Shown: piece after piece, positions 1 through 64,000 of the stretch
Numbering within the stretch: the stretch's first letter is position 1
How the letters are laid out: each line of letters starts with the position of its first letter
Assembly (NCBI RefSeq): GCF_003790525.1
Contig: NZ_CP033635.1
Direction: 5' to 3' (one strand)
Source of the DNA: Escherichia coli
GTDB taxonomy: Bacteria > Pseudomonadota > Gammaproteobacteria > Enterobacterales > Enterobacteriaceae
DNA length: 64,000 nucleotides
The notes under the pieces: model-generated
Told to the model about the DNA's origin: nothing
Seen by the model: the letters and a program-made list of their open reading frames with translations, nothing else
Database searches by the model: none
Program-made: the position numbers and the translations under genes

Positions 1-1660
1 TTACGTCGAATGGCTGGCAGATACCATGATTCGCGTTCCTGTTGAGCATACGCTGGATGCAGTCAATATTGCCGATCGGTACGACGCTAAAGCAGTAAAA
101 GAACGCCTGGCGATGATGACGCCGCAGAATGCGCGTATCTGGTATATCAGCCCGAAAGAGCCGCACAACAAAACGGCTTACTTTGTCGATGCGCCGTATC
201 AGGTCGATAAAATTAGCGCACAAACTTTCGCTGACTGGCAGAAAAAAGCCGCCGACATTGCGCTCTCTTTGCCAGAGCTTAACCCCTATATTCCTGACGA
301 TTTCTCGCTGATTAAGTCAGAGAAGAAATATGACCATCCAGAGCTGATTGTTGATGAGTCGAATCTGCGTGTGGTGTATGCGCCAAGCCGTTATTTTTCC
401 AGCGAACCCAAAGCTGATGTCAGCCTGATTTTGCGTAATCCAAAAGCCATGGATAGCGCCCGCAATCAGGTGATGTTTGCGCTCAATGATTATCTCGCAG
501 GGCTGGCGCTTGATCAGTTAAGCAACCAGGCGTCGGTTGGTGGCATAAGTTTTTCCACCAATGCTAACAACGGCCTTATGGTTAATGCCAATGGTTACAC
601 CCAGCGCCTGCCGCAGCTGTTCCAGGCATTGCTCGAGGGGTACTTTAGCTATACCGCTACGGAAGATCAGCTTGAGCAGGCGAAGTCCTGGTATAACCAG
701 ATGATGGATTCTGCAGAAAAGGGCAAAGCGTTCGAGCAGGCGATTATGCCCGCGCAGATGCTCTCGCAAGTACCATACTTCTCGCGAGATGAACGGCGCA
801 AAATTTTGCCCTCCATTACTTTGAAAGAGGTGATGGCCTATCGCGACGCCTTAAAATCAGGGGCTCGACCAGAGTTTATGGTTATCGGCAACATGACCGA
901 GGCCCAGGCAACAACGCTGGCACGCGATGTGCAAAAACAGTTGGGCGCTGATGGTTCGGAGTGGTGTCGTAACAAAGATGTCGTGGTCGATAAAAAACAA
1001 TCCGTCATCTTTGAAAAAGCCGGTAACAGCACCGACTCCGCACTGGCAGCGGTATTTGTACCGACTGGCTACGATGAATACACCAGTTCAGCGTATAGTT
1101 CTCTGTTGGGGCAGATCGTACAGCCGTGGTTCTACAATCAGTTGCGTACCGAAGAACAGTTGGGCTATGCCGTGTTTGCGTTTCCAATGAGCGTGGGGCG
1201 TCAGTGGGGCATGGGCTTCCTGTTGCAAAGCAATGATAAACAGCCTTCATTCTTGTGGGAGCGTTACAAGGCGTTTTTCCCGACCGCAGAAGCGAAACTG
1301 CGGGCGATGAAGCCAGAAGAGTTTGCGCAAATCCAGCAGGCGGTAATTACCCAGATGCTGCAGGCACCGCAAACGCTCGGCGAAGAAGCATCGAAGTTAA
1401 GTAAAGATTTCGATCGCGGCAATATGCGCTTCGATTCGCGTGATAAAATCGTGGCCCAGATAAAACTGCTGACGCCGCAAAAACTTGCTGATTTCTTCCA
1501 TCAGGCGGTGGTCGAGCCGCAAGGTATGGCTATTCTGTCGCAGATTTCCGGCAGCCAGAACGGGAAAGCCGAATATGTGCATCCTGAAGGCTGGAAAGTG
1601 TGGGAGAACGTCAGCGCGTTGCAGCAAACAATGCCCCTGATGAGTGAAAAGAATGAGTGA
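1..1660 (+). CDS. ptrA: Protease III (pitrilysin), C-terminal part; gene starts upstream of the window
   Basis: ORF open from the window edge with no in-frame stop; 544 aa in-window resembling the C-terminal half of an M16 peptidase; sits immediately upstream of recB as in K-12. Confidence 0.85.
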   Translation, partial: YVEWLADTMIRVPVEHTLDAVNIADRYDAKAVKERLAMMTPQNARIWYISPKEPHNKTAYFVDAPYQVDKISAQTFADWQKKAADIALSLPELNPYIPDDFSLIKSEKKYDHPELIVDESNLRVVYAPSRYFSSEPKADVSLILRNPKAMDSARNQVMFALNDYLAGLALDQLSNQASVGGISFSTNANNGLMVNANGYTQRLPQLFQALLEGYFSYTATEDQLEQAKSWYNQMMDSAEKGKAFEQAIMPAQMLSQVPYFSRDERRKILPSITLKEVMAYRDALKSGARPEFMVIGNMTEAQATTLARDVQKQLGADGSEWCRNKDVVVDKKQSVIFEKAGNSTDSALAAVFVPTGYDEYTSSAYSSLLGQIVQPWFYNQLRTEEQLGYAVFAFPMSVGRQWGMGFLLQSNDKQPSFLWERYKAFFPTAEAKLRAMKPEEFAQIQQAVITQMLQAPQTLGEEASKLSKDFDRGNMRFDSRDKIVAQIKLLTPQKLADFFHQAVVEPQGMAILSQISGSQNGKAEYVHPEGWKVWENVSALQQTMPLMSEKNE

Positions 1661-4600
1661 TGTCGCCGAGACACTAGATCCTTTGCGCTTGCCCTTACAG
1701 GGCGAGCGCCTGATTGAAGCCTCTGCCGGCACAGGCAAAACCTTTACGATTGCGGCGCTCTATTTGCGCCTGTTACTTGGACTAGGCGGTTCTGCCGCCT
1801 TTCCCCGCCCGCTGACCGTTGAAGAACTGCTGGTGGTCACCTTTACCGAGGCTGCCACGGCAGAATTGCGCGGTCGTATCCGTAGCAATATCCACGAGTT
1901 GCGCATCGCCTGTCTGCGTGAAACCACCGACAATCCACTGTACGAACGCCTGCTGGAAGAGATCGACGATAAAGCGCAAGCCGCGCAGTGGTTGTTGTTA
2001 GCCGAGCGGCAGATGGATGAAGCGGCAGTCTTTACTATTCACGGCTTTTGCCAGCGCATGCTCAACCTGAATGCCTTTGAATCCGGCATGCTGTTTGAGC
2101 AGCAGCTGATTGAAGATGAGTCTCTGCTACGCTACCAGGCCTGCGCCGATTTCTGGCGTCGCCACTGCTACCCGCTGCCGCGTGAAATTGCCCAGGTCGT
2201 CTTTGAAACCTGGAAAGGGCCGCAGGCGTTACTGCGCGATATTAATCGTTATCTGCAAGGCGAAGCGCCGGTTATCAAAGCGCCGCCGCCCGATGATGAA
2301 ACGCTGGCTTCCCGCCACGCGCAAATTGTGGCGCGTATTGATACGGTAAAACAGCAGTGGCGCGACGCGGTGGGTGAACTGGATGCGCTGATCGAATCTT
2401 CTGGTATTGATCGACGCAAGTTTAACCGTAGCAATCAGGCTAAATGGATCGACAAGATCAGCGCCTGGGCAGAAGAAGAGACCAACAGCTATCAGTTGCC
2501 AGAGTCGCTGGAAAAATTCTCTCAGTGTTTCTTAGAAGATCGCACGAAAGCCGGGGGGGAAACCCCGCGACATCCACTGTTTGAGGCGATCGATCAACTG
2601 CTTGCAGAACCATTGTCGATCCGCGATCTGGTGATCACTCGCGCATTAGCTGAGATCCGCGAAACAGTAGCGCGTGAAAAACGCCGCCGTGGCGAATTGG
2701 GTTTTGATGACATGTTAAGTCGGCTCGATTCCGCGCTGCGTAGTGAAAGCGGCGAGGTATTGGCAGCGGCGATCCGTACGCGATTCCCGGTGGCAATGAT
2801 CGATGAATTTCAGGATACCGACCCCCAGCAGTACCGAATTTTTCGCCGTATCTGGCACCATCAGCCGGAAACCGCATTGTTGCTGATTGGCGACCCGAAA
2901 CAGGCCATTTATGCATTCCGGGGTGCGGATATCTTCACTTATATGAAGGCGCGTAGCGAAGTTCACGCCCACTACACCTTAGACACCAACTGGCGTTCCG
3001 CACCGGGAATGGTGAACAGCGTTAACAAACTTTTCAGCCAGACTGATGACGCGTTCATGTTTCGTGAAATACCGTTTATTCCTGTGAAATCTGCCGGGAA
3101 AAATCAGGCGTTACGTTTTGTGTTTAAAGGTGAAACGCAGCCTGCGATGAAAATGTGGCTGATGGAAGGCGAAAGCTGCGGCGTTGGCGACTATCAAAGT
3201 ACCATGGCGCAGGTATGTGCTGCGCAAATCCGCGACTGGTTACAGGCTGGGCAGCGCGGGGAAGCGTTGCTGATGAACGGCGATGATGCACGTCCGGTAC
3301 GTGCTTCGGACATCAGTGTGCTGGTGCGCAGCCGCCAGGAGGCCGCTCAGGTGCGCGATGCCTTAACGCTGCTGGAAATCCCTTCCGTTTACCTTTCGAA
3401 CCGCGACAGTGTTTTTGAAACTCTGGAAGCACAGGAGATGCTTTGGCTGTTGCAGGCGGTGATGACACCCGAACGTGAGAACACCCTGCGCAGTGCGCTG
3501 GCAACGTCAATGATGGGGCTGAATGCGCTGGATATTGAAACGCTGAATAATGACGAACATGCGTGGGATGCGGTAGTCGAAGAGTTCGATGGTTATCGGC
3601 AAATCTGGCGCAAACGTGGCGTTATGCCGATGCTGCGGGCGCTGATGTCGGCGCGTAACATTGCAGAAAACTTGCTGGCAACAGCAGGCGGTGAGCGGCG
3701 TCTTACCGATATCTTGCATATCAGCGAATTGCTACAAGAAGCCGGCACGCAGCTGGAAAGTGAACATGCGCTGGTACGCTGGTTATCGCAACATATCCTC
3801 GAGCCAGACAGTAATGCCTCCAGCCAACAAATGCGTCTCGAAAGTGATAAACATCTCGTGCAGATTGTCACGATCCACAAATCGAAAGGGCTGGAATATC
3901 CATTGGTCTGGCTGCCGTTTATCACCAATTTCCGCGTCCAGGATCAGGCGTTTTATCACGATCGCCACTCGTTTGAGGCTGTTCTGGATCTTAATGCTGC
4001 GCCAGAAAGCGTCGACCTCGCGGAGGCCGAACGTCTGGCGGAAGATCTGCGTTTGCTTTACGTGGCGCTGACGCGTTCGGTTTGGCATTGCAGTCTCGGC
4101 GTTGCACCGCTGGTGCGCCGTCGTGGCGATAAAAAAGGTGATACCGACGTCCACCAAAGTGCGCTCGGGCGTTTGCTGCAAAAAGGGGAACCGCAAGATG
4201 CGGCAGGGCTTCGCACCTGTATTGAAGCGTTATGCGATGATGATATTGCCTGGCAAACGGCACAAACTGGTGATAACCAGCCCTGGCAGGTTAATGATGC
4301 ATTAACTGCAGAACTGAATGCGAGGACGCTACAACGATTGCCCGGCGATAACTGGCGTGTCACCAGCTACTCCGGTTTGCAGCAGCGTGGTCACGGTATC
4401 GCTCAGGATCTGATGCCACGGTTGGATGTTGATGCCGCAGGCGTGGTCAGCGTCGTTGAAGAACCGACGTTAACACCGCATCAGTTCCCGCGCGGTGCGT
4501 CACCGGGGACATTCTTGCACAGTTTGTTTGAAGACCTCGATTTTACCCAGCCGGTTGACCCGAACTGGGTACAGGAAAAACTGGAGCTCGGTGGCTTTGA

Positions 4601-5195
4601 ACCGCAGTGGGAACCGGTGTTGACTGAGTGGATCACGGCTGTCCTCCAGGCACCTCTCAATGAAACGGGTGTTAGCCTGAATCAGCTTTCCGATCGCGAT
4701 AAACAGGTGGAGATGGAGTTTTACCTGCCGATTAGTGAACCGCTTATCGCCAGCCAGCTTGATGCACTAATTCGCCAGTTTGACCCGCTATCCGCTGGCT
4801 GCCCGCCGCTGGAGTTCATGCAGGTACGCGGCATGTTAAAAGGCTTTATCGACCTGGTATTCCGCCACGAAGGGCGTTATTACCTGCTCGACTATAAATC
4901 CAACTGGTTGGGTGAAGACAGTTCGGCTTACACCCAACAGGCTATGGCAGCGGCAATGCAGGCACACCGCTATGATCTGCAATATCAGCTTTATACCCTG
5001 GCGCTGCACCGTTATCTGCGCCATCGCATTGCTGATTATGACTATGAGCGCCACTTTGGCGGCGTTATTTATCTGTTCCTGCGTGGCGTTGATAAAGAAC
5101 ATCCGCAACAAGGGATCTACGCGACCCGACCCAACGCCGGGTTGATTGACCTGATGGATGAGATGTTTGCCGGTATGACCCTGGAGGAGGCGTAA
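1653..5195 (+). CDS. recB: RecBCD exonuclease V beta subunit (helicase/nuclease)
   Basis: 1180 aa from ATG 1653 ([13 protein letters not shown]), Walker A AGTGKT, UvrD-type helicase motifs; length as recalled for K-12 RecB; 1-nt overlap with recD. Confidence 0.95.
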
Positions 5196-7021
5196 TGAAA
5201 TTGCAAAAGCAATTACTGGAAGCTGTGGAGCACAAACAGCTACGCCCGCTGGACGTGCAGTTTGCCCTGACCGTGGCGGGAGATGAACATCCTGCCGTCA
5301 CCCTCGCGGCGGCACTGTTAAGTCATGATGCCGGAGAGGGACACGTTTGTTTGCCGCTTTCACGACTGGAAAATAACGAGGCATCGCATCCGCTGTTGGC
5401 GACCTGTGTCAGTGAAATCGGTGAGCTACAAAATTGGGAAGAATGCTTGCTGGCTTCACAAGCGGTCAGCCGGGGAGATGAACCAACGCCGATGATCCTC
5501 TGTGGCGATCGTCTTTATTTGAATCGCATGTGGTGTAACGAGCGCACAGTGGCACGCTTTTTCAACGAAGTGAATCATGCCATTGAGGTTGATGAAGCTC
5601 TACTGGCGCAAACCCTGGACAAACTTTTTCCAGTAAGCGATGACATTAACTGGCAAAAAGTGGCGGCGGCAGTGGCGCTGACGCGGCGGATTTCGGTGAT
5701 TTCCGGCGGTCCTGGCACCGGTAAAACGACCACCGTAGCGAAGTTGCTGGCAGCCTTAATTCAAATGGCCGACGGAGAACGCTGCCGTATCCGTCTGGCT
5801 GCACCAACGGGTAAAGCTGCCGCGCGCTTAACCGAATCTCTCGGCAAGGCTTTGCGCCAGTTACCGCTGACCGATGAACAAAAGAAACGCATTCCGGAAG
5901 ATGCCAGTACTTTGCACCGATTGCTGGGCGCACAGCCGGGTAGCCAGCGTTTACGTCATCATGCCGGTAACCCGCTGCATCTTGATGTGCTGGTAGTAGA
6001 TGAAGCGTCAATGATCGATCTGCCGATGATGTCGAGACTGATAGACGCCTTGCCCGATCATGCGCGAGTGATCTTTCTCGGCGATCGTGATCAACTGGCC
6101 TCGGTTGAGGCTGGGGCTGTGCTGGGCGATATTTGTGCTTATGCCAATGCCGGCTTTACCGCCGAGCGTGCCGGGCAGCTAAGCCGCCTGACGGGAACTC
6201 ACATTCCGTCAGGAACTGGCACAGAAGCGGCATCTTTGCGCGACAGTCTCTGCCTGCTGCAAAAAAGCTATCGTTTCGGCAGCGATTCTGGCATTGGTCA
6301 GTTAGCTGCGGCGATTAACCGTGGTGATAAAATGGCAGTGAAAACCGTTTTTCAGCAGGATTTTACTGATATCGAAAAACGGCTTTTACAGAGCGGCGAA
6401 GATTATATTGCGATGCTTGAGGAAGCTCTTTCGGGTTACGGACGTTATCTGGATCTGCTGCAAGCGCGTGCCGAGCCGGATTTAATCATTCAGGCGTTCA
6501 ATGAGTACCAGCTTTTGTGCGCCCTGCGGGAAGGGCCGTTTGGCGTGGCTGGACTGAATGAGCGAATTGAGCAGTTTATGCAACAGAAGCGCAAAATTCA
6601 TCGTAATCCGCACTCTCGTTGGTACGAAGGCCGACCGGTGATGATTGCCCGTAATGACAGCGCGCTTGGGTTGTTTAATGGCGATATCGGTATTGCGCTG
6701 GATCGCGGGCAGGGGACGCGCGTCTGGTTTGCGATGCCGGACGGCAATATTAAGTCTGTGCAACCGAGTCGCTTGCCAGAGCACGAAACGACGTGGGCGA
6801 TGACGGTACATAAATCGCAGGGATCGGAGTTCGACCATGCGGCGTTGATTTTACCGAGCCAACGCACGCCAGTAGTAACACGAGAGCTGGTTTACACTGC
6901 GGTGACCCGCGCGCGTCGCCGTCTGTCGCTGTATGCCGATGAGCGCATTTTAAGTGCGGCAATTGCCACGCGCACCGAGCGGCGCAGCGGTCTGGCGGCG
7001 TTGTTTAGTTCACGGGGATAA
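5195..7021 (+). CDS. recD: RecBCD exonuclease V alpha subunit
   Basis: 608 aa, Walker [12 protein letters not shown]1 helicase motifs; follows recB. Confidence 0.95.
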
Positions 7022-7029
7022 ACGTAATT

Positions 7030-7070
7030 GCCGGATGCGACGCACGAGTGTTACGCATGTCGCATCCGGC
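7030..7070. repeat. REP-like palindrome (gccggatgcgac ... gtcgcatccggc) between recD and argA
   Basis: Perfect 12-bp inverted repeat with GCCGGATGCGRCG core typical of enterobacterial REP elements. Confidence 0.55.
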
Positions 7071-7082
7071 GATTTTCATCGC

Positions 7083-8414
7083 TTACCCTAAATCCGCCAT
7101 CAAAACTTTGGATTTACGCTGGTAGTTGTACAACTGCTTTTTGCTCTCGGGCAGTAAATCAATATCCACTGGGGTAAATCCACGTTCCTGGAACCAGTGA
7201 ATACTGCGCGTGGTCAGCACAAACAATTTGCTTAAGCCGCTCTGCTTCGCCTGAGCGGCAATGCGTTCCAGCAGAACCTCGCCCCGTGATGAGCTGCGGT
7301 AATCCGGGTGAACTGCCACACAGGCCATTTCCCCAATCTTCTCTTCCGGGAACGGATAGAGCGCGGCGCAGGCAATAGTCGTGTTATCGCGCTGAATAAT
7401 GGTGAATTTGTCGATTTCCATCTCCAGCTGCTCGCGAGAACGGCGTACCAGAATACCTTGCTGCTCCAGTGGGCGAATCAACTCCAGAATGCCGCCAATA
7501 TCGTTGATTGTTGCGCGACGAATTTGCTCGGCGCTTTCCATCACAATCTGCGTACCGATACCGTCACGTGAGAACAACTCTTGCAACAGCGCGCCATCTT
7601 CCTGATAACTGATTAAATGACAGCGACGCACGCCGCTGCGGCAGGCTTTCACTGCGCCACGCAAAAAGCGCACCGTACCGGAGTTGTAATCGCCTTTCTC
7701 TTCCTGGGCTTCTACCCGCGCTTGCGCTTCGTTAGGGAAAAGTTCTGAGACAATATCACCGTCGTCATTAGTGACGCCCTGTGAAGAGCAAAAACCAATC
7801 ATCTTCTCAGCTTTCAGTTTGATGGCCAGTTGAGTGGCAATCTCTTCCGAGGTCAGATTAAAGCTCTCGCCAGTGACTGAAACCGCGACCGGCCCCAGCA
7901 GCACTATCGCACCGCTGTCCAGTTGACGATGAATCGCATCTTCGTCAATCCGCCGGATACGCCCGCTATGGCAGTAATCCACACCGTCATCCACGCCCAG
8001 CGGCTGGGCAATAATAAAATTGCCACTGACGACGTTGATATGCGCGCCCTGCAGCGGCGTGTTATTGAGACTCATCGACAGGCGAGCAGTAATATCCAGT
8101 TGCAATGTTCCCGCAGCCTGCTTCACCAGTTCCAGTGTTTTGGCGTCGGTCACGCGTATATTTTTGTGATATAGCGGTTCGTGGTGATGCGCTGCCAGAT
8201 TTGCATCGATCTGCGGGCGCGCTCCATAGACCACGACCAGACGGATGCCGAGGCTGTGCAGCAACCCGATATCATTAACGATACTGGAGAAATTCTCATG
8301 CTCAATGGCTTCACCGCCGAGCATTATGACAAACGTTTTTCCCCGGTGGGTATTGATATAGGGAACCGAATGGCGGAATCCCTCGACCAACTCGGTTTTA
8401 CGTTCCTTTACCAC
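7083..8414 (-). CDS. argA: N-acetylglutamate synthase
   Basis: 443 aa if started at the GTG giving [13 protein letters not shown], as recalled for E. coli ArgA; the ORF-track ATG 22 codons upstream is probably an artefact. Confidence 0.9.
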
Positions 8415-8645
8415 GGCACACCTCTTTGCATGATTATTCGAAATTATTGTATTTTTATTCTGTTTTTTCGCAGGGTGCAAGTGTAAATTTTATGCGGGAG
8501 CGACTTTTTTATCAGTAATACCGTGAATATAAAAAGAATGTTTACCGTTTTATAGATGACAGATTATGCGTCTTTCGCTAAAGTTTCCGGTCAAATTGGT
8601 CGTTTACTTGTTACACAGCTTAGATTTCTTTTGCTCGGGAGAGGC

Positions 8646-9899
8646 ATGTCAGGATCCAACACTGCAATCAGCCGTCGTCGTTTACTGCAAGGCGCGGGTG
8701 CCATGTGGCTATTGAGCGTAAGTCAGGTCAGCCTGGCTGCGGTCAGCCAGGTCGTGGCGGTGCGCGTCTGGCCTGCGTCCAGCTACACCCGCGTGACGGT
8801 AGAATCTAATCGTCAGCTGAAATATAAGCAGTTCGCGTTGAGTAATCCTGAACGCGTGGTGGTGGATATCGAAGATGTAAACCTGAACTCGGTGCTCAAG
8901 GGGATGGCTGCGCAAATCCGCGCTGACGACCCGTTCATCAAGTCGGCGCGCGTCGGGCAATTTGACCCGCAAACCGTACGTATGGTTTTTGAATTAAAGC
9001 AAAACGTAAAACCGCAGCTGTTTGCCCTTGCGCCGGTCGCCGGGTTTAAAGAGCGTCTGGTGATGGATCTCTATCCTGCCAATGCACAGGATATGCAGGA
9101 CCCGCTGCTGGCGCTGCTGGAGGATTACAACAAAGGCGACCTCGAAAAGCAGGTGCCGCCAGCACAAAGTGGTCCACAACCGGGTAAAGCTGGGCGGGAT
9201 CGTCCGATTGTCATTATGCTTGACCCTGGTCACGGTGGCGAAGACTCCGGTGCGGTGGGGAAATACAAAACACGCGAAAAAGACGTAGTATTGCAAATAG
9301 CTCGCCGTCTGCGCTCTCTGATCGAGAAAGAGGGCAATATGAAGGTGTACATGACGCGCAATGAAGACATCTTCATTCCGTTGCAAGTGCGCGTAGCAAA
9401 AGCCCAGAAACAGCGTGCTGACTTGTTTGTCTCTATCCATGCCGACGCCTTTACCAGTCGCCAGCCGAGCGGTTCCTCGGTGTTTGCGCTCTCAACCAAA
9501 GGCGCAACCAGTACTGCGGCAAAATATCTGGCACAAACCCAGAACGCCTCGGACTTGATTGGTGGCGTAAGCAAAAGCGGTGACCGCTATGTCGACCACA
9601 CTATGTTCGATATGGTGCAGTCGCTGACCATTGCTGACAGCCTGAAGTTTGGTAAAGCGGTGCTGAATAAGCTCGGTAAAATCAACAAGCTGCATAAAAA
9701 TCAAGTTGAACAGGCCGGGTTTGCCGTACTAAAGGCACCAGATATTCCCTCCATTCTGGTCGAAACGGCGTTTATCAGTAACGTTGAGGAAGAGCGTAAA
9801 CTGAAAACGGCGACTTTCCAGCAGGAAGTTGCGGAGTCTATTCTTGCGGGAATTAAAGCGTATTTTGCCGATGGGGCGACGCTGGCGAGAAGGGGATAA
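8646..9899 (+). CDS. amiC: N-acetylmuramoyl-L-alanine amidase AmiC (Tat-exported)
   Basis: 417 aa from [18 protein letters not shown] (twin-arginine signal), Amidase_3 domain; the ORF-track start 30 codons upstream is rejected. Confidence 0.9.
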
Positions 9900-9931
9900 T
9901 GTTTTTATTTATTCAATGAATTTATATTTCG

Positions 9932-9959
9932 TTGAATAGATAACATTTACCTGAATATT
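9932..9959 (+). promoter_or_regulatory. Putative sigma70 promoter of the PTS island operon (-35 TTGAAT, -10 AATATT, 16-bp spacer)
   Basis: Hexamer match read by eye in the AT-rich region upstream of the RAT/terminator leader; weak evidence. Confidence 0.25.
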
Positions 9960-9996
9960 AGACGCTGGTTTTGTGACTGATGTCGGATATTTGAAT

Positions 9997-10019
9997 GTCG
10001 GCTTGAAAAATAAGCCGAC
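9997..10019 (+). terminator. Hairpin gtcggctt-gaaaaat-aagccgac downstream of amiC (possible amiC terminator)
   Basis: 8-bp perfect stem seen in sequence; no strong U-tract follows. Confidence 0.3.
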
Positions 10020-10071
10020 CATCTCTTTAATTAAGCACAATTCCGTGTAATGTATACGCATTAGTTAATCA

Positions 10072-10099
10072 TCTTGTAACTGTTAAATCAGGCAAGGCA
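10072..10099 (+). promoter_or_regulatory. RAT-like element (ribonucleic antiterminator target) overlapping the 5' arm of the leader terminator
   Basis: cttgtaactgttaaatcaggcaaggca resembles the BglG/SacY RAT consensus as I recall it (TTGTTACTG..AAAGCAGGCAA); overlaps the terminator stem directly upstream of a PRD antiterminator gene. Confidence 0.5.
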
Positions 10100-10145
10100 A
10101 TGTTTGAAGTAATCATTACTTCTGACGTGCCTTGCCTTTTTTTTT
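10090..10145 (+). terminator. Rho-independent terminator in operon leader (10-bp stem aggcaaggca/tgccttgcct with inner stem gaagtaat/attacttc, then T9)
   Basis: Perfect inverted repeat followed by 9 T residues, ending 11 nt before the antiterminator ATG. Confidence 0.6.
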
Positions 10146-10156
10146 GGAGCCATGAA

Positions 10157-10981
10157 ATGATCATCGAAAAAGTCATGAACAATAATTGTGTACAGGCATC
10201 GATGAATGGACAGGAGGTTATCATTTCTGGGCCTGGCGTCGGTTACAACAAAAAATATGGAATGTCGGTCCCTGAGCATCCGGCTAACCGGATTTTTTAT
10301 GTCAGAAATGAACAAAAAAATAAACTCTACAAATTGATTGAACATGTGGATATTGAGTATGTTTTTGTTGCCGAAAAAATAGTGCAATATGCGGAGAACA
10401 ATCTCGAAAAAAATCTCAATCCATCGCTACTATTGATTCTTGCTGATCACATTTCGAATGCAATATCCCGAGTCGCTTCAGGCATACAAATTAATAATGT
10501 TTTCCTTGATGAAATCAAAGCGTTGTACAAAGCAGAGTATGCGATAAGTCGCGATGCATTAACTATCATTAATGAGCAATTCAGCGTTCAACTTCCTGAT
10601 GATGAGATTGGTTTTATAGCATTGCATATTTTAAATAATTATGAAAATTCAGTTGATTATGAATCAGTACGGATTATTGAGTTGTCGCAAATAATCACGG
10701 GGCTTATTGAAGTTGTTTATAACAGAAAGGTGGACAGAAGTTCATTTAATTATTCCAGGTTCATGATACACCTTAAATATTTTTCAAGTCGCGTATTATG
10801 TAATGAAAAGATAAAACAAAAAGATATTGGTGACATCTATGAGCAGTTTCTTGAGAAAGACATCCTGTTACAGCGCGCAATTCATGAAATTGAACGGTAT
10901 CTGTATGCCACTTTTAAATATGAATTAATTTTAGAAGAAAAACTATATCTCTCAATTCGTACCAAAGTATTAATGGACTAA
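10157..10981 (+). CDS. BglG/LicT-family PRD-domain transcription antiterminator
   Basis: 275 aa from ATG 10157 (MIIEKVMNNNCV..., GGAG 7 nt upstream); N-terminal CAT RNA-binding motif KVxNNN and PRD-like segments; the ORF-track start 10100 lies inside the terminator hairpin. Confidence 0.8.
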   Translation: MIIEKVMNNNCVQASMNGQEVIISGPGVGYNKKYGMSVPEHPANRIFYVRNEQKNKLYKLIEHVDIEYVFVAEKIVQYAENNLEKNLNPSLLLILADHISNAISRVASGIQINNVFLDEIKALYKAEYAISRDALTIINEQFSVQLPDDEIGFIALHILNNYENSVDYESVRIIELSQIITGLIEVVYNRKVDRSSFNYSRFMIHLKYFSSRVLCNEKIKQKDIGDIYEQFLEKDILLQRAIHEIERYLYATFKYELILEEKLYLSIRTKVLMD

Positions 10982-11012
10982 TTATATATAACATTTATAT
11001 GAGATAACCCAC

Positions 11013-12593
11013 ATGAAACAAAAGAAAGCCTGGAGTTTTTTTCAGAGCCTGGGAAAGGCATTCATGTATCCCATTGCTCTGCTAAGTGTATGTGGCATGA
11101 TGCTAGGGCTGGGAAGTGGTTTAGCCAGTGATGATATGGCAAAGTTAATTCCATTTCTGGCTATTCCAATAATTAAAACCATACTTGATTTCATTGTTAG
11201 TCTTGGTTTGTTTGCCTTTGTTAATTTACCTGTATTGTTTGCGATAGCGATTCCCTTAGGATTATTAAAAGATAAAGAGGATAAAGCCTATGGTGCTTTT
11301 TCTGGCTTAATTGGTTTTATGGCGATGCATCTGGGAACGAACTTTTATCTTAAACAGCACGACTTATTGGTCGCTGCTGACCAAATGTCGACACATGGGC
11401 AAACCATCATTCTGGGGATCCAGTCCTACAATACCAGCGTGTTAGGGGGAATTGTTGCTGGGTTATTAGTCGCCAGCATGTATAAAAAGATCGTTAATTT
11501 ACGCATTCCTGAATCATTAGGTTTTTATAGCGGCCCACGTCTGGTGCCTATCATTACACTGATTGTGATGAGTGGATTTGGTCTGATCATCCCTTTTATC
11601 TGGCCGCCGTTTTTCAATCTTTTCATGCTCATTGGCCACTGGATTTCAACTTCCGGTCCTGTTGGCTATTTTTTCTATGCAGTCGCCGAACGCGTGACGA
11701 TACCTTTTGGTTTAAATCACCTGGTGACGTCAGTTTTCCGCTTTACCCCCATCGGCGGATCGGCAGTGATCGGCGGCGAAGAGTATTATGGCACCCTGAA
11801 CATGTTTATGGCGTACGTCAAAGAGAATGCGGTCATTCCGCTGGATTTGGCGGGGAAAATGGAACAGGGCAAACTGATGATTCAGTATGGTCTGGCTGGT
11901 GCCGCGCTGGCGATGTATCGCACTGCTCATGCTCAAAACAGAAAAGCTATCAAAGCATTGCTTATTTCCGGGGTGCTTACAGTCATTATTGGCGGCGTCA
12001 GCGAACCGATTGAGTTTCTGTTCTTATTTGTCAGTCCACTGCTGTTTGTCTTCCATGCATTTATGAATGGATTCGCCAACATGGTCTTGCCATATATGGG
12101 CGTGAAGATGGGATTTACTGGCGATCTGATTCAATTTATTAGCTTTGGCGTATTGCGTGGCACAAGAACAGGTTGGCCAATAGCGGTGTGTGTCGAAGTG
12201 GCCTATTTCTTTATTTATTACTTTGTGTTCCGTTGGACTATTCTCAAATTTAACCTGATGACGGTAGGCCGTGAAGAGTCCAGTCCTGTCACGCTGAACG
12301 CTCATGAGGATACGGCTATAGCGGATATCCCAACTCCTGATAAATCAGAGCTGCAAGCGGCGGAGCAGATGGTTAAGGCACTTGGTGGTAAAGAGAATAT
12401 TAAGTCACTGGATAATTGCGTAACTCGTTTACGTTTAACAATCGCAGATATGGGATTGCTTGACGAGGCTGCAATAAAAAGAGCCGGCGGAATTGCGGTT
12501 GTTAAACTTGATCAAAATACCCTACAAGTCATTATCGGTACTAAAGTCATCGCCTTGCGTCGGGATATGGATAACTACATGGGGATATGCTGA
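11013..12593 (+). CDS. PTS glucose/glucoside-family EIICB permease (no EIIA domain)
   Basis: 526 aa polytopic membrane protein with C-terminal EIIB motif NCVTRLRL; similar in architecture to MalX/PtsG-type EIICB. Confidence 0.85.
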   Translation: MKQKKAWSFFQSLGKAFMYPIALLSVCGMMLGLGSGLASDDMAKLIPFLAIPIIKTILDFIVSLGLFAFVNLPVLFAIAIPLGLLKDKEDKAYGAFSGLIGFMAMHLGTNFYLKQHDLLVAADQMSTHGQTIILGIQSYNTSVLGGIVAGLLVASMYKKIVNLRIPESLGFYSGPRLVPIITLIVMSGFGLIIPFIWPPFFNLFMLIGHWISTSGPVGYFFYAVAERVTIPFGLNHLVTSVFRFTPIGGSAVIGGEEYYGTLNMFMAYVKENAVIPLDLAGKMEQGKLMIQYGLAGAALAMYRTAHAQNRKAIKALLISGVLTVIIGGVSEPIEFLFLFVSPLLFVFHAFMNGFANMVLPYMGVKMGFTGDLIQFISFGVLRGTRTGWPIAVCVEVAYFFIYYFVFRWTILKFNLMTVGREESSPVTLNAHEDTAIADIPTPDKSELQAAEQMVKALGGKENIKSLDNCVTRLRLTIADMGLLDEAAIKRAGGIAVVKLDQNTLQVIIGTKVIALRRDMDNYMGIC

Positions 12594-13768
12594 TGGATGT
12601 TTTTAATACTCCTATTTCCCGCAAAGGAACATATTGTACCCAATGGGACTTTTGCGAGGACAGATTTGGTGTAAAAGATGTATTACCATTCTCTATTTCA
12701 GATATGGATCTTCCGATACCAGACGCTATCACCAGAGCATTAAAAAAACGTCTGGAACACCCGATTTTAGGGTACAGCCGTTGGCAGCATGATGACTATC
12801 TGAATGCGATAGTCAATTGGTATCATCAACAATATAAAACTGAAATCAAACCAGAATGGATCACCTATAGCCCAAGCGTGATGTACTCCATTGCTAAAGC
12901 AATAGAGTTATTGACATCGCATGGTGATAATATTCTCGTTTTTACACCTGTCTATAATGCATTTTTTGATATAATTAAACATAGCGAGAGAAATATTCTG
13001 ACAGCCTCTTTGATTATAAAAAATGAGGGGGGCTACGCTATCAATTGGCAAGATTTTGATCTTAAGATTCAAAGCGCAAAGATGGTGTTATTATGTAATC
13101 CTCATAACCCGACAGGAACAGTCTGGTCGGAAGAAGAACTGCATAAAATCGCTGCAAGCTGTACAAGGCATAATGTCTGGTTATGTTCAGATGAAATCCA
13201 TAGTGATTTTGTTTTTAATCGTAGCTTTACATCCGCGCTTAAAATAAAAAAAGAAAAAGTAGTAGTATTTAACTCGATATCGAAAACATTTAATGTTCCT
13301 GCACTAACAGGATCGTATATGATTTCAACTGACGATAATTTTAATCATAAGTTCAGAACGATATCGAGGTATCGCGATTTTGTAAACTCCCCATCAGTAC
13401 TGAATATAATTGCAACTATTATTGCCTATAACGAATGTGAGGGATGGTTAAAGTCATTAAAGGCACATATTGCCTCTAACATTCAATTCACCCAGCAGTA
13501 TCTGAACGAAAACACTCCAGAATTGATCGTAAGGCCAGCTGATGGTTGCTATTTTTCGTGGATAGATTGCTCTGCTATTGGTTATCCCTTTGATGAATTC
13601 TACAGTCGATTAATTCATGAAGGCAAAGTGGGCATTATGGCGGGGAATGTCTATGGAACGGAGGGGGAGGGCTACCTTCGTCTGAACCTGGCCTGCGGTC
13701 GAGAAAAATTATATATGGGGCTTACGCGTCTTGCGAGTGTAATTAAAAATATTAATCAAGGAAAATAA
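12587..13768 (+). CDS. MalY/PatB-family PLP-dependent aminotransferase / C-S beta-lyase
   Basis: 393 aa; N-terminus (TYCTQWDF..LPFSISDMDLP) parallels E. coli MalY (GTWCTQWDY..LPFTISDMDF); overlaps the EIICB stop by 7 nt. Confidence 0.8.
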   Translation: MLMDVFNTPISRKGTYCTQWDFCEDRFGVKDVLPFSISDMDLPIPDAITRALKKRLEHPILGYSRWQHDDYLNAIVNWYHQQYKTEIKPEWITYSPSVMYSIAKAIELLTSHGDNILVFTPVYNAFFDIIKHSERNILTASLIIKNEGGYAINWQDFDLKIQSAKMVLLCNPHNPTGTVWSEEELHKIAASCTRHNVWLCSDEIHSDFVFNRSFTSALKIKKEKVVVFNSISKTFNVPALTGSYMISTDDNFNHKFRTISRYRDFVNSPSVLNIIATIIAYNECEGWLKSLKAHIASNIQFTQQYLNENTPELIVRPADGCYFSWIDCSAIGYPFDEFYSRLIHEGKVGIMAGNVYGTEGEGYLRLNLACGREKLYMGLTRLASVIKNINQGK

Positions 13769-13770
13769 AA

Positions 13771-14367
13771 ATGAACAGCACGGATCTTATCCATCTCATT
13801 AAACATTTTATGCGTAACGAACATAAAGCAGTTGAAGAAGTTATTGATTCCCCCCTTTCGGAGGTCGCAAATTTAATTAAAGTATTACAGTCTTGTCAGG
13901 GGAAAGTTGTTTTTATTGGTGTCGGTAAGTCCGGTATTATTGCCCGAAAACTCGCCGCAACATTTGCCAGCACTGGAACTCCCTCGTTTTTTGTTCACGG
14001 TACGGAAGCGGTACACGGCGACCTTGGAATGGTGGCGAAAGACGATGTTGTTATTCTTATTTCAAACAGTGGTGAGACGGCGGAAATCCTGGCGACACTG
14101 CCTAGTCTGAAAAAAATGGGTAATTATTTGATCTCTTTTACACGCAGTCATCACTCATCGCTTGCGATAAGTTGTGATTTATCCGTTGAAATTCCCGTAA
14201 AAAGTGAGGCGGATAATTTAGGTTTAGCGCCGTCATGCTCATCAACAGTCGTTCTGGTTGTTGGTGATGCGGTGGCGCTTGCGCTCTCCGAATTGAAAAA
14301 GTTTACTCGTGCTGATTTCGGCTTATATCATCCAGGAGGTGCGCTCGGTATTAAAGCAAACTCATAA
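13771..14367 (+). CDS. SIS-domain sugar-phosphate isomerase (single SIS domain, KdsD/GutQ-like)
   Basis: 198 aa with GVGKSGIIARKLAATFASTGTPSFFVH, the SIS phosphosugar-binding motif. Confidence 0.75.
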   Translation: MNSTDLIHLIKHFMRNEHKAVEEVIDSPLSEVANLIKVLQSCQGKVVFIGVGKSGIIARKLAATFASTGTPSFFVHGTEAVHGDLGMVAKDDVVILISNSGETAEILATLPSLKKMGNYLISFTRSHHSSLAISCDLSVEIPVKSEADNLGLAPSCSSTVVLVVGDAVALALSELKKFTRADFGLYHPGGALGIKANS

Positions 14368-14429
14368 TTTCAAAATATAAATACAGTAACCGGTCACGCC
14401 ATCTTTTGGGGTGGCGTTCTTTGAAGTGA

Positions 14430-15386
14430 GTGTCAGCTATGAAAAATGTTCTGGTCACCGTCCCCAGCTTTTCAGCACGCTGTGTTTCCGCCAGCAAGTT
14501 GCTAAGAGAGAATAATTTTAATCTTATTATTAAGAATAATGTGGAGCATCTGCTTAAATCAGAATCCACTGCATTACGAGAATCTATTTGCGCGGTCATC
14601 GCCGGAAAAGATTGTTATCAGGCGGACACGCTATCATTGCTGTCTGGTGTGAAAATAATATCGAGATTCGGGACGGGGATAGACAATATTGATCTTCGTG
14701 CGGCACAGCAATCCGGTATTGTTGTCAATAATGCGGTTGGGATTAATTCAAATGCGGTTGCGGAATTTATCATTGGACTTATCTTCGCGAGCATGAGAAA
14801 TATCCCCGGTAGCTATCATGCGATGCAAAATGGTTATTGGGGCGAGTCGCATGGCTGCGAGTTACAAGGTAAACGTATTGGCCTGCTTGGCTACGGCAAT
14901 ATTGGCAAAACACTGGCGAAAAGGTTATCTGGTTTTGATGTTGAGCTTTTAGCTTTTGACAAACAACCCGATTTCCAGGCCGCAGGCAAAGATGGAGTTC
15001 AGTTCGTATCAATTGAAGATATCTTTATGCAGTCTCATGTCATCATCGTTCTTTTGCCATTTTCTCCGGAGCTGGAGAACTTCATTAGTCATAAATATTT
15101 GTCGATGATGCGCAATGGTGCTCTGATCATCAACGCCGCAAGGGGAAAGTTGCTGGATGAGGGTGCTTTACTTCAGGTAATTGAAGAACGAAATGTTTTT
15201 GCAGCACTGGATGTGTTTAGCTCTGAACCGCTAGCGCAATTTAGCCCATTGCTACATGCCAAGAATATCATTACAACGCCGCATATTGCGGCCGCCACCG
15301 TTGAGTCATACCAGCAAACCGGGATATACGTTGCCCAGTCGATAATTGATTACTTCGCAGGAAGGGAGATAAAAAACGTGCTGTGA
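14430..15386 (+). CDS. D-isomer-specific 2-hydroxyacid dehydrogenase family protein (NAD-binding)
   Basis: 318 aa; Rossmann GxGxxG (LLGYGNIGK) and catalytic-domain motifs typical of the SerA/PdxB/GhrA family. Confidence 0.75.
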   Translation: MSAMKNVLVTVPSFSARCVSASKLLRENNFNLIIKNNVEHLLKSESTALRESICAVIAGKDCYQADTLSLLSGVKIISRFGTGIDNIDLRAAQQSGIVVNNAVGINSNAVAEFIIGLIFASMRNIPGSYHAMQNGYWGESHGCELQGKRIGLLGYGNIGKTLAKRLSGFDVELLAFDKQPDFQAAGKDGVQFVSIEDIFMQSHVIIVLLPFSPELENFISHKYLSMMRNGALIINAARGKLLDEGALLQVIEERNVFAALDVFSSEPLAQFSPLLHAKNIITTPHIAAATVESYQQTGIYVAQSIIDYFAGREIKNVL

Positions 15387-15410
15387 GTTCAGCTAAGGAA
15401 TATTTCAGGT

Positions 15411-15448
15411 ACAAAAAAACCGCAATTTGTGAAACACATTGCGGTTTA
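15411..15448 (-). terminator. Rho-independent terminator downstream of the tRNA-fMet cluster
   Basis: On the minus strand a hairpin accgcaatgtgtttcacaaattgcggt followed by TTTTTTT, directly 3' of the last tRNA. Confidence 0.6.
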
Positions 15449-15464
15449 TCAGCATCATAAGTGT

Positions 15465-15541
<77 letters not shown>

Positions 15542-15575
15542 TCACCGTACTGCTTTTACTTCATCAAATTTTGAT

Positions 15576-15652
<77 letters not shown>

Positions 15653-15685
15653 TCACCGTACTGCTTTACTTCATCAAATTTTAAT

Positions 15686-15762
<77 letters not shown>

Positions 15763-15970
15763 TCCGTGGATGCGCACTATACTCTGCTCGCGTTTTCATG
15801 CAACCTTTTTTTTACCCCGATCACGGATTTGGCATGATTTTGAACAAAAACAAATCACTAAAGCCTATTTTTTGTGCAAAATTTGCGTCGGGGAGAGGCT
15901 GCTCATTTCATTAAACGCGGCGGTTTGTTATCTTCGTTGCGCCTTATTTTTTAACCTGAAGAAGAGAACA

Positions 15971-17068
15971 ATGAAAGGACGTTGGGTAAAGTACCTTCTT
16001 ATGGGCACGGTTGTGGCAATGCTTGCCGCCTGCTCTTCCAAACCAACCGATCGCGGACAGCAATATAAAGACGGGAAATTTACCCAGCCTTTCTCTCTGG
16101 TGAACCAGCCAGATGCCGTTGGCGCGCCGATTAACGCCGGTGATTTTGCCGAGCAAATTAACCATATCCGTAATTCGTCACCGCGTCTGTATGGCAACCA
16201 GAGTAATGTTTATAACGCGGTGCAAGAGTGGCTGCGCGCAGGCGGTGATACCCGCAATATGCGCCAGTTCGGCATTGATGCCTGGCAGATGGAAGGTGCC
16301 GACAACTATGGTAACGTGCAGTTTACCGGTTATTACACGCCAGTAATTCAGGCGCGCCATACCCGCCAGGGCGAGTTTCAGTATCCGATTTACCGTATGC
16401 CGCCAAAACGTGGTCGTCTGCCGTCTCGTGCGGAGATCTACGCGGGGGCATTGAGCGATAAATACATCCTCGCTTACAGCAACTCTCTGATGGATAACTT
16501 CATTATGGATGTGCAGGGTAGTGGGTATATCGACTTTGGTGATGGCAGTCCGCTTAACTTTTTCAGCTATGCAGGGAAAAACGGTCATGCCTATCGCAGC
16601 ATTGGTAAGGTGCTGATCGACCGTGGCGAAGTGAAAAAAGAAGATATGTCGATGCAGGCGATTCGTCACTGGGGTGAAACACACAGTGAAGCCGAGGTTC
16701 GCGAGCTGCTGGAACAGAACCCGTCTTTCGTCTTCTTTAAACCGCAATCTTTTGCTCCGGTGAAAGGGGCAAGTGCGGTGCCGCTGGTTGGTCGCGCTTC
16801 AGTTGCGTCCGATCGTTCCATTATCCCGCCTGGTACAACCTTACTGGCAGAAGTGCCGCTGCTGGATAATAACGGCAAATTTAACGGTCAGTACGAACTA
16901 CGGCTGATGGTGGCGTTGGATGTCGGTGGTGCAATCAAAGGCCAACACTTCGATATTTATCAAGGTATCGGGCCGGAAGCCGGACACCGCGCAGGTTGGT
17001 ACAACCACTATGGACGTGTTTGGGTGCTGAAAACCGCCCCGGGCGCAGGTAACGTCTTTAGCGGCTGA
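15971..17068 (+). CDS. mltA: Membrane-bound lytic murein transglycosylase A (lipoprotein)
   Basis: 365 aa from MKGRWVKYLLMGTVVAMLAACSSK (lipobox LAAC); the ORF-track version starts at a TTG inside the tRNA and is rejected. Confidence 0.9.
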   Translation: MKGRWVKYLLMGTVVAMLAACSSKPTDRGQQYKDGKFTQPFSLVNQPDAVGAPINAGDFAEQINHIRNSSPRLYGNQSNVYNAVQEWLRAGGDTRNMRQFGIDAWQMEGADNYGNVQFTGYYTPVIQARHTRQGEFQYPIYRMPPKRGRLPSRAEIYAGALSDKYILAYSNSLMDNFIMDVQGSGYIDFGDGSPLNFFSYAGKNGHAYRSIGKVLIDRGEVKKEDMSMQAIRHWGETHSEAEVRELLEQNPSFVFFKPQSFAPVKGASAVPLVGRASVASDRSIIPPGTTLLAEVPLLDNNGKFNGQYELRLMVALDVGGAIKGQHFDIYQGIGPEAGHRAGWYNHYGRVWVLKTAPGAGNVFSG

Positions 17069-17144
17069 TGTGTTATTCTGTATACCGTTTTGACGGATAC
17101 GACAGGGTGAGGGATAACCTCGCCCTTTTTAATTCTGAGGTGCT

Positions 17145-17951
17145 ATGTCTGTGGTAATTAGTGATGCATGGCGTCAGCGTTTTGGTGGCACAGCGCGTCT
17201 GTATGGTGAAAAAGCATTGCAACTGTTTGCTGACGCGCATATTTGTGTGGTTGGTATCGGTGGTGTCGGTTCCTGGGCGGCGGAAGCGCTGGCGCGCACG
17301 GGGATTGGCTCAATCACGCTTATCGATATGGATGATGTGTGCGTCACCAATACCAATCGGCAAATTCATGCCCTGCGCGATAACGTTGGGCTGGCAAAAG
17401 CGGAAGTTATGGCGGAGCGTATTCGCCAGATTAACCCGGAGTGCCGTGTAACGGTGGTGGATGATTTCGTGACGCCGGATAACGTAGCGCAGTATATGAG
17501 CGTGGGTTATTCGTACGTGATTGATGCCATTGATAGTGTACGGCCCAAAGCGGCGCTGATTGCTTATTGTCGGCGCAATAAAATCCCACTGGTCACAACC
17601 GGTGGCGCGGGTGGGCAGATTGACCCGACGCAGATTCAGGTTACCGATCTGGCGAAAACGATTCAGGACCCGCTGGCGGCGAAGTTGCGTGAGCGCCTGA
17701 AAAGCGATTTTGGCATAGTGAAAAACAGTAAAGGTAAGCTCGGCGTGGATTGCGTGTTCTCTACCGAAGCGCTGGTGTACCCGCAGTCAGATGGCACGGT
17801 CTGTGCAATGAAAGCTACGGCGGAAGGGCCAAAGCGGATGGATTGTGCATCTGGATTTGGTGCCGCGACGATGGTGACCGCCACCTTTGGTTTTGTTGCG
17901 GTTTCTCATGCGCTGAAGAAGATGATGGCGAAAGCGGCGCGTCAGGGGTAA
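17145..17951 (+). CDS. tcdA: tRNA threonylcarbamoyladenosine dehydratase (ThiF/MoeB-like E1 fold)
   Basis: 268 aa, GxGGVGS nucleotide-binding motif; synteny with csdAE. Confidence 0.85.
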   Translation: MSVVISDAWRQRFGGTARLYGEKALQLFADAHICVVGIGGVGSWAAEALARTGIGSITLIDMDDVCVTNTNRQIHALRDNVGLAKAEVMAERIRQINPECRVTVVDDFVTPDNVAQYMSVGYSYVIDAIDSVRPKAALIAYCRRNKIPLVTTGGAGGQIDPTQIQVTDLAKTIQDPLAAKLRERLKSDFGIVKNSKGKLGVDCVFSTEALVYPQSDGTVCAMKATAEGPKRMDCASGFGAATMVTATFGFVAVSHALKKMMAKAARQG

Positions 17952-18001
17952 ACAATCAGGTCGGATGCGACGCAAACGTCCTTTCCGACCCGGTTCTGTG
18001 C

Positions 18002-18445
18002 TTAAACCTGCTTCGCCGCAGCGATAATCGCCTCGCTTAACGCATTCAACCCCTGGCTGCGTGAGGCGCTAAGTTGCGCACGCAATCCCAGCTCATCAAA
18101 CAATGCCAGCGGCGACTGTGCCTGCAATTCGGCGGCGGTTTTGCCCTCAACGGCAGTCAACAACACCGCAAGCAGGCCGCGCACAATGCGTCCTTCGCTG
18201 TCGCCAAAGAAATGCATCTTGCCGTTTTCAGCCATGGTATATCCCAGCCAGACGCGGTTTTCGCATCCGGCAATCTCTTTAGCCTGCGCTTTTAACTCGT
18301 CTGGCAAAGCCGGCAGCTGTTTCCCCAGCATGATCAACTGGCGATATTTATCTTCCCATTGCGACAACGGTGCGAAGGTATTGCGTAACGTTTCTGCGGT
18401 TACGGTTGTGCCGAACGGATGTCCGGCGAATTGCGGGTTCGTCAT
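18002..18445 (-). CDS. csdE: Sulfur acceptor protein CsdE (SufE-like)
   Basis: 147 aa SufE-family ORF immediately downstream of csdA. Confidence 0.85.
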
Positions 18446-19650
18446 TAATCCACCAATAATTCCAGCGCGCGGTCAACGGCATTCACCAGCGCATCCACAT
18501 CACTCTTTGTATTATATGGCGCAAAAGAGGCGCGCAGTGTGCCGGTTACGCCTAATTCTGCCAGTAGCGGCTGAGCGCAATGCTGCCCGGCCCGCAGGGC
18601 AATACCGTACTCCGCCAGCAGTGTCACCATATCGCTGTGATGAACTCCAGCAAAATCAAAGGCCAGCAGGCTGGAATCCTGGCAGCGGAATGAACGAAAG
18701 CCTGGACGTTTCGCCAGCGCTTCTTCTGCAAGCGTTGCTAAGCTACGGCTCCAGCTTTCGGCCTGGTTGATATCGTAATCTGTCAGCCATTCCAGCGCCG
18801 CGCTTAATCCTATGACGCCAGCGACATTTGGCGTTCCTGCTTCCAGTTTCCACGGCGCAGATTGAGTCGTGAAGCCGTCAAAACTCACTTCGTGAACCAT
18901 TTTGCCGCCGCCCAGCCAGGGCGACATCGCTTCCAGCAGTTCTGGTTTGCCATACAGCACGCCGATGCCTGTCGGGCCATACAGTTTGTGACCTGAAAAA
19001 GCATAGAAATCAATATCCAGTTGCTGAACATCCGCGGGGAAATGCACCGCCCCCTGAGCACCATCAACCATCACCACCATCCCGGCTGAATGAGCAAAAG
19101 TAATCGCTCTCGCCAGATCCGGGCAACCGCCAGTGACGTTCGACATCTGGCCCAACGCCAGAATCCGACTACGGGGAGTAATCAGTTCTGGCAACAAATC
19201 GACATCCGGCAGTCGCTGCGCATTAAGCGGCAATTTCACCACTTTGGCCCCCGTTTGTTGGGCGACCATCAGCCAGGGGACGAGGTTGGCGTGGTGTTCT
19301 GCCACACTGACAATAATTTCATCGCCCGGTTGCAGACGCGGACGCGCATAGCATTGTGCCACCATGTTGATGGATTCAGTGGTGCCGCGCGTCCAGACGA
19401 TAGTTTTATCATCCGGTGCATTCAGTAATTGTGCCACTTTTTCCCGCGCAGCTTCGTAACGCGCGGTCAGGCGTTGGGCTTCGGCAAACTGGCTGCGATG
19501 GACGTTTCCGGCGCTCAGGCTATAAAACTGTCGGGTGGCTTCAACCACGGCTTCAGGTTTAAGCGCGGTCGCGGCGCTGTCGAGATAGACGCCCGCATCC
19601 TGTAGCGCGGGAAACTGGGCGCGAAACTGCGCGGGATTAAAAACGTTCAT
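18445..19650 (-). CDS. csdA: Cysteine desulfurase / sulfinate desulfinase CsdA
   Basis: 401 aa from [13 protein letters not shown]; PLP-dependent class V aminotransferase motifs ([10 protein letters not shown]). Confidence 0.9.
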
Positions 19651-19841
19651 GGTACTCCTCGGCTTGATGCACCGATCGTGACGCAAAATTCACTTTGATA
19701 CAAGGAGAGTGCTAACCATCAGAATTATCTGGATATCCTGGCGAAGCCGCGTCAGTAACATATGCTGAATAGTGTTAGGCGTTAATTTTAGCCTGTTAAT
19801 CAATACTATTAAGATTTATTAATCGCTTTAAGGAGAAGATG

Positions 19842-20069
19842 ATGAAAAAGACTGCCGCAATTATTTCTGCCTGTATGCTGACTTTTGCCCTGAGCGCCTG
19901 TTCCGGTTCGAACTATGTGATGCACACCAATGACGGACGTACCATCGTCTCTGACGGCAAACCACAGACTGATAACGATACCGGTATGATTTCGTATAAA
20001 GACGCTAATGGCAACAAACAGCAGATCAACCGTACTGACGTGAAAGAGATGGTCGAACTGGATCAGTAA
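19842..20069 (+). CDS. ygdI: Small DUF903 lipoprotein
   Basis: 75 aa, signal peptide with lipobox LSAC. Confidence 0.75.
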
Positions 20070-20085
20070 TTCGCGATCGCAAGGT

Positions 20086-20292
20086 AAAAAAAAAGCACCG
20101 CAATTAGGCGGTGCTACATTAATCACTATGGACAGACAGGGTAAATGTACAGGAAGTGAAAAAAGGTAGCTTTGCTACCATGGTCTGAATCGCAGACCAA
20201 TTGCAAACACAACAACACAACATCACAACCGTAAGCCAAAAGTTCACCAGAACACGCATTCCGATAAAACTTTTCGTTCCGGCTCAGGAAGT
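20086..20292 (-). ncRNA. gcvB: GcvB small regulatory RNA
   Basis: Minus-strand sequence starts ACTTCCTGAGCCGGAACG and ends in the hairpin GCACCGCCTAATTGCGGTGC + U-tract; contains the GU-rich region GTTGTGATGTTGTGTTGTTGTGTTTG; divergent from gcvA. Confidence 0.9.
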
Positions 20293-20420
20293 GCCGCCAC
20301 TATAGGTATTTGCTGGTAGAAGCTCAACGGACAATTTATAATGGCTCAGATTAAAAAAACTAATAGGTTACACAGTGTGATCTAATTGTTAAATTCATTT
20401 AACATCAAAGTTTAAAAGCC

Positions 20421-21338
20421 ATGTCTAAACGATTACCACCGCTAAATGCCTTACGAGTTTTTGATGCCGCAGCACGCCATTTAAGTTTCACTCGCGCAGC
20501 AGAAGAGCTTTTTGTGACCCAGGCCGCAGTAAGTCATCAAATCAAGTCTCTTGAGGATTTTTTGGGGCTAAAACTGTTCCGCCGCCGTAATCGTTCACTC
20601 CTGCTGACCGAGGAAGGGCAAAGCTATTTCCTCGATATCAAAGAGATATTTTCGCAATTAACCGAAGCGACGCGTAAACTCCAGGCCCGTAGCGCTAAGG
20701 GGGCGTTGACGGTCAGTTTACTCCCCAGTTTCGCCATTCATTGGTTGGTTCCGCGACTTTCCAGCTTTAATTCAGCTTATCCGGGAATTGACGTTCGAAT
20801 CCAGGCGGTTGATCGTCAGGAAGATAAGCTGGCGGATGATGTTGATGTGGCGATATTTTATGGTCGGGGCAACTGGCCGGGGCTACGGGTGGAAAAACTG
20901 TACGCCGAATATTTATTGCCGGTGTGCTCGCCGCTACTGCTGACTGGCGAAAAACCCTTGAAGACCCCGGAAGATCTGGCTAAACATACGTTATTACATG
21001 ATGCGTCACGCCGTGACTGGCAGACATATACCCGACAGTTGGGGTTAAATCATATCAACGTTCAGCAAGGGCCAATTTTTAGCCATAGCGCCATGGTGCT
21101 GCAAGCGGCTATCCACGGGCAGGGAGTGGCGCTGGCAAATAACGTGATGGCGCAATCTGAAATTGAAGCCGGACGTCTTGTTTGCCCGTTTAATGATGTT
21201 CTGGTCAGTAAAAACGCTTTTTATCTGGTTTGTCATGACAGCCAGGCAGAACTGGGTAAAATAGCCGCCTTTCGCCAATGGATCCTGGCGAAAGCCGCTG
21301 CTGAACAAGAAAAATTCCGCTTTCGTTATGAACAATAA
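20421..21338 (+). CDS. gcvA: LysR-family glycine cleavage system regulator
   Basis: 305 aa, N-terminal LysR HTH (LNALRVFDAAARHLSFTRAAEEL). Confidence 0.95.
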   Translation: MSKRLPPLNALRVFDAAARHLSFTRAAEELFVTQAAVSHQIKSLEDFLGLKLFRRRNRSLLLTEEGQSYFLDIKEIFSQLTEATRKLQARSAKGALTVSLLPSFAIHWLVPRLSSFNSAYPGIDVRIQAVDRQEDKLADDVDVAIFYGRGNWPGLRVEKLYAEYLLPVCSPLLLTGEKPLKTPEDLAKHTLLHDASRRDWQTYTRQLGLNHINVQQGPIFSHSAMVLQAAIHGQGVALANNVMAQSEIEAGRLVCPFNDVLVSKNAFYLVCHDSQAELGKIAAFRQWILAKAAAEQEKFRFRYEQ

Positions 21339-21356
21339 TTTACGTAGGGTACGACC

Positions 21357-21752
21357 ATGACCAGCCGTTTTATGCTGATTTTCGCCGCCATTAGCGGCTT
21401 CATTTTTGTGGCTCTGGGCGCTTTTGGCGCGCATGTGTTAAGTAAAACCATGGGGGCCGTTGAGATGGGCTGGATCCAGACCGGCCTCGAATACCAGGCG
21501 TTTCATACGCTGGCGATCTTAGGTCTGGCGGTGGCAATGCAGCGTCGCATCAGTATCTGGTTTTACTGGAGTAGCGTTTTCCTCGCGTTAGGCACGGTGC
21601 TGTTCAGCGGCAGCCTTTATTGCCTGGCGCTGTCCCATCTGCGTTTGTGGGCGTTTGTCACACCGGTTGGCGGTGTGAGCTTCCTTGCGGGCTGGGCGTT
21701 AATGTTAGTTGGTGCTATCCGTTTAAAGCGCAAGGGCGTAAGTCATGAATAA
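21357..21752 (+). CDS. ygdD: DUF423 inner membrane protein
   Basis: 131 aa hydrophobic ORF; synteny. Confidence 0.8.
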
Positions 21753-22845
21753 GGTTGTATTGCTGTGCCGTCCGGGCTTTGAAAAAGAGTGCGCCGCAGA
21801 AATTACCGATAAAGCCGGCCAGCGGGAAATTTTCGGTTTTGCCCGCGTGAAAGAGAATGCGGGTTATGTCATTTATGAATGTTATCAACCTGATGATGGC
21901 GATAAGTTAATCCGTGAGCTGCCGTTCAGTTCATTAATTTTTGCCCGCCAGTGGTTTGTGGTGGGGGAACTCCTGCAGCATTTGCCGCCTGAAGATCGTA
22001 TTACCCCCATTGTCGGTATGTTACAGGGCGTAGTAGAGAAGGGCGGTGAACTGCGTGTTGAAGTTGCCGATACCAACGAAAGCAAAGAGTTGCTGAAATT
22101 CTGCCGTAAATTCACCGTGCCGCTACGCGCTGCCTTGCGTGATGCGGGTGTGCTGGCGAACTATGAAACGCCGAAGCGTCCGGTTGTGCATGTATTCTTT
22201 ATTGCACCAGGCTGTTGCTATACCGGTTACTCATACAGCAACAATAATTCGCCGTTCTATATGGGCATTCCGCGCCTGAAATTTCCGGCAGATGCGCCGA
22301 GTCGTTCCACGCTCAAACTGGAAGAGGCATTTCATGTGTTTATTCCCGCGGATGAGTGGGATGAACGCCTGGCGAACGGGATGTGGGCGGTGGATTTGGG
22401 CGCTTGCCCAGGCGGCTGGACCTACCAACTGGTGAAGCGCAACATGTGGGTTTATTCCGTCGACAACGGCCCGATGGCGCAAAGTCTGATGGATACCGGG
22501 CAGGTAACGTGGCTGCGGGAAGACGGTTTCAAATTCCGTCCGACACGCAGCAATATCTCCTGGATGGTATGCGATATGGTTGAAAAACCGGCGAAAGTTG
22601 CGGCATTGATGGCGCAGTGGCTGGTTAATGGCTGGTGCCGTGAAACCATTTTCAACCTCAAACTGCCGATGAAAAAACGCTACGAAGAAGTGTCACACAA
22701 TCTGGCGTATATTCAGGCACAGCTTGATGAACATGGCATAAATGCTCAGATCCAGGCGCGGCAGTTGTATCACGATCGCGAAGAAGTGACGGTGCACGTC
22801 CGCCGTATCTGGGCTGCGGTGGGTGGTCGTCGCGACGAGCGATAA
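21745..22845 (+). CDS. rlmM: 23S rRNA 2'-O-ribose C2498 methyltransferase
   Basis: 366 aa; FtsJ-like methyltransferase fold motifs; synteny. Confidence 0.85.
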
Positions 22846-22888
22846 CAGGCAAGGCCGGGGCGTCGTCTCCGGCCTGCTACCCTTTCCG

Positions 22889-23620
22889 TCAGGCTGTTAC
22901 CAAAGAAGCCGCAACCTGGCGCTCATCAGAAATAATGTGCGTGACCTCATCCAGATGCCCGATGCGGGCTTCCCCTGAACGATTAAATTTACTTTTATCA
23001 ATCAATAACAACGATTGCGCGGCGCGTTTTAATAGCATTGATTTGTAATCAGCGTTGATGGCATTGGAGTCCCACAGTGCGCCGCTGCTATCGATCCCTT
23101 CACAAGAAAAAATAAACAGATCGATTTCCAGCGATTTAAGCTGGGAAATCAGCGAGGGATTGACGTAACAACCATATTTGCGCTCAAGTGTGCCGCCGGA
23201 ACTGATCAGTTGAATGCGTTCACGTTTACCGAGTTCATGGCAAATCGGATGGCTATTGGTGAAGACCTGGATGTTGATGTCAGGCAACTGGCGTGCCAGA
23301 TACCAGCAGGTTGAACTGGCGTCTAATGCTATTACCATCCCTTCTTCAATCCACGCGAGCGCCTCGCGCGCGATATCTGCTTTATGCGCATAATGGCTTT
23401 TCAACCGGATGTGAAAGGGATCGCCACTGTCTTGATTTTGACGGTGGATATATTTAGCGCGTCCATGATTGCGCAGAATTTTACCCTGCGTCTGTAATTC
23501 ATTGAGATCGCGACGAATGGTTTCTTTACTGACCTTTAGCTGTTCAGAGAGAGCTTCCGTGGTCAGGCTGGTATGGTTCAGCAGCAGGTCGACTATCGCT
23601 TGCTGGCGTGCCGCTTTCAT
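22889..23620 (-). CDS. fucR: DeoR-family L-fucose operon activator
   Basis: 243 aa from MKAARQQAIVDLL, DeoR HTH. Confidence 0.9.
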   Translation of the reverse strand: MKAARQQAIVDLLLNHTSLTTEALSEQLKVSKETIRRDLNELQTQGKILRNHGRAKYIHRQNQDSGDPFHIRLKSHYAHKADIAREALAWIEEGMVIALDASSTCWYLARQLPDINIQVFTNSHPICHELGKRERIQLISSGGTLERKYGCYVNPSLISQLKSLEIDLFIFSCEGIDSSGALWDSNAINADYKSMLLKRAAQSLLLIDKSKFNRSGEARIGHLDEVTHIISDERQVAASLVTA

Positions 23621-23677
23621 ATTTTTCACCCCATCATTCGATAACCGCCCGCGTCATGCGGGCGTACCGGTATGAGA

Positions 23678-24100
23678 TTACGGTGTTACCCCTTTTTTTA
23701 AAAGAATATTCCCGTACTTCGCTCGTTCGCCTGTGATAACGATCGCAAAGGCTTTTTGCGCCCGTTCATAAAACGCAAAACGATTGATGCGGATGATGTC
23801 AGGACAGGGGGCTTGTAGTGAAAGCGCATTACGATAACGTCGTTCTACTTCAGGATCGAGAGTGTCACCTTCTACCGCCGCCATCATCACCAGCGGCGGT
23901 GCATAACTGTCCAGTTCAAATAACGGGATAATCGCCTGGAGCAAGTCACTCACCAACAGGCCATCAGCGCGGATCACCTGCGGTCCCATCGAATGGGCGG
24001 GAAAGTGAGCATCGGAAAAAATAATTTCATCTCCATGTCCCATCTCTGCCAGCACTTTCAATAGTTCGGGAGAAATTAACGGCGAAATTGTTTTCAGCAT
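23678..24100 (-). CDS. fucU: L-fucose mutarotase
   Basis: 140 aa RbsD/FucU family. Confidence 0.9.
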
Positions 24101-24101
24101 T

Positions 24102-25550
24102 TCACACTTCCTCTATAAATTCAGGTTCAGTTTGCGGGTAGAAATAACGGTACTGATAATGAATCTGCGCGCGGGCTTCTTCCGGGCTGTTAAATTCCCC
24201 TACGCCATACCAACCGAACAGCGCAGCTCCTGCGACGGTCGTTTCTGCGTCGTCGAGAACTTTTACCGGAATATCAAGCATATTGGCTTTAATCTGATTC
24301 CACAATGTGTTGCGACTTCCTCCGCCAACTAACAATAATTCAGAGGCTTTAAAGTGCCCGATTTTTTCCAGCATCTGTAGATTGCGCTGTAATTGCGTGG
24401 TTAACCCTTCCAGCGCCGCGCGATAGAAATGCCCCCGCGTGGTATTAAGCGTCACTCCTTGCCAGCCAGCGTTCTGACACGACAATAAATCACACTGCAT
24501 TTTCACTCCATCTGCGCCAGGAGCGATCAGACGAGCTTCTTCAATCAACATTTGCCAGGGAGTTTCAGCCGTCCAGAACAGTTTTCTCACCCATTCCAGC
24601 ACGCCGGATGCCAGCCATTGCATACCTGGGTTATACAACCCTGCCTGGCTATCCAGTTCGCAGGTAGAACCGGCGTACTGACTTAACAGCGAAGTATCAA
24701 CCTGGGCGCTGCGGACCATTAAAATTTCCCATGTACCGGAAGAGAGCACGGGTTCATTTTGTTCGGCACCAGCGCCAAAAAGGGCGAACTGGGTATCGTG
24801 ACCTGCGGAAATCACCGGTATGCCAACGGGTAAGCCGAGCATTGCTGCGGCGCTGTTCTGTAGCGTACCAATCTGTTCACCCGCTTCCACCAGACGAGGG
24901 AAGAGTCGGCGTGGAATACCGGTGGCTTGTAAAATTTGCGGACTGAAATCGCGTTGCTGGATATCCAGCATCTGGCTGGTTCCGGCCATCGTAATATCAG
25001 TAGTGAATTCGCCGGTTAAACGGTGGTTAATCAGCGACGAAATAAAGAGCCAGGCGTGCGCGCGTTCCAGCAGTTGTGGATGATTTTCTTTCAACCACAC
25101 CAACTTATATAACGTATTGAAACTAAAGGCTCCGACTCCAGAAATAGCCTGCAACTGCTGTGCGGAGATCAACCGTTCAATATTGTCCATTACCGCGGCT
25201 GTTCGCGGACATTTCCAGCTAATGATCGGATAGAGCAGATTGCCTTGCTTATCTACCAGAGCGCCATCCACACCAAAGGTGGTGACGGCGATACCGCGGA
25301 TGTGGCAATCAGTCAGTTCACTATTGATTTGCCGACAGCAATCAGCAAAGCGTTGCAAAATGGCGTCTAAAGACCACTGGTGCCAGGTGTTGTTTTCCAT
25401 CGCGATATCGCTGGCATTAGGCGTTGAGGCGCGGGCAACAATTTTTCCCTGCCGATTAACCGCGATGGCCCTGACATTGGTCGCGCCACAGTCGAGTACC
25501 AGGATAACTTCTTGTTTCATAATCGCTCCTGCAATATAGCCGGATAACAT
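24102..25550 (-). CDS. fucK: L-fuculokinase
   Basis: FGGY carbohydrate kinase; 482 aa from the first ATG, alternative start 10 codons in ([15 protein letters not shown]) gives 472 aa. Confidence 0.9.
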
Positions 25551-25628
25551 TGCTTATCCGGCTAACCACTCTTGCTTGTTCAGGCCCGGTAGCCGGAGCG
25601 ACCGGGCATCACATCAGGGAGTAATGTA

Positions 25629-27404
25629 TTAACGCTTGTACAACGGGCCGTAGTTCTGGCAAGCGCGGTAATCCTGGCCTTCAATATCCATGCCGTGCGC
25701 GGCCCAGGCAGAAGGACGATACACTTTGGTCTCTTCAACGTTGTGCATACATACCGGGATACGCAGCATGGAGGCAAGAGTGATAAAGTCTGCGCCAACG
25801 TGGCCGATGGTCAGAACCCCGTGGTTAGCGCCCCAGTTCGCCATTACCGAGTACACATCCGTAAACGGCCCTTTACCGGTGAGGCGCGGTGCAAACCAGG
25901 TGGTTGGCCAGGTTGAGTTGGTGCGTTTGTTGAGGATGTCATGCACATCCTTCGGCAATTCCACGCTCCAGCCTTCCGCGATTTGCAGTACCGGTCCCAG
26001 GCCTTTGATGATGTTGACACGAGTCATGGTGAACGGGACGCCGCCTTCGGTAAGGAAGCGGGAAGAGTAACCGCCGCCACGGAAGTATTCGTGGATCGCC
26101 GGGCACCATTCGGTAGCGGCGAGGCAAGCGTCAGCCTCTTGCTGAGAGATTTCCCAGTGCGGCTTCATCGTCGGGTTACCTTCGCTGTCGCGTTGTTTAC
26201 AGGAACCGTCCAGCGCAGCAGAACCGGAGTTGATCAAATGGATGATGCCGTGTTCTGCCAGTCCATCGAGTTTATGCCCCGTTACACGCTCAATTGCTTC
26301 TGGTGACCAGTAGGTACGCACATCGGCAAATACCTGAGCGGTGCCGGTGAGTTGGTGACCCATTAGCATTGCCACGCCGTTAAGACTGTCGTTTTCGGTC
26401 GCCACGACAAAGGGTTCGCGCACGCCATTCCAGTCAAATGAACTGTTGAGGAGCGCTTCGGCGGTGTCACCATTGGGATATTGATCGGTCCAGTGGCGTT
26501 GTCCCTGGAAGCCCGCAGCGATGGCGTTGTAGCCAAGTGATTCTTCCACGCGACCAATATCGGCCAGTTTGCTGTTGCCTTGCATCATGTCGCGGATACA
26601 CATCGCCATCAGTAAACTTTCGCGCAGAACTGCGCGGCTTTGCTCGGCATTGCGTTGATACTGTTTGTTATTTTCATCTTCGCCATAACGGAAGTTTTTA
26701 TCAGCCCAGGCCAGCGCCATTTCCAGTTCGGCTTCGTCGTAAATCTTCTGATCGATACGGCGACGCAGTTCGGTCATATCCACCGCCTGGACTTTCATTC
26801 CCAGCCAGGATTCAAAGAAGTTGTGATCAACAATAGAACCGGCGATACCCATCGAAACGCCGCCCAGCGACAGATAGCTTTTACCTTTCATGCTGGCGAC
26901 GGCCAAACCGGCGCGGGCAAAGCGCAGCAGTTTTTCTTCAACATCAGCAGGAATCGATGTGTCATCGGCATCCTGAACGTCATGACCGTAAATGGAGAAT
27001 GCCGGGATGCCTTTCTGGCTGTGAGCTGCCAGAGCCGCTGCCAGGTAAACAGCGCCGGGACGTTCGGTGCCGTTAAAGCCCCAAATGGCTTTCGGGCGGG
27101 TTGGATCCATGTCGATGGTTTCACTGCCATAGCACCAGCAAGGGGTTACCGTAATGGTGAGGCCTACATTCTGACTGCTGAATTTTTCTTCGCAAGCAGC
27201 GGCTTCAGCCATACCCGCGATACAGGTATCGGAAATGACACACTCGACGGCAGCTCCACAGGCATGGCGCAGTTTCTCGGTCAGCAGTGCGGCCGTGGCT
27301 TTCGCCATATTCATTGTTTGTTCTTCAAGCGACTCACGAACACCCATGCGACGACCGTCAATAACCGGGCGGATACCAATTTTCGGTAAGCTGATTTTTT
27401 TCAT
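25629..27404 (-). CDS. fucI: L-fucose isomerase
   Basis: 591 aa. Confidence 0.95.
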
Positions 27405-27436
27405 TACAGATTCCTCACTTTATTCGGAAAATATGT

Positions 27437-28753
27437 TCAGTTAGTTGCCGTTTGAGAACGGAAACGGGCAAAGATAAAGATGACTGCGAAGCAGAGTGCG
27501 GGGATCAGTTCAGCTGTGGGGATGTTGCCCGCAGCGTCACTGACAAAACCCATGACCGGAGTGACAATACCGCCGCCAATAATGGTCATAACGATGAAGG
27601 ACGAACCGTATTTGGTGTCCTGGCCGAGATTCTTAATGCCCAGCGAGAAGATTGTTGGGTACTGAATCGACATAAAGGCACTGCATAAAGTCAGGGCTAT
27701 TAAACCCACATGACCGCCAGCGAAGGCTGAGATCAGGCACAGTGCCATAGCAATTAATGCGTAGGCTGCCAGGACTTTGTGTGGTGCGAAGCGACTGATG
27801 AGCCAGGTACCGGTGAAACGACCAATAAAGAAGCACACCATGGTTCCGGTTAAATAGTTAGCGGCAAAGCCTGCTGTCATACCTGGAATTTCTTCTACAG
27901 CGTAGCGAATTAAATAGCTCCAGCAGGCCGTTTGTGCGCCAACGTAGCAGAATTGCGCTAATACTGCCCAGCGCCAGTGGCGAATACGCGCCAGGCGAGA
28001 AAGCGATGCGGAGAACGATCCTTGTTTGGCGTCACTGTGATTATCACTCTGCAATGCCGGGAATTTCGTCAGCATGATCAGCAGGGCGACCAGTAACACG
28101 ATAGCCACGATGATCATATAAGGTGTCTGTACCGATAATACCAGGCTGTGTTTATACGCACTCAATTGCTCTGGAGACATTTTATCGAGAACGTCTTGCG
28201 ATTGATGTGGCACGTTAGACAAAATAAGACTTTGCCCAAAGACAACCGCGATAATTGCGCCAAATGAGTTAAATGTTTGCGCAAGATTTAAGCGGAAGTG
28301 ACCACTGCTTTCCGGCCCTAATACCGTAACAAAAGGGTTTGCGGCAGTTTCCAGACAACCTAATCCGGCTGCAATAATAAATAGGCCAACTAAAAACAAG
28401 GTGTAGTTCATTATTTCTGCGGCGGGCCAGAATAATGCAGCGCCGAAGGCATATAAAAACAATCCGGTAATAATCCCTGCTTTATAACTGAGTTTTTTCA
28501 TCAATATCCCGGCAGGGATTGGGATAATGAAATAACCAAAGTAAAAGGCCGATTGGATCAGGCCAGCCTGGAAATTTGTCAGCGTAAAAGCCTGCTGGAA
28601 TTGAGGCAATAAAATGTCGTTAAGGTTATTGGCTACCGCCCAAAGAAAAAACAGTGAGCACAGCAGTGCAAATGGAATAATGTAACTTCTGCTTTGCCCT
28701 GCATCTTTATCTACCGCACGGTAACTCTGCGTTTGTATTGATGTGTTTCCCAT
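27437..28753 (-). CDS. fucP: L-fucose:H+ symporter (MFS)
   Basis: 438 aa, 12-TM MFS. Confidence 0.95.
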   Translation of the reverse strand: MGNTSIQTQSYRAVDKDAGQSRSYIIPFALLCSLFFLWAVANNLNDILLPQFQQAFTLTNFQAGLIQSAFYFGYFIIPIPAGILMKKLSYKAGIITGLFLYAFGAALFWPAAEIMNYTLFLVGLFIIAAGLGCLETAANPFVTVLGPESSGHFRLNLAQTFNSFGAIIAVVFGQSLILSNVPHQSQDVLDKMSPEQLSAYKHSLVLSVQTPYMIIVAIVLLVALLIMLTKFPALQSDNHSDAKQGSFSASLSRLARIRHWRWAVLAQFCYVGAQTACWSYLIRYAVEEIPGMTAGFAANYLTGTMVCFFIGRFTGTWLISRFAPHKVLAAYALIAMALCLISAFAGGHVGLIALTLCSAFMSIQYPTIFSLGIKNLGQDTKYGSSFIVMTIIGGGIVTPVMGFVSDAAGNIPTAELIPALCFAVIFIFARFRSQTATN

Positions 28754-29299
28754 AGCATCCTCTTAGGTTCAGAAGCTTAAGCACGTAATCGGTTATGTTT
28801 TCAAAAGTGCAAAACCAGCGAGTTCGGGCTTCATATCAGTAAATATTTGCCTGTCTGAAATGAACTCATGGATTCATTTTCAAATAAAAAACGCTCTGTA
28901 ATATGACGGCGGTCACACTTATTAGCCGGAAGGTGACTTTATGTGACTACCATCACTTTAATAATCGAAATTTCATGCCCGTTTCAGAAAATAAATCATA
29001 AAAAACACAAACCAGATGACCGTATTAATTGTTTGTGCCGAAAACGGGCATTCCTGGCAGGGAAGAGTAGAAAAATGACCGTTTTGATAAATATTTTTAA
29101 GAGCGGTCATTTTTAATGGGGTTATAAAAAGAGAAATTGCAGTTATTTACTGTGATTAGTTGAACCAGGTCACAAAATATAAGCTTGTGAATTTCTTTCT
29201 GGTTAATCAGGAAGAATATGGTGAGTAATTAAACGGCTAATTCAATAGTGTGAAAGGAACAACATTATTGCCCTGTTTTGAATCAGAGAGAGGTAGCTA

Positions 29300-29947
29300 A
29301 TGGAACGAAATAAACTTGCTCGTCAGATTATTGACACTTGCCTGGAAATGACTCGCCTGGGGCTGAACCAGGGGACAGCGGGTAACGTCAGTGTACGTTA
29401 TCAGGATGGGATGCTGATTACGCCTACAGGTATTCCATATGAAAAACTGACGGAGTCGCATATTGTCTTTATTGATGGCAACGGCAAACATGAGGAAGGA
29501 AAACTCCCCTCAAGCGAGTGGCGTTTCCATATGGCGGCCTATCAAAGCAGACCGGATGCCAACGCGGTTGTTCACAATCATGCCGTTCATTGTACGGCAG
29601 TTTCCATTCTTAACCGACCGATCCCCGCTATTCACTACATGATTGCGGCGGCTGGCGGTAATTCTATTCCTTGCGCGCCTTATGCGACCTTTGGAACACG
29701 CGAACTTTCTGAACATGTTGCGCTGGCTCTCAAAATTCGTAAGGCAACTTTGTTACAACATCATGGGCTTATCGCTTGTGAGGCGAATCTGGAGAAAGCG
29801 TTATGGCTGGCGCATGAAGTTGAAGTGCTGGCACAACTTTACCTGACGACCCTGGCGATTACGGACCCGGTGCCAGTGCTGAGCGATGAAGAGATTGCCG
29901 TAGTGCTGGAGAAATTCAAAACCTACGGGTTACGGATTGAAGAGTAA
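29300..29947 (+). CDS. fucA: L-fuculose-phosphate aldolase
   Basis: 215 aa class II aldolase; divergent from fucPIK. Confidence 0.95.
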   Translation: MERNKLARQIIDTCLEMTRLGLNQGTAGNVSVRYQDGMLITPTGIPYEKLTESHIVFIDGNGKHEEGKLPSSEWRFHMAAYQSRPDANAVVHNHAVHCTAVSILNRPIPAIHYMIAAAGGNSIPCAPYATFGTRELSEHVALALKIRKATLLQHHGLIACEANLEKALWLAHEVEVLAQLYLTTLAITDPVPVLSDEEIAVVLEKFKTYGLRIEE

Positions 29948-29974
29948 TTTCGTAAAGCAACAAGGAGAAGGATG

Positions 29975-31123
29975 ATGGCTAACAGAATGATTCTGAACGA
30001 AACGGCATGGTTTGGTCGGGGTGCTGTTGGGGCTTTAACCGATGAGGTGAAACGCCGTGGTTATCAGAAGGCGCTGATCGTCACCGATAAAACGCTGGTG
30101 CAATGCGGCGTGGTGGCGAAAGTGACCGATAAGATGGATGCTGCAGGGCTGGCATGGGCGATTTACGACGGCGTAGTGCCCAACCCAACAATTACTGTCG
30201 TCAAAGAAGGGCTCGGTGTATTCCAGAATAGCGGCGCGGATTACCTGATCGCTATTGGTGGCGGTTCTCCACAGGATACGTGTAAAGCGATTGGCATTAT
30301 CAGCAACAATCCGGAGTTTGCCGATGTGCGTAGCCTGGAAGGGCTTTCCCCGACCAATAAACCCAGTGTACCGATTCTGGCAATCCCCACCACAGCAGGT
30401 ACTGCGGCAGAAGTGACCATTAACTACGTGATCACTGACGAAGAAAAACGGCGCAAGTTTGTTTGCGTTGATCCGCATGATATCCCGCAGGTGGCGTTTA
30501 TTGACGCTGACATGATGGATGGTATGCCTCCAGCGCTGAAAGCCGCGACGGGTGTCGATGCGCTCACTCATGCTATTGAGGGGTATATTACCCGTGGCGC
30601 GTGGGCGCTAACCGATGCACTGCACATTAAAGCGATTGAAATCATTGCTGGGGCGCTGCGAGGATCGGTTGCTGGTGATAAGGATGCCGGAGAAGAAATG
30701 GCGCTCGGGCAGTATGTTGCGGGTATGGGCTTCTCGAATGTTGGGTTAGGGTTGGTGCATGGTATGGCGCATCCACTGGGCGCGTTTTACAACACGCCAC
30801 ACGGTGTTGCGAACGCCATCCTGTTACCGCATGTCATGCGCTATAACGCTGACTTTACCGGTGAGAAGTACCGCGATATCGCGCGCGTTATGGGCCTGAA
30901 AGTGGAAGGTATGAGCCTGGAAGAGGCGCGTAATGCCGCTGTTGAAGCGGTGTTTGCTCTCAACCGTGATGTCGGTATTCCGCCACATTTACGTGATGTT
31001 GGTGTACGCAAGGAAGACATTCCGGCACTGGCGCAGGCGGCACTGGATGATGTTTGTACCGGTGGCAACCCGCGTGAAGCAACGCTTGAGGATATTGTAG
31101 AGCTTTACCATACCGCCTGGTAA
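29975..31123 (+). CDS. fucO: L-1,2-propanediol oxidoreductase (lactaldehyde reductase)
   Basis: 382 aa iron-containing alcohol dehydrogenase family (GGGSPQD motif). Confidence 0.95.
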   Translation: MANRMILNETAWFGRGAVGALTDEVKRRGYQKALIVTDKTLVQCGVVAKVTDKMDAAGLAWAIYDGVVPNPTITVVKEGLGVFQNSGADYLIAIGGGSPQDTCKAIGIISNNPEFADVRSLEGLSPTNKPSVPILAIPTTAGTAAEVTINYVITDEEKRRKFVCVDPHDIPQVAFIDADMMDGMPPALKAATGVDALTHAIEGYITRGAWALTDALHIKAIEIIAGALRGSVAGDKDAGEEMALGQYVAGMGFSNVGLGLVHGMAHPLGAFYNTPHGVANAILLPHVMRYNADFTGEKYRDIARVMGLKVEGMSLEEARNAAVEAVFALNRDVGIPPHLRDVGVRKEDIPALAQAALDDVCTGGNPREATLEDIVELYHTAW

Positions 31124-31141
31124 ATGCGCTGATGTGATAAT

Positions 31142-31174
31142 GCCGGATGCGACGCTAGCCGTGTCTTATCCGGC
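31142..31174. repeat. REP element (gccggatgcgacgctagccgtgtcttatccggc)
   Basis: Matches the enterobacterial REP consensus (GCCKGATGCGRCG...CGTCTTATCMGGC). Confidence 0.6.
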
Positions 31175-31227
31175 ATATAAGTGCATTAAATTCAATGTGT
31201 TGATAATCGTTTGCATCCGGCACGCCG

Positions 31228-33461
<2,234 letters not shown>

Positions 33462-33518
33462 AGGAAATACATCGCGTTAAAACGGAGGAAGCGCCGCCCG
33501 AAAGCGGCGCGAAAGGAC

Positions 33519-34808
33519 TTAGCTGAACAGAGAGTAGAAGATTGCGGAGATTGCAATCAGACCCATCACGACAACGAATACGTTGCTGATGTGACCGCTG
33601 TACTTACGCATTGCCGGTACTTTCTGAATTGCGTACATCGGCATCAGGAACAGGATCATCGCGATGATTGGGCCGCCCAGGGTTTCAATCATACCCAGGA
33701 TGCTCGGGTTCAGGGTGGCAACAATCCAGGTCGTTACCAGCATGAACAGCGCAGTGATACGGTTCAGCTTGTTGATTTCGATAGACTTACCTTTACCACG
33801 CAGAGATTTAATCACCATACCGTTGAAGCCTTCACGTGCGCCCAGGTAGTGGCCGAGGAAGGATTTGGTGATAGCGATAATCGCGATAATCGGAGCCATC
33901 CACGCGATGATCGGCGCGTTAAAGTGGTTAGCCAGGTAAGACAGAATCGAGATGTTCTGCTCTTTAGCCGCAGCCAGGTCTGCCGGAGTCAGGCTCAGTA
34001 CGCAGCTGAAGACGAAGAACATTACGGTCAGCACCATCATGATGTGTGCGAATGCCAGGATCTTAGAGCATTTCTGTTCTGCCATATCGCCGTACTCTTC
34101 ACGCTTCGCAACGGCGAAAGAAGAGATGATCGGAGAGTGGTTGAACGAGAACACCATTACCGGAATTGCCAGCCACAGGGTCATCCACAGACCGTTTCCG
34201 GTTGCAGATGCAGTGTCCAGAGACAGTGTTTCCAGTGCTGCGCCGTTCCACTGCGGGATCAGGTACAGAGCCAGCAGCATCAGTACGCCAACAAACGGGA
34301 ATACCAGAATGCTCATCGCTTTAACGATCATCTGCTCACCGAAGCGAACGATGGTCATCATACCCACGATCAGGATCAGCGACAGAATCGCACGCGGCGG
34401 TGGTGTCATACCCAGCTGGTGAGACATGAAGCTTTCAACTGTATTGGTGATTGCCACGCTATAAACCAGCAGGATCGGGTAGATAGCGAAGAAGTAGAGC
34501 AGGGTAATCAGTTTACCTGCGCCAATACCAAAGTGTTCTTCTACAACCTCGGTGATGTCTTCGCCTGGGTTTTTACCAGACAGTACGAAGCGAGTCAGGC
34601 CGCGGTGAGCAAAAAATGTCATCGGGAACGCAAGGATAGCCATGATGATCAGCGGGATCATACCGCCAACACCGGCGTTGATTGGCAGGAACAGCACGCC
34701 CGCGCCGATTGCCGTGCCGTAAAGGCCCAGCATCCACATGGTGTCTGTCTTGCGCCAGGCACTACGAGAGTCTTTCGACGCAATCGTGCTGGTTTGAGTC
34801 GTTTCCAT
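33519..34808 (-). CDS. sdaC: Serine:H+ symporter
   Basis: 429 aa HAAAP-family permease, upstream of sdaB. Confidence 0.95.
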
Positions 34809-35363
34809 CTATTTCTCCTGGAGGAATGCAAATAATTCAGCTTTTAGCCAGTTCAGCCCGGGAAGGTGCCTGACCGTAAAAATGAAATCTGTCTATCGGC
34901 GATGGCTTAATCATTTACCGCCGTAATAATTTGAGGGCGGAAAGATACACACAAGTTATGTATCTATCAGTGATCTTGATCCCAAATACAATAATCTACT
35001 TGGAAGATAGATTATCCCAACGCTTTACTCTGTAAATCAAAAGTAAAAGAGAATTTAAGGGCAATATTTGCCCATTAAACGACATCTGACTTCTTCCGGG
35101 GCGCGCAATATATGTAGGTTGAACTGAAAAAATCAATACTTTTAGTTAATCATGGCGATAATTTCTTTTTCATAGCGATAAAATGTGGTTTATGAAAATA
35201 GGGAAACGTTTGCGTTACAACATAAATTGTATGACATATTAACTATAATGATATTTATCGCGTGAGGGTGGTAAGAAACATTCATATAACAAATGAAATA
35301 AATTGATGGGTATGTGACCAAAAACGAGAAAACCCGGCAACAAACGTCACCGGGGGAGGGAGA

Positions 35364-36728
35364 TTACGTGCAGATTTCGTAGCAAGGGATGTAGGCTGAG
35401 CCTGGCAACTTCATACGATGCTGGGCAACAAAACCCTGTAGCAGGTCATCCATACGACGCATAATCTCTTTATCGCCGTTGATTTTATAAGGACCAAACT
35501 CTTCAATGGCGCGAATACCGACTTCTTTTACGTTACCCGCCACAATACCGGAGAACGCACGGCGCAGGTCGGCAGCCAGCACTTCAACGGGTTGATCCGG
35601 GTAAAGCTTCAGATTAGCCATATTCTCGTGAGACGGCTCAAACGGCATTTGCAAATCTGGCGCAATGCGCATTGACCAGTTAAAGCTGTAGGCATCGCCT
35701 GTGTCGCGGCGATTTTCTTTCACCAGCGGCATCGATTTTTTCATCTGACGAGCGACTTCAGCGGCGTCATCAATGATGATGCGGTAATGGCGGCGCGCGT
35801 TTTCACCCAACGTATGCACGACAAACTCGTCCAGTACGCGGAAGTAGTCGGCGCTCTCTTTCGGGCCGGTGAGGAGCAATGGTAAAACCTGATCTTTGTT
35901 GGCCGGGTTCATTAAAATTCCCAGCAAATACAGCAACTCTTCTGCCGTACCCACACCGCCAGGGAAGATAATGATACCGTGAGCGATACGGACAAACGCT
36001 TCCAGACGTTTTTCGATATCCGGCATGATGATCAATTCGTTGACCAGCGGGTTAGGCGGTTCAGCGGCGATAATCGATGGCTCTGTCATACCAATAAAAC
36101 GACTGTCTTTGTAACGCTGCTGTGCGTGTCCGACCGCAGCACCTTTCATTGGCGCTTCCATCGCTCCCGGACCACAGCCGGTGCAGATATTCAGCTCACG
36201 CAGGCCCAGCTGATTCCCGACGCGACGGGCATACAAATACTCGTTTTCGTTAATTGAGTGCCCGCCCCAGCAGACCACCATATTTGGCGCTTCACCAACA
36301 TGCAGCGCGCGAGCGTTACGCAAGATGGAAAAGACCAGGTTAGTGATGTGGACGGAGTTGTCGAGATTCAGGTTGGGAAAACGAACGGTGTTATGGATTT
36401 GCCCGTAAACGAAGAGAATGTCGCGCAGAACCGCGAACAAGTTGGCCTGCAAAGCGCGAATAATTCGCCCATCGACAAAAGCCTCTTCCGGGGGATTAAT
36501 CAGTTCCAGCTTTACGCCGCGTTCACGGCGCAGGACGTTAATATCGAAATTTTCAAAACGAGACAGCAATTCTTTGCTGTTATCGGTCAAACTACCGGAG
36601 TTCAGTACGGCAAGTGAACAGTTGCGAAACAGTTGATAGAGGTCGCTGCTGGCGGTGCGTTTAAGCATATCCACTTCCAGCTGCGACAACATATCCATGG
36701 AGCCAAGCGGGCTAATATGTGTAATCAA
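35364..36728 (-). CDS. ppnN: Pyrimidine/purine nucleotide 5'-monophosphate nucleosidase (LOG family)
   Basis: 454 aa; synteny. Confidence 0.85.
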
Positions 36729-36839
36729 GAAAAACTCCTTATGGGACGAATATCGTCATTCCCTTTGATTACAATAGCCCTGCCTGATGACCTTTCACAA
36801 CCTTCTGCGTGAATCCAGCACGCAAAATTGAGAAAAAAT

Positions 36840-37688
36840 TTATTGCCGAACCAGTCTTGTGGTCGATGGGACAAAATCGCTATTACTGCGCCACGGGTTA
36901 ATGTCCAGACCGCCACGACGGGTATAACGTGCGTAAACGCTCAATTTCTCTGGCTGGCAGAAGCGTAACAGGTCATTAAAGATGCGTTCCACGCACTGTT
37001 CGTGGAACTCGTTGTGATGGCGGAAAGAGACCAGGTAACGCAGCAGTTTTTCTCTGTCAATTTGGCGTCCACGATACTGAATTTGGATCGATCCCCAATC
37101 TGGTTGATGGGTGATCAGGCAGTTTGATTTCAGCAGGTGGCTGACGAGCGTCTCTTCTACTACTTTTTCGCCACTGGTGGCATTCTCCAGATAGTCAGTA
37201 GTGAATTCATAGTTATCGATAGTGATATCCTGGTCATCAATGCAAGTGCCATTGAAATGACCTATCGGTTGGCCTTCCAGTTCATCAAGACGATATAACG
37301 CCACGCTAACCTTACCCTGAGCGCAAGTGCTTAAGTCGCGCTCCAGCGTCTGGCGCACCTCATCCCAGTTATTAAAACGCGTCTGGTTAAAACTGTTGAG
37401 ATAGAGCTTAAAACTCTTCGACTCAATCAGATTTGCGCTGGTGTAATCAAGTTCAACATGACCGACGGCGACCTGCGGCAAACCTTTCGCATTCAGCCAG
37501 GAAAGTTCATATAGCGTCCAGATATCCGTACCGTGAAAAGGCAGGTTATCCGCTTTCAGACCCAGCGGATCGCGATTCAGACTACGCGGAACGCCTTGCA
37601 GTAGGCTGGCGTCATAGGTATCCCGGTAATCGGTTGATTTTCCAAGAGTCAGGCCCGCAAGTGCCTGATGGTTTGCATAAGAAGACAT
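36840..37688 (-). CDS. queF: NADPH-dependent 7-cyano-7-deazaguanine (preQ0) reductase
   Basis: 282 aa two-domain QueF. Confidence 0.9.
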
Positions 37689-37755
37689 GTTTCACCGTCA
37701 TAAACCAGATAAACTAAACGACAAGTGTATCTGGTTTAAGTGAAGAGAGAAATTA

Positions 37756-38301
37756 GTGGACGATTTGACCGCACAAGCCCTGAAAGATTTTACTGCACGC
37801 TACTGCGATGCGTGGCATGAAGAGCATAAAAGCTGGCCGTTGAGTGAGGAACTGTACGGTGTTCCTTCACCGTGCATTATTTCAACTACCGAAGATGCCG
37901 TATACTGGCAACCCCAGCCGTTTACCGGGGAACAAAATGTAAACGCGGTTGAACGTGCTTTTGATATTGTGATACAACCCACAATTCATACCTTTTATAC
38001 GACTCAGTTTGCCGGGGATATGCACGCGCAGTTTGGCGATATCAAACTGACATTGCTGCAAACCTGGAGTGAAGACGACTTCCGTCGGGTGCAGGAAAAT
38101 CTGATTGGTCATCTGGTGACTCAGAAAAGGCTAAAACTGCCGCCCACGCTATTTATCGCGACGCTGGAAGAAGAGTTAGAGGTGATCTCGGTGTGTAATC
38201 TCTCCGGTGAAGTGTGCAAAGAGACGCTGGGAACACGTAAACGGACGCATTTAGCCTCAAATCTTGCGGAATTCCTTAATCAACTTAAGCCTCTTCTGTA
38301 A
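37756..38301 (+). CDS. syd: SecY-interacting protein Syd
   Basis: 181 aa. Confidence 0.85.
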
Positions 38302-38320
38302 TCCAAATACCCCATCTGGT

Positions 38321-38338
38321 TGTGAGAGATCTCTTACA
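38321..38338. promoter_or_regulatory. UvrY/SirA-type 18-bp palindrome upstream of csrB (TGTGAGAGATCTCTTACA)
   Basis: Perfect palindrome about 180 bp upstream of the csrB 5' end; matches the known BarA-UvrY target upstream of csrB as I recall it. Confidence 0.7.
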
Positions 38339-38520
38339 GACTCTGTAGGAGATCGCCAGGAAATAAGCGAATACTTAAAAAGATAAGAATCGTTATTTTC
38401 ATTTAAAATCAATATATTGCTTGTCAATTCTTAACTTTCATATGAAATTTTCCTTAAGGCATTGTCTGTAAGCGCCTTGTAAGACTTCGCGAAAAAGACG
38501 ATTCTATCTTCGTCGACAGG

Positions 38521-38877
38521 GAGTCAGACAACGAAGTGAACATCAGGATGATGACACTTCTGAAGGACACACCAGGATGGTGTTTCAGGGAAAGGCTTCT
38601 GGATGAAGCGAAGAGGATGACGCAGGACGCGTTAAAGGACACCTCCAGGATGGAGAATGAGAACCGGTCAGGATGATTCGGTGGGTCAGGAAGGCCAGGA
38701 ACACTTCAGGATGAAGTATCACATCGGGGTGGTGTGAGCAGGAAGCAATAGTTCAGGATGAACGATTGGTCGCAAGGCCAGAGGAAAAGTTGTCAAGGAT
38801 GAGCAGGGAGCAACAAAAGTAGCTGGAATGCTGCGAAACGAACCGGGAGCACTGTGAATACAGTGCTCCCTTTTTTT
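38521..38877 (+). ncRNA. csrB: CsrB sRNA (CsrA-sequestering RNA)
   Basis: ~357 nt starting GAGUCAGACAACGAAGUGAACAUCAGGAUGAUGACACUUCUG with >15 GGA/CAGGAUG motifs, ending in the hairpin GGGAGCACUGUGAAUACAGUGCUCCC + U7; between syd and yqcC as in K-12. Confidence 0.9.
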
Positions 38878-38922
38878 ATTCCTGCTATCCTTCGCGGCAG
38901 TTTTTCTTATTGAGGTTGCTTT

Positions 38923-39252
38923 ATGACCACTCATGACCGCGTTCGTTTCCAGTTGCAGGCGCTTGAAGCGTTACTGCGTGAACATCAGCACTGGCGAAAC
39001 GATGAACCCCAGCCGCATCAATTTAATAGTACCCAACCGTTCTTTATGGACACCATGGAACCACTGGAGTGGTTGCAGTGGGTGCTGATCCCGCGAATGC
39101 ACGATTTGTTAGAAAACAACCAGCCGTTACCGGGCGCTTTTGCCGTTGCTCCCTATTATGAAATGGCGCTGGCGACGGACCACCCGCAACGCGCGCTTAT
39201 TCTGGCTGAGCTGGAAAAACTGGATGCTCTTTTTGCGGATGATGCGAGCTAA
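38923..39252 (+). CDS. yqcC: DUF446 protein
   Basis: 109 aa; synteny, stop overlaps the truC start. Confidence 0.8.
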   Translation: MTTHDRVRFQLQALEALLREHQHWRNDEPQPHQFNSTQPFFMDTMEPLEWLQWVLIPRMHDLLENNQPLPGAFAVAPYYEMALATDHPQRALILAELEKLDALFADDAS

Positions 39253-40034
39253 TGCTGGAAATACTCTATCAGGATGAATGGCTGGTTGCGGTAAATAAAC
39301 CCTCCGGCTGGCTGGTTCACCGCAGCTGGCTGGATCGCGACGAGAAAGTAGTGGTCATGCAAACCGTGCGTGACCAGATAGGCCAGCATGTGTTTACTGC
39401 TCATCGTCTGGACCGACCCACTTCTGGTGTGTTGTTGATGGGATTATCCAGCGAGGCCGGACGGCTGCTGGCACAACAGTTTGAACAGCACCAAATCCAG
39501 AAACGTTACCATGCGATTGTGCGCGGCTGGTTGATGGAAGAAGCGGTGCTGGATTATCCACTGGTGGAAGAACTGGACAAAATCGCTGATAAATTTGCCC
39601 GCGAAGATAAAGGCCCGCAGCCAGCAGTGACGCATTATCGCGGTCTGGCGACCGTAGAAATGCCGGTAGCGACCGGACGTTACCCGACCACGCGCTACGG
39701 CCTGGTGGAACTGGAGCCGAAAACCGGACGTAAGCACCAGCTCCGTCGCCATCTTGCCCATTTGCGCCACCCGATTATTGGCGACAGCAAACATGGTGAT
39801 TTACGCCAGAATCGCAGCGGTGCTGAACATTTTGGCCTTCAGCGGTTAATGCTGCATGCCAGTCAGTTGTCATTGACGCATCCTTTTACTGGCGAGCCGC
39901 TGACTATTCACGCGGGCCTGGACGACACCTGGATGCAGGCGTTATCACAATTTGGCTGGCGGGGTCTGCTTCCTGAAAATGAAAGGGTTGAGTTCAGTGC
40001 GCCATCGGGTCAGGATGGAGAGATAAGTTCCTAA
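39252..40034 (+). CDS. truC: tRNA pseudouridine(65) synthase
   Basis: 260 aa RluA-family pseudouridine synthase ([12 protein letters not shown] catalytic Asp motif). Confidence 0.9.
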
Positions 40035-40051
40035 TCCAGGGAGAAAACGGT

Positions 40052-40501
40052 ATGGCGGAAATTGGTATTTTTGTCGGCACTATGTACGGAAATTCGCTGT
40101 TAGTGGCGGAAGAAGCGGAAGCAATTCTGACCGCGCAGGGCCACAAAGCAACGGTATTTGAAGATCCTGAATTAAGCGACTGGCTGCCCTATCAGGATAA
40201 GTATGTTCTGGTGGTTACGTCCACGACCGGGCAGGGCGACCTTCCTGATTGCATTGTGCCGCTCTTTCAGGGAATTAAAGATACCCTGGGCTTCCAGCCG
40301 AATCTGCGTTATGGCGTGATTGCGCTCGGCGACAGTAGTTATGTGAATTTCTGCAATGGCGGCAAACAGTTCGATACCTTGTTGCAGGAACAGAGCGCTC
40401 AGCGAGTGGGAGAAATGCTGTTGATTGACGCCAGTGAGAACCCGGAACCGGAAACGGAATCAAATCCGTGGGTCGAACATTGGGGCACGCTGTTGTCCTG
40501 A
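40052..40501 (+). CDS. yqcA: Flavodoxin-like protein
   Basis: 149 aa short-chain flavodoxin fold. Confidence 0.85.
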
Positions 40502-40553
40502 TACGTTCAGCGAGCGGTAAATGCCGTTTTAGCAGTGCTGAATCGAATCTTTT

Positions 40554-40610
40554 CAGGCAAATGCCAGTAAAAACTGCTTCATAGCGCGGATTTTTACTGG
40601 CGTTTGCCTG
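40554..40610. repeat. 20-bp near-perfect inverted repeat (caggcaaatgccagtaaaaa / tttttactggcgtttgcctg) with 17-nt spacer
   Basis: Seen directly in sequence 50 bp downstream of yqcA; 19/20 complementary. Confidence 0.6.
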
Positions 40611-40935
40611 GAGTCAAGCGATCCATTTCATACTCTTCTTTATTTCTTCGATTTAACCCTTCCTTTCTTGTTTTTGTTTTCATTTCCGTGAAGTGGATTC
40701 CACCGTCCAGGGCTAATGCCAAAATCGGGCCTCATTGAACGCATTAATGTTGTGTTGTTGCACGGTGAGCCGCTATGGCGCGCTTTTTATACTGCTATTG
40801 CCAGATATAAACACGCGCCGTATTCGGCGAACGACCTATAAAAACGGCAAAAAACACCCTACGTCACCTCTGATTTCCTGGCGATGTCGCAGTCCAGAGT
40901 GAGCGTGGCTAACGCGAATTTTCAGGAGTGCAACA

Positions 40936-42288
40936 ATGAGTTCTTTAAGTCAGGCTGCGAGCAGTGTGGAAAAACGCACGAATGCTCGTTACTGGATAGT
41001 GGTGATGTTGTTTATCGTCACATCCTTCAACTACGGCGACCGCGCTACGCTCTCTATCGCCGGTTCGGAAATGGCCAAAGATATCGGCCTTGATCCTGTG
41101 GGAATGGGCTATGTGTTCTCTGCTTTCTCATGGGCTTATGTTATCGGGCAGATCCCTGGTGGTTGGTTGCTGGATCGTTTTGGTTCAAAACGCGTCTACT
41201 TCTGGTCGATCTTTATCTGGTCGATGTTTACCTTGCTGCAAGGCTTCGTCGATATCTTTAGTGGATTCGGCATTATCGTTGCCCTGTTTACGCTGCGCTT
41301 CCTGGTCGGGCTTGCTGAAGCGCCCTCTTTCCCCGGCAACAGTCGCATTGTTGCGGCCTGGTTTCCGGCGCAGGAAAGGGGAACGGCGGTGTCGATTTTT
41401 AACTCCGCTCAATACTTCGCAACGGTGATCTTCGCGCCGATTATGGGCTGGCTGACGCATGAAGTGGGCTGGTCACACGTCTTTTTCTTTATGGGCGGTC
41501 TGGGCATTGTCATCAGCTTTATCTGGTTGAAAGTCATCCACGAGCCAAATCAACATCCGGGTGTAAATCAGAAAGAGCTGGAGTACATCGCCGCGGGTGG
41601 CGCGCTGATCAATATGGATCAGCAAAACACCAAAGTTAAAGTGCCGTTCAGCGTGAAGTGGGGGCAGATCAAACAGCTGCTCGGGTCACGGATGATGATC
41701 GGCGTTTATATCGGTCAGTACTGTATCAACGCCCTGACTTACTTCTTTATTACCTGGTTCCCGGTTTATCTGGTGCAGGCGCGTGGGATGTCGATTCTGA
41801 AAGCGGGCTTTGTGGCTTCCGTTCCGGCGGTTTGCGGTTTTATCGGCGGTGTGCTGGGTGGGATTATTTCCGACTGGCTGATGCGCCGCACGGGATCGCT
41901 GAACATTGCGCGTAAAACACCGATCGTAATGGGCATGTTGCTGTCGATGGTGATGGTGTTCTGCAACTACGTCAACGTTGAGTGGATGATCATCGGCTTT
42001 ATGGCGCTGGCCTTCTTCGGTAAGGGCATCGGGGCGCTGGGTTGGGCAGTAATGGCAGATACCGCGCCAAAAGAGATCAGCGGTCTTTCCGGTGGCCTGT
42101 TCAACATGTTCGGTAACATTTCTGGCATCGTCACGCCAATCGCAATTGGTTATATCGTTGGCACGACTGGCTCCTTTAATGGGGCGCTGATTTATGTTGG
42201 TGTTCATGCCTTAATCGCGGTACTGAGCTACCTGGTGTTGGTGGGCGATATCAAGCGTATCGAGTTGAAACCTGTTGCGGGGCAATAA
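40936..42288 (+). CDS. gudP: Glucarate/galactarate MFS transporter
   Basis: 450 aa 12-TM MFS, first gene of gudPXD. Confidence 0.9.
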
Positions 42289-42289
42289 G

Positions 42290-43630
42290 ATGGCGACACA
42301 ATCCAGTCCTGTTATTACTGATATGAAAGTCATTCCGGTGGCCGGGCATGACAGCATGTTGCTTAATATTGGTGGTGCACATAACGCATATTTCACCCGC
42401 AATATTGTGGTACTCACCGATAACGCCGGGCATACCGGCATTGGTGAAGCGCCGGGCGGAGAGGTGATTTATCAGACACTGGTCGAGGCTATTCCGATGG
42501 TGCTGGGCCAGGAAGTTGCGCGCCTGAATAAAGTGGTTCAGCAGGTGCATAAAGGTAATCAGGCAGCCGATTTTGATACCTTCGGCAAAGGTGCCTGGAC
42601 TTTTGAATTGCGCGTTAATGCCGTGGCGGCGCTGGAAGCCGCCTTGCTTGACCTGCTAGGTAAGGCGCTGAATGTTCCGGTCTGCGAACTGTTAGGGCCA
42701 GGCAAGCAACGTGATGCTATTACCGTTCTCGGTTATCTGTTTTATATCGGTGATCGGACCAAAACCGATCTTCCTTATCTGGAAAATACTCCGGGCAACC
42801 ATGAGTGGTATCAATTGCGGCATCAGAAAGCGATGAACAGCGAAGCCGTTGTGCGTCTGGCGGACGCCTCACAGGATCGCTATGGCTTTAAAGATTTCAA
42901 ACTTAAGGGCGGAGTGTTACCTGGCGAGCAAGAAATCGACACTGTTCGTGCATTGAAGAAACGCTTCCCGGATGCGCGGATTACCGTTGATCCCAACGGA
43001 GCATGGCTGCTTGATGAAGCTATTTCTCTGTGCAAAGGGCTGAATGATGTTCTCACCTATGCCGAAGATCCGTGTGGCGCAGAACAGGGTTTCTCCGGAC
43101 GTGAAGTGATGGCGGAATTTCGGCGGGCGACCGGCTTGCCCGTCGCGACTAATATGATCGCCACCAACTGGCGCGAAATGGGCCATGCGGTGATGCTCAA
43201 TGCGGTAGATATTCCACTTGCCGACCCGCACTTCTGGACGCTTTCCGGTGCAGTCCGCGTAGCGCAGCTTTGCGACGACTGGGGGCTGACCTGGGGCTGC
43301 CATTCCAATAACCACTTTGATATCTCTCTGGCGATGTTTACCCATGTGGGCGCGGCGGCACCGGGTAATCCTACCGCTATCGATACCCACTGGATTTGGC
43401 AGGAGGGCGATTGTCGCCTGACCAAAAATCCGCTGGAGATTAAAAATGGAAAAATTGCCGTTCCTGATGCGCCCGGTCTGGGCGTGGAACTGAACTGGGA
43501 GCAGGTACAAAAGGCGCATGAGGCCTATAAACGTCTGCCTGGCGGTGCGCGTAACGACGCGGGCCCGATGCAGTACCTGATCCCCGGCTGGACCTTTGAC
43601 CGTAAACGTCCCGTTTTCGGCCGTCATTGA
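42290..43630 (+). CDS. gudX: Glucarate dehydratase-related protein (enolase superfamily)
   Basis: 446 aa from [24 protein letters not shown]; paralogue of gudD. Confidence 0.9.
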
Positions 43631-43650
43631 TTTTGAAAAAGGACATAAAG

Positions 43651-44991
43651 ATGAGTTCTCAATTTTCGACGCCTGTTGTTACTGAAATGCAGGTCATCCC
43701 GGTGGCGGGCCATGACAGTATGCTGATGAATCTGAGTGGTGCACACGCACCGTTCTTCACGCGTAATATTGTGATTATCAAAGATAATTCTGGTCACACT
43801 GGGGTAGGGGAAATTCCCGGCGGCGAGAAAATCCGTAAAACGCTGGAAGATGCGATTCCGCTGGTGGTGGGTAAAACGCTGGGTGAATACAAAAACGTTC
43901 TGACGCTGGTGCGTAATACATTTGCCGATCGTGATGCCGGCGGGCGCGGTTTGCAGACATTTGACCTGCGGACCACTATTCATGTGGTTACCGGGATAGA
44001 AGCGGCAATGCTGGATCTGCTGGGGCAGCATCTGGGGGTTAACGTGGCATCGCTGCTGGGCGATGGTCAACAGCGTAGCGAAGTCGAAATGCTCGGTTAT
44101 CTGTTCTTCGTCGGTAATCGCAAAGCCACACCGCTGCCGTATCAAAGCCAGCCGGATGATCAATGTGACTGGTATCGCCTGCGTCACGAAGAAGCGATGA
44201 CGCCGGATGCGGTGGTGCGCCTGGCGGAAGCGGCATATGAAAAATATGGCTTCAACGATTTCAAACTGAAGGGCGGTGTACTGGCCGGGGAAGAAGAAGC
44301 AGAGTCTATTGTGGCACTGGCGCAACGCTTCCCACAGGCGCGTATTACCCTCGATCCTAACGGTGCCTGGTCGCTGAACGAAGCGATTAAAATTGGTACA
44401 TACCTGAAAGGTTCGCTGGCTTATGCAGAAGATCCGTGTGGTGCGGAGCAAGGTTTCTCCGGGCGTGAAGTGATGGCAGAGTTCCGTCGCGCGACTGGCC
44501 TGCCGACCGCAACCAATATGATCGCCACCGACTGGCGGCAGATGGGCCATACGCTCTCCCTGCAATCCGTTGATATCCCGCTGGCGGATCCGCATTTCTG
44601 GACGATGCAAGGTTCGGTACGTGTGGCGCAAATGTGCCATGAATTTGGCCTGACCTGGGGTTCACACTCTAACAACCACTTCGATATTTCTCTGGCGATG
44701 TTTACCCATGTAGCCGCTGCTGCACCGGGTAAAATTACTGCTATTGATACGCACTGGATCTGGCAGGAAGGCAATCAGCGTCTGACCAAAGAACCGTTTG
44801 AGATCAAAGGCGGGCTGGTACAGGTGCCGCAAAAACCAGGATTGGGCGTAGAAATCGATATGGATCAGGTGATGAAAGCCCACGAGCTGTATCAGAAACA
44901 TGGGCTTGGTGCGCGTGACGATGCGATGGGAATGCAGTACCTGATTCCTGGCTGGACGTTTGATAACAAGCGCCCGTGCATGGTGCGTTAA
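43651..44991 (+). CDS. gudD: D-glucarate dehydratase
   Basis: 446 aa from [25 protein letters not shown]. Confidence 0.9.
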
Positions 44992-45051
44992 GACTGAAAA
45001 CAAAAACCGGCTCTGTCAGGAGCCGGTTTGAGACTGATGCCAAACGCAAAA

Positions 45052-45147
45052 TTGCCTGTTGCGCTACGTATCAGGCCAACATACTTTTTAATTCATTGAA
45101 TTTAATTGGTTTTGTAGGCAGGATAAGGCGTTAACGCCGCATCCGGC
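45052..45147. repeat. REP/BIME-like cluster between gudD and barA
   Basis: gtaggcaggataaggcgttaacgccgcatccggca (REP in inverted orientation) plus a degenerate copy upstream. Confidence 0.5.
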
Positions 45148-45221
45148 ATAAACACAGGCACTTTGTCACCAGTCTGAAACCAGCTTCATAAAAAGCCGAT
45201 TGCTACTCGACAAGACGTCCG

Positions 45222-47978
45222 TTACCCGAGAATTTTGCTGGCTTCGCGCGCTACATTATCCATCTCGTCTAACAGTTCCAGCAGCTCCGGCTCCAAATCT
45301 TCTTCTTTAGTACCGCTACGTAGCTGTTGTTCGATCAGTTGGCAGAGATTTTTCATACGCGGCACACCGCTATAGCCGCAACTGCCATGCAGTTTATGAA
45401 TCAAATCAACCAGGCCTTCCGGGTTTTCTCCAACCAGCTGTTCCTCAACTTTGTTGCGAACTTCAGGCAGGAAATCGAGTAACATTTGCAGCATATCGCG
45501 CGCTAAATCGGTTTTTCCTGCTGCCTGGCGTAGTGCCAGTTGCCAGTCGAGGGTCGCATTCGGGTTCACCACAATTTCGTTGACTTCGGGCGTCACGACG
45601 CGAGAGGAAATACCGCTGCCAGGCTTATAGCGCAACAACAAATTATGCAATCGCTCTTCTTCAATCGGTTTCGCCAGATAATCGCTCATCCCTGCGCCAA
45701 GCAGCTTCTCTTTTTGCCCGGCCATTGCATGCGCCGTTACCGCGATAACCGGCGTTTGTTGCTGATGGGGGAGCTGGTGGATGAGTTCGCAGGCCCGAAT
45801 GCCGTCCATGTCCGGCATTTGAATATCCATTAAGATCAAATCGAACGGCATCTGTTTCGCCCGTTCAACCGCCTGATGCCCGCTATCGCAAAGTTCCACA
45901 TGTTGCACCATATCTTCCAGCAATGCGCCGATAAGTTTCAGGTTAGCGGGGTTGTCATCAACCGCCATGACTGTCATTGCCAGCTTACTTTCATCGGTTA
46001 CAGGCAAAAGCGTGTTTTGTTTGTGATGACAAAATTCCGTCAGGGCAGGTAACAGGCGCGTAGGTGTTAATGGTTTCAGCAGACACGCGCCGATACCATC
46101 TTGCTTAAGTTTTTCAGCATTGACTTGTGCATGGCAAGGAAGTGCCAGCATCAGAAAATCGGTCATCGATACTGCTTTCGCTAATCGCTCATGTTGCATT
46201 GTTAGCGGCTCGCGGAAGGTCACCGCGATGCCTAACAACATCATGTCGTAATGCGCGGGAGGCAGCGCGGAGAACGTTGGGCTATAAACCACTTCCAGCG
46301 GCGTTTCACTTAAAATATCCAGCGTGCATTGCGCTGCTGCGGAGTTTGGTTCGACATAGGCCAGGCGCTTACCGGCGAGGCACTGGGTGGATGGCCCTTC
46401 GATAATAATGTTCGGGTTCAGATCGAGATTAATGTGGAACCAGAAAGTTGAACCACGATTCGGCTGGCTATGGAACGAAATATCACCGCCCATTTCATTA
46501 ACCAGTTTTTGTGTAATCACCAGCCCCAGCCCGGTGCCACCATGACGGCGGGAAATACTGGCATCAGCCTGTCTGAAGGCCTGGAATAAGCGCGATTGGT
46601 CGCGTTCAGGAATACCAATGCCGGTATCCCGAATCTGCACTTCAATTTGCACTTTGGTATTACTCAGCGCACGTTTTTCTACCAGAATATCAATGTTGCC
46701 ATTCTCGGTGAATTTAATTGCATTCCCCACCAGGTTAGTGATGATTTGCTGTAATCGTAGTGGGTCGCCGATAACGTTATCAGGCACGTCGCTTTTAATA
46801 TTGAGCGTCAGTTCCAGCCCTTTATCGTGAGAAGAATGTGCCAGCAGGGTAACGACTTCATCCAGCGTGCTGCGTAGTGGGAATGGAATACTTTCCAGAA
46901 TCAGCTTACCTGCTTCCAGTTTCGAGAAGTCGAGAACATCATTAATAATTGCCAGCAAATTATTTGCCGAACGTTCAATCGTATTCAGGTGATCGCGCTG
47001 CGTTGGTGTTAATTCTGTTTTCAGCGTCAGGCGGGTAAAGCCAATAACACCATTCAGTGGTGTACGCAGCTCGTGTGACATATTTGCCAGAAACTCGGAT
47101 TTAATACGCGCCGCTTCCTGGGCGCGCTTTTTCGCCAGATCCAACTCAACGTTCTGAATTTCCATCTGCTCCAGCGTCTCACGCAGATCGGACGTCGCCT
47201 GGTCGATATTGTGTTGCATCTCTTCGTGATAAGCCGCCAGCGACATTGCCATCGAGTTGATACCGTTTTTCAGCATATCCAGCTCGCCGAGCATAAATCC
47301 TTCCACCCGGCTGTCGAGTTGCCCGCGACGGATGCGGTCGACGGTATTCACCATGTTGCGAATCGGGCCGGTAACATCGCGCATTAAGCGCCAGCCAAAA
47401 ATAAGCGCAATACCGATACAAAACAGCATCATCACGCTGGAAATAAAGATCTCTTTATATTGCTGCAAGCGAACCGATTTAAGATCCAGCTCCAGCGCAA
47501 TATATCCCAGCATATTTTGACTATTTTTGGCATCGCTACTGGGCGATTCGTCGGGGGAGTAACTTTCAGAAATAATCGGCGTGCGGAGGATCATTATATC
47601 GCCGTCACGAGTGACAGTGAGCTGGCGAGGAAACGGCACGTTGCTGCCGAGCTGCATTGATGAGGGATCAAGATGAAAATTGGAGGTGACAAAGAGTCGG
47701 TTATTTTCATCATAAACCGAAATCGCGCGAACAATATCAGAATGGCGACGATGCAGTACGCTTATTAACTGACCGATAGATTCGCGATTTTGCAGACTCA
47801 TGCCATATTCAGTAGAAACTGCAAGCGGCTCAATAATGCTGGCACCGGCATCTTCCAGTTGACGCTGCAAGTCGTTATAGCGATGCACGACGAAAAAGAT
47901 ACTCAGCAATAAACCAATAAGGACGGTCGGTGCCAGGATCAGAATCATCATGCGTGCGCGCAGGCTGTAGTTGGTCAT
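45222..47978 (-). CDS. barA: Hybrid sensor histidine kinase BarA (HAMP-HisKA-HATPase-REC-HPt)
   Basis: 918 aa; H-box SHELRTPLN, receiver and HPt domains. Confidence 0.95.
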
Positions 47979-48034
47979 GGAGTTCCGTTATGGGACAATT
48001 AAGGTCACACTGTTAAATTGAGAAAGTCTCGCCA

Positions 48035-49336
48035 ATGGCGCAATTCTACTCTGCAAAACGACGCACGACGACGCGTCAGATCATAACCGTTTCAGTCAAT
48101 GACCTCGACTCTTTTGGTCAGGGCGTGGCGCGACATAACGGCAAAACGTTATTTATTCCTGGATTATTGCCACAGGAAAACGCGGAAGTTACTGTTACTG
48201 AAGATAAAAAACAGTACGCCCGCGCTAAAGTCGTACGCCGGTTAAGCGATAGCCCGGAACGCGAAACGCCACGCTGCCCTCATTTTGGCGTATGCGGTGG
48301 CTGTCAGCAACAACACGCCAGCGAGGATTTACAGCAGCGAAGCAAAAGTGCGGCACTCGCCCGATTAATGAAACACGAAGTCTCTGAAGTGATCGCCGAT
48401 GTTCCCTGGGGCTATCGCCGTCGCGCGCGTTTAAGTTTGAACTACTTACCGAAAACACAGCAACTTCAGATGGGGTTTCGCAAAGCGGGCTCCAGTGACA
48501 TTGTCGACGTTAAACAATGCCCCATTTTAGTGCCCCAACTTGAAGCATTGCTGCCCAAAGTCAGGGCATGCCTGGGCAGCTTACAAGCTATGCGCCATCT
48601 TGGTCATGTTGAACTGGTACAGGCAACCAGCGGCACGCTGATGATTTTGCGCCATACCGCACCGCTAAGTTCGGTAGATCGCGAAAAACTGGAACGCTTT
48701 TCGCATTCTGAAGGCCTGGATCTGTATCTCGCCCCCGATAGTGAGATACTCGAAACCGTCTCTGGTGAGATGCCCTGGTATGACTCAAACGGGTTGCGCT
48801 TAACTTTTAGCCCGCGCGATTTTATTCAGGTCAATGCGGGTGTGAACCAAAAAATGGTAGCGCGTGCGTTGGAATGGCTGGATGTACAACCTGAAGATCG
48901 CGTACTGGATCTGTTCTGCGGTATGGGCAACTTTACACTGCCATTGGCGACACAAGCTGCCAGTGTGGTGGGTGTAGAAGGCGTTCCGGCGCTGGTGGAA
49001 AAAGGCCAGCAGAATGCGCGTCTTAATGGCTTACACAATGTGACGTTTTATCACGAAAATCTTGAAGAAGATGTCACAAAGCAGCCGTGGGCGAAAAACG
49101 GCTTCGATAAAGTGTTGCTGGACCCGGCGCGAGCAGGTGCCGCAGGTGTTATGCAGCAAATTATAAAACTGGAACCTATTCGTATAGTTTATGTATCCTG
49201 TAATCCTGCAACGCTGGCTCGGGATAGCGAAGCGTTATTAAAAGCAGGATATACCATTGCGCGACTGGCGATGCTGGATATGTTCCCACACACGGGACAT
49301 CTGGAATCGATGGTACTTTTCTCGCGCGTTAAATAG
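48035..49336 (+). CDS. rlmD: 23S rRNA m5U1939 methyltransferase (TRAM + Fe-S + SAM MTase)
   Basis: 433 aa; 4Cys cluster motif [11 protein letters not shown]. Confidence 0.9.
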
Positions 49337-49383
49337 TTACGATTTGCCGATTTCGGCAGGTCTGGTCCCTAAAGGAGAGGACG

Positions 49384-51618
49384 ATGGTTGCGGTAAGAAG
49401 TGCACATATCAATAAGGCTGGTGAATTTGATCCGGAAAAATGGATCGCAAGTCTGGGTATTACCAGCCAGAAGTCGTGTGAGTGCTTAGCCGAAACCTGG
49501 GCGTATTGTCTGCAACATACGCAGGGGCATCCGGATGCCAGTCTGTTATTGTGGCGTGGTGTTGAGATGGTGGAGATCCTCTCGACATTAAGTATGGACA
49601 TTGACACGCTGCGGGCGGCGCTGCTGTTCCCTCTGGCTGATGCCAACGTAGTCAGCGAAGATGTGCTGCGTGAGAGCGTCGGTAAGTCGGTCGTTAACCT
49701 TATTCACGGCGTGCGTGATATGGCGGCGATCCGCCAGCTGAAAGCGACGCATACCGATTCTGTTTCCTCCGAACAGGTCGATAACGTTCGCCGGATGTTA
49801 TTGGCGATGGTCGATGATTTCCGCTGCGTGGTCATCAAACTGGCAGAGCGTATTGCTCATCTGCGCGAAGTAAAAGACGCGCCGGAAGATGAACGCGTAC
49901 TGGCGGCAAAAGAGTGCACCAATATCTACGCGCCGTTGGCGAACCGTCTTGGGATTGGGCAACTGAAATGGGAGCTGGAAGATTACTGCTTCCGTTATCT
50001 CCACCCGACCGAATACAAACGCATCGCAAAACTGCTGCATGAACGCCGTCTCGACCGCGAACACTATATCGAAGAGTTTGTCGGCCACCTGCGCGCTGAG
50101 ATGAAAGCTGAAGGCGTTAAAGCTGAAGTGTATGGTCGTCCGAAACACATCTACAGCATCTGGCGCAAAATGCAGAAAAAGAACCTCGCCTTCGATGAGC
50201 TGTTTGATGTGCGTGCGGTACGTATTGTCGCCGAGCGTTTACAGGATTGTTATGCCGCACTGGGGATAGTGCACACTCACTATCGCCACCTGCCGGATGA
50301 GTTTGACGATTACGTCGCTAACCCGAAACCAAACGGTTATCAGTCTATTCATACCGTGGTTCTGGGACCAGGTGGCAAAACCGTTGAGATCCAAATCCGC
50401 ACTAAACAGATGCATGAAGATGCAGAGTTGGGTGTTGCTGCGCACTGGAAATATAAAGAGGGCGCGGCAGCTGGCGGCGCACGTTCGGGACATGAAGACC
50501 GGATTGCCTGGCTGCGTAAACTGATTGCGTGGCAGGAAGAGATGGCTGATTCCGGCGAAATGCTCGACGAAGTACGTAGCCAGGTCTTTGACGACCGGGT
50601 GTACGTCTTTACGCCGAAAGGTGATGTCGTTGATTTGCCTGCGGGATCAACACCGCTGGACTTCGCGTACCACATCCACAGTGATGTCGGACACCGCTGC
50701 ATCGGGGCAAAAATTGGCGGGCGCATTGTGCCGTTCACCTACCAGCTGCAGATGGGCGACCAGATTGAAATTATCACCCAGAAACAGCCGAACCCCAGCC
50801 GTGACTGGTTAAACCCAAATCTCGGTTACGTCACAACCAGTCGTGGGCGCTCGAAAATTCACGCCTGGTTCCGTAAACAGGATCGTGACAAAAACATTCT
50901 GGCTGGACGGCAAATCCTTGATGACGAGCTGGAACATCTGGGGATCAGCCTGAAAGAAGCAGAAAAACACCTGCTGCCGCGTTACAACTTCAATGATGTC
51001 GACGAGTTGCTGGCGGCGATTGGTGGCGGGGATATCCGTCTCAATCAGATGGTGAACTTCCTGCAATCGCAATTTAATAAGCCGAGTGCCGAAGAGCAGG
51101 ATGCCGCCGCGCTGAAACAGCTTCAGCAAAAAAGCTACACGCCGCAAAACCGCAGTAAAGATAACGGTCGTGTGGTGGTAGAAGGTGTCGGTAACCTGAT
51201 GCACCACATCGCGCGCTGCTGCCAGCCGATTCCTGGAGATGAGATTGTCGGCTTCATTACCCAGGGACGCGGTATTTCAGTACACCGCGCCGATTGCGAA
51301 CAACTGGCGGAACTGCGCTCCCATGCGCCAGAACGCATTGTTGACGCGGTATGGGGCGAGAGCTACTCCGCCGGATATTCGCTGGTGGTCCGCGTGGTGG
51401 CTAATGATCGTAGTGGGTTGTTACGTGATATCACGACCATTCTCGCCAACGAGAAGGTGAACGTACTTGGCGTTGCCAGCCGTAGCGACACCAAACAGCA
51501 ACTGGCGACCATCGACATGACCATTGAGATTTACAACCTGCAAGTGCTGGGCCGCGTGCTGGGTAAACTCAACCAGGTGCCGGATGTTATCGACGCGCGT
51601 CGGTTGCACGGGAGTTAG
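49384..51618 (+). CDS. relA: GTP pyrophosphokinase, (p)ppGpp synthetase I
   Basis: 744 aa RelA/SpoT family. Confidence 0.95.
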   Translation: MVAVRSAHINKAGEFDPEKWIASLGITSQKSCECLAETWAYCLQHTQGHPDASLLLWRGVEMVEILSTLSMDIDTLRAALLFPLADANVVSEDVLRESVGKSVVNLIHGVRDMAAIRQLKATHTDSVSSEQVDNVRRMLLAMVDDFRCVVIKLAERIAHLREVKDAPEDERVLAAKECTNIYAPLANRLGIGQLKWELEDYCFRYLHPTEYKRIAKLLHERRLDREHYIEEFVGHLRAEMKAEGVKAEVYGRPKHIYSIWRKMQKKNLAFDELFDVRAVRIVAERLQDCYAALGIVHTHYRHLPDEFDDYVANPKPNGYQSIHTVVLGPGGKTVEIQIRTKQMHEDAELGVAAHWKYKEGAAAGGARSGHEDRIAWLRKLIAWQEEMADSGEMLDEVRSQVFDDRVYVFTPKGDVVDLPAGSTPLDFAYHIHSDVGHRCIGAKIGGRIVPFTYQLQMGDQIEIITQKQPNPSRDWLNPNLGYVTTSRGRSKIHAWFRKQDRDKNILAGRQILDDELEHLGISLKEAEKHLLPRYNFNDVDELLAAIGGGDIRLNQMVNFLQSQFNKPSAEEQDAAALKQLQQKSYTPQNRSKDNGRVVVEGVGNLMHHIARCCQPIPGDEIVGFITQGRGISVHRADCEQLAELRSHAPERIVDAVWGESYSAGYSLVVRVVANDRSGLLRDITTILANEKVNVLGVASRSDTKQQLATIDMTIEIYNLQVLGRVLGKLNQVPDVIDARRLHGS

Positions 51619-51634
51619 GCCGAAACTTGTTCGT

Positions 51635-51672
51635 ATCTACAATGTAGATCGATATATACTGTATCTACATAT
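51635..51672. promoter_or_regulatory. mazEF promoter/operator palindromes (atctacaatgtagat; tgtatctacata)
   Basis: Palindromic sequences just upstream of mazE, consistent with the autoregulatory alternating palindrome described for the mazEF promoter. Confidence 0.5.
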
Positions 51673-51695
51673 GATAGCGGTTTGAGGAAAGGGTT

Positions 51696-51944
51696 ATGAT
51701 CCACAGTAGCGTAAAGCGTTGGGGAAATTCTCCTGCAGTGCGGATCCCGGCTACGTTAATGCAGGCGCTCAATCTGAATATTGATGATGAAGTGAAGATT
51801 GACCTGGTGGATGGAAAATTAATTATTGAGCCAGTGCGTAAAGAGCCCGTATTTACGCTTGCTGAACTGGTCAACGACATCACGCCGGAAAACCTCCACG
51901 AGAATATCGACTGGGGGGAGCCGAAAGATAAGGAAGTCTGGTAA
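51696..51944 (+). CDS. mazE: Antitoxin MazE
   Basis: 82 aa AbrB/SpoVT-like ([19 protein letters not shown]). Confidence 0.95.
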
Positions 51945-52279
51945 TGGTAAGCCGATACGTACCCGATACGGGCGATCTGATTTGGGTTGATTTTGACCCG
52001 ACAAAAGGTAGCGAGCAAGCCGGACATCGTCCGGCTGTTGTCCTGAGTCCGTTCATGTACAACAACAAAACAGGTATGTGTCTGTGTGTTCCTTGTACAA
52101 CGCAATCAAAAGGATATCCGTTCGAAGTTGTTCTATCCGGTCAGGAACGTGATGGCGTAGCGTTAGCTGATCAGGTAAAAAGTATCGCCTGGCGGGCAAG
52201 AGGAGCAACGAAGAAAGGAACAGTTGCCCCAGAGGAATTACAACTCATTAAAGCCAAAATTAACGTGCTGATTGGGTAG
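51944..52279 (+). CDS. mazF: Toxin MazF (ACA-specific mRNA interferase)
   Basis: 111 aa PemK/MazF fold, overlaps the mazE stop. Confidence 0.95.
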   Translation: MVSRYVPDTGDLIWVDFDPTKGSEQAGHRPAVVLSPFMYNNKTGMCLCVPCTTQSKGYPFEVVLSGQERDGVALADQVKSIAWRARGATKKGTVAPEELQLIKAKINVLIG

Positions 52280-52350
52280 GTGTTACTAACTCACTTCTAT
52301 TCTGGTCACAGGTTTCCACCTGACAGACCCGCAATTTTCAGGACAATTCA

Positions 52351-53142
52351 ATGAATCAAATCGACCGTTTGCTCACTATTATGCAGCGCCTGCGCGATCC
52401 GGAAAACGGCTGCCCGTGGGATAAAGAGCAGACATTTGCCACCATTGCGCCTTACACCCTTGAAGAAACCTACGAGGTGCTGGACGCCATCGCCCGTGAA
52501 GATTTTGACGATCTGCGCGGTGAACTGGGCGATCTGCTGTTCCAGGTGGTGTTTTACGCACAAATGGCTCAGGAAGAAGGGCGCTTTGACTTTAATGATA
52601 TTTGCGCTGCTATTAGCGATAAATTAGAGCGTCGCCATCCGCATGTTTTTGCTGACAGTTCTGCCGAAAACAGTAGTGAAGTGCTCGCCCGTTGGGAGCA
52701 AATCAAAACCGAAGAACGCGCGCAGAAAGCACAGCATTCGGCGCTGGATGATATTCCTCGTAGTTTACCGGCTTTAATGCGTGCGCAAAAAATCCAGAAA
52801 CGTTGCGCCAACGTTGGCTTCGACTGGACGACGCTTGGTCCGGTAGTCGATAAAGTCTACGAAGAGATCGACGAGGTGATGTACGAGGCGCAGCAGGCTG
52901 TTGTCGACCAGGCTAAACTGGAGGAGGAAATGGGTGACCTGCTGTTTGCCACGGTCAATCTGGCTCGTCATTTAGGGACAAAAGCGGAAATCGCATTGCA
53001 AAAAGCGAACGAAAAATTCGAGCGTCGTTTTCGCGAAGTGGAGCGTATTGTTGCCGCGCGTGGACTGGAAATGACAGGTGTTGACCTCGAAACAATGGAA
53101 GAAGTCTGGCAACAGGTAAAACGGCAGGAAATTGATCTCTAA
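52351..53142 (+). CDS. mazG: Nucleoside triphosphate pyrophosphohydrolase MazG
   Basis: 263 aa tandem MazG domains. Confidence 0.9.
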   Translation: MNQIDRLLTIMQRLRDPENGCPWDKEQTFATIAPYTLEETYEVLDAIAREDFDDLRGELGDLLFQVVFYAQMAQEEGRFDFNDICAAISDKLERRHPHVFADSSAENSSEVLARWEQIKTEERAQKAQHSALDDIPRSLPALMRAQKIQKRCANVGFDWTTLGPVVDKVYEEIDEVMYEAQQAVVDQAKLEEEMGDLLFATVNLARHLGTKAEIALQKANEKFERRFREVERIVAARGLEMTGVDLETMEEVWQQVKRQEIDL

Positions 53143-53354
53143 GGGAATTACGCGGTCAAGCGCCATTTGTGTCATTTTTTAAATGACAAGCGCTTGATTT
53201 GCGTCAAAAACATTTACCCCAAAGGGGCTATTTTCTCACTCCTGATTTCAATAGTGCGCTGGCGAAGAGGAGGGATAATGAAAGTTTGTGGCACAGGTCA
53301 TGTTCGGGTATACTGCTTTCCCGTCCTGGTTATTCCATCGTCTTTTCAACCTAA

Positions 53355-55007
<1,653 letters not shown>

Positions 55008-55078
55008 GAAAAAAGTTAGAACGGCAACGCGTACCCTGGGTACGCGTTGTTTGTCTGGAGTTTCAGTTTAACTAGTGA

Positions 55079-56392
<1,314 letters not shown>

Positions 56393-56419
56393 GTCTGACT
56401 TTATCTGATTTAAAAATGC

Positions 56420-56433
56420 CAGCCTTCGGGCTG
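56420..56433. repeat. Left copy of IS4 target-site duplication (cagccttcgggctg)
   Basis: Identical 14-mer directly flanks both ends of the IS; the two copies reconstruct a perfect hairpin aaaaatgccagccttcgggctggcatttttt. Confidence 0.8.
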
Positions 56434-57859
56434 TAATGCCAGTCAGTTAAGCAACTGACTGGCTCTTTTTCGGGGCTGTGGGGTATTTCCAGGGCCTCTC
56501 CTTTACCACTCTCGGGAAGGCCCTTTCCCTTCTTGTCGGTAATTTCACAAGTTGTCCCATACTTGCAAGATCGCGCATCAGCTCCGGTATACGTCCCGGT
56601 GAAGCGCCCTGCAATGTCATCAGCATTCTCATCACCATTCCACATGATTCTGAGAAACTCAGTTGATTCGGCCAGTAACCTTTCAGATATTCCGCCATTT
56701 TAATCATCTGATATCTCACCAGATTATAAGCCAGTAAGACACCCCACAGCTCTTGCTCCACAAGCTCCGGTTTTTTACTTCTCAGCGTCAGCCTGCTCAG
56801 TTGCATCGTCTGTTTTATCTCCCTGTATCCCAGTTCGATTTCCCAGCGATGACTGTACAGATCCGCCATTTCTCCTCCGGGGAAGCGCATGGCGTCCGTC
56901 ATCGACGTCAGCAGATGGCAGACTTTTCCTTTGCGCGTCACGGTCAGCAGGCGGGCTGTCACTTCATTTCCCAGTCCCGGCCACTTTTTTCGTGCCTGCG
57001 GGCTGGTTTTCAGCTTCACCAGATGATCGCCTTTACCCAGTTTTCTGATCTCTTCATATTGCGCTCCCTTTCTGAGAGGTATCATCCAGTGGCGGTGTTC
57101 TCCCGCCAGGCTCCAGGCATTTAACAGTCCCAGTGAGTAATAACCTTTATCCATTAACGTCAGAGTGTTATCGCCGGTTTGTTCTATAAGTTGCTCAGCA
57201 AGCTCATTTTCGCTGTTCTTCATCGTGCCGAAGGCTGCAGCCGTCAGCAGATGGCTGGTCAGTTCCATCTGGCAGACCATTTTGACCTGCGGGTAGAGCG
57301 CCGGGTTCCCGGCATGTGTCTGGCGGGGGAAGGCTGCATCGTTCTCTGGTGTATCCGGTGTGCGCCAGAACACACCATCGATGGCCAGCAGGGTCAGGCC
57401 GCACCAGTGCGGATGCGGCGTGGCGTTATGCCAGAGCTGCGCTGTTTTCGTGAACACGCGGCGGACAGCCTCACTTCCCAGGCGCTGGCGGGCCTGAATA
57501 ACGGCACTGGGGGCAACGAAGGGGCGATTGCCCGGCAGCATGATGTCCAGGCGATTCACAATCTGGTGAAGAGGTTCTTTACGCTCAAGCGCCATGCCAA
57601 CAATACACCAGACCATCATTTCGAGGGGAAGACGGCGCTTGCGTAGCGTTACAGTACCTGATTCGGCAAGGCAACGAGAGATGAGTTCGGGGTCGAGGTA
57701 ATCCCCCAGAGAAGTCAGTGGGTTACGCAGAGAATCGTAACGGGATACCAGATCAAGAGCCTGTCCAATGTGCATAAAAAAATCCGGAAACAAGTGAGCG
57801 TTTCCGGATTCTTACACAGCCACTGGATCGGTCAACTGATCCTTAACTGATCGGCATTA
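56434..57859 (-). mobile_element. IS4 insertion sequence (1426 bp) with imperfect 18-bp terminal inverted repeats
   Basis: Ends taatgccagtcagttaag ... cttaactgatcggcatta (16/18 complementary); encodes an IS4-family DDE transposase; flanked by a 14-bp direct repeat. Confidence 0.9.
56447..57775 (-). CDS. insG: IS4 transposase
   Basis: 442 aa from [31 protein letters not shown], which I recognise as the IS4 transposase N-terminus. Confidence 0.9.
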
Positions 57860-57873
57860 CAGCCTTCGGGCTG
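57860..57873. repeat. Right copy of IS4 target-site duplication (cagccttcgggctg)
   Basis: See left copy. Confidence 0.8.
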
Positions 57874-57891
57874 GCATTTTTTATGGCTGAG

Positions 57892-58764
57892 TTACCAGCG
57901 GCCAGACGCGCCGCCACCGCCAGAAGAACCGCCACCTCCGTTAAATCCGCCGCCAGTTGAGCCGCCACCAGAACCGCCGCTGTCTGAATGATAACTTCTA
58001 CCTGATGCTTTTTTCTGTGGGACACATAACCAGGTAAAGACCATAATGATGGTGAAAGCAAAAAAGAAGGAAAATACAGCAATGGAAAAAGTTTGATCGG
58101 AGAACAGGAATAAATCTATAAGATAGACTGTTGAAATACAAACACTGCTTTTAAATGCCCGACAAAAATTATTGCCTTGATGAAAAAACCAGAAAGGGAA
58201 GAACATCACTGCAAATACCCAAAAAATAGCAAAGTAGTAATGATCACTGGAAGACGCTGATTCACTTTCTGAAGGATTAGACGAATATTGGTGTTGTGAA
58301 GTGAGTTGGTTATTCAAAGCGATTATAGCTAATTCTAATCCCTTAGCTAATTTTTGTTTTTTAAAGGCGGGTATCATGATGCTACGGATGATATTGCCAG
58401 CCAGAGCATCGGTTACCTTTTCTTCCAGCCCATAACCTACCTGGATGCGGACAGTACGATCCGACCAGGCAACAATGATCAGTATCCCATCATTACGTTT
58501 GGCATCTCCTAAACGCCAATTGTCAAAAACTCTTGTAGCATATTGTTCAATAGAATCGTCTCCGGTGGATGGCACTATTAATACAGCGACCTGTGCCCGT
58601 GTTTTTTGTGTAATATCCTGCAGCTGTTGTGTTAGTGATTGTTGTTCAGACGTGCTTAAGGTACCAGTAATATCGGTCACCTGTTGGCGCAGCTCCGGCA
58701 CAGCAATTTGCTGGGCAAGCACAGGAAGGCACCATAAAGTGAGTAGAAAAAGGATTATACGCAT
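57892..58764 (-). CDS. ygcG: TPM-domain membrane protein, YgcG-like (signal peptide, TPM domain, TM segments, Gly/Ser-rich C-terminal tail ending GRW)
   Basis: 290 aa from ATG 58764 ([17 protein letters not shown]); length as recalled for K-12 YgcG; the ORF-track start 4 codons upstream is a TTG and is rejected. Confidence 0.75.
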
Positions 58765-58769
58765 AACGA

Positions 58770-59918
58770 TCACCAACGGTCGGATGAACCGCCGCCTCCT
58801 GAAGAACCGCCGCCACCGCGGAAAGAATTTTTCGACGAAGAGCGAGAATGAGCATTACGATTCCCCGTTTTCCTGTTGCTTTTTTCTCCTGACCCCAGCT
58901 TAAGATTGCCAGTAAATTTGGCCACAATGATCAGCAGAACGATGCCAGCAATGGTTATTGGGCCGATAAAATGATCAATTAACCCAATAATTGTTGAGAT
59001 GAATGCTATATCTTTATTACTGGCGAATACCAGGCACCATCCCACAACAATTATCAGCAGCACGACAAACAATGAGTTTCGTTCGGATTGAGAAACCTGC
59101 TGAGTCGTCTTTTGTTTTTTCACTTTAGCGTTTTTATTTTTTGGGGCCAGCATCATAGGAAATACGCGATACATATGAAAAATTACCGCGAGACGCTGCC
59201 AGCAGGTTGCTGCGAAAAATAAACTAAAACAAACGAGCGATACCCGCCGAATGATGACATCATCCTGAAAGAAGAAAAACCAGACCATAGGAGTAATCAT
59301 CGATATCATCCATATGCCAGGCCCGGGACGGCTGGTAAATCGCCAGAGGACAACGATGGCAACGATCATCAGTAATGTCCAGGCAAGACATGGCAGCGAG
59401 CGTTGCGGATTAGCAAACAGATGATTGGCTAAAGCATCCAAAGGGCTAAGATTCGCTTTTATATAGGTAAACTGTGCGATGCCTTCAATTCCCTGCGTTA
59501 ACCCGGAGAAGAGATTATTTTTTTTGAATTCCGGTTGCATATGGTAATGAACAATTTGCGCAGCTTGTTCCGGTGGCAGCATCTCTTTCAGTCCATGCCC
59601 AATCTTCATTGACGCCAGCCCTTCCGGCCAAACGACGAGAATTAAGATACCTTCGCCGTACCGCTTCTCTCCAACGGGTTTCCAGTGATATAACCCGTAG
59701 CTCTGAGAGGCTGCAAGTTTAATGTTTTTGCCCCCTGTGGTCGGCGTAACCAACACGGCCACCTGGAAGTGGTTTTGCTGCTCGAGAGTCTGTAATTGTT
59801 GATTTAAAGCAGTTTGTTCTTCTGTCGTTAATGTCCCGGTTAAGTCAGTTACTGAAGGCAATTGTTCAGCGAATGCCTGGAAACCATATAGCATCAGAAG
59901 TAAGAGAAAAATACGCAT
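58770..59918 (-). CDS. TPM-domain membrane protein, paralogue 2 (extended multi-TM region, Gly-rich tail ending DRW)
   Basis: 382 aa; signal peptide [20 protein letters not shown]-like core ([20 protein letters not shown]), tail [15 protein letters not shown]; AAGGA RBS; 5 nt upstream of ygcG-like gene. Confidence 0.75.
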
Positions 59919-59932
59919 TTCAATTCCTTTTG

Positions 59933-60826
59933 TTACCAGCGCCCGGAGGCGCCACCGCCGCCAGATGAACCGCCGCCGCCGCGGAAATTGTCATTGTCGA
60001 ATGAAGAGGATGACGATGACGAATAGTGGGAGGAAGAATTACTTCTTGTATGGCGTGATGGCTGGTTGGTATTACGCATCGAATCCCGAACCTTTTTGCC
60101 GAAGGGAGTAAAAGCGATGGCGACAGCCAGGAACGGTGTGGCGAAGCAGAGTAATGTTGCGAGCACTCCCCAGCTTCCGCTGAAACCTGCTATAGGTAAA
60201 ACAAAGGCCAGTACAATAGCTGCGAAGCAAATCAGTCCCAGCGTTTTGATATATCCTCTGGCAGAAATAAACGTCAGTATTATCGCCCAGACTAACAAAG
60301 CCCACCAACCGCTAAAGGGCAAAGGGTGATCGGTCGGTGTTATCGTTGCTGAATTATTCCCCGTCAGGCGACTTTCAATATCGTTGATCCCCTTTTGTAA
60401 ACCACCAGCCAGGTCGCCTTTTTTAAATGCCGGAATAATACTGTTGCGAATAATTTTCCCGGACTGTACATCCGTAATAATACCTTCCAGTCCGTAACCG
60501 ATTTCAATACGCACGGTATGATCCTGCCAGGCGACTAACAGTAGAACGCCATCATCGCGGTCTTTATCACCCGGTTTCCAGCTATCGAATACCCGCGTTG
60601 CGTACTGCTCGATGGTTTCATCGCCTGTTGTATCAACCACTAACACGACCAACTGTGCGTGGTTTTTTTGCGTCAGGGCTTTAATCTGGTTGGTCAGGGT
60701 GTTTACTTCGCTGTTTGTTAATGTGCCGGTTAAGTCATTCACATACTTGGGGGATTCAGGTACTGGAATTTGTGTGGCAAACACAGATGAACAGAAGAAA
60801 GCCATAAGGAAGATAAAATTTCGCAT
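59933..60826 (-). CDS. TPM-domain membrane protein, paralogue 1 (Ser-rich + Gly-rich tail ending GRW)
   Basis: 297 aa from ATG 60826 (MRNFIFLMAFFCSSVFA); TPM-like core (LTGTL..QLVVLVV..IEIGYGLEGI); tail [15 protein letters not shown]; 13 nt after the lemA stop. Confidence 0.75.
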   Translation of the reverse strand: MRNFIFLMAFFCSSVFATQIPVPESPKYVNDLTGTLTNSEVNTLTNQIKALTQKNHAQLVVLVVDTTGDETIEQYATRVFDSWKPGDKDRDDGVLLLVAWQDHTVRIEIGYGLEGIITDVQSGKIIRNSIIPAFKKGDLAGGLQKGINDIESRLTGNNSATITPTDHPLPFSGWWALLVWAIILTFISARGYIKTLGLICFAAIVLAFVLPIAGFSGSWGVLATLLCFATPFLAVAIAFTPFGKKVRDSMRNTNQPSRHTRSNSSSHYSSSSSSSFDNDNFRGGGGSSGGGGASGRW

Positions 60827-60839
60827 AGAACTTCCCCGC

Positions 60840-61442
60840 TTAATGCGCATTAGCATTCTGGCTAAAATCTATTGTTGGGGCTTTACTTACTGCGGTGACA
60901 TCATCCGGCAAATAATTTTTCTTTGGTGTGTAATCCATGACCTTTGCGGTTAATACAGCGGGGAATTTGCGGATAGTGACATTATATTGTTCAATGGCTT
61001 TAATATATCTTCCTCGCGCAACGGCAATTCTATTTTCACTTCCTTCGAGCTGTACCATTAAGTTTTGATAGAGTTCCTGAGCTTTTAACTCAGGGTAACG
61101 TTCACTAATTATCGTTAACTGACCGAGAGTGCGAGACACCTGCGCCTGGGCTTGTTGCCAGGCTTGTAATTTTTGCGCATCTCCCGGAGCTTGCTGAAGA
61201 TCGCTACTGGCGCGATTAGCCTGGCTACGTGCCAATGTTACGGCTTCCAGTACCTCTTGTTCATGGCTAGAATAACCTTTAATACTGGCGACAAGATTAG
61301 GAATAAGATCGGCGCGACGTTGATATTGATTCAATACCTCAGACCAGGAGGCGTTAACCTGCTCATCATAGGTTTGAATATCGTTATATCCACAGCCTGA
61401 TAAATTGACAATAAATATAATTACGATGAATATCCTGAGCAT
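60840..61442 (-). CDS. LemA-family protein (probable lipoprotein, lipobox LSGC)
   Basis: 200 aa; N-terminal hydrophobic segment with Cys at position 17 in an LSGC lipobox; coiled-coil-rich LemA-like body; first gene of the 4-gene minus-strand cluster. Confidence 0.7.
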   Translation of the reverse strand: MLRIFIVIIFIVNLSGCGYNDIQTYDEQVNASWSEVLNQYQRRADLIPNLVASIKGYSSHEQEVLEAVTLARSQANRASSDLQQAPGDAQKLQAWQQAQAQVSRTLGQLTIISERYPELKAQELYQNLMVQLEGSENRIAVARGRYIKAIEQYNVTIRKFPAVLTAKVMDYTPKKNYLPDDVTAVSKAPTIDFSQNANAH

Positions 61443-61614
61443 GTCTATGTCCCTTTTAATTAATTCCTTAAAACATAATACGCCGCTTCATTTTATTCTT
61501 TATGATCTCATCCACTTTTTGCCTTAAACCTGCCTGTAACAGAATGTTAATAAGACATGATTGTTGTGGCAGGATCTGCAATAATTAACAATTATCCACT
61601 TCACAGAGAATGCT

Positions 61615-62286
61615 ATGCAGTACCCGATTAACGAGATGTTCCAGACCCTGCAAGGTGAGGGTTACTTTACCGGCGTCCCCGCCATTTTTATTCGTTTACA
61701 GGGATGCCCGGTTGGCTGTGCCTGGTGCGACACCAAACACACCTGGGAAAAGCTTGAGGATCGGGAAGTCTCCCTTTTCAGCATTCTGGCGAAGACCAAA
61801 GAGAGTGATAAGTGGGGGGCGGCGAGCAGTGAAGATTTGCTGGCTGTCATTGGTCGGCAGGGATATACCGCGCGGCATGTGGTGATTACGGGTGGTGAGC
61901 CTTGCATTCATGATTTGCTGCCACTGACTGACCTGCTCGAAAAGAACGGTTTTAGCTGCCAGATCGAAACCAGCGGTACTCATGAAGTACGCTGCACGCC
62001 GAATACCTGGGTTACCGTATCGCCAAAGCTGAACATGCGCGGCGGCTATGAAGTGTTGTCACAGGCACTGGAGCGAGCCAACGAAATCAAGCATCCAGTG
62101 GGACGCGTACGTGATATTGAAGCACTGGATGAACTACTGGCAACGCTGACCGATGATAAACCGCGAGTCATTGCACTCCAGCCGATTAGCCAAAAGGATG
62201 ATGCCACACGTTTGTGCATTGAAACCTGCATTGCGCGTAATTGGCGTTTGTCGATGCAAACACATAAATATCTAAATATTGCCTGA
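61615..62286 (+). CDS. queE: 7-carboxy-7-deazaguanine synthase (radical SAM)
   Basis: 223 aa; CxxxCxxC-type motif CPVGCAWCDT; divergent from lemA. Confidence 0.9.
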   Translation: MQYPINEMFQTLQGEGYFTGVPAIFIRLQGCPVGCAWCDTKHTWEKLEDREVSLFSILAKTKESDKWGAASSEDLLAVIGRQGYTARHVVITGGEPCIHDLLPLTDLLEKNGFSCQIETSGTHEVRCTPNTWVTVSPKLNMRGGYEVLSQALERANEIKHPVGRVRDIEALDELLATLTDDKPRVIALQPISQKDDATRLCIETCIARNWRLSMQTHKYLNIA

Positions 62287-62331
62287 TTTGATTATTCATC
62301 ATTAATATTTAACGTTCAGGTTGAAAAACAA

Positions 62332-62354
62332 TCGCCCCGTTTTACAGGGGCGAT
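62332..62354. terminator. Bidirectional hairpin terminator (tcgcccc-gttttaca-ggggcga) between queE and the LacI-family gene
   Basis: 7-bp GC-rich perfect stem between convergent genes. Confidence 0.5.
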
Positions 62355-62371
62355 GCAAGATAGTGACGGGA

Positions 62372-63379
62372 TTATCGGTAGCGTTTTTGTAGACTGGCAG
62401 GAAGATAACGCTGTAATGGGGATGGCGTTTCACCTTCAATCAGTTGCGAAATAAGTTCAAAGCAGTGAAAAGCAAGTTGGCGATTATCCTGTTGTATTGT
62501 GTCGATTCTTACCGAAAGTGAATCATACAAGTAATGATCATCAAAACTCGCCAGGTGGATTTTACTGTCGAGTAAATTATATTGGCTCATATAGCGCAGA
62601 ACGCCTTCCAGTAATCCACAAGCGGCAGTGAATAAGGCTTTAGGGGGACGTCCTAAACGAGCGCATAGCGCGGCAAACATTTCATAGCCTGAGCTCGGAT
62701 GATAATTACCGTGAATAATCCATTCAGGTTGTAGCGTTACTCCGGCTTGCTGCAAGCCTTGTGTAAATCCTTCCAGTCGATCGCGAGTCGGTGACAAACG
62801 GGGTTGTCCGCCCAGAAAATAGAATTCATCCGGGTGACTCCGTGCAATATCTGCCACCAGAGCGGCGGTGGGAGAAACAGAGTCAGTAATGACCAATGGC
62901 AATGTGCTGCCGTTCATGTGGCGATCGAACAACACAACAGGTAATTGCTCGCTAAGTTTTTGATAGTCATTATCATGCAGCATACTGGATGCGACGATTA
63001 ACCCATCAACCTGGCGGGCAATCATATTGTTCACCACCATTGTTTCCTGTGAAGGATTTTCATCAGTACAGGATATGAGGAGTTGGACTCCCGCTTCCCG
63101 ACACAATGTTTCCAGTTCATGGGAAAATACTGCAAATCCGTAGTTAGTGATTTCAGGAACGACGAGACCAATGGTGTGACTGCGGTTGTCCCGTAATGAG
63201 CGGGCATGAATGCTGGGCTGATAATGCTGCTGTTGGGCAATACTCAGCACACGCTCACGCGTTTCCTGCGCAACACGTAACTCTTTGCCACGACCATTGA
63301 GAACCAGACTGGCGGTTGCTTTCGACACTCCCGCCAGTTCAGCAATGTCTTTAATAGTAACGCGTTTGGTTTTTCTCAC
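62372..63379 (-). CDS. LacI-family transcriptional repressor, sucrose-operon type (CscR/ScrR-like)
   Basis: 335 aa; N-terminal [26 protein letters not shown] resembles Cra/ScrR-type LacI regulators; immediately downstream of a GH32 hydrolase gene in the same direction. Confidence 0.7.
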
Positions 63380-63404
63380 GACGAGGATCCGTAATTCAAA
63401 ACCC

Positions 63405-64000
63405 TCATTCTACCATGCAGGCGCGTAGCGACCAGTAGTGTAACGTGACGTCAGACTCGCCCTGTAATATCAGCGAAGCTGGATGATGGGGAAAATAACG
63501 ATTGCTCATTACGCCTTCGCCATTATTGATGAATATCTCTATGCTGGAACTGTCACAGAGAATCTTCAGTGACGTTACGCTTCCTCGCCAGTAACGAGTT
63601 AGTTTCTCTTGCCCTGCAAGGCTTTTCCTCTGTAGTTGAATACCATCGTCATTAAGATGCAGTGCCAGTGCGTTGCCAAAATTCAGATGTAGCTCGCCTG
63701 ATGGAATGATGTCCATTTCCAGACGTTCAATTGCGACAGGCGGCGCATGATCCGCTTTTCCTTGCCAGAAGTGTTCAGCTTCACGCAGTTGCGCGAGTTC
63801 CCTGATTGGCATCTGAAATAATTTTCCCTTCTGGAATGAGAGTTCGCGAAAACAGGTCATTTGATGCTGCCAATGATGCTTTCTGGTTGGTTGCAACATC
63901 TCTTCGCCATCAGGAACCCCCATCCAGCCGACCAGTAATCGTCGCCCGTCCGGGGCTTCCATCGTCTGTGGTGCATAGAATTCAAATCCCGCATCCAGCT
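63405..64000 (-). CDS. Glycoside hydrolase family 32 (sucrose-6-phosphate hydrolase/invertase-like), C-terminal part; gene continues past the window edge
   Basis: Reading frame stays open to the window edge (..[27 protein letters not shown]..); C-terminal region resembles the beta-sandwich domain of sucrose hydrolases. Confidence 0.6.

Follow-up and report, generated by a model that had tools for sequence, protein, structure and literature searches.

An AT-rich PTS operon between amiC and metV of Escherichia coli SMS-3-5 is orthologous to the paf operon of strain CFT073

The stretch of E. coli DNA analysed here (the window, 64 kb; positions are counted from its first base) matches the chromosome of strain SMS-3-5 at 100% and carries a 5.56-kb block (9900–15464) of five co-directional plus-strand ORFs between amiC (8646–9899) and three tRNA-Met(CAT) genes on the minus strand. 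This block is very probably the SMS-3-5 copy of the CFT073 c3405–c3410 ('paf') operon, a self-regulated PTS uptake and catabolism cassette for a glucose-family sugar or sugar conjugate, acquired long ago and built on a Firmicutes-derived four-gene core. The same five genes adjoin amiC in the same order in CFT073, with amino acid identities of 95.6–99.6%. The operon is thus already known rather than new: an earlier note on this DNA had described the block from sequence but missed that it is a named and experimentally studied locus, c3405–c3410 of PAI-metV, with pafR, pafP and the c3406 isomerase.

The block is clearly set off from its surroundings. Its GC content is 40.6% versus about 53% in the flanks (50.0% over the window); the GC profile lies at 0.31–0.45 over 9750–15250 and at 0.50–0.57 on either side, and GC3 is 0.34–0.46 in the five operon genes versus 0.55–0.59 in recD, argA, amiC and mltA. 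In K-12, just 73 bp, unrelated to the block, separate the amiC stop codon from metV, and the SMS-3-5 and K-12 sequences diverge from that stop codon onward. The cassette adjoins the 3' end of the first tRNA gene, metV, at a distance of 78 nt, with no type VI secretion system (T6SS) genes between. Three features of a tRNA-associated island are present (the tRNA 3'-end site, deviant GC and variable presence), whereas the integrase and flanking att repeats of a mobilised island are absent from the block. No integrase is annotated or seen between amiC and mltA; searches for a copy of the tRNA 3' end (21-nt and 14-nt queries, at most 3 mismatches) gave none on the amiC side, all matches falling inside the three tRNA genes or being no better than chance; and no meaningful pair of direct or inverted repeats brackets the block. 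The description in the earlier note, of five co-directional genes of low GC at a tRNA 3' end, absent from K-12 and lacking an integrase or att repeat, is borne out by the ORF and tRNA calls, the compositional profiles, the K-12 comparison, and the annotation and repeat searches.

Homology of the cassette with Atlantibacter and Citrobacter reaches about 200–250 nt 5' of the regulator gene. A hairpin in this region may be the terminator of amiC, and a sigma-70 consensus scan of the plus strand 5' of the ribonucleic antiterminator (RAT; 9900–10073) returned no match, with fewer matches overall than in shuffled sequences. At the distal end, the hairpin facing metV is also present in Atlantibacter and not in Citrobacter.

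Table 1. Features of the block and its borders (window coordinates).
Feature	Position	Strand	Evidence or remark
Upstream/promoter region of the cassette	9900..10073	+	Takes the place of the 73-bp amiC–metV spacer of K-12
Hairpin, putative amiC terminator	9997..10019		Hairpin scan
RAT hairpin, core TTGTAACTGTTAAATCAGGCAA	10073..10096	+	Predicted PRD antiterminator binding site
Intrinsic terminator, long stem and run of 9 T	10090..10145	+	5' arm shares sequence with the RAT 3' half
BglG/LicT-family PRD antiterminator, CFT073 PafR orthologue	10157..10981	+	NCBIfam LicT 7.8e-67, full length; 98.2% amino acid identity
PTS EIICB permease, glucose family, MalX-like, CFT073 PafP orthologue	11013..12593	+	No EIIA domain; 99.6% identity to the CFT073 gene
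MalY/PatB-family PLP-dependent C-S beta-lyase	12593..13768	+	TIGR04350 368.8 bits, above the cutoff of 340
SIS-domain arabinose-5-phosphate isomerase without CBS domains, CFT073 c3406 orthologue	13771..14367	+	4 of 198 residues differ from PDB 5UQI/5VHU
Small hairpin with T-rich tail in the 71-nt gap before the dehydrogenase	14396..14422	+	Read from sequence
D-isomer-specific 2-hydroxyacid dehydrogenase, phosphoglycerate-dehydrogenase-like	14439..15386	+	TIGR01327 2e-62, under cutoff
Distal operon terminator hairpin facing metV	15417..15447	.	Inverted repeat I9: 14-nt arms, 93% complementary, 3-nt loop
Spacer and first 14 bases of the metV 3' end	15439..15478	.	In CFT073-type strains, present twice, as a ~41-bp direct repeat flanking the T6SS module
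Three tRNA-fMet genes (metV, metW, metZ)	15465..15762	-	ARAGORN (15465–15541, 15576–15652, 15686–15762); Rfam tRNA 61.4 bits each

In a published survey, c3405–c3410 of PAI-CFT073-metV was kept in E2348, SMS-3-5 and every UPEC strain examined, and was labelled 'PTS system, maltose/glucose specific'. The content of Lloyd 2007 and 2009, Mosberg 2011 and Baum 2014 is given here as it appears in titles and citing papers. By these accounts, pafR and pafP on the metV island are required for colonisation of the mouse bladder and kidney; PafR is an antiterminator expressed in vivo, its antitermination activity being credited to Baum et al. 2014 by citing papers; and c3406 is, by the title of the paper, an arabinose-5-phosphate isomerase lacking CBS domains, and its crystal structure has been solved (5UQI/5VHU). 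According to a citing review, Baum et al. were unable to induce the paf promoter in vitro. The paf locus is an established fitness determinant of ExPEC, and pafP serves as an epidemiological marker. No sugar substrate or inducing signal is reported in the literature examined, in which the primary accounts are represented by titles and citing papers; the substrate is thus still open, as the earlier note held, and the proteins do not belong to a fully characterised pathway.

NCBIfam places the products in the families named in the earlier note: LicT/BglG-type antiterminator, MalX-like EIICB, PatB/MalY, KpsF/GutQ-type SIS and D-2-hydroxyacid/phosphoglycerate dehydrogenase. The regulator aligns with the LicT model end to end (1–269 of 273) and with PDB structures of CAT-PRD1 and PRD1-PRD2, and Pfam CAT_RBD and PRD domains are recorded in its homologues. 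PafR His98 and His157 (PRD1) and His205 (PRD2) align with LicT His100, His159 and His207, respectively. At the fourth PRD site, the regulator has Arg268 where LicT has His269 and BglG has Asn; judged by this alignment, its HPr-dependent activation may differ from that of LicT.

The permease retains the EIIB motif DNCVTRLR with its cysteine. Its closest characterised relative, like that of the lyase, comes from the K-12 malX–malY pair, which, together with the survey label, would suit a second maltose/glucose PTS functionally equivalent to malX–malY. We consider this improbable: the permease shares only about 41.5% identity with MalX of E. coli, scores below cutoff against both MalX models (538.8 bits for TIGR02004, cutoff 632.2; 525.5 bits for the other, cutoff 665) and belongs to a cleanly separate subfamily (at least 60% identity inside, at most 46% to MalX-type proteins); an antiterminator stands in place of MalI, the SIS isomerase is always co-encoded, and Baum et al., again according to the citing review, found no inducing condition in vitro. 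Orthology to MalX and MalY was dropped on the model cutoffs and identities.

The best solved relatives of the lyase are E. coli MalY (1D2F) and 4DGT, and its SISKTFN segment aligns with SGSKSFN of MalY, keeping the catalytic, PLP-binding lysine. The KdsD/KpsF models cover only the SIS part of the isomerase (profile positions 36–201 of 328), and all three of the KdsD, GutQ and KpsF models score under cutoff. The neighbours amiC and mltA had prompted a reading of the SIS protein as a MurQ-type etherase or NagB-type deaminase; it was rejected on E-values of 1e-6 to 1e-7, against 4e-58 for KdsD, and on the near-identity to c3406. The dehydrogenase carries the NAD motif GYGNIG at residue 151 and has 3-phosphoglycerate dehydrogenases and glyoxylate reductases as its best PDB matches.

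The leader of the operon contains a RAT overlapping an intrinsic terminator. The RAT match is unique within the 64-kb window, where chance predicts 0, and its core and spacing are identical to those of RAT1 and RAT2 of the K-12 bgl operon; an Rfam search of the window at E≤1 returned tRNAs only and no RAT family match. The element is kept in 11 related loci. In the alignment, 91.7% of cells are paired; pairing in the upper helix is complete (100%), and two of its three pairs show compensatory changes. The terminator, which a simple scan missed because of its bulged stem, has a folding energy of -31.5 kcal/mol (z = -4.74), equalled by none of 200 shuffled sequences, and in the RNAalifold consensus of nine loci, eight of its pairs are preserved despite changes on both sides. 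The RAT and terminator lie at -81 nt from the regulator in Enterobacter; their position is -83 nt in E. coli, E. whittamii, Atlantibacter, Citrobacter, Enterococcus and a Firmicute MAG. The SMS-3-5 and CFT073 leaders are 98.8% identical, and the 31-nt gap between regulator and permease holds no second RAT or terminator. The regulatory RNA is now defined and conserved, and could be used as a reporter.

From these elements, we infer the following phosphorylation logic. Transcription would begin 5' of the RAT and usually end at the leader terminator. Because PafP has no EIIA of its own, it would presumably be charged through the general EIIA-Glc (Crr). During transport, phosphate on PafP would go to the sugar rather than to PRD1 of PafR; dephosphorylated PafR would then bind the RAT hairpin and block the 5' arm of the terminator, and read-through would reach pafR, pafP and the genes for the MalY-like PLP lyase, the CBS-less isomerase and the 2-hydroxyacid dehydrogenase.

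The roles proposed for the three enzymes are likewise deduced. We tentatively suggest that the four-gene core of antiterminator, MalX-like EIICB, MalY-like PLP beta-lyase and CBS-less SIS isomerase might be a complete pathway for a host- or diet-derived sugar–amino-acid or sugar–thiol conjugate. If so, the lyase would be a real pathway step, which would explain the decades-old puzzle of MalX-type permeases co-transcribed with a C-S lyase, and one unrecognised nutrient would connect the urinary-tract fitness of ExPEC with the in vivo physiology of Clostridioides difficile. The arabinose-5-phosphate activity of the isomerase may be a side activity and not its role in the pathway. It is also conceivable, though we regard it as doubtful, that the MalY-like protein is mainly a regulator or a general cysteine desulfhydrase rather than a sugar-catabolic step. 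MalY of K-12 moonlights as a regulator, acting on MalT, and in C. difficile, the MalY of the homologous operon acts in vitro as a cysteine desulfhydrase; however, the lyase gene stays beside the permease and isomerase genes across two phyla, including hosts in which we know of no MalT-type partner, and its catalytic lysine is conserved.

Of 5426 complete E. coli genomes, 1689 (31%) carry the operon. Its alleles within the species fall into classes of at least 99%, 95–99% and 90–95% identity. The same site holds the five genes in Atlantibacter hermannii and E. whittamii; in Citrobacter, the five-gene cassette abuts the 3' end of tRNA-Asp (aspV), and in Enterobacter, a cassette lies between nfo and fruA. 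The antiterminator, EIICB, MalY-like lyase and SIS isomerase are common to Enterococcus and C. difficile (CD3027–CD3031), the isomerase being co-encoded in every version of the operon compared, whereas the dehydrogenase is missing from the Enterobacter, Enterococcus and clostridial versions. The core pathway is one of four genes rather than five, with the dehydrogenase as an enterobacterial add-on, and the small hairpin preceding the dehydrogenase may mark the seam at which the fifth gene was added.

The cassette was acquired horizontally long ago and retains no mobility genes. This agrees with the 'old or degraded island' of the earlier note, given the same-site presence in Atlantibacter hermannii and E. 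whittamii and a divergence that tracks the flanks. A recent integrase-mediated insertion was rejected on the lack of integrase and att sequences and on that same-site presence in other genera, and a plasmid-borne origin was dropped since no plasmid copy of the permease above 60% identity was found. Operon GC is 11–12 points under the flanks in Escherichia, Atlantibacter and Citrobacter and equals the flanks in four Firmicutes, and the permease is 63–71% identical to its Enterococcus and Clostridium relatives, the next best being at most 46%. This match of composition to host, seen in Firmicutes, points to a probable Firmicutes origin of the four-gene core.

Within E. coli, the operon might have been imported repeatedly, either integrating at metV or recombining homologously via amiC and mltA, instead of descending vertically, which would explain its patchy distribution; we give this some weight without favouring it as the whole account. 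It is consistent with the three allele classes, with the cassettes at aspV and between nfo and fruA, and with strain 07_3722, which shares 88–94% identity with SMS-3-5 in the operon but about 97% in the flanks. Between species, however, operon divergence tracks that of the flanks (E. whittamii, E69, Atlantibacter), as predicted by co-divergence followed by loss, and the searches turned up neither mobility genes nor att sites nor plasmid copies. Vertical descent with loss and repeated import have probably both contributed.

The full 32-kb island with its T6SS cluster is not present in the window. In the two strains examined, CFT073 and AVS0787, a T6SS module of about 27 kb lies between the operon and metV, bordered by a direct repeat of about 41 bp that includes the spacer seen only in operon-bearing chromosomes; the sequence GGCCCCCGCAACCAATTTATTAGAATGCTGACAAACCGCAA occurs twice, after an intact metV (L019, from 9375) and beside the operon (L004, from 24497). 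The operon and the T6SS module together constitute the published 32-kb 'PAI-metV', and SMS-3-5 shows the T6SS-free state. That the SMS-3-5 block is instead a remnant of the full island, the T6SS having been lost by recombination of the repeats, appears unlikely to us. The repeats exist and would permit clean excision, and about 65% of the operon-bearing E. coli lack a direct operon–metV junction (the operon directly abuts metV in 595), the gap in CFT073 and AVS0787 being filled by the T6SS module. The T6SS-free arrangement, however, also occurs in E. whittamii, the divergent 'E. coli' E69 and Atlantibacter and is therefore the older state, and several positions set the SMS-3-5 junction apart from the CFT073 repeat, so that it does not stem from a recent excision of the CFT073 type. 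PAI-metV combines two parts that were acquired independently, a point to bear in mind in reading the phenotypes of whole-island deletions. Deletion of PAI-metV gave no phenotype in zebrafish.

Compared with known systems, the block is closest to c3405–c3410 of CFT073, with which it shares the five genes, their order, the amiC-side position, the leader and an isomerase 4 of 198 residues from the crystallised protein; the two differ in that the T6SS module parts the CFT073 operon from metV, whereas the SMS-3-5 operon abuts it. E. coli bglGFB and B. subtilis LicT/SacY share the CAT-PRD1-PRD2 regulator, the cognate PTS permease and the overlap of RAT and terminator, with the RAT core of bgl RAT1/RAT2 recurring in paf. 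In contrast to these systems, paf has a single RAT and terminator ahead of the regulator and none before the permease, its permease is of the glucose/maltose rather than the beta-glucoside family, and it has no phospho-glycosidase gene. The K-12 malI-malX-malY locus likewise combines an EIICB permease with a co-transcribed PLP C-S lyase of the same families, but the paf regulator is an antiterminator and not a LacI-type repressor such as MalI (the window annotation has no LacI-type regulator adjoining the operon), and paf adds an isomerase and a dehydrogenase. KdsD, GutQ and KpsF have a homologous SIS catalytic domain and, going by the paper title on c3406, catalyse the same reaction; they are about 320–330 amino acids long with C-terminal tandem CBS domains, whereas the paf isomerase has 198 residues and none.

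Finally, CD3027–CD3031 of C. difficile (EIIA, phosphosugar isomerase, malY, malX and antiterminator) shares the four-gene core, its order and RAT/terminator control, with a permease 68% identical to that of paf. It has its own EIIA, no dehydrogenase and a GC content equal to that of its host, and four tandem RAT–terminator units lie between its regulator and permease, in contrast to the single unit ahead of the regulator in paf. The C. difficile operon is strongly regulated in vivo and in biofilm, and, since both species carry the module, substrate screens are possible in two unrelated pathogens.

The low-GC block between amiC and the tRNA-fMet genes is a real feature of the window, which matches the SMS-3-5 chromosome at 100%. 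The earlier note had described five genes of lowered GC content at this position, absent from K-12 and accompanied by neither an integrase nor an att repeat. The gene calls place the five genes there, and the GC profile of the window runs from 0.31 to 0.45 in the block and from 0.50 to 0.57 outside it. The whole block has a GC content of 40.6%, with GC3 of 0.34–0.46 versus 0.55–0.59 in the adjacent core genes; its leader and antiterminator gene (pafR) lie at 31–34% GC. K-12 and the window diverge exactly at the amiC stop codon, from which 73 bp unrelated to the block lead to metV in K-12. No integrase gene is present in the block, and a search of its amiC side for a copy of the tRNA 3′ end found none. 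The gene layout, the GC drop, the K-12 gap and the two negative results therefore show the description to be correct in every particular. The accompanying interpretation, an old or degraded island with an unrecognized PTS pathway, was essentially right, except that the operon is a locus already known and partly characterized.

Coordinates of the operon, its RNA elements and related loci (window positions unless a locus is named)
Feature	Position	Strand	Remark
amiC	8646-9899		flank of operon
RAT-like site	10074-10095		leader
Terminator hairpin and nine T	10090-10145		leader
Mini-ORF	10153-10161		three codons
PRD antiterminator gene	10157-10981	+	pafR orthologue
EIICB permease gene	11013-12593	+	pafP orthologue
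MalY/PatB-type PLP enzyme gene	12593-13768	+	
SIS isomerase gene	13771-14367	+	c3406 orthologue
Hairpin with T-rich tail	14396-14422		SIS-dehydrogenase gap
2-Hydroxyacid dehydrogenase gene	14439-15386	+	
Repeat equivalent	15439-15478		
Tandem tRNA-Met(CAT) genes	15465-15762	-	n=3
IS4 transposase gene	56447-57793	-	adjoins eno
TPM-domain gene	60155-60826		truncated pseudogene
LacI-family regulator, sucrose-6-phosphate hydrolase genes	62372-64000		cut by window end
CFT073 T6SS module	record 3222388-3249589		about 27.2 kb
CFT073 repeat copies	L004 24497-24537; L019 9375-9415		
AVS0787 repeat copy	L002 26966-26980		
07_3722 operon	L021 4197-9425		
Citrobacter cassettes	L008/L010 6145-11510		two species
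Enterobacter cassette	L009 6142-10314		four genes
C. difficile antiterminator-malX gap	L014 1177-1590		four RAT units

The first four genes follow closely on one another (intergenic gaps of 31, -1 and 2 nt). The 71-nt gap between the SIS and dehydrogenase genes, at the seam of the fifth gene with a conserved four-gene core, contains a small hairpin with a T-rich tail that could be an internal attenuator. Elsewhere in the window, an IS4 transposase gene adjoins eno, and a TPM-domain gene in the nearby LemA/TPM cluster is annotated as a truncated pseudogene. The LacI-family regulator and sucrose-6-phosphate hydrolase genes beside queE are of the csc-type sucrose utilization system, an accessory trait in E. 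coli.

CFT073 has the identical five-gene order adjoining amiC (c3405-c3410, the paf operon). Its proteins are 95.6–99.6% identical to those of the window at the amino acid level, and identity over the 257-nt leader is 98.8%. The product of c3406 is reported to be an arabinose-5-phosphate isomerase (Mosberg et al.), and the window SIS protein differs from PDB 5UQI/5VHU at 4 of 198 residues. Lloyd et al., in 2009, are said to have found CFT073 attenuated in mice on deletion of c3405-c3410; deletion of c3406 alone reportedly does not attenuate it (Mosberg et al.), and Baum et al. reportedly failed to induce the promoter in vitro. A published synteny survey lists "c3405 to c3410" of PAI-CFT073-metV as kept in all UPEC examined, E2348 and SMS-3-5. 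As reviews present the work of Baum et al. 2014, colonization of mouse bladder and kidney needs pafR and pafP of the metV island, and PafR, an antiterminator with in vivo expression, affects genes for biofilm formation and motility. pafP is in use as an ExPEC marker, and deletion of the 32-kb PAI-metV gave no zebrafish phenotype. The accessible literature (the survey, reviews and citing papers) names no substrate for the operon. Three points presented here were not met in the accessible papers: the conserved ribonucleic antiterminator hairpin (RAT), the occurrence of the four-gene core in C. difficile as well, and the make-up of PAI-metV as a composite.

The RAT-like site, TTGTAACTGTTAAATCAGGCAA, lies 83 nt upstream of the regulator start codon and is the sole match in the window, where none is expected by chance. 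Its 3′ half doubles as the 5′ arm of a long terminator hairpin (dG -31.5 kcal/mol, z = -4.7) followed by nine T, and both K-12 bgl leaders have the same RAT core and the same terminator overlap. The RAT and terminator recur at -83 nt in the divergent 'E. coli' E69, E. whittamii, Atlantibacter, two Citrobacter species, Enterococcus termitis and a Firmicute MAG, and at -81 nt in Enterobacter. In an alignment of 12 RATs, 91.7% of the cells are paired; the upper helix is 100% paired, and two of its three pairs have changed on both sides (G-C to A-U and U-A to C-G). The observed covariation score was reached by none of 500 shuffles, and every slid register had a lower fraction of paired cells and no pair changed on both sides. 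RNAalifold recovered the terminator, with 8 pairs kept through both-side changes. A mini-ORF (ATG AAA TGA) overlaps the antiterminator start codon (A-ATG-A); since the sequence there, TTTGGAGCCATGAAATGA, is invariant in Escherichia, Atlantibacter and Citrobacter, translational coupling or translational control of the antiterminator gene is possible.

The regulator aligns with LicT from end to end and retains His98, His157 and His205. The position of the fourth LicT histidine is occupied by Arg268 here and by Asn in BglG. The EIIB cysteine motif of the permease reads DNCVTRLR. Because the permease contains no EIIA domain, while EIIA(Glc) is encoded separately in the Firmicutes versions, we infer that the enterobacterial permease uses Crr. 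The RNA and protein parts of Bgl/LicT-type control are present; regulation would follow classical Bgl/LicT logic, with the operon presumably controlled by phosphorylation.

The permease is ~41.5% identical to MalX and scores under the MalX cutoffs. The lyase belongs to the PatB/MalY family proper and has the PLP lysine, the dehydrogenase is of the generic D-2-hydroxyacid type and its NAD motif is intact, and no version of the operon has a glycosidase gene. The most economical reading is that a monosaccharide-sized compound of the glucose family would be taken up and phosphorylated; the SIS enzyme would then carry out aldose-ketose isomerization, alongside PLP-dependent β-elimination or transamination, and in enterics the dehydrogenase would reduce or oxidize the 2-oxo or 2-hydroxy acid so formed.

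Of 5426 complete E. coli genomes, 1689 (31%) carry the operon, with alleles 91.6 to 100% identical. It abuts metV, as in the window, in 595 genomes; in the other operon-bearing genomes the match ends 14 bases into the tRNA. No close copy of the permease was found on plasmids; the E. coli search returned one plasmid-borne place among 1691 operon places. In Atlantibacter hermannii (proteins 67–85% identical) and E. whittamii, all five genes occupy the argA-amiC-[operon]-metZWV-mltA position. From species to species, the operon diverges in step with its flanks, at 88–95% versus 92–94% identity for E. whittamii and E69 and 68–77% versus 77–81% for Atlantibacter. The operon of E. coli 07_3722 is 88–94% identical to that of SMS-3-5, with argA, amiC and mltA at ~97%. 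This divergence, 5–9 points above that of its own flanks, suggests some import by recombination, an introgression from a divergent Escherichia lineage. As annotated, the MalY-like gene of 07_3722 has 33 nt more and runs into the SIS gene. NZ_CP172818.1 ('E. coli' HS-02, 4.50 Mb) has a partial match of 74.7% identity over 64% of the operon, with no annotated features beneath; it represents either a highly diverged copy or a wrong species label.

Other enterobacteria carry the cassette elsewhere. In two Citrobacter species, the five-gene cassette stands between fadE-yafV and tRNA-Asp-dnaQ, abutting the tRNA-Asp 3′ end (aspV locus), and one Enterobacter has the first four genes alone, without the dehydrogenase gene, between nfo and fruA. 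No integrase is present at the Citrobacter and Enterobacter sites. Homology among the copies extends from ~200–250 nt upstream of the regulator to near the dehydrogenase stop codon.

In AVS0787 and CFT073, a type VI secretion (T6SS) cluster follows the operon. The CFT073 module has a ~41-bp direct repeat at its two ends, made up of the last 14 tRNA bases and 27 bases of the terminator-metV spacer found in T6SS-free chromosomes. Because the repeat reaches 27 bases into the spacer on the operon side, the operon was already resident when the T6SS module inserted, and the published 32-kb PAI-metV is therefore a composite of the two.

The permease belongs to a sharply bounded subfamily: identity within it is at least 60%, and the next proteins, of ordinary MalX type, reach at most 46%. 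Members occur in Enterobacterales, Enterococcus termitis (71%), C. difficile (68%), Clostridium and Erysipelotrichaceae. Every Firmicutes context examined combines a CAT-PRD regulator with the EIICB, a MalY-type enzyme of aminotransferase fold and a SIS protein of 195–199 aa; the three clostridial contexts also include an EIIA(Glc) gene. The GC content of the operon equals that of the host in four Firmicutes and is 11–12 points lower than that of the host in Escherichia, Atlantibacter and Citrobacter, which supports passage of the operon from Firmicutes into Enterobacterales.

The counterpart in C. difficile 630 is CD3027-CD3031, whose MalY reportedly acts in vitro as a cysteine desulfhydrase and is the product of the most biofilm-induced gene. 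The C. difficile antiterminator-malX gap holds four tandem units of ~104 nt, each a RAT with its own terminator, which form a serial antitermination array, not a single checkpoint. The C. difficile units stand ahead of the permease gene, whereas the E. coli operon has one such unit, ahead of the regulator.

Follow-up and report, generated by a model that had tools for sequence, protein, structure and literature searches.

The 64,000-nucleotide stretch of Escherichia coli DNA analysed here (the window) carries a leader and a five-gene cassette between amiC (end at 9899) and the metZWV tRNA genes, as delimited by PGAP and an Rfam scan. The leader elements and the cassette genes lie on the + strand. 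According to PGAP, Pfam and NCBIfam, the first gene (10157-10981) encodes a PRD-domain antiterminator of the BglG/SacY family (274 aa). It is followed at 11013-12593 by the gene for a MalX-like, glucose-family PTS EIICB (526 aa), assigned by NCBIfam, its motif and the PGAP name "PTS EIIC". This protein scored 539 bits with NCBIfam TIGR02004, under the cut-off, and its EIIB cysteine (Cys469) was found in an NCVTRLR motif. Having no EIIA domain, it would need an EIIA supplied by the host, presumably EIIA-Glc by analogy with MalX and PtsG. The three remaining genes, assigned by NCBIfam and PGAP, encode a PLP-dependent C-S lyase of the MalY/PatB family (12593-13768, 391 aa; 369 bits with TIGR04350, exceeding the cut-off of 340), a SIS-domain sugar-phosphate isomerase that is KpsF/GutQ-like but consists of the isomerase domain only (13771-14367, 198 aa) and, as the last gene of the cassette, a D-2-hydroxyacid / phosphoglycerate dehydrogenase-like enzyme (14439-15386, 315 aa).

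This cassette is the c3405-c3410 block of PAI-metV in strain CFT073 and carries the "malX" virulence-island PCR marker. The CFT073 islands were reportedly covered by Lloyd et al. in 2009. The same block has been reported as common to UPEC strains and SMS-3-5 (PMC2831201), and the locus was still counted among uncharacterised features in 2026, in a genome paper on strain BEN2908 (PMC12928451). As cited in PMC12591593, Gordon et al. (2015) searched the genomes of K-12 and uropathogenic E. coli for motifs resembling RATs. In the open-access literature we found no paper joining malX, antiterminator and uropathogenic. The island has a GC content of 31-49% (31-40% around the leader) as compared with about 52% in its flanks. 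Of 5426 complete E. coli genomes, 1688 (31%) contained the leader, always as one copy per genome, and no RNA or other annotated feature was recorded over it.

The original prediction was that a RAT-like sequence overlaps a strong intrinsic terminator in this leader, and all the sequence features that it named were found in place when the DNA was read. The RAT-like string cttgtaactgttaaatcaggcaaggca occupies 10073-10099, and 10071-10099 reads ATCTTGTAACTGTTAAATCAGGCAAGGCA. The E. coli RATs that have been defined by experiment are the two of the K-12 bgl operon, t1 (GGATTGTTACTGCATTCGCAGGCAAAACC) and t2 (GGATTGTTACCGCACTAAGCGGGCAAAACC), and the core of the new element, UUGUAACUG-N6-CAGGCAA, agrees with theirs at 15 of 16 positions. 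The pattern TTGTNACTGN6CAGGCAA had a single exact match in the window, the next best sites carrying 2-3 mismatches; by simple arithmetic, an exact 15-base pattern is expected about 1e-4 times by chance in 128 kb. Written as UUGUNACUG, a short loop and CAGGCAA, the RAT core was exact at 10074-10095. Exact matches to a looser pattern were limited to this site, the two bgl RATs t1 and t2, and a Clostridium tertium licT locus, which has three of them in leaders or spacers; in Thermoanaerobacterium, two licT leader sites each differed from it by one substitution.

Folding placed the RAT-like hairpin at 10072-10097. Its lower stem has five pairs (U10072·G10097, C10073-G10096, two U-A pairs and G10076-C10093), and its upper stem has three (C10080-G10091, U-A and G10082-C10089) and is closed by the apical loop UUAAAU. 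Between the two stems, U10077, A10078 and A10079 face G10092, which is the upper asymmetric internal loop of a RAT (positions 7-9 facing 22, below an apical stem of 3-4 bp). Alone, the hairpin had a ViennaRNA energy of -6.2 kcal/mol; the bgl RATs have the same topology and energies of -6.4 and -7.8 kcal/mol. Moreover, it was the only consensus structure that RNAalifold returned for nine orthologous leaders. A covariance-model search had been proposed as a check, and we built a model whose only input was seven RATs from operons other than this one: the two of bgl (t1 and t2), three of C. tertium and two of Thermoanaerobacterium. With filters off, this model ranked 10074-10095 first on both strands of the window (128 kb), with 16.4 bits and, on a rough calibration, an E-value of about 0.02; the match was local and covered model positions 4-26. 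The predicted resemblance to a RAT was thus borne out by the core and by this independent model. Neither the pattern search nor the model, run on both strands, disclosed a second RAT in the window. An Rfam 15 cmscan of 9000-18000 passed only three tRNAs and gave nothing at 10060-10150 even at E <= 10; to our knowledge, Rfam holds no RAT family at all. The position of the element is also that of a RAT, 60 nt upstream of a gene with CAT_RBD and PRD domains that is followed by an EIICB gene.

The intrinsic terminator hairpin spans 10090-10137 and is made up of a 10-bp GC-rich basal stem, four connecting pairs and a 7-bp apical stem. In the outer stem, AGGCAAGGCA (10090-10099) is perfectly paired with TGCCTTGCCT (10128-10137), and the pairs of 10101-10104 with 10124-10127 join it to the apical one. 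The perfect 10-bp stem followed by T9 and the ribosome-binding site, upstream of the BglG-type gene, was read in the sequence as predicted. The inner 8-bp stem stood only in part: there are inverted 8-nt arms, GAAGTAAT (10106-10113) and ATTACTTC (10115-10122), with one base between them, but only seven pairs with a 3-nt loop can form. The T9 tract lies at 10137-10145, its first T being that of the last stem pair, and the Shine-Dalgarno sequence GGAG (10146-10149) stands 7 nt ahead of the start codon. The hairpin alone had an energy of -27.5 kcal/mol, and the 101-nt leader had a minimum free energy of -31.5 kcal/mol (z = -4.64), with none of 200 shuffled sequences being as stable. The element thus has the stable GC-rich stem and the U-tract of an intrinsic terminator, with a pairing that is kept in orthologues (see below). 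A simple consensus terminator scanner missed 10090-10137, its loop and stem limits excluding long interrupted stems. The scanner also matched 9997-10019, in all probability the amiC terminator, and, inside the CDS, 10278-10293, presumably by chance.

The RAT and the terminator share 10090-10097, which is part of the terminator 5' arm and the 3' half of the RAT, and the two folds are therefore mutually exclusive. When the RAT was enforced, 7-8 terminator pairs beside the U-tract were lost and a residual hairpin was left at 10097-10130. Since seven unpaired bases set this hairpin apart from the U-tract, the terminator configuration beside it is lost. The folding comparison that had been suggested thus yielded a RAT as stable as those of bgl and incompatible with the terminator. 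The energy gap between the terminator and RAT states was 11.6 kcal/mol, as compared with 6.4 (t1) and 7.4 (t2) in bgl. Taken by itself, a larger gap than in bgl counts against the proposed switch. According to PMC5393181 and PMC3575810, terminators of the BglG/SacY-type family are always the thermodynamically favoured state, and the decision is co-transcriptional and protein-assisted.

The predicted BglG-type regulator downstream was confirmed at the domain level. Pfam identified a CAT_RBD domain (residues 1-55, 2.7e-14), a PRD1 (73-160, 1.6e-23) and a weak PRD2 (184-251, 0.033), and the protein aligned over its length to the LicT and GlcT PDB structures, its PRD2 aligning to the full PRD2 of LicT. 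The product of 10157-10981 has therefore the composition of the BglG/SacY family, a CAT domain and then two PRDs with phosphorylatable histidines. Three of these, His98, His157 and His205, are conserved and equivalent to His101, His160 and His208 of BglG. The fourth LicT histidine (His269) is missing from both proteins, its place being taken by Arg268 in the cassette protein and by Asn in BglG. All the NCBIfam equivalog cut-offs were missed, LicT giving the best score (225.7 for a cut-off of 300) before GlcT (178 for 320), BglG (104 for 322) and LacT (97 for 500); the protein is therefore not an orthologue of LicT, SacY, SacT or GlcT. Identity to BglG is only about 30% (PMC12928451). Orthologues were at least 93% identical in Escherichia and 77-80% in Citrobacter and Atlantibacter, and the next full-length relatives, in Clostridia and Thermoanaerobacterium, were at most 36% identical. 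Judged by these scores, the cassette antiterminator is a separate lineage.

Upstream of the leader, a consensus promoter scan gave no hit on the + strand. A block GTGTA..GT at 10045-10053 is kept in the Escherichia, Citrobacter and Atlantibacter leaders and may hold a weak -10, the candidate hexamer being TAATGT at 10048-10053 (TANNGT in all orthologues). Transcription would start somewhere in 10020-10065, presumably near 10060. A CRP-like half-site, TGTGA at about 9973, was rejected, its second half being poor and unconserved. One strain (1 of the 1688 genomes) carries an IS5-like insertion that lies 8 nt before the RAT. With no more than 11 nt from the U-tract to the ATG, there is no room for a promoter, and expression therefore requires read-through. 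The spacer between the regulator and EII genes has 31 nt and no hairpin, and a scan of 10900-15500 showed no credible or strong internal terminator, so that one switch gates all five genes.

We believe that this leader is very probably a functional attenuator of the five-gene PTS cassette under the control of a BglG/SacY-type antiterminator. Points against it, besides the larger energy gap, are the local covariance-model match with its modest E-value, the loss of the canonical basal stem and lower loop, the weak PRD2 and the want of a convincing sigma-70 promoter. By default, the nascent RNA would fold into 10090-10137 plus U9, and RNA polymerase would stop before the ribosome-binding site. 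When the cassette antiterminator is active, its CAT dimer would bind the hairpin 10072-10097 and sequester 10090-10097, so that the base of the terminator beside the U-tract could not form. The polymerase would then read into the antiterminator gene, resulting in positive autoregulation, and on into the genes for the EIICB, the lyase, the isomerase and the dehydrogenase. If the cassette works like BglG and LicT, its MalX-like EIICB, when idle, would phosphorylate PRD1 (at His98/His157) and thus turn the antiterminator off, transport of the substrate would relieve this phosphorylation, and HPr would act on His205. CAT binding, the identity of the binding protein, phosphorylation control, the promoter position and the inducer are the parts of this scheme that we infer. 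The leader is a new, unannotated example of the textbook RAT-terminator mechanism and not a new mechanism, and as such it will not surprise the specialist.

A scan of genome contigs with the antiterminator protein alone gave only five loci. One fragment of 57% identity was left out, as its leader was degenerate and it did not translate to the query. Citrobacter spp., Atlantibacter hermannii and metagenomic contigs also had the five genes together with the leader. In the Citrobacter-like contigs L015-L017, the cassette is flanked on one side by a gene of the LTXXQ family and on the other by a gene for an RNase T-family exonuclease, which is followed by an RNase H gene; cassette and leader being together at a different chromosomal site, the leader is part of the cassette rather than of amiC. 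We measured column variation in nine distinct leaders. In the RAT (10072-10097), 3 of 26 columns (12%) were variable, as compared with 41-53% in the adjacent leader segments (10021-10071 and 10098-10129), 83% farther upstream (9957-10020) and 82% at the third codon positions of the antiterminator gene. The terminator kept its pairing by compensatory changes. In the nine orthologues, 92% of its cells were paired (33-56% in slid controls), three pairs showed compensatory changes, and the covariation score exceeded that of all 500 shuffles. One of these pairs, G10097:C10130, is A:U in Citrobacter and Atlantibacter, and in Atlantibacter the interior of the hairpin is largely rewritten and still forms a fully paired 19-bp stem. 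The terminator hairpin was also retained in the individual folds of the orthologous leaders, and the U-tract has 8-10 T in the aligned orthologous cassettes and E. coli alleles. The one exception is E. coli TUM13881, with six T and a frameshift in the antiterminator gene. No covariation was found in the RAT across the nine leaders, as it does not vary, and the case for its fold is therefore one of thermodynamics and analogy.

These data bear on the strongest of the alternatives, namely that the leader is a constitutive terminator or insulator, or belongs to a cryptic, silenced operon like bgl, the RAT being a relic inherited with the antiterminator gene; expression would then come from rare read-through, IS insertion or relief from H-NS. 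Such a reading would fit the AT-rich, horizontally acquired surroundings of the leader, the lack of a clear promoter, the thermodynamic dominance of the terminator and the IS5-like insertion. However, the insertion is confined to a single genome, and a near-invariant RAT next to a gene whose synonymous sites are so variable is unexpected of a relic. Moreover, the compensatory changes in the terminator also keep the RAT pairing (G10097A turns the basal pair U10072·G into U-A), and, the frameshifted allele excepted, each E. coli allele and orthologous cassette that we examined has an unbroken antiterminator ORF. On balance, we consider it very unlikely that the RAT is a relic.

Among the known systems, E. 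coli bglGFB t1 has the same core (UUGU-ACUG...CAGGCAA) in the same organism, and also there the RAT overlies the 5' arm of a terminator ahead of the antiterminator gene, which results in autoregulation. The differences are that bgl has a second RAT/terminator (t2) before the EII gene, that its RATs carry the basal pairs G1G2:C28C29, that its EII belongs to the beta-glucoside family and that its terminators are shorter and relatively less stable, whereas the cassette EII is of the glucose/maltose family and lacks EIIA. The bgl-t1-type architecture proposed for the leader holds, therefore, as to the RAT/terminator before the regulator gene, but extends neither to a t2-like terminator nor to the canonical basal stem. 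Since there is no second terminator before the EII gene, the layout is closer to that of Enterococcus faecalis nagY-nagE. This autoregulatory system has likewise a single RAT/terminator in the 5' UTR, the antiterminator gene and then a glucose-family EII, and its terminator is backed by compensatory changes, as in the cassette (PMC9981650). It comes, however, from another phylum, and the cassette has three further catabolic genes. In addition, the NagY RAT is little like the consensus, whereas the core in the cassette is near-perfect; NagY binding has been shown experimentally, and the cassette RAT is known from sequence and folding. Characterised analogues sharing the cassette layout are described in PMC9981650 and PMC12591593. 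The B. subtilis systems LicT/licS-bglPH, SacY/sacB, SacT/sacPA and GlcT/ptsG share the mechanism and the upper-loop hairpin topology, but the lower loop of the cassette RAT is unlike the LicT/SacY/SacT type.

To describe this departure we numbered the element from 10071 (position 1), so that it reads A1 U2 C3 ... A8 ... G26 G27 C28 A29. In canonical RATs, G1 and G2 are paired with C28 and C29, and the lower internal loop consists of position 3 facing 26-27. In 10071-10099, the basal pairs 1-29 and 2-28 are absent, as A, U, C and A cannot pair canonically, and a C3-G26 pair closes the lower loop. This is why the covariance model matched locally, without positions 1-3 and 27-30. RNAalifold found no conserved helix below U2·G27 in the nine orthologous leaders. 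A further helix at the base of the RAT, such as 10068-10071 paired with 10098-10102, was considered and discarded because it was not conserved across orthologues. In the LicT complex, the basal stem and lower loop of the RAT are touched by one CAT monomer (PMC3105407). RAT positions 3, 8 and 26 are published specificity determinants (PMC1635312, PMC3105407); they are C, A and G in the cassette vs A, U and A in bgl. Among orthologues, the core varies only at A8, which is replaced by C in Atlantibacter. In the LicT-type locus of C. tertium, two of the three RATs also have A at position 8 (UUGUAACUG), so that A8 also occurs in the closest relatives beyond the orthologue group (36% identical). Those RATs precede and follow the regulator gene of an operon with a beta-glucoside EIIBCA and a GH1, and they keep the canonical GGA...AAACC base, which the cassette RAT does not. 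With regard to the two variable RNA-contacting positions of the CAT domain, the cassette protein has Pro26 as in SacT (Arg27 in LicT, Ala26 in SacY) and Asn31 as in SacY (Gln32 in LicT); in addition, it has Tyr30 in place of Phe31 of LicT (PMC3105407).

These residues also weigh on the possibility that the RAT is functional but served mainly by another BglG-family protein of the host, such as BglG itself. The near identity of its core to the bgl RATs would allow it, and cross-talk has been documented among B. subtilis RAT/CAT pairs (PMC1635312). Against this are the differences at positions 3, 8 and 26, the missing basal stem, the combination of Pro26 and Asn31 in a CAT domain that has its own specificity residues, and the fact that the RAT has moved together with the antiterminator gene, in a single cassette, into Citrobacter and Atlantibacter, so that we find service by another protein even less probable than a relic RAT. 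Rather, the comparison suggests that the RAT/CAT pair of the cassette may have a private specificity, insulated from BglG. It is conceivable, although we hold it to be doubtful, that the pair represents a separate RAT/CAT specificity class, with a "half" RAT (upper loop plus a continuous 5-bp helix in place of the lower loop and basal stem) and a Pro26/Tyr30/Asn31 CAT. If so, CAT binding would be asymmetric or altered with respect to the symmetric two-loop clamp of LicT, and there would be insulation from BglG within the same cell.

The start codon at 10157, which the original prediction had preferred over 10100, was upheld by PGAP, by the alignment of CAT_RBD model positions 1-56 to residues 1-55 from that start and by orthologue conservation. 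The ATG at 10100 shares the reading frame of the gene and is where a mechanical ORF call begins, but its use, either for a 19-residue N-terminal extension or for a leader peptide with ribosome-mediated attenuation, is extremely improbable, as four orthologous leaders have ACG or AGG in its place and no Shine-Dalgarno sequence stands ahead of it, whereas GGAG-N7-ATG at 10146-10159 is invariant in orthologues. The ORF start at 10100 is a mechanical artefact, and the N-terminal extension was rejected on the strength of the PGAP start, the CAT alignment and the orthologue substitutions.

With the leader read as an antiterminator-controlled attenuator, a single RAT/terminator gating five genes would be an experimental handle on the inducer, since a leader-reporter fusion should respond only to the true one, which in turn would reveal what the MalX/MalY-like pathway consumes in the host. 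The operon is enriched in extraintestinal pathogenic lineages, and PCR for the "malX PAI marker" has been used in very many epidemiological studies. The leader also gives E. coli a second BglG-type switch, one that is apparently insulated, and a RAT/terminator with a non-canonical lower half could aid the study of how CAT/RAT pairs avoid cross-talk.

The five-gene cassette that runs from the BglG-type antiterminator gene to the 2-hydroxyacid dehydrogenase gene (10157-15386) is, together with its leader, a mobile unit, as seen in the metagenomic, Citrobacter-like loci L014-L017 and in the orthologous cassettes L009, L010 and L012. In L015-L017, which are Citrobacter-like, the cassette is flanked by an LTXXQ-family gene and by a gene pair for an RNase T-family exonuclease and RNase H, a site that is not the amiC/metZWV interval, and L014 (one contig) carries an IS1 transposase near the cassette. 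In B2 strains, the cassette and the tRNA genes are separated by a T6SS cluster of about 30 kb (PMC12928451), whereas SMS-3-5, the E. coli strain matched by the window, has the cassette alone, without this cluster. We also located RPAi-f and RPAi-r, the "malX / PAI marker" PCR primers whose sequences are given in PMC12058657, citing Johnson & Stell 2000. They map to 10858-10879 (+ strand, one mismatch) and 11758-11779 (- strand, four mismatches), respectively, with a spacing of about 922 bp. Since the primers map at 10858-11779, the classic ExPEC marker consists of the 3' end of the antiterminator gene and the 5' portion of the gene for the EIICB. Amplification of the SMS-3-5 allele with RPAi-r may be poor.

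Two other E. coli alleles displayed changes in the leader or the regulator. In strain ES7 (L005, approximately 1370-2500), the IS5-like element ISEc68 was inserted at a TTAG corresponding to 10061-10064 of the window. This insertion, present in 1 of 1688 genomes, lies 8 nt upstream of the predicted antiterminator-binding hairpin (RAT) and cuts the leader off from its native upstream region, with the transposase oriented toward the operon. The arrangement resembles the IS activation of bgl; the insertion could equally inactivate the operon. In strain TUM13881 (L006), the antiterminator gene was frameshifted and is annotated as a pseudogene, and the T-tract of the terminator had six T instead of the nine at 10137-10145. 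The weaker terminator might make up for the regulator's loss; alternatively, the frameshift and the short T-tract may reflect coincidental decay.

Upstream of the leader, 100 nt past the amiC stop, a hairpin with a poor T tail (GTCGGCTT...AAGCCGAC, 9997-10019, + strand) probably terminates amiC. This hairpin is closely preceded by a CRP-like half-site (TGTGA-N6-TCGGA, 9971-9987), the second half of which is unconserved in other species. Within the operon, the SIS isomerase gene is separated from the dehydrogenase gene by 71 nt, and this spacer contains a small hairpin at ~14397-14420 (+ strand; ACGCCA...TGGCGT, then TCTTTG). The hairpin was not called by the terminator scan; it may act as a weak internal attenuator or serve in mRNA processing or stability. 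Convergent with the operon are the three identical initiator-type tRNA-Met genes metZWV (15468-15762, - strand). The hairpin ACCGCAAT...ATTGCGGT (~15413-15447), with an A7 flank on the + strand, probably terminates the metZWV operon and may also end the cassette transcript.

The second-best match of the independent RAT model, built only from seven RATs of other operons, was at 14931-14969 (- strand; 14.2 bits, E ~0.08), within the dehydrogenase gene but antisense to it. The match is confined to the GG.UUGUU and CAAAACC flanks, which enclose a 24-nt insert, and is probably due to chance. Among the nearest distant homologues, two with 33-35% identity, L018 (2860-2930) and L020 (2890-2975), have leaders in which a RAT-like motif of a different type, GG(T/A)TAGT(A/G)ATTG...CAAGCTAAACC, overlaps a terminator; RAT sequence type therefore tracks protein similarity loosely in this branch.

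What the first reader, a model, noticed from the sequence alone, without database searches (positions are those of the whole stretch)
11013..13768. Second MalX/MalY-like pair (EIICB lacking EIIA plus PLP C-S lyase) with translational overlap
The EIICB permease and the MalY-family enzyme overlap by 7 nt and mirror the K-12 malX-malY pair in architecture. In K-12, MalY has beta-C-S lyase activity and also represses the maltose regulon by binding MalT. A horizontally acquired paralogue raises the question of whether it is a catabolic enzyme for the island substrate or a regulatory moonlighter. The EIICB has no EIIA domain, so it must depend on a trans-acting EIIA (for example Crr).
Basis: inference. 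Interest (0 to 1): 0.4.

Follow-up and report, generated by a model that had tools for sequence, protein, structure and literature searches.

The report
Known island PTS permease–lyase operon
This is the already described five-gene sugar-uptake operon of the E. coli tRNA-Met (metV) island (CFT073 c3405–c3410), a foreign relative of the core malX–malY pair whose lyase most likely helps break down the imported sugar compound rather than regulate maltose genes, and whose substrate is still unknown.

Summary
The two ORFs exist. One is a Glc-family PTS EIICB with no EIIA domain (11013–12593). The other is a PatB/MalY-family PLP C-S lyase with an intact PLP lysine. The 7-nt overlap comes from taking the longest ORF. 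The conserved start is the ATG of TGATG at 12593, which gives a 1-nt overlap. K-12 malX and malY do not overlap; they are 9 nt apart.

The pair belongs to a five-gene, low-GC block between amiC and three tRNA-Met genes: RAT/terminator leader, BglG/LicT-type antiterminator, EIICB, lyase, short SIS isomerase and a PGDH-like dehydrogenase. The window is 100% identical to E. coli SMS-3-5. The block is the published CFT073 c3405–c3410 operon of PAI-metV and is present in about 31% of complete E. coli genomes.

Its closest non-enterobacterial counterpart is the C. difficile CD3027–CD3031 operon. That operon has the same gene order but carries its own EIIA-Glc gene, which supports dependence on Crr in E. 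coli.

The MalT-binding patch of MalY is not conserved (none of the eight contact residues identical), so MalT moonlighting is unlikely. All five genes are under purifying selection. Relatives of this lyase subfamily almost always sit next to PTS permeases, which favours a catabolic role.

The locus is already known; its substrate is not.

The parts
10073..10099 (+). RAT-like antiterminator binding site (CTTGTAACTGTTAAATCAGGCAAGGCA), overlapping the 5' arm of the terminator
   Evidence: Its core, TGT(A/T)ACTG ... CA(G)GCA, is shared with the four C. difficile and three Solobacterium modules of homologous operons. It lies directly upstream of the antiterminator gene.
10090..10146 (+). Intrinsic terminator of the operon leader (stem AGGCAAGGCA...TGCCTTGCCT followed by a T9 run)
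   Evidence: Folding the 85-nt leader 10066-10150 that contains it gives -28.8 kcal/mol, z = -4.8, with 0 of 200 shuffles folding as well. Citrobacter has a compensatory change in the stem, GGCAAGACA...TGTCTTGCC.
10157..10981 (+). BglG/LicT-family transcription antiterminator (CAT RNA-binding domain plus PRD), 274 aa
   Evidence: Pfam CAT_RBD and PRD. Aligns to NCBIfam LicT over its full length at 225 bits, below the equivalog cutoff of 300. The RefSeq start is 10157. The longer ORF from 10100 runs across the terminator and is a spurious extension.
11013..12593 (+). PTS Glc-family EIICB permease, MalX-like, with no EIIA domain
   Evidence: Pfam EIIC plus EIIB. Best NCBIfam model is malX TIGR02004 at 538.8 bits, below the cutoff of 632.2. 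It is 42% identical to K-12 MalX and 68% identical to the C. difficile operon EIICB. C469 is the EIIB phospho-cysteine.
12593..13768 (+). PatB/MalY-family PLP-dependent C-S (beta) lyase, 391 aa; the start shares one base with the EIICB stop codon (TGATG)
   Evidence: TIGR04350 at 368.8 bits, above the cutoff of 340. MalY 1D2F at E = 6e-85. K231 is the PLP lysine and the catalytic positions examined are conserved. Conserved start codon. dN/dS = 0.13.
13771..14367 (+). Short single-SIS-domain sugar-phosphate isomerase (KpsF/GutQ type, without CBS domains); the c3406 homologue
   Evidence: Pfam SIS. KdsD and KpsF models match only their SIS parts. PDB 5UQI/5VHU 'phosphosugar isomerase', 198 aa, scores 408.8 bits over residues 1-198.
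14439..15386 (+). D-2-hydroxyacid dehydrogenase of the short phosphoglycerate-dehydrogenase type, 315 aa
   Evidence: Pfam 2-Hacid_dh and 2-Hacid_dh_C. The nearest solved structures are short PGDHs (1WWK, 167 bits). It is present in the E. coli and Citrobacter blocks and absent from the Enterobacter sp. ENT03, C. difficile and Solobacterium blocks.
15465..15762 (-). Three tRNA-Met genes (the metZWV position); the island abuts the 3' end of the first one
   Evidence: ARAGORN. The same genes flank the block in SMS-3-5 and CFT073 annotation.

Best explanation
The pair is the core of a horizontally acquired, self-regulated PTS catabolic operon. It is the SMS-3-5 copy of CFT073 c3405-c3410 in the tRNA-Met (metV) island.

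Proposed working, with each step marked:
1. Transcription starts upstream of 10073 and stops at the leader terminator unless the BglG/LicT-type antiterminator binds the overlapping RAT. The element is shown; its function is inferred from the family.
2. The antiterminator is in turn controlled by phosphorylation through the EIICB and HPr (inferred).
3. The EIICB takes up an unidentified glucoside-like compound and phosphorylates it, receiving phosphate from the chromosomal EIIA-Glc, Crr (inferred). The basis is that it has no EIIA domain and that the Firmicute operons carry a separate Crr-like EIIA gene.
4. The translationally coupled PatB/MalY-type lyase acts as a catabolic PLP enzyme on the imported, phosphorylated compound or a derivative. 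The most likely reaction is a beta-elimination that releases a sugar phosphate plus a 2-oxo acid and ammonia (inferred).
5. The SIS isomerase and the 2-hydroxyacid dehydrogenase process these products (inferred).

The lyase is not expected to bind MalT.
For: Identity with the known operon:
- The window is 100% identical to SMS-3-5.
- The same five genes sit at the same amiC-proximal position in CFT073 at about 90-100% nucleotide identity.
- Bryant et al. state that c3405-c3410 of PAI-CFT073-metV is retained in SMS-3-5 (PMC2831201).

Operon logic:
- The five genes are co-oriented, with gaps of 31, -1, 2 and 71 nt.
- A single RAT plus terminator leader is present, with a compensatory stem change in Citrobacter.

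EIIA in trans:
- There is no EIIA domain.
- C. difficile and Solobacterium homologous operons encode a separate PF00358 EIIA; the C. difficile EIIA is 41% identical to Crr.

Lyase as a functional enzyme:
- The PLP lysine and the catalytic positions examined are intact.
- dN/dS is 0.13, and 0.02-0.07 for the neighbouring genes.
- The C. difficile orthologue, MalY-CD3029, has cysteine desulfhydrase activity in vitro (PMC6143707 and PMC5767170, both citing Dubois 2016).

Catabolic coupling to PTS:
- Among the 80 best genomic relatives, 65 lyase genes lie directly downstream of a MalX-like EIICB gene.
- In at least 12 of the other 15, Fru-type or Lac-type PTS genes lie nearby, often with M20, M24 or M42 peptidases; single loci also carry a mannose-6-P isomerase or an alanine dehydrogenase.
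- No glycoside hydrolase turned up among the operon genes characterised in these loci. The lyase occupies the position that a phospho-glycosidase or etherase holds in the bgl, asc, tre, glv and mur operons (analogy from established knowledge).

Not a MalT binder:
- None of the eight MalT-contact residues is identical.
Against: - No substrate is known, and nothing here shows that the lyase touches the PTS product.
- The only documented activities in this family are generic C-S lyase reactions on cysteine or cystathionine.
- From memory (Mosberg 2011; the paper is not held in the library), the SIS protein has arabinose-5-phosphate isomerase activity in vitro. That does not follow obviously from a hexose-type PTS substrate.
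- The EIICB scores below the NCBIfam malX cutoff, so its specificity cannot be transferred from MalX.
- Dependence on Crr is inferred, not shown.
- No clear sigma-70 promoter was found upstream of the RAT.
Confidence: 0.62

Rival explanations
1. The lyase is a MalY-like moonlighter that sequesters MalT (or another STAND-type regulator) and so links the island PTS to maltose-regulon control.
For: It belongs to the same subfamily as MalY and shares the N-terminal GT(Y/W)CTQWD...DRFG signature and the overall fold family. Like malY, it sits downstream of a MalX-like permease gene.
Against: The MalT-contact residues A84, C181, D182, E185, S218, N219, A221 and R222 read E, E, E, H, L, K, K, K here. 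According to PMC10427625, two substitutions in this patch (D182C, S218V) are associated with loss of repression in V. furnissii MalY. The patch is already lost in Yersinia, Serratia, Vibrio and Aeromonas MalY, so MalT binding looks like a narrow Escherichia/Citrobacter trait. The closest relatives are from Firmicutes, and there the PTS-lyase pair is kept without a divergent MalI-type regulator gene.
Confidence: 0.04
2. The lyase is a general sulfur-amino-acid enzyme (cysteine desulfhydrase or cystathionine beta-lyase). It is co-expressed with the PTS but does not act on the PTS substrate, for example supplying pyruvate or H2S or detoxifying cysteine.
For: E. coli MalY and C. difficile MalY-CD3029 both show C-S lyase or cysteine desulfhydrase activity on ordinary sulfur amino acids. 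No other activity has been reported in the family. The lyase is the least constrained gene of the operon (dN/dS 0.13; 86% protein identity between the two E. coli alleles against 94-98% for the other four genes).
Against: The lyase gene is physically and translationally coupled to PTS permease genes of three different PTS families across several phyla. That is hard to explain for a housekeeping sulfur enzyme. E. coli already has MetC, TnaA, CysK, CysM and MalY for such reactions (PMC5767170).
Confidence: 0.22
3. The operon's main output is arabinose 5-phosphate for Kdo or capsule synthesis through the SIS isomerase. On this view the permease-lyase pair is accessory or regulatory.
For: The SIS protein is KpsF/GutQ-like and matches the solved phosphosugar isomerase 5UQI. 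From memory, Mosberg et al. 2011 (title confirmed) showed arabinose-5-phosphate isomerase activity and complementation of a kdsD gutQ mutant.
Against: The same EIICB-lyase-SIS block occurs in the Gram-positive C. difficile and Solobacterium; Gram-positives make no Kdo/LPS (established knowledge). E. coli already has KdsD and GutQ. The gene order and the antiterminator control are typical of catabolic PTS operons.
Confidence: 0.1

Closest known systems
E. coli CFT073 c3405-c3410 operon of PAI-metV (Lloyd 2009, Bryant 2009, Mosberg 2011)
   Same: Same five genes in the same order, at the same amiC-proximal site next to the tRNA-Met genes, at about 90-100% nucleotide identity. Bryant et al. explicitly list SMS-3-5 as a carrier. 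This is the same locus.
   Different: In CFT073 a roughly 27-kb type VI secretion cluster lies between the PTS block and the tRNA-Met genes. In this window the block abuts the tRNAs directly.
E. coli K-12 malI-malX-malY
   Same: An EIICB without EIIA followed by a PatB/MalY-subfamily lyase. The lyases share the CTQWD/DRFG signature and the catalytic residues. The natural substrate is unknown in both cases.
   Different: Only 42% and 36% protein identity. K-12 has a 9-nt gap instead of a stop/start overlap. K-12 has a divergent LacI-type repressor, MalI, instead of an antiterminator with RAT/terminator. K-12 has no SIS or dehydrogenase gene. The MalT-binding patch is absent here. The K-12 pair is a core gene pair, this one is accessory.
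Clostridioides difficile CD3027-CD3031 PTS operon (malY-CD3029)
   Same: Antiterminator, EIICB, lyase and SIS in the same order. The EIICB and lyase ORFs overlap. RAT/terminator control. Protein identities are 68% (EIICB), 49% (lyase), 52% (SIS) and 38% (antiterminator). It also lies in a variable genome region.
   Different: C. difficile ends the operon with its own EIIA-Glc gene where E. coli has a dehydrogenase. It has four tandem RAT-terminator modules between the antiterminator and EIICB genes, whereas E. coli has one module upstream of the antiterminator gene.
BglG/SacY/LicT antiterminator-controlled PTS operons (bgl, sac, lic)
   Same: A CAT plus PRD regulator, a RAT overlapping an intrinsic terminator, and a Glc-family permease gene immediately downstream.
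   Different: The enzyme partner is a PLP lyase rather than a phospho-beta-glucosidase or sucrase. The regulator scores below the LicT, GlcT and BglG equivalog cutoffs.

Membership tests
PatB/MalY family C-S lyase (TIGR04350; fold-type I PLP enzymes) | Whole-protein score above the curated family cutoff | tested here: met
   368.8 bits against a cutoff of 340. The next best model is an aminotransferase at 138 bits.
PatB/MalY family C-S lyase (TIGR04350; fold-type I PLP enzymes) | Schiff-base lysine and PLP-binding residues (MalY K233, D201, Y121, H204) | tested here: met
   All are conserved. K231 lies in 'NSISKTFNV'.
PatB/MalY family C-S lyase (TIGR04350; fold-type I PLP enzymes) | Beta C-S lyase activity | not testable with these tools
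   Reported only for E. coli MalY and for the C. difficile orthologue CD3029.
MalY as a MalT-binding repressor | MalT-contact surface patch (A84, C181, D182, E185, S218, N219, A221, R222) | tested here: not met
   The residues here are E, E, E, H, L, K, K, K; none is identical. The neighbouring T83 is kept.
MalY as a MalT-binding repressor | Physical binding to MalT and repression of mal genes | not testable with these tools
   Needs a pull-down and a reporter assay.
PTS Glc-family EIICB, MalX subfamily (TIGR02004 / PRK10110) | EIIC plus EIIB domains, a phosphorylatable EIIB cysteine, and no EIIA | tested here: met
   PF02378 at 14-353 and PF00367 at 452-484, with no EIIA hit. C469.
PTS Glc-family EIICB, MalX subfamily (TIGR02004 / PRK10110) | Score above the curated malX cutoff | tested here: not met
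   538.8 bits against 632.2, and 525.5 against 665. malX is the nearest model, but this is a separate lineage: 42% identical to MalX against 68% to the C. difficile EIICB.
BglG/SacY/LicT antitermination system | Regulator with a CAT RNA-binding domain and PRD | tested here: met
   PF03123 plus PF00874. Full-length alignment to the LicT model at 225 bits, below the equivalog cutoff of 300.
BglG/SacY/LicT antitermination system | RAT sequence overlapping an intrinsic terminator upstream of the regulated genes | tested here: met
   RAT at 10073-10099 overlaps the terminator at 10090-10146. Fold of the 85-nt leader 10066-10150: z = -4.8. The core is conserved over 10 modules from 4 taxa, with a compensatory change in Citrobacter.
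CFT073 c3405-c3410 operon (PAI-metV) | Same gene content, order and chromosomal position, with high DNA identity | tested here: met
Arabinose-5-phosphate isomerase without CBS domains (c3406 type) | A single KpsF/GutQ-type SIS domain of about 198 aa with no CBS pair | tested here: met
   The match is to the SIS part only of KdsD, KpsF and GutQ. It scores 408.8 bits over its full length against PDB 5UQI. The enzyme activity itself was not tested here.

The most novel reading that the evidence does not exclude
MalY-subfamily lyases (signature GT(Y/W)CTQWD...DRFG) may be the dedicated 'cleaving enzymes' of a widespread, uncharacterised class of PTS pathways for sugar-amino-acid or glycopeptide conjugates, for example O- or S-glycosyl serine, threonine or cysteine released from host or dietary glycoproteins.

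On this reading the PTS phosphorylates the sugar part, peptidases (M20, M24, M42) trim the peptide, and the lyase removes the amino acid by beta-elimination. That gives a sugar phosphate plus pyruvate and ammonia. The sugar phosphate would then be handled by a SIS or mannose-6-P isomerase, and the pyruvate by a 2-hydroxyacid or alanine dehydrogenase.

The E. coli island operon, the core malXY pair and the C. difficile CD3027-3031 operon would all be members. This would finally give MalX/MalY a natural substrate class.
Probability: 0.2. Interest if true: 0.65.

Novelty: already known. Interest (0 to 1): 0.3.

Why it matters
The operon is an accessory locus enriched in extraintestinal pathogenic E. 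coli. From memory, Lloyd 2009 and Mosberg 2011 report that deleting c3405-c3410 reduces CFT073 fitness in the mouse urinary tract. Knowing its substrate would identify a host-derived nutrient used during infection.

More generally, the natural substrate of MalX/MalY-type permease-lyase pairs has been unknown since the early 1990s. This analysis does not change the status of the locus. It does narrow the options: MalT moonlighting is unlikely, Crr dependence is likely, and the lyase is consistently partnered with PTS permeases across phyla. That suggests concrete compounds and assays to try.

Tried and rejected
- I looked for tRNA-derived direct repeats (att sites) flanking the block and found none.
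- I scanned for a sigma-70 promoter upstream of the RAT. There was no convincing + strand match between 9900 and 10070.
- I tried to read Mosberg 2011 (PMC3133213), Cech 2017 (PMC5553037) and Clausen 2000 (PMC305623). None is held. Statements taken from them are marked as from memory.
- I searched papers for c3405-c3410, for CD3027-CD3031 and for FrvX/YpdE/SgcX. No substrate has been reported.
- I tested whether the island-type (type B) lyases form a clean clade. The NJ tree groups them with Fusobacterium and Brachyspira lyases, but strict monophyly has only 13 of 50 bootstraps. The 'type B' class therefore rests mainly on operon content and on EIICB identity.
- I rejected the 10100 start of the antiterminator ORF because it runs over the terminator, and the 12587 start of the lyase because the codon is not conserved.
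- I did not run structure prediction. The tools return no coordinates, so active-site geometry could not have been examined.
Full report
**Observation**

The window has ORFs at 11013..12593 (526 aa) and 12587..13768 (393 aa) on the + strand.
- The first has PTS_EIIC (residues 14-353) and PTS_EIIB (452-484) domains and no EIIA domain. Its EIIB cysteine is C469. Its best NCBIfam model is malX, at 538.8 bits against a cutoff of 632.2.
- The second passes the PatB-family C-S lyase model (368.8 bits against 340). It aligns end to end with E. coli MalY (PDB 1D2F, E = 6e-85) at 36% identity, and the PLP lysine is present (K231 = MalY K233).

The reported 7-nt overlap is a property of the longest ORF only.
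- The ATG at 12587 is ATA in CFT073.
- The ATG inside TGATG at 12593 is conserved in this window, a second E. coli allele, Citrobacter and CFT073.
- That ATG has a GGGGA Shine-Dalgarno sequence 7 nt upstream and is the RefSeq start.

The conserved junction is therefore a 1-nt stop/start overlap, which still fits translational coupling. K-12 malX and malY are 9 nt apart and do not overlap.

**Context**

The pair sits in a co-oriented five-gene block between amiC and three tRNA-Met genes, which are followed by mltA. In order, the block contains:
1. a BglG/LicT-type antiterminator (10157-10981)
2. the EIICB
3. the lyase
4. a 198-aa single-SIS isomerase of the KpsF/GutQ type (13771-14367)
5. a short PGDH-like D-2-hydroxyacid dehydrogenase (14439-15386)

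GC is 31-46% across the block and 50-55% in the core genes on either side. The window is 100% identical to E. coli SMS-3-5. In 1683 of 5426 complete E. coli genomes, one place covers at least 80% of the 9900-15700 query, which is the block plus the tRNA-Met genes. The canonical malXY is in 5411 of 5426, so this really is a second pair in the strains that carry it.

**Identity with a published locus**

CFT073 has the same five genes next to amiC at about 90-100% nucleotide identity. A type VI secretion cluster is inserted between them and the tRNA-Met genes. Bryant et al. (PMC2831201) describe this set as c3405-c3410 within PAI-CFT073-metV, label it a 'PTS system, maltose/glucose specific', and list SMS-3-5 as a carrier.

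The SIS protein matches the solved 198-aa 'phosphosugar isomerase' 5UQI/5VHU at 408.8 bits. Mosberg et al. 2011 described c3406 as an arabinose-5-phosphate isomerase of this island; the title is confirmed, but the paper is not held, so details are from memory. The locus is therefore already known and partly characterised. Its substrate is not known; literature searches found none.

**Regulation**

Upstream of the antiterminator gene there is a RAT-like sequence (10073-10099) that overlaps a strong intrinsic terminator (10090-10146).
- Folding the 85-nt leader 10066-10150 gives -28.8 kcal/mol, z = -4.8, and none of 200 shuffles folds as well.
- Citrobacter has the same element with a compensatory stem change.
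- The RAT core is shared with four tandem modules in C. difficile and three in Solobacterium.

The operon is thus a conventional antiterminator-controlled PTS operon. The regulator gene itself lies behind the terminator. The 10100 ORF start is spurious because that ORF runs over the terminator.

**Relatives**

The lyase's nearest homologues are, in order:
- a second E. coli allele at 86-88% identity, at the same chromosomal site
- Citrobacter at 68-69%, with the same five genes at a different site
- C. difficile and Terrisporobacter at 48-50%

All are well above K-12 MalY at 36%.

The C. difficile locus reads antiterminator, EIICB, lyase (overlapping ORFs), SIS, EIIA-Glc. The operon makeup matches what the literature describes as CD3027-CD3031 with malY-CD3029, a demonstrated cysteine desulfhydrase.

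I scanned one genome per species and then ran tblastn with the operon proteins. This shows two lineages of EIICB-lyase pairs.
- Type A is MalI-MalX-MalY in Enterobacterales, Vibrionaceae and Aeromonas. MalX-like/MalY-like pairs without MalI also occur in Bacillus, Enterococcus, Lactococcus, Fusobacterium, Brachyspira and Streptomyces.
- Type B is antiterminator-EIICB-lyase-SIS in E. coli, Citrobacter, Enterobacter sp. ENT03, C. difficile and Solobacterium.

The type-B EIICB is 63-84% identical across these taxa but only about 42% identical to MalX. In an NJ tree the island lyase groups with the Firmicute, Fusobacterium and Brachyspira sequences, away from proteobacterial MalY. The island pair is therefore a xenologue, not a duplicate of malXY.

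**EIIA**

The Firmicute type-B operons encode a separate PF00358 EIIA. The C. difficile one is 41% identical to E. coli Crr. The enterobacterial blocks lack an EIIA gene. It remains an inference.

**MalT moonlighting**

The cryo-EM study of MalT-MalY (PMC10427625) lists the MalY contact residues as A84, C181, D182, E185, S218, N219, A221 and R222. It also notes that V. furnissii MalY, which carries D182C and S218V, does not repress. In the island lyase these positions read E, E, E, H, L, K, K, K. The patch is intact only in Citrobacter MalY and is already lost in Yersinia, Serratia, Vibrio and Aeromonas MalY. Binding to MalT is therefore unlikely.

**Is the lyase functional and catabolic?**

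- Between the two E. coli alleles, dN/dS is 0.13 for the lyase and 0.02-0.07 for the other four genes. All five are maintained by selection.
- Among the 80 best genomic relatives, 65 lyase genes follow a MalX-like EIICB gene.
- In at least 12 of the other 15 loci, Fru-type or Lac-type PTS genes lie nearby. M24, M42 or M20 peptidases are frequent neighbours, and single loci carry a mannose-6-P isomerase or an alanine dehydrogenase.
- No glycoside hydrolase turned up among the operon genes characterised in these loci.

By analogy with permease-plus-cleaving-enzyme pairs in the bgl, asc, tre, glv and mur operons (established knowledge), the lyase most likely processes the phosphorylated transport product. 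The recurring peptidases and pyruvate-handling enzymes suggest sugar-amino-acid conjugates as the substrate class. That is a hypothesis only.

**Verdict**

- MalX/MalY-like: yes.
- Horizontally acquired: yes.
- EIIA supplied in trans: likely.
- Regulatory moonlighting on MalT: disfavoured.

The locus is the known c3405-c3410 operon, so novelty is low. The open and interesting question is the substrate of this and the other PTS-linked MalY-type lyases.

Noticed in passing
L010 5974-6392 (C. difficile, between the antiterminator and EIICB genes): There are four tandem 104-nt copies (92% matches) of a complete RAT-plus-terminator module in series ahead of the EIICB gene. This is an unusual multi-stage antitermination leader. 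Solobacterium (L020) instead has three separate modules, one ahead of each of EIIA, the antiterminator and the EIICB.
   Followed up: partly
window 9900-15460 compared with L004 5306-10900 (second E. coli allele): Two deeply diverged alleles of the whole island sit at the same amiC/tRNA-Met site in E. coli. dS is 0.23-0.48, which from memory is far above typical E. coli core-gene divergence. The lyase is the fastest-evolving gene (86% protein identity against 94-98% for the other four genes). In allele 2 the lyase is 402 aa and overlaps the SIS gene by 32 nt. Some genomes carry fused lyase-SIS ORFs of 550-592 aa (P0002-P0005, P0009, P0010).
   Followed up: partly
L019, L034, L036, L079; L026, L048, L049, L055, L057, L059, L063, L085: Lyases with the MalY-type CTQWD signature that lack a MalX-like neighbour mostly sit in operons with Fru-type PTS genes (EIIA_2 plus EIIBC plus an FrvR-like regulator) or Lac-type PTS genes (EIIB plus EIIC). 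These operons also carry M20, M24 or M42 peptidases, an RDD membrane protein, a mannose-6-P isomerase or an alanine dehydrogenase. From memory, they resemble the cryptic frv, fry/ypd and sgc PTS-peptidase operons of E. coli K-12.
   Followed up: partly
L002 8024-34291 (CFT073) compared with window 15386-15465: CFT073 carries a complete type VI secretion cluster of about 27 kb between the PTS block and the tRNA-Met genes. In SMS-3-5 the PTS block abuts the tRNAs directly. PAI-metV is therefore modular, and the PTS block is the amiC-proximal module.
   Followed up: no
L007/L008 5559-10798 (Citrobacter freundii group): The same five-gene block, leader included, lies at a different chromosomal site, between an LTXXQ-domain gene and an RNase T gene. 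No tRNA gene or integrase turned up among the neighbouring genes called there. The block therefore moves as a unit. No att-like repeats flank it in E. coli either.
   Followed up: partly
window 15689-17068 and 10100-10981: Two longest-ORF artefacts. The mltA ORF from 15689 starts inside a tRNA-Met gene; the MltA model matches only from residue 95, which fits the shorter RefSeq mltA. The antiterminator ORF from 10100 runs across its own leader terminator.
   Followed up: yes

Follow-up and report, generated by a model that had tools for sequence, protein, structure and literature searches.

The stretch of Escherichia coli DNA analysed here (64,000 bases, hereafter the window) contains, between syd and yqcC, a region where an ORF list shows short reading frames. 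The question that it raises is whether this region is the csrB gene preceded by its UvrY-dependent control region, and how much of the BarA-UvrY-CsrB circuit can be vouched for from the window. A first-pass annotation had assigned the interval 38321-38877 to csrB with an intact upstream UvrY palindrome, and had proposed a covariance-model scan, a count of GGA motifs and a comparison with K-12 csrB as checks. All three were carried out. Our reading, to which we assign a probability of about 97%, is that positions 38512-38880 of the plus strand are the E. coli csrB gene, encoding a non-coding RNA of 369 nt that would be controlled by phosphorylated UvrY (UvrY-P), IHF and BarA as in K-12. In K-12, CsrB, its UvrY site, BarA and the part played by IHF have already been well characterised, and the locus described here is a normal allele. 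The features of the locus are collected in Table 1.

Table 1. Positions of the features discussed in the text, numbered from the first base of the window
Feature	Position	Strand	Basis or remark
syd (upstream flanking gene, synteny marker)	37756..38301	+	ORF list; SMS-3-5, XDL and K-12 annotation
UvrY-P site, TGTGAGAGATCTCTTACA, 18-bp nearly perfect inverted repeat	38321..38338	.	exact match; equals footprinted K-12 sequence and position
extra UvrY half-site-like element TGTAGGAGATCG	38344..38355	+	5 bp past the inverted repeat
IHF consensus site AATCAATATATTG (consensus WATCAANNNNTTR)	38407..38419	+	-105..-93
putative core promoter block	38476..38507	+	-35-like TTGTAA 38477-38482, 17-nt spacer, -10 GATTCT(AT) 38500-38507
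csrB sRNA	38512..38880	+	RF00018 full-length match, collinear with K-12 b4408
csrB intrinsic terminator	38845..38877	+	11-bp perfect stem, 4-nt loop, T7 run; terminator scan and Rfam structure line
46-aa ORF	38536-38676	+	ORF list
62-aa ORF	38454-38642	-	ORF list
45-aa ORF	38585-38722	-	ORF list
71-aa ORF	38719-38934	-	ORF list
yqcC (downstream flanking gene, synteny marker)	38923..39252	+	ORF list; SMS-3-5, XDL and K-12 annotation
barA, tripartite sensor kinase	45222..47978	-	named barA in the annotation of the twin genomes

The csrB gene and its K-12 counterpart

The covariance-model scan (Rfam release 15) gave a match to CsrB (RF00018) at positions 38521-38880 of the plus strand, with a score of 383 bits, as compared to a gathering score of 71, and an E value of 2e-111. 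The match is untruncated and covers the model over its full length (positions 1-356 of 356). When the curated coordinates of K-12 csrB (b4408) were transferred by collinear alignment, the RNA was placed at 38512-38880, corresponding to 369 nt, between syd and yqcC as in K-12, SMS-3-5 and XDL. The interval originally proposed for the locus is right at its start, which is that of the inverted repeat, but not at its end, since 38877 is the final T of the terminator and the curated 3' end is at 38880.

RNAs of the CsrB family carry GGA motifs in loops and linkers, which bind and sequester CsrA dimers and so relieve the control of CsrA over its mRNA targets. Twenty-two GGA motifs were counted in the 369 nt of csrB, which is the densest GGA stretch of the window; the window mean is 4.7 ± 2.5 per 369 nt, and the maximum found elsewhere on the same strand is 13. 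In the minimum-energy fold, at least two of the three bases are unpaired in 19 of the 22 motifs, and 11 motifs lie entirely within hairpin loops. The AGGA motifs are also placed in loops by the Rfam structure line, and the fold is more stable than that of shuffled sequences (z-score -4.2). Exposed for the most part in short hairpin loops or single-stranded linkers, the 22 motifs would sequester CsrA dimers, an activity that is predicted from the 98.9% identity to K-12 CsrB and from the retention of all 22 GGA. Transcription of csrB would stop at the terminal stem-loop and T-run.

K-12 csrB (b4408, NC_000913.3 2924156-2924524) has the same length, flanks and terminator as the gene in the window. 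The two sequences are identical at 365 of 369 nt, both contain 22 GGA, and their RF00018 scores are 380.4 bits (K-12) and 383.0 bits (window). With respect to K-12, C is replaced by A at 38563, immediately 5' of a GGA, and G by A at 38700, with one GGA shifted by 1 nt. The other two differences fall in paired regions: at 38770 (C to T) a G-C pair of a small hairpin becomes G.U, and at 38851 (G to A) a G.U of the K-12 terminator becomes a Watson-Crick pair. At three of these four variable positions, 38851 A among them, the window carries the Rfam consensus base. Upstream of the gene, four substitutions are found within 13 bp (38413, 38416, 38420 and 38425), the rest of the 210-bp region being identical. 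Two of them affect the N4 stretch of the IHF consensus, which is degenerate, the other two being located just 3' of it, and the consensus is kept. None of the differences from K-12 in the csrB region involves a loss of motifs or structure. The description of the locus as fully conserved thus depends on the reference: it holds with respect to its own clade (100% identity to SMS-3-5, XDL and others), but not with respect to K-12, from which the 621-bp intergenic region differs by 8 substitutions.

A second RNA, csrC, sequesters CsrA like csrB. Its gene is elsewhere in the genome, outside the window, and the best Rfam match at the locus under study is CsrB. As for csrB, expression of csrC is UvrY-dependent through a far-upstream inverted repeat; this repeat (TGTGAGACATTGCCGATA) is less symmetric than that of csrB, and csrC does not need IHF (Zere et al., 2015; PMC4682653).

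Over its whole length, the window aligns collinearly with the E. coli XDL chromosome (NZ_CP043033.1, 1189121-1253120), only 3 of the 64,000 bases being mismatched, and its central 25 kb are 100% identical to XDL and to at least 11 other complete genomes. A 701-bp csrB query showed 100% identity with SMS-3-5 and related isolates, and over these 701 bp the window allele is identical in all 15 records listed, which are of human, animal and environmental origin. Among complete E. coli genomes, csrB is present in 5425 of 5426 (98.4%-100% identity in the full-length matches sampled) and reaches at least 80% coverage in 5423. A 61-mer around the inverted repeat is unchanged in 4363 of the complete genomes, and a further 1062 differ from it by one mismatch. 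Nearly all E. coli genomes thus have an intact locus, and for this reason to call csrB "intact" in one strain carries limited information. An exception was observed in E. coli MARGA_3 (NZ_CM170101.1, 1815-2992), where an IS3-family element lies within csrB and nt 92-369 of the gene are found downstream of the insertion.

Some other features of the window were recorded. A 5.3-kb accessory block (10157-15386, plus strand) extends from amiC to three tandem tRNA-Met genes (15465-15762, minus strand) and carries genes for a PRD-domain regulator, a PTS EIIC, a MalY/PatB-family protein, a KpsF/GutQ-type isomerase and a phosphoglycerate dehydrogenase; of the 5426 complete E. coli genomes, no more than 1689 contain this block. 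On the basis of annotation transferred from XDL, an IS4-family transposase gene (56447-57793, minus strand) is located just after eno, and a TPM-domain/LemA gene cluster, in which one gene is annotated as an incomplete pseudogene, occupies 57892-61442. The end of the window (62372-64000, minus strand) contains the gene of a LacI-family regulator and the beginning of that of a sucrose-6-phosphate hydrolase, which apparently belong to a sucrose-utilisation (csc-type) cluster.

The control region and the BarA-UvrY-CsrB circuit

When positions are counted from the csrB 5' end (38512), the inverted repeat extends from -191 to -174 and is centred at -183/-182. The upstream UvrY palindrome noticed in the first pass is, in fact, the published site at its published position. 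It had been called an 18-bp perfect palindrome; its length and location are correct, but the symmetry is incomplete, because pair 4/15 is G/T and 8 of the 9 pairs are complementary, so that the reverse complement of TGTGAGAGATCTCTTACA differs from it at two positions. The same sequence in K-12 was termed a "nearly perfect palindrome" by Zere et al. (2015; PMC4682653), who found that UvrY-P protects it in DNase I footprinting and that it gives a barA-dependent ChIP-exo crosslink in vivo. These authors also described a partially conserved extra sequence, TGTAGGAGA, 5 bp downstream of the K-12 repeat; in the window it is found at 38344-38352, at the same distance from the repeat. The GacA box (the upstream activating sequence of UvrY/SirA/GacA) of K-12 and that of the window therefore show no difference, having the same 18-mer, the same position and the same adjacent TGTAGGAGA. 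Phosphorylated UvrY would bind the repeat and possibly the adjacent half-site too.

Between the repeat and the gene, AATCAATATATTG is the only match to the IHF consensus upstream of csrB, and one of eight in the 64-kb window when both strands are considered. In K-12, a putative IHF site was placed between two UvrY crosslink regions, and IHF contributes roughly 10-fold to CsrB expression (Zere et al., 2015; PMC4682653). We infer that this site is the exact 13-mer at 38407-38419, which is likewise located between these two regions. IHF, acting around -100, would bend the DNA and allow the distant UvrY-P to reach RNA polymerase.

The putative promoter hexamers, assigned on the basis of their spacing to the curated 5' end and of the cross-species footprint, are TTGTAA at -35 to -30 and GATTCT at -12 to -7. 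A simple scan of positions 38250-38950 for sigma-70 promoters returned no site. This result is explained by the fact that only 7 of the 12 consensus positions match, and it fits an activator-dependent promoter. Transcription of csrB would begin at this weak promoter, which would require an activator.

Two TGTAAG motifs, corresponding to the consensus UvrY half-site, are present near the promoter (38467-38472 and 38478-38483, 11 bp apart), with an overlap between the second and the conserved -35 block CTTGTAAGAC. In 11 of 16 Enterobacterales, the conservation of this block is not confined to the -35 hexamer. Among the matches listed in the cross-species scan described below, 31 of 99 loci have TGTAAG on the side of the repeat that faces the gene, as compared to 4 of 99 on the control side, these loci being phylogenetically related. 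It is conceivable, although we consider it rather unlikely, that the two motifs are low-affinity proximal UvrY half-sites, contacted when UvrY-P bound at -183 is brought to the promoter upon IHF bending; TGTAAG near the promoter may simply be the -35 variant of the CsrB family. A promoter-proximal UvrY ChIP-exo crosslink (-56 to +25) was observed in K-12, which footprinting failed to reproduce and which was left unexplained (Zere et al., 2015; PMC4682653). Proximal half-sites, if real, would explain this crosslink.

The sensor kinase gene barA is located on the opposite strand, and 6,341 bp separate the 3' end of csrB from the stop end of barA, in agreement with the distance of about 6 kb given at first. 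The encoded protein is identical to K-12 BarA at 918 of 918 residues and contains the Pfam domains sCache_4, HAMP, HisKA, HATPase_c, Response_reg and Hpt, all above cut-off. The gene order is also that of K-12: syd, csrB, yqcC, truC, yqcA, gudP, gudX, gudD, barA (opposite strand), rlmD and relA. BarA, encoded 6.3 kb away from csrB, would phosphorylate UvrY. The binding of UvrY-P, the dependence on IHF and the requirement for BarA come from experiments on K-12, whose repeat is identical, and by analogy the same probably applies to this strain.

A search of the 64-kb window with K-12 UvrY (tblastn) retrieved only the receiver domain of BarA (28.6% identity), and uvrY is absent from it. The first-pass annotation had proposed the locus as an internal control for an intact BarA-UvrY-CsrB circuit in this strain. 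This holds for csrB, its control region and barA, but not for the circuit as a whole: since uvrY, csrA, csrC, csrD and ihfA/B are outside the window, only those three components can be certified. A structurally intact csrB might thus belong to a circuit that does not function in this strain, owing to a defect located elsewhere (in uvrY, csrA or ihfA/B) or to altered IHF binding. Natural lesions do occur, as seen from the csrB insertion of MARGA_3 and from strain ATCC 43889, where uvrY is broken and only about half of the gene is retained, and the four substitutions upstream of csrB are clustered at the IHF site. However, the base rate of such lesions is very low: uvrY is found at a coverage of at least 80% in 5418 of 5426 E. 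coli genomes, leaving 8 without such a match, and csrB is retained at the same coverage in an even larger number. Moreover, the substitutions at the IHF site keep the consensus, and a decayed locus would hardly be expected to be shared unchanged by all 15 records listed. We therefore consider a non-functional circuit very improbable, and retain the reading of the locus as a normal csrB allele under predicted UvrY-P control.

The inverted repeat and its RNA neighbour beyond E. coli

The syd stop codon lies 20 bp upstream of the 18-mer, a proximity that could suggest a terminator or 3' element of syd, or simply a chance palindrome, rather than a UvrY site. With respect to the idealised consensus TGTAAGN6CTTACA, TGTGAGAGATCTCTTACA has one mismatch (G at position 4). 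When up to two mismatches are allowed, this consensus gives one match in the 64 kb, while about 1.7 are expected by chance; for this reason the consensus alone is weak evidence, and weight has to be placed on the exact 18-mer and on its linkage across species. TGTGAGAGATCTCTTACA is unique in the window at up to two mismatches, and in 100 dinucleotide-preserving shuffles of the window the full 18-mer never occurred, even at this tolerance.

The exact 18-mer was scanned in one genome per species, and at least 120 loci were found. Those among the matches listed belong to Enterobacterales, Vibrionaceae, Shewanella and a few other Gammaproteobacteria. In 99 of the 104 listed sites with complete flanks, a GGA-rich 450-nt stretch is present on one side of the 18-mer; among the matches listed, the median is 23 GGA per stretch, as compared to a background of about 6. 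The 18-mer is oriented as in E. coli in 71 of the matches listed and flipped in 28, and the occurrence of both orientations is what is expected for a symmetric site bound by a dimer. Rfam CsrB was called beside the 18-mer in 15 of 20 loci sampled across genera. The centre of the repeat is located 172-210 nt upstream of the CsrB model start in Enterobacterales (191.5 nt in the window, in Citrobacter and in Klebsiella) and 198-292 nt upstream in Vibrionaceae.

Conservation of the 18-mer itself across these species is by construction, because the loci were retrieved with its exact sequence. In a footprint of 16 species, other elements that had not been selected for are nevertheless conserved: the half-site TGTRRGAGATCG, the IHF core, CTTGTAAGAC at -35, GATTCTAT at -12 to -5 and, within csrB, the 5' GGA hairpin GTCGACAGGGAGTC. 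In several genera the half-site is an exact copy of the left half of the repeat, TGTGAGAGATC, and the CA..TT columns of the IHF core are conserved across Enterobacterales.

These data bear directly on the nature of the repeat. Among the matches listed in other genera, including Vibrio, Photobacterium and Shewanella, the 18-mer travels with CsrB-family genes and not with syd. In K-12, the identical sequence at the identical position is the one that gives the UvrY-P footprint and the barA-dependent crosslink in vivo (PMC4682653). A role as syd terminator is ruled out, considering that no T-run follows the 18-mer and that the terminator scan makes no call there. We give next to no credence to a repeat that would be anything other than the UvrY site of csrB.

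Five of the 104 sites among the matches listed, one each in loci L034, L035, L078, L080 and L089, had been scored as lacking a GGA-rich neighbour, and some individual loci deserve mention. In Shewanella gelidimarina (L033), GGA-rich RNAs with terminators are found on both sides of the 18-mer, and in a Hahellaceae MAG (L035) a short RsmY/Z-like RNA is found on the opposite strand from it; all of them score below every Rfam gathering threshold. They look like Csr/Rsm-type sRNAs that are poorly covered by current models. At a further locus (L034), a second copy of the 18-mer is located about 500 nt from a copy that has a GGA-rich RNA. Neither a GGA-rich region nor an Rfam match was found on either side of the 18-mer in a Kangiellaceae MAG (L078), in a member of the Pseudomonadales (L080) and at locus L089, where the 18-mers may have arisen by chance or may serve a GacA-family regulator at targets other than sRNAs. 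Two tandem CsrB-family matches are present downstream of a single 18-mer in Photobacterium piscicola (L073, 4902-6071), and in a Vibrio sp. (L046, 1504-2932) a Qrr quorum-sensing sRNA is encoded about 1 kb from the CsrB gene.

Short reading frames and the annotation gap

The first pass had stated that csrB is missing from ORF-based annotation and is covered by short spurious ORFs. This was borne out: five short ORFs of 26-71 aa tile the gene, with others in its flanks, and there is no PGAP feature. No RefSeq/PGAP feature was found between syd and yqcC in SMS-3-5 or XDL, nor under csrB in 30 RefSeq E. coli genomes sampled across the identity range, resequenced MG1655 included. As compared to the PGAP genomes checked, only the curated NC_000913.3 record carries the csrB ncRNA. 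In the RefSeq annotation of SMS-3-5, the locus tags pass from RS14805 (syd) to RS14795 (yqcC), and RS14800 is skipped exactly at csrB, which suggests that an earlier version had a feature at this place and that it was removed afterwards.

The interval might encode one or more small proteins (the 46-, 62-, 45- and 71-aa ORFs) instead of, or besides, the RNA. These ORFs do exist in the ORF list, and two of their products have been deposited as hypothetical proteins: the exact 46-aa product as "hypothetical protein ECP_2774 [E. coli 536]", present also in UniRef, and the 71-aa product in a 636-member cluster of hypothetical proteins. However, current RefSeq/PGAP annotation does not call them, no Pfam family was found for any csrB-internal ORF, and in alignments with other Enterobacterales all four lose their frame, start codon or openness. 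This decay appears as lengths that are not multiples of 3, lost start codons and 1-4 internal stops; it is already seen in Citrobacter for the three minus-strand ORFs, and from Klebsiella and Pluralibacter onwards for the 46-aa ORF. In the genomes where the internal ORFs decay, the RNA model still scores 164-378 bits. Frame decay and the lack of any Pfam family rule out the protein-coding reading, which we regard as having almost no chance of being correct.

A second sRNA gene of the window, GcvB (20087-20292, minus strand), was matched at full length by RF00022 with 199 bits, between ygdI and gcvA. As for csrB, nothing is annotated at this place by PGAP in XDL, the near-identical twin genome.

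The csrB locus can be used as a positive control for RNA-aware scans. It illustrates how a major global regulator escapes standard annotation, and how the spurious "hypothetical proteins" put in its place by older pipelines are still found in protein databases.

Follow-up and report, generated by a model that had tools for sequence, protein, structure and literature searches.

A conserved single-copy inverted repeat between yqcA and gudP of Escherichia coli and its possible origin in a transcription terminator

Results

The yqcA-gudP intergenic region

The window analysed here is a stretch of 64,000 nucleotides of Escherichia coli DNA, 100% identical to the sequence of strain SMS-3-5 (NC_010498.1), and all coordinates refer to it. 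The following features lie at, or border on, the intergenic region between yqcA and gudP.

40052 to 40501, + strand: yqcA (flavodoxin), the last gene of yqcC-truC-yqcA.
40537 to 40552, no strand assigned: candidate Cra/FruR-like operator, GCTGAATCGAATCTTT, just ahead of the hairpin and in agreement with gcTGAAtCGaTTCAgc at 12 of 16 positions.
40551 to 40613, + strand: full RNA hairpin including extensions closed by G·U pairs, about 27 pairs, -40.1 kcal/mol.
40554 to 40573, + strand: left arm, CAGGCAAATGCCAGTAAAAA, holding the palindromic motif GGCAAATGCC (D) and an A-run.
40574 to 40590, + strand: spacer or loop, CTGCTTCATAGCGCGGA, with at most a weak inner stem of 4 bp (-3.9 kcal/mol).
40591 to 40610, + strand: right arm, TTTTTACTGGCGTTTGCCTG, a T-run followed by GGCGTTTGCC (D').
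40614 to 40634, no strand assigned: invariant box, TCAAGCGA-N5-TTCATACT, 3 nt past the right arm; TCAAGnGA-N5-TTCAnAnT in all genera.
40635 to 40676, + strand: pyrimidine-rich, G-poor tract, a possible Rho loading region judging by its composition; 8 of 42 columns vary in Escherichia.
40765 to 40793, + strand: predicted gudP promoter, -35 GTGAGC (40765-40770), 17-nt spacer, -10 TATACT (40788-40793), the hexamers being read from the sequence.
40936 to 42288: gudP, the downstream flanking gene.

The inverted repeat described in the initial annotation was confirmed, with the arms and the flanking genes as claimed. Read directly from the sequence, the arms (caggcaaatgccagtaaaaa at 40554-40573 and tttttactggcgtttgcctg at 40591-40610) are complementary at 19 of 20 positions and are separated by a spacer of 17 nt (40574-40590); the hairpin starts 52 nt past the yqcA stop codon and 325 nt ahead of the gudP start codon. 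In K-12 MG1655 (NC_000913.3), whose positions equal 2963036 minus those of the window, the hairpin occupies 2922426-2922482 and the candidate Cra-like box 2922484-2922499. The single position that does not form a Watson-Crick pair, T40562 opposite G40602, is a U·G wobble in RNA of the + strand and a C·A mismatch in RNA of the - strand. A repeat search also returned a looser pair of 35-nt arms (40539-40573 and 40591-40625, 77%). When the 64-kb window was scanned for inverted repeats with arms of 20 nt, no more than one mismatch and 3-40 nt between the arms, the 20-bp repeat was the only one, and 60 dinucleotide shuffles of the window contained none; nor does the window hold a second copy of the arm sequence at up to 3 mismatches.

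A single-copy element without annotation

The element is present in 5425 of 5426 complete E. coli genomes, identical or nearly so and at one locus in each; a 69-nt query hit two “places” in each genome because the palindrome also matches itself on the opposite strand. Nothing is annotated beneath it in complete E. coli genomes, including the K-12 RefSeq record. No phage match was found and no genuine plasmid match, the three “plasmid” records retrieved being chromosomes of 4.8-4.9 Mb. When the E. coli sequence was searched against Rfam 15 at permissive thresholds no family was found for the hairpin, CsrB upstream being the only real match; the hairpin's sole hit was a chance-level one to mir-653 (22 bits against a gathering score of 77). 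The same search of the intergenic region from seven other genera gave no match. In the literature search yqcA and gudP were never mentioned together, and the papers that name yqcA do not concern this element, which is unannotated and, within the searches made, undescribed.

A near-perfect inverted repeat might be taken for the remnant of a mobile element (the terminal inverted repeats of an IS or MITE) or for a member of a family of the REP or ERIC type, and a decayed mobile-element end had indeed been one of the annotation's three suggestions. Nothing except the inverted repeat itself speaks for such an origin. Membership of the REP/BIME or ERIC/IRU families was rejected on the one locus per genome in 5425 E. 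coli genomes, and a pair of IS/MITE ends on the lack of copies elsewhere and of a target-site duplication, the flanks (ATCTTTT and GAGTCAA) forming no direct repeat. Single copy, no plasmid or phage copies and no flanking direct repeat together rule these readings out for practical purposes; furthermore, the element occupies orthologous positions in different genera and purifying selection acts on its arms (see below), so that the suggestion of a mobile-element end must be regarded as extremely improbable. The annotation's remark that the stem is not REP-like stands, since the single-copy hairpin is dissimilar to the REP-like palindrome found in the same window at 7026-7074. A likeness to the REP/BIME sequences that stabilise mRNA 3' ends lies in the situation, an extragenic palindrome close past a stop codon that could block 3'-exonucleases; unlike them, the hairpin is single-copy and without the REP consensus, and its stem is much longer and more perfect.

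Folding of the transcribed strands

RNA of the + strand between 40530 and 40640 folds with an energy of -47.4 kcal/mol (z = -6.6), which none of 200 shuffles reached; the fold of the - strand is weaker (-40.8 kcal/mol, z = -5.0). On the + strand the helix reaches 40551-40613 through added G·U pairs, and four inner pairs form as well (C40574-G40589 to C40577-G40586). In E. coli this gives 24-27 nearly unbroken pairs of about -40 kcal/mol, and it is clear that the stem is much longer than an intrinsic terminator needs, as had been proposed. With its stability (-40.1 kcal/mol, z = -6.6) it has the stable, G+C-containing stem-loop of an intrinsic terminator, and with 24-27 pairs it also has the length of an RNase III-substrate duplex (about two helical turns, at least 20 bp).

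A conserved module upstream of gudP

For comparison, 80 yqcA loci were taken from other species, among which the yqcA-gudP arrangement is widespread. A module of about 125 nt lies just upstream of the gudP regulatory region in around 35 taxa, which include Escherichia, the Citrobacter koseri/amalonaticus group, Salmonella, Silvania, Kosakonia, Phytobacter and Superficieibacter, and a metagenome scan added eight further examples. The module begins with (A/G)CTGAATCG(A/T)GTTAGC, followed by D (GGCnnnnGCC), GTAAAA and a variable stem-loop, and ends with TTTTTAC, D' (GGCRTTTTCA), five nucleotides and the invariant box. In Salmonella, D and D' are 10 bp closer together. Three otherwise conserved stretches of the module, GTTAGC, TTTTCAC and TCACA, are degraded in Escherichia. 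Separate from the module, several genera have a hairpin of their own straight after the yqcA stop codon.

The long hairpin has z scores of -5 to -9 in Escherichia and of -4 to -7.5 in the Citrobacter group, and is weaker in Superficieibacter. Kosakonia, Silvania and Phytobacter have the flanking motifs conserved but no significant long helix. In almost every genus the same place is occupied by a short inner stem, the sequences of which are unrelated. The annotation had called for its palindrome to be sought in other Enterobacterales: the core helix recurs in Citrobacter, Salmonella, Superficieibacter and the metagenomic relatives, with compensatory changes. The repeat is therefore neither absent from relatives nor a match to a REP or ERIC family, the outcomes that had been named as speaking against the proposal.

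Covariation and selection in the arms

Covariation was assessed in 24 sequences over a core helix of 15 pairs (AAAUGCCNGUAAAA / UUUUACN'GGCRUUU). The core is paired in 87% of cells, compared with 37-52% in controls in which one strand was slid, and its covariation score of 0.192 was reached by none of 500 shuffles (0.104±0.013). At one core pair 9 sequences have A-U, 7 have C-G and 5 have U-A, as expected of compensatory change, and an adjoining pair has gone from G-C to C-G in two metagenomic loci (L093 and L095), both of which have perfect 19-bp stems with CC/GG in place of the AG/CT of E. coli. De novo prediction with RNAalifold gave the identical register. The sequence of the A-run and of the U-run is itself conserved, with no flipping of the pairs, which fits termination signals rather than mere pairing partners. 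As to the strand, the U·G at pair 54:94 is conserved in 13 of the 24 sequences and would be tolerated on the + strand only; G·U outnumbers A·C on that strand by 27 to 11 when cells are counted, but by columns the figures are 7 and 8, so that most of the asymmetry comes from one base pair and is weak evidence for the strand.

Selection was gauged from the share of variable columns in each segment among seven Escherichia lineages, as listed here.

Both arms: 7 of 40 columns (17%), 2 of 20 in the left arm and 5 of 20 in the right.
Loop: 12 of 17 columns (71%), a neutral-like rate.
Four-fold degenerate sites of yqcA: 34 of 60 (57%).
The 35 nt past the yqcA stop codon: 24 of 35 (69%).

The arms are thus held at about one third of the neutral rate (Fisher p = 1.5e-4 against the yqcA four-fold sites), and in strains E69 and MOD1 the loop sequence has been swapped outright. 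Constrained arms around a free loop argue against a decaying relic; the repeat is real, single-copy and kept by selection. Conservation begins abruptly at 40537, the 35 nt past the stop codon evolving neutrally, and covers the whole intergenic stretch from there to gudP; therefore the conservation of the arms cannot, by itself, separate a role in RNA from one in DNA.

A possible route from terminator to long stem

In other genera the hairpin has the geometry of a terminator: an A-run, a stem-loop and a U-run, then GUUUUCA. There the right arm runs on as GGCGTTTTCATAGGG, and the homologous stretch GGCRTTTTCA is the U-run after the stem; in Citrobacter, for example, a stem of about -22 kcal/mol is followed by GUUUUCAU. 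The inner hairpin is terminator-like according to the scan: in Citrobacter on either strand, in Superficieibacter on the + strand and in Phytobacter on the - strand only. The Escherichia version of the right-arm stretch is GGCGTTTGCCTGGAG. The trailing U-run has become GUUUGCCUGG, which pairs with CAGGCAAA upstream; three or four clustered substitutions abolish the U-run and add seven pairs, lengthening the stem to 24-27 bp.

Right after the E. coli stem there is no U-rich tract, GAGUCAAGCGAUCC following instead, and the internal U-run is preceded by just the stem of -3.9 kcal/mol. As a canonical intrinsic terminator the E. coli element consequently fails, through the missing U-run and the weak inner stem. 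The scan found no + strand terminator between 40300 and 41000, its only terminator-like match there being on the - strand (40829-40816), and from the yqcA stop codon to the gudP promoter nothing else resembles a terminator. The element resembles bidirectional intrinsic terminators in several respects: an A-run, stem-loop and U-run that yield a hairpin and U-tract on either strand, a position at the end of an operon, a stem that keeps its pairing despite fast sequence evolution, and homologues that pass the terminator scan in Citrobacter and Superficieibacter. It differs from them in that the E. coli U-run lies inside the stem, with nothing U-rich after the helix of 24-27 bp, and in that the neighbouring genes are co-directional rather than convergent and no 3' end has been reported.

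The control region of gudP

That the gudPXD promoter region lies downstream of the repeat, as annotated, holds for the promoter predicted at 40765-40793: the orthologous GTGAGA-17-TATACT was flagged in Citrobacter and Superficieibacter and is conserved in all aligned taxa. The distance from the invariant box to the gudP -10 is 174-176 bp across taxa. From the box to CGTGAA of the proximal gudP region it is fixed at 73-74 bp (63 in two taxa) while the sequence in between is unconserved, and this is a signature of phasing on DNA.

The candidate Cra-like box was compared with the published Cra consensus gcTGAAtCGaTTCAgc (PMC5888115), which is matched at 12 or more of 16 positions at only 5 places in the window. 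In other genera the box scores 12-13 of 16, and within Escherichia 3 of its 16 columns vary. In K-12 the best sites upstream of known targets score 13 and 12 (fruB), 12 (ppsA) and 12 (pykF), so that the candidate appears to match the consensus as well as these Cra (FruR) operators do; unlike them it is separated from the predicted gudP start by about 255 bp and adjoins no identified promoter. A CRP weight matrix was built from 40 sites (PMC12871828), all of which score at least 9.8 bits; with 2.7 bits in E. coli and 5-7.6 elsewhere, the invariant box was rejected as a CRP site. Small ORFs across the element, on either strand, were also rejected, being unconserved between E. coli and Citrobacter.

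Discussion

The reading that we favour, tentatively, is that the repeat is a terminator-derived hairpin of + strand RNA, with which the yqcA operon transcript ends or is processed and which insulates gudP. Of the three options originally offered, the covariation and the terminator geometry in relatives best support the one of an RNA structure at the 3' end of yqcA. RNA polymerase leaving yqcA would transcribe the element, and the RNA would fold; in E. coli the hairpin is the first strong structure past yqcA, and the only one before the gudP promoter. With its U-run buried in the stem and an inner stem of only -3.9 kcal/mol, the E. coli version would no longer terminate transcription in the canonical way. 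Since that geometry is lost, the hairpin is probably a 3' stem-loop or a duplex accessible to RNase III. As a stable 3' stem-loop it might protect the yqcA message from 3'-exonucleases once Rho-dependent release had taken place in the adjoining downstream tract, which is rich in pyrimidines and poor in G and where the GC skew is -0.45 to -0.63 (40610-40684). Alternatively, the long duplex could serve as a processing site of the RNase III type. Either way, transcription from upstream would be kept out of the gudP control region.

In having a stable hairpin followed by a C/U-rich, G-poor tract the element is like the protective stem-loops found where Rho-dependent transcripts have processed 3' ends; it is unlike them in that the yqcA/gudP region is not among the Rho-dependent regions of Adams et al. 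2021. The complete Term-seq and Rho tables of that study (PMC7815308) list nothing for yqcA, truC or gudP, whose expression may be low, and the Term-seq tables have no entry at K-12 coordinates 29223xx-29226xx; the supplementary tables of SMRT-Cappable-seq and TERMITe likewise have no entry for the three genes. Some of the comparative results count against a 3' structure of the yqcA transcript. The long hairpin is non-significant in Kosakonia, Silvania and Phytobacter, and in Phytobacter the inner hairpin is terminator-like on the - strand only. Furthermore, in the several genera where a separate hairpin already follows the yqcA stop codon, there is no obvious need for another 3' structure.

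Conserved, phased DNA motifs surround the hairpin, and for this reason a protein-binding palindrome, another of the annotation's options, remains a live rival, though an unlikely one. The repeat would in that case be a DNA operator whose arms (GGCAAATGCC and GGCGTTTGCC, 43 bp apart) bind a regulator of gudPXD, possibly CdaR, which is known to activate its own gene and PgudP (PMC7544201), and it would form the distal part of a phased architecture together with the candidate Cra-like operator and the invariant box. The spacing of the invariant box, 73-74 bp or one helical turn less at 63 bp, is what such an architecture would produce, as is the D-D' distance shortened by 10 bp in Salmonella; D, D', the Cra-like box and the invariant box are also kept as primary sequence where the long hairpin is non-significant. 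The pattern GC[AGT]WWTGC occurs 4 times in the 434-bp intergenic region (40557, 40600, 40712 and 40794) and 21 times in the 64 kb, but this 8-mer was defined post hoc, after the data had been seen. In K-12 the region upstream of cdaR and the garP-garD intergenic region share an identical 14-mer, GCATTTGCACAATG, the gar region has an inverted pair of such motifs 42 bp apart, and D' of other genera, GGCATTTTCAC, matches GGCATTTGCAC at 10 of 11 positions. Despite the striking 14-mer, the candidate CdaR 11-mer derived from it is not enriched between yqcA and gudP (2 matches of at least 8/11, where 1.8 are expected), so that the assignment of the arms as CdaR boxes is still a weak lead. Two independent protein sites would not be expected to covary as the arms do, through changes that keep complementarity (A:T, T:A, C:G and CC/GG); that the variable inner segment can be folded into a stem in almost all genera also counts against an operator. 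A different objection to the preferred reading of a functional RNA hairpin is that the long stem could be without function, having arisen when template switching during replication “corrected” a quasi-palindrome and so extended the old terminator stem. A cluster of substitutions that creates complementarity between arms is a known signature of templated quasi-palindrome mutation, and the three or four substitutions that fall in a 7-nt part of the right arm (GTTTTCATAGG having become GTTTGCCTGGA) together create just such complementarity to the left arm; the degradation in Escherichia of the otherwise conserved GTTAGC, TTTTCAC and TCACA is also in keeping with it. Quasi-palindrome correction accounts well for the origin of the long stem but not for the later constraint, for across the seven Escherichia lineages the arms have since changed at about one third of the neutral rate while the loop drifted freely, and the element is identical or nearly so in 5425 E. 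coli genomes; as a full account it is improbable.

Other transcripts might carry the hairpin. It could belong to a short + strand transcript distinct from that of yqcA, ending a small RNA that starts at the Cra-like operator or acting as an attenuator in a gudP leader initiated upstream. Such a transcript would explain why the genera with their own hairpin directly past yqcA still keep the module, and why conservation sets in abruptly at 40537 after 35 neutral nucleotides; the Cra-like operator is placed as one overlapping a start site would be, and in the Citrobacter-like sequences hexamers resembling a -10 (TATCCT, TATTCT and TATACT) lie 7 nt upstream of CTGAATCG. Upstream of the module, however, no sigma-70-like promoter was found on the + strand in E. 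coli, Salmonella, Phytobacter or Superficieibacter, there is no conserved -35 element, and neither an Rfam family in seven genera nor a Term-seq 3' end here matches such an RNA; we hold a separate transcript to be rather improbable. Very unlikely, in our estimate, is that the palindrome overlaps a promoter of the - strand (TTGACT, 16 nt, AAAAAT, 40617-40590), with the invariant box as a CRP site near -42, the Cra-like box as a downstream operator and an RNA antisense to the 3' end of yqcA as the product. The site was flagged by the promoter scan, its TTGAC is invariant in all genera and the box is laid out 5-6-5 like a CRP site (TATGAaatggaTCGCT), but the -10 is unconserved even within Escherichia (AAAAAA in E69 and MOD1) and absent from other genera, and the CRP matrix scores of the box (above) fall short of those of real sites.

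A broader proposal, which we likewise consider rather improbable, is that of an undescribed composite module that bounds the gudPXD regulatory region on its far upstream side and has the hairpin as its hinge. It would consist of a Cra operator, a nested terminator whose stem can be extended and the phased invariant box, and would integrate upstream transcription, carbon status sensed through Cra and the glucarate regulator. It might work as a retroregulatory switch like sib, in which terminated and read-through yqcA transcripts would fold differently and only the latter would form the RNase III duplex, or else through a DNA loop joining the distal and proximal sites. In the sib/tI retroregulator of phage lambda a terminator hairpin sits within a longer helix whose outer arms pair only in read-through transcripts, giving a duplex of at least 20 bp that suits RNase III, downstream of the regulated gene. 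The element studied here is alike in its layout, a nested terminator within a longer potential helix; cleavage by RNase III and two classes of transcript are features of sib, and the resemblance is one of layout only.

Taken as a whole, the element is unannotated yet fairly ordinary, most likely a terminator-derived hairpin that ends the yqcA transcript and shields the control region of gudP; terminator-derived intergenic RNA hairpins and insulators are of a familiar kind. If this is correct, it would be a clear natural case of a U-tract turned into extra stem under continued selection, and would show how terminators become hairpins of RNA stability or processing. The practical value is modest, that of a defined element for annotators. 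The analysis also marks out an unannotated, strongly constrained control region of 400 bp upstream of gudP, which holds the candidate Cra operator and the phased invariant box, in front of genes for the use of glucarate and galactarate, a pathway that is important to enterobacterial growth in the inflamed gut.

The conserved module between yqcA and gudP

The inverted repeat between yqcA (flavodoxin) and gudP (first gene of gudPXD) lies in a conserved module of about 125 nt that also holds a Cra-like box and an invariant box. The elements of this region, in window coordinates, are as follows.

Elements of the yqcA-gudP intergenic region
40516-40526, copy of the GG(C/T)nnnnGCC motif, GGTAAATGCC
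40537-40552, candidate Cra/FruR-like operator (consensus match), GCTGAATCGAATCTTT
40556-40565, copy of the GG(C/T)nnnnGCC motif, GGCAAATGCC
40599-40608, copy of the GG(C/T)nnnnGCC motif, GGCGTTTGCC
40614-40634, invariant box, TCAAGnGA-N5-TTCAnAnT
40684-40689, CGTGAA element of the proximal gudP region
40711-40720, copy of the GG(C/T)nnnnGCC motif, GGCTAATGCC
40788-40793, gudP -10

The candidate Cra/FruR operator directly adjoins the hairpin and agrees with the published consensus (PMC5888115) at 12 of 16 positions, a match equal to that of the highest-scoring sites in front of fruB, ppsA and pykF. The box is kept as ACTGAATCG(A/T)GTTAGC across more than 15 genera; the accessible literature showed no connection of Cra with either gudP or yqcA. 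The GG(C/T)nnnnGCC motif is present four times in the intergenic region, and every taxon examined keeps the fourth copy ahead of gudP, even where the hairpin module is missing.

The hairpin loop (40574-40590) is hypervariable. In two Escherichia lineages, strains E69 and MOD1-EC7003, it has been almost wholly swapped, reading CTTGCAAATGTGACGGT and CTCGCAAATAAGACGGT in place of CTGCTTCATAGCGCGGA, and yet both arms are identical despite this replacement. In E. coli strain E1, a 20-nt unit, GTAAATGCCGTTTTAGCGGT, occurs four times in tandem immediately 5' of the Cra-like box. This expansion corresponds to about 40517-40536 of the window and sits in the stretch after the yqcA stop codon, which evolves neutrally.

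Spacing between the invariant box and the gudP promoter

The distance from the invariant box to the CGTGAA element is constant at 73-74 bp, except in two taxa where it is 63 bp, that is, one helical turn shorter; the distance to the gudP -10 is 174-176 bp. The stretch separating the invariant box from the proximal gudP elements shows no conservation across genera.

Loss of gudP and of the module

Loss of gudP or of the whole of gudPXD has occurred repeatedly and independently. E. coli EC6563 retains the hairpin and the invariant box, joined to barA-side sequence with a breakpoint at about 40658 of the window; in two Citrobacter species the left part of the module is fused to a 3' fragment of gudD. 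One E. albertii locus is without the module, and the hairpin that follows yqcA there is a different one. In four loci of the Citrobacter freundii complex the intergenic region is shorter (about 345 bp) and the hairpin module is absent; in its place, within the first 100 nt or so after yqcA, is a REP-like element, GCCGGGTCAGGCGAAGCCGCCACCCGGC.

Other elements in the window

Only one other inverted repeat in the window has 16-nt arms with at most one mismatch; it is a REP-like palindrome flanked by convergent ORFs at 5195-7021 (+) and 7083-8480 (-). The weight matrix built in this analysis from 40 CRP sites (PMC12871828) predicts four strong CRP-like sites, which score well inside the range of real sites. 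The invariant box was also considered as a CRP site and was rejected, its score being too low.

Other elements
7026-7074, REP-like palindrome, TGCCGGATGCGACGC ... GCGTCGCATCCGGC
28900-28919, CRP-like site, 12.5 bits
28940-28959, CRP-like site, 16.2 bits
29157-29176, CRP-like site, 13.6 bits
37966-37985, CRP-like site, 13.1 bits
38521-38880, CsrB small RNA upstream of yqcC (Rfam RF00018, 383 bits); its terminator also gives a weak score on the opposite strand

Candidate CdaR motifs

Two further loci, each in its own coordinates, carry such motifs.

Motifs at cdaR and gar
L087, about 1900-1916, 14-mer upstream of K-12 cdaR
L083, about 7037-7052 and 7081-7094, garP-garD intergenic motifs

The 14-mer GCATTTGCACAATG is identical in the cdaR upstream region and the gar intergenic region, and the latter holds one more copy in inverted orientation, GCATATGCACATAA, at a distance of 42 bp from the first. 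In the proximal region of gudP, TTGCACGGTG adjoins the -35. The 14-mer is a candidate CdaR operator.

Follow-up and report, generated by a model that had tools for sequence, protein, structure and literature searches.

Does the DNA between relA and mazG in this Escherichia coli chromosome hold an intact toxin-antitoxin operon of the kind known from K-12, and is that operon, as the first-pass annotation had it, core to the species? Our analysis of a 64,000-nucleotide stretch, referred to here as the window, indicates that the locus is almost certainly the E. coli mazEF (chpA) operon, a chromosomal type II toxin-antitoxin module, in its SMS-3-5 allele, intact and presumably functional. The locus is already known and thoroughly studied, and the copy in the window is an ordinary allele of mazEF. 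When the window was compared with NC_010498.1 (E. coli SMS-3-5, 2982287–3046286, reverse strand), only four mismatches were found in 64,000 positions, at 31762, 32055, 32056 and 57956.

The mazEF operon and its products

Direct reading of positions 51300–52700, together with the open reading frame (ORF) listing, placed the end of relA (744 aa) at 51618, so that 51619 is the first intergenic base past the relA stop codon, and the final base of the mazF stop codon at 52279. The coding features and the extent of the cassette are as follows.

49384–51618, + strand: relA, the upstream flank, GTP diphosphokinase (ORF listing, Pfam, annotation)
51619–52317, + strand: whole mazEF cassette, 699 bp (junctions by comparison with two mazEF-less loci, L002 and L003)
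51684–51693, + strand: mazE ribosome-binding region GAGGAAAGGG, ending 2 nt 5' of the ATG (direct reading; the same in K-12)
51696–51944, + strand: mazE, antitoxin, 82 aa (ORF, PDB identity, PF04014, NF007312)
51944–52279, + strand: mazF, toxin, 111 aa, ACA-specific endoribonuclease (ORF, PDB identity, PF02452, NF007386)
52351–53142, + strand: mazG, the downstream flank, 263 aa, nucleoside triphosphate pyrophosphohydrolase (Pfam MazG, 134.7 bits)

The relA-mazE and mazF-mazG spacers are 77 nt and 71 nt long, respectively, and pyrG lies 3' of mazG. This is the position expected of the chromosomal E. coli MazEF, and the gene order, antitoxin followed by toxin on the + strand in overlapping frames, is that of MazEF systems; the identity and context first assigned to the pair, downstream of relA and upstream of mazG, are therefore confirmed. 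The overlap, previously put at about 1 nt, comprises exactly one base, which is common to the mazE stop codon TAA (51942–51944) and the mazF ATG (51944–51946) in the junction TAATG (CTGGTAATGGTAA). Both frames are open over their full length, with start, stop and ribosome-binding sequences all in place, and the frameshift or truncation that would have overturned the first reading was looked for and is absent. RefSeq annotates mazE and mazF at exactly these positions in NC_010498.1, without a pseudogene flag, and the exact MazF protein was found in a barA-rlmD-relA-mazE-mazF-mazG-pyrG-eno context in all eight of the assemblies shown. A search for terminator-like sites on the + strand of the relA-mazE and mazF-mazG spacers found none, which is consistent with the reported co-transcription of mazEF with relA (PMC7167474).

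Comparison of the two proteins with those of K-12 left little doubt about their identity. MazE was identical at 82 of 82 residues to the crystallised K-12 protein (PDB 1mvf, 1ub4) and MazF at 110 of 111 residues to K-12 MazF (PDB 3nfc, 5ck9, 1ub4), in agreement with the earlier description of the pair as not novel. MazE matched both the AbrB/MazE/SpoVT DNA-binding domain family PF04014 (52.9 bits; cut-off 24.7) and the NCBIfam equivalog NF007312 (196.2 bits; cut-off 113), which identifies it as the antitoxin, while MazF was identified as the toxin by its matches to the PemK/MazF family PF02452 (85 bits; cut-off 23.1) and to the endoribonuclease MazF equivalog NF007386 (226.4 bits; cut-off 120). 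At the nucleotide level mazE carries five changes relative to K-12, all of them synonymous, and mazF six, one of which, ATG to ACG at 51969, alters the protein and produces M9T, the sole amino-acid change in MazF. A single amino-acid change among 11 nucleotide differences across the two genes indicates purifying selection.

The residues on which activity is expected to depend are also preserved. The translation of mazF retains Glu 24, Arg 29 and Thr 52, the second of which aligns with Arg 25 of the Bacillus subtilis homologue by BLASTP. Arg 29 is described as the general acid/base and Thr 52 as a stabilising residue, at second hand, in PMC8887465, and an E24A mutant of MazF is inactive (PMC5888573). 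The DNA-contacting residues of MazE, Trp 9, Asn 11 and Arg 16 (PMC4333400), are those of K-12, as follows from the full identity of the two MazE proteins. The alignment to K-12 and the inspection of catalytic residues proposed as a check on the first-pass annotation thus both support it.

To determine how common the single MazF substitution is, we counted alleles among complete E. coli genomes using 55-mers centred on the variant base. As each 28-base megablast seed word must include the variant base, only genomes with the same allele can match. The Thr 9 query matched 496 complete genomes, among them that of the type strain, ATCC 11775, and the Met 9 query matched 3922. Since 496 complete genomes including ATCC 11775 match, Thr 9 is a normal, tolerated minority allele.

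Several other features of the window were observed in passing. An IS4 transposase gene (56447–57793, − strand) adjoins eno in the SMS-3-5 annotation, and the mismatch at 57956 lies just beyond it. A block at 10157–15386 has a GC content of 39–40%, versus about 52% elsewhere, and lies beside three tandem tRNA-Met genes (15468–15762); it is annotated with a PRD-domain regulator, a PTS EIIC component, a MalY/PatB-family protein, a KpsF/GutQ-type isomerase and a phosphoglycerate dehydrogenase, and is probably an islet for sugar utilisation that varies between strains and was inserted next to the tRNA genes. On the − strand, 58178–61728 contains a LemA-family gene and three TPM-domain genes at 44–46% GC, and the TPM-domain gene at 60155–60826 is annotated as a truncated pseudogene. 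The genes at 62372–64000, a LacI-family regulator and a sucrose-6-phosphate hydrolase gene at the window end, look like csc-type sucrose utilisation; K-12 is not known to have csc-type sucrose-utilisation genes. Full-length small RNA matches were obtained for CsrB (38521–38880, + strand; 383 bits) and GcvB (20087–20292, − strand; 199 bits). CsrB and barA both lie within the window, and in K-12 CsrB is controlled by the two-component system of barA. Whether mazEF is the only defence or stress-type module recognisable here, as was first suggested, is a matter of definition: relA, barA/CsrB and recBD are also within the window, and neither MazE nor MazF nor MazG has a PADLOC match.

Operator, antisense RNA and ACA sites

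The first-pass annotation had pointed to a palindromic operator. To place it, we aligned the 77-nt relA-mazE spacer with the published 50-nt 'cab' oligonucleotide of K-12 and searched it for repeats, which gave the following features.

51630–51679, + strand: mazEF promoter/operator, matching the published 'cab' oligonucleotide (47 of the first 49 positions identical to K-12 'cab'; PMC4333400)
51633–51651: MazE-dimer site c (published 'cab' oligonucleotide)
51635–51670: alternating palindrome with three arms (repeat search; arms identical to K-12)
51649–51662: MazE-dimer site a (published 'cab' oligonucleotide)
51650, + strand: rare operator variant between sites c and a, C here versus T in K-12 and ATCC 11775 (alignments, 55-mer count)
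51654–51672: MazE-dimer site b (published 'cab' oligonucleotide)
51585–51984, − strand: region homologous to the K-12 antisense RNA aMEF (ameF, b4844) (K-12 annotation coordinates transferred via alignment)

The palindrome consists of a perfect 7-nt inverted repeat, ATCTACA (51635–41) and TGTAGAT (51643–49), and a perfect 8-nt inverted repeat, ATGTAGAT (51642–49) and ATCTACAT (51663–70), which reuses the middle arm, so that this arm is able to base-pair with the arm on either side of it. A 9-nt direct repeat, GTATCTACA, is present in two copies starting at 51633 and 51661, and the ATATAT core of site a lies at 51652–57. In 5000 dinucleotide-preserving shuffles of the 77-nt spacer, an inverted repeat of at least 8 nt arose 178 times and a direct repeat of at least 9 nt 22 times; both together arose in only 2 of 5000 shuffles, indicating that the operator pattern is beyond chance and bearing out the palindromic operator that had been noted. 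Since the arms and the ATATAT core are those of K-12, the spacer contains the autoregulatory operator with its sites c, a and b.

Within the first 49 positions of 'cab' the window differs from K-12 at two bases, T at 51630 and C at 51650. The C at 51650 lies within the oligonucleotides published for both site c and site a and makes an ATCGAT palindrome between the two sites. It is rare: when a 55-mer with this base at its centre was compared with 5426 complete E. coli genomes, only 24 matched. Nothing else in the mazEF locus is even mildly unusual. A simple sigma-70 scan picked out no strong promoter in the operator; it returned a single weak match whose first hexamer starts at 51671 and whose second ends at 51700, running into the mazE start.

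The region homologous to aMEF runs from within mazF codon 14, across the whole of mazE and the operator, to a point 34 nt inside relA. It is about 98% identical to K-12, with 9 substitutions in 400 nt, and three further differences, all synonymous, lie in the 75-bp stretch that precedes the aMEF start (52021, 52033 and 52051). In K-12, aMEF stimulates MazE and MazF synthesis from a weak, non-canonical promoter (PMC8749433), and, the region being conserved, aMEF may be expressed in the strain of the window as well. No Rfam family matched in or near the mazEF cassette. An antisense ORF of 146 aa (52105 to 51665, − strand), which starts upstream of the aMEF start and is also open in K-12, is probably no gene; it carries four amino-acid changes versus one in the sense frames.

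The mRNA contains two ACA sites in mazE and nine in mazF. The published count for K-12 is the same, and there MazF was demonstrated to cleave the mRNA that encodes it (PMC5888573).

Distribution of mazEF in E. coli

A query of 801 nt spanning the locus was compared with 5426 complete E. coli genomes. A full-length mazEF match was obtained in 4415 of them (81%), while in about 1010 (about 19%) the match was confined to the two ends of the query, in relA and mazG. Thus mazEF is not a core gene of E. coli, and the contrary statement in the first-pass annotation must be withdrawn. A review has likewise assigned toxin-antitoxin systems to the accessory genome, citing UTI89, which lacks mazEF and in which relA-mazG is an undisturbed operon (PMC7167474).

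In two annotated mazEF-less examples relA is followed directly by mazG, and the spacer that separates them is as follows.

L002 3060–3121 and L003 4060–4121: 62-nt relA-mazG spacer of mazEF-less E. coli, in place of the 699-bp cassette at window 51619–52317

The sequence common to these loci and the window stops at the relA stop codon and picks up again at 52318 with ACCTGACAGACCCGC; a promoter-like site before mazG (52320–52347) lies mostly within sequence that the mazEF-less strains have in common with the window. A hairpin of 12 bp (GCTGGATATGGC/GCCGTATCCAGC) forms in the 62-nt spacer and is followed, a few bases further on, by a short run of T, an arrangement that looks like a relA terminator. 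The two loci differ in their relA stop codons (TAG in one, TAA in the other) and in their flanks, suggesting that the mazEF-less state may occur on more than one genetic background. When the 3'-terminal 277 nt of relA and the 5'-terminal 246 nt of mazG were compared between two mazEF-less and three mazEF-carrying genomes, 1–9 differences were found, too few for clades to be drawn; mazG of SK1144 was out of register in this comparison because the gene is annotated as frameshifted.

The cassette was on a plasmid at none of the 5428 places where it occurs in complete E. coli genomes, and the phage collection contained no match to it. The plasmid collection contained only distant relatives, with 65–69% nucleotide identity over the mazF part, in Klebsiella, Providencia and Proteus, mostly on conjugative plasmids. 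A lone 97% hit in that collection was to a record of 4.8 Mb that is evidently chromosomal and misfiled. mazE and mazF differ from their K-12 counterparts by 2.0% and 1.8%, respectively, much as the flanking relA (2.9%) and mazG (2.1%) do. The divergence of mazE and mazF is almost entirely synonymous, and this pattern indicates that lineages with mazEF have long inherited it vertically, under purifying selection. Exact scans for two operator patterns in a collection of species-representative genomes gave zero matches, but were uninformative, as ATCC 11775, the GTDB species representative of E. coli, has both patterns.

Mechanism, relatives and role of the operon

The mechanism we propose takes its steps from work on the K-12 proteins (PMC1626106, PMC4333400, PMC5888573), and takes gene integrity, protein identity, operator, ACA count, context and distribution from the present analysis. 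mazE and mazF would be co-transcribed from a promoter within the 77-nt relA-mazE spacer, read-through from relA would probably transcribe them as well, and the TAATG overlap would couple their translation. Given the near-identity of the proteins to those of K-12, we infer that MazF cleaves single-stranded RNA specifically at ACA and is neutralised by MazE. By analogy, MazF would act as a dimer, with Arg 29 serving as general acid/base and Thr 52 stabilising the reaction, and the disordered C-terminal tails of one MazE dimer would be threaded onto two MazF dimers, blocking both. The N-terminal domain of MazE, aided by MazF, would bind sites c, a and b and so repress the operon. K-12 MazE, to which the MazE of the window is identical, is reported to be unstable via ClpAP/Lon and the toxin to be stable (PMC1626106; PMC8749433); if degradation by Clp and Lon proteases applies here too, any block in expression would be expected to free MazF, which may also cut its own mRNA. 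Antisense aMEF, which tunes expression in K-12, may add a further layer.

The closest known system is MazE-MazF of K-12 (ChpAI-ChpAK, b2783-b2782; PDB 1UB4, 1MVF, 3NFC, 5CK9), which occupies the same relA-mazE-mazF-mazG-pyrG locus and has the same 1-nt overlap, three-site operator with alternating palindrome, and 2 + 9 ACA sites. The window differs from it at 16 positions across the 699-bp cassette, 15 substitutions and one indel, the latter being one extra G after the mazF stop codon in the window. The E. coli chromosomal paralogue ChpS-ChpB (ChpBI-ChpBK) also pairs an AbrB/MazE-type antitoxin with a PemK/MazF-type toxin under the same operon logic, but it lies at a different genomic location, and the proteins of the window fell well below the cut-offs of the ChpS and ChpB equivalog models (34.6 versus 101 and 55.4 versus 129, respectively). 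The plasmid systems Kis-Kid and PemI-PemK (R1, R100) share the antitoxin-toxin organisation and a homologous toxin fold; MazF matched Kid (PDB 1m1f) with E = 7.8e-9 and Klebsiella MazF (PDB 7d28) with E = 4.8e-27. Unlike these systems and the plasmid MazEF of Klebsiella, Providencia and Proteus, which lie on mostly conjugative plasmids and serve plasmid maintenance, mazEF of the window is chromosomal wherever it occurs in complete E. coli genomes, and it is only distantly related to the plasmid copies.

The physiological role of mazEF is disputed, with reversible growth arrest, programmed death, phage defence and a selfish element all under discussion (PMC7167474; preprint 10.1101/2023.02.01.526697). 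It is possible, and we entertain the idea tentatively, that the genes are intact yet without host function, forming a selfish, once-mobile addiction cassette that sits in the relA-mazG spacer and is kept because its loss is costly. This has been argued in a review in which the undisturbed relA-mazG operon of UTI89 figures (PMC7167474), and it fits both the roughly 1010 genomes with a hairpin spacer in place of the cassette and the distant relatives on mostly conjugative plasmids. The lack of any plasmid location or phage match, and a divergence from K-12 that resembles the flanks and is almost all synonymous, argue instead for long vertical descent under purifying selection. As the proposal is about biological role rather than molecular mechanism, it is compatible with our best explanation, an intact chromosomal mazEF operon. 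That mazEF serves mainly in anti-phage abortive infection or RNA-phage defence seems unlikely to us. Deletion of mazEF is reported to raise P1 infection loads, as cited in PMC7167474, and a preprint describes cells as becoming more susceptible to the RNA phages MS2 and Qbeta, together with under-representation of ACA in RNA-phage genomes (10.1101/2023.02.01.526697), but this evidence comes from K-12 only, the effects are modest, and nothing in the window bears on the role. Moreover, mazEF lies between housekeeping genes, outside any defence island, and no family of PADLOC-DB v2 (5027 models) matches MazE, MazF or MazG at E ≤ 0.001; since no model matches, the 'defence' label for mazEF rests on few papers, one of them a preprint.

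Two further readings concern the allele rather than its role. We consider it quite improbable that the SMS-3-5 allele behaves unlike that of K-12, with M9T, C at 51650 or both altering toxicity, neutralisation or the repression set-point. The one substitution in MazF and the rarity and placement of the operator base, inside the site c and site a oligonucleotides in only 24 genomes, would suit such a difference, and C at 51650 also turns the TTGATA of K-12, which is −35-like by our own reading and corresponds to no mapped promoter element, into TCGATA. Thr 9 is nevertheless tolerated in the 496 genomes that have it, residue 9 borders on the conserved block without being part of it, with BLASTP aligning MazF to its B. 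subtilis homologue from residue 10 onwards, and neither the palindrome arms nor the ATATAT core, by which the MazE sites are defined, has changed. The idea that mazEF is a decayed or inactive remnant, a pseudogene, is one to which we give practically no credence: no supporting point was found for it, and it is contradicted by full-length frames with their start, stop and ribosome-binding sequences, by intact key residues, by the synonymous nature of 10 of the 11 nucleotide changes from K-12, and by a RefSeq annotation without a pseudogene flag.

For users of SMS-3-5 or its relatives, these results mean that the strain has the Thr 9 allele of MazF together with a rare single-base operator variant. 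There is a slim chance that C at 51650, possibly with M9T, shifts the repression set-point of mazEF or its promoter strength in the SMS-3-5 lineage; if so, it would be a natural regulatory variant of a model toxin-antitoxin system. That mazEF is missing from about 19% of complete E. coli genomes speaks for toxin-antitoxin pairs being accessory even where they are chromosomal and lie inside housekeeping operons.
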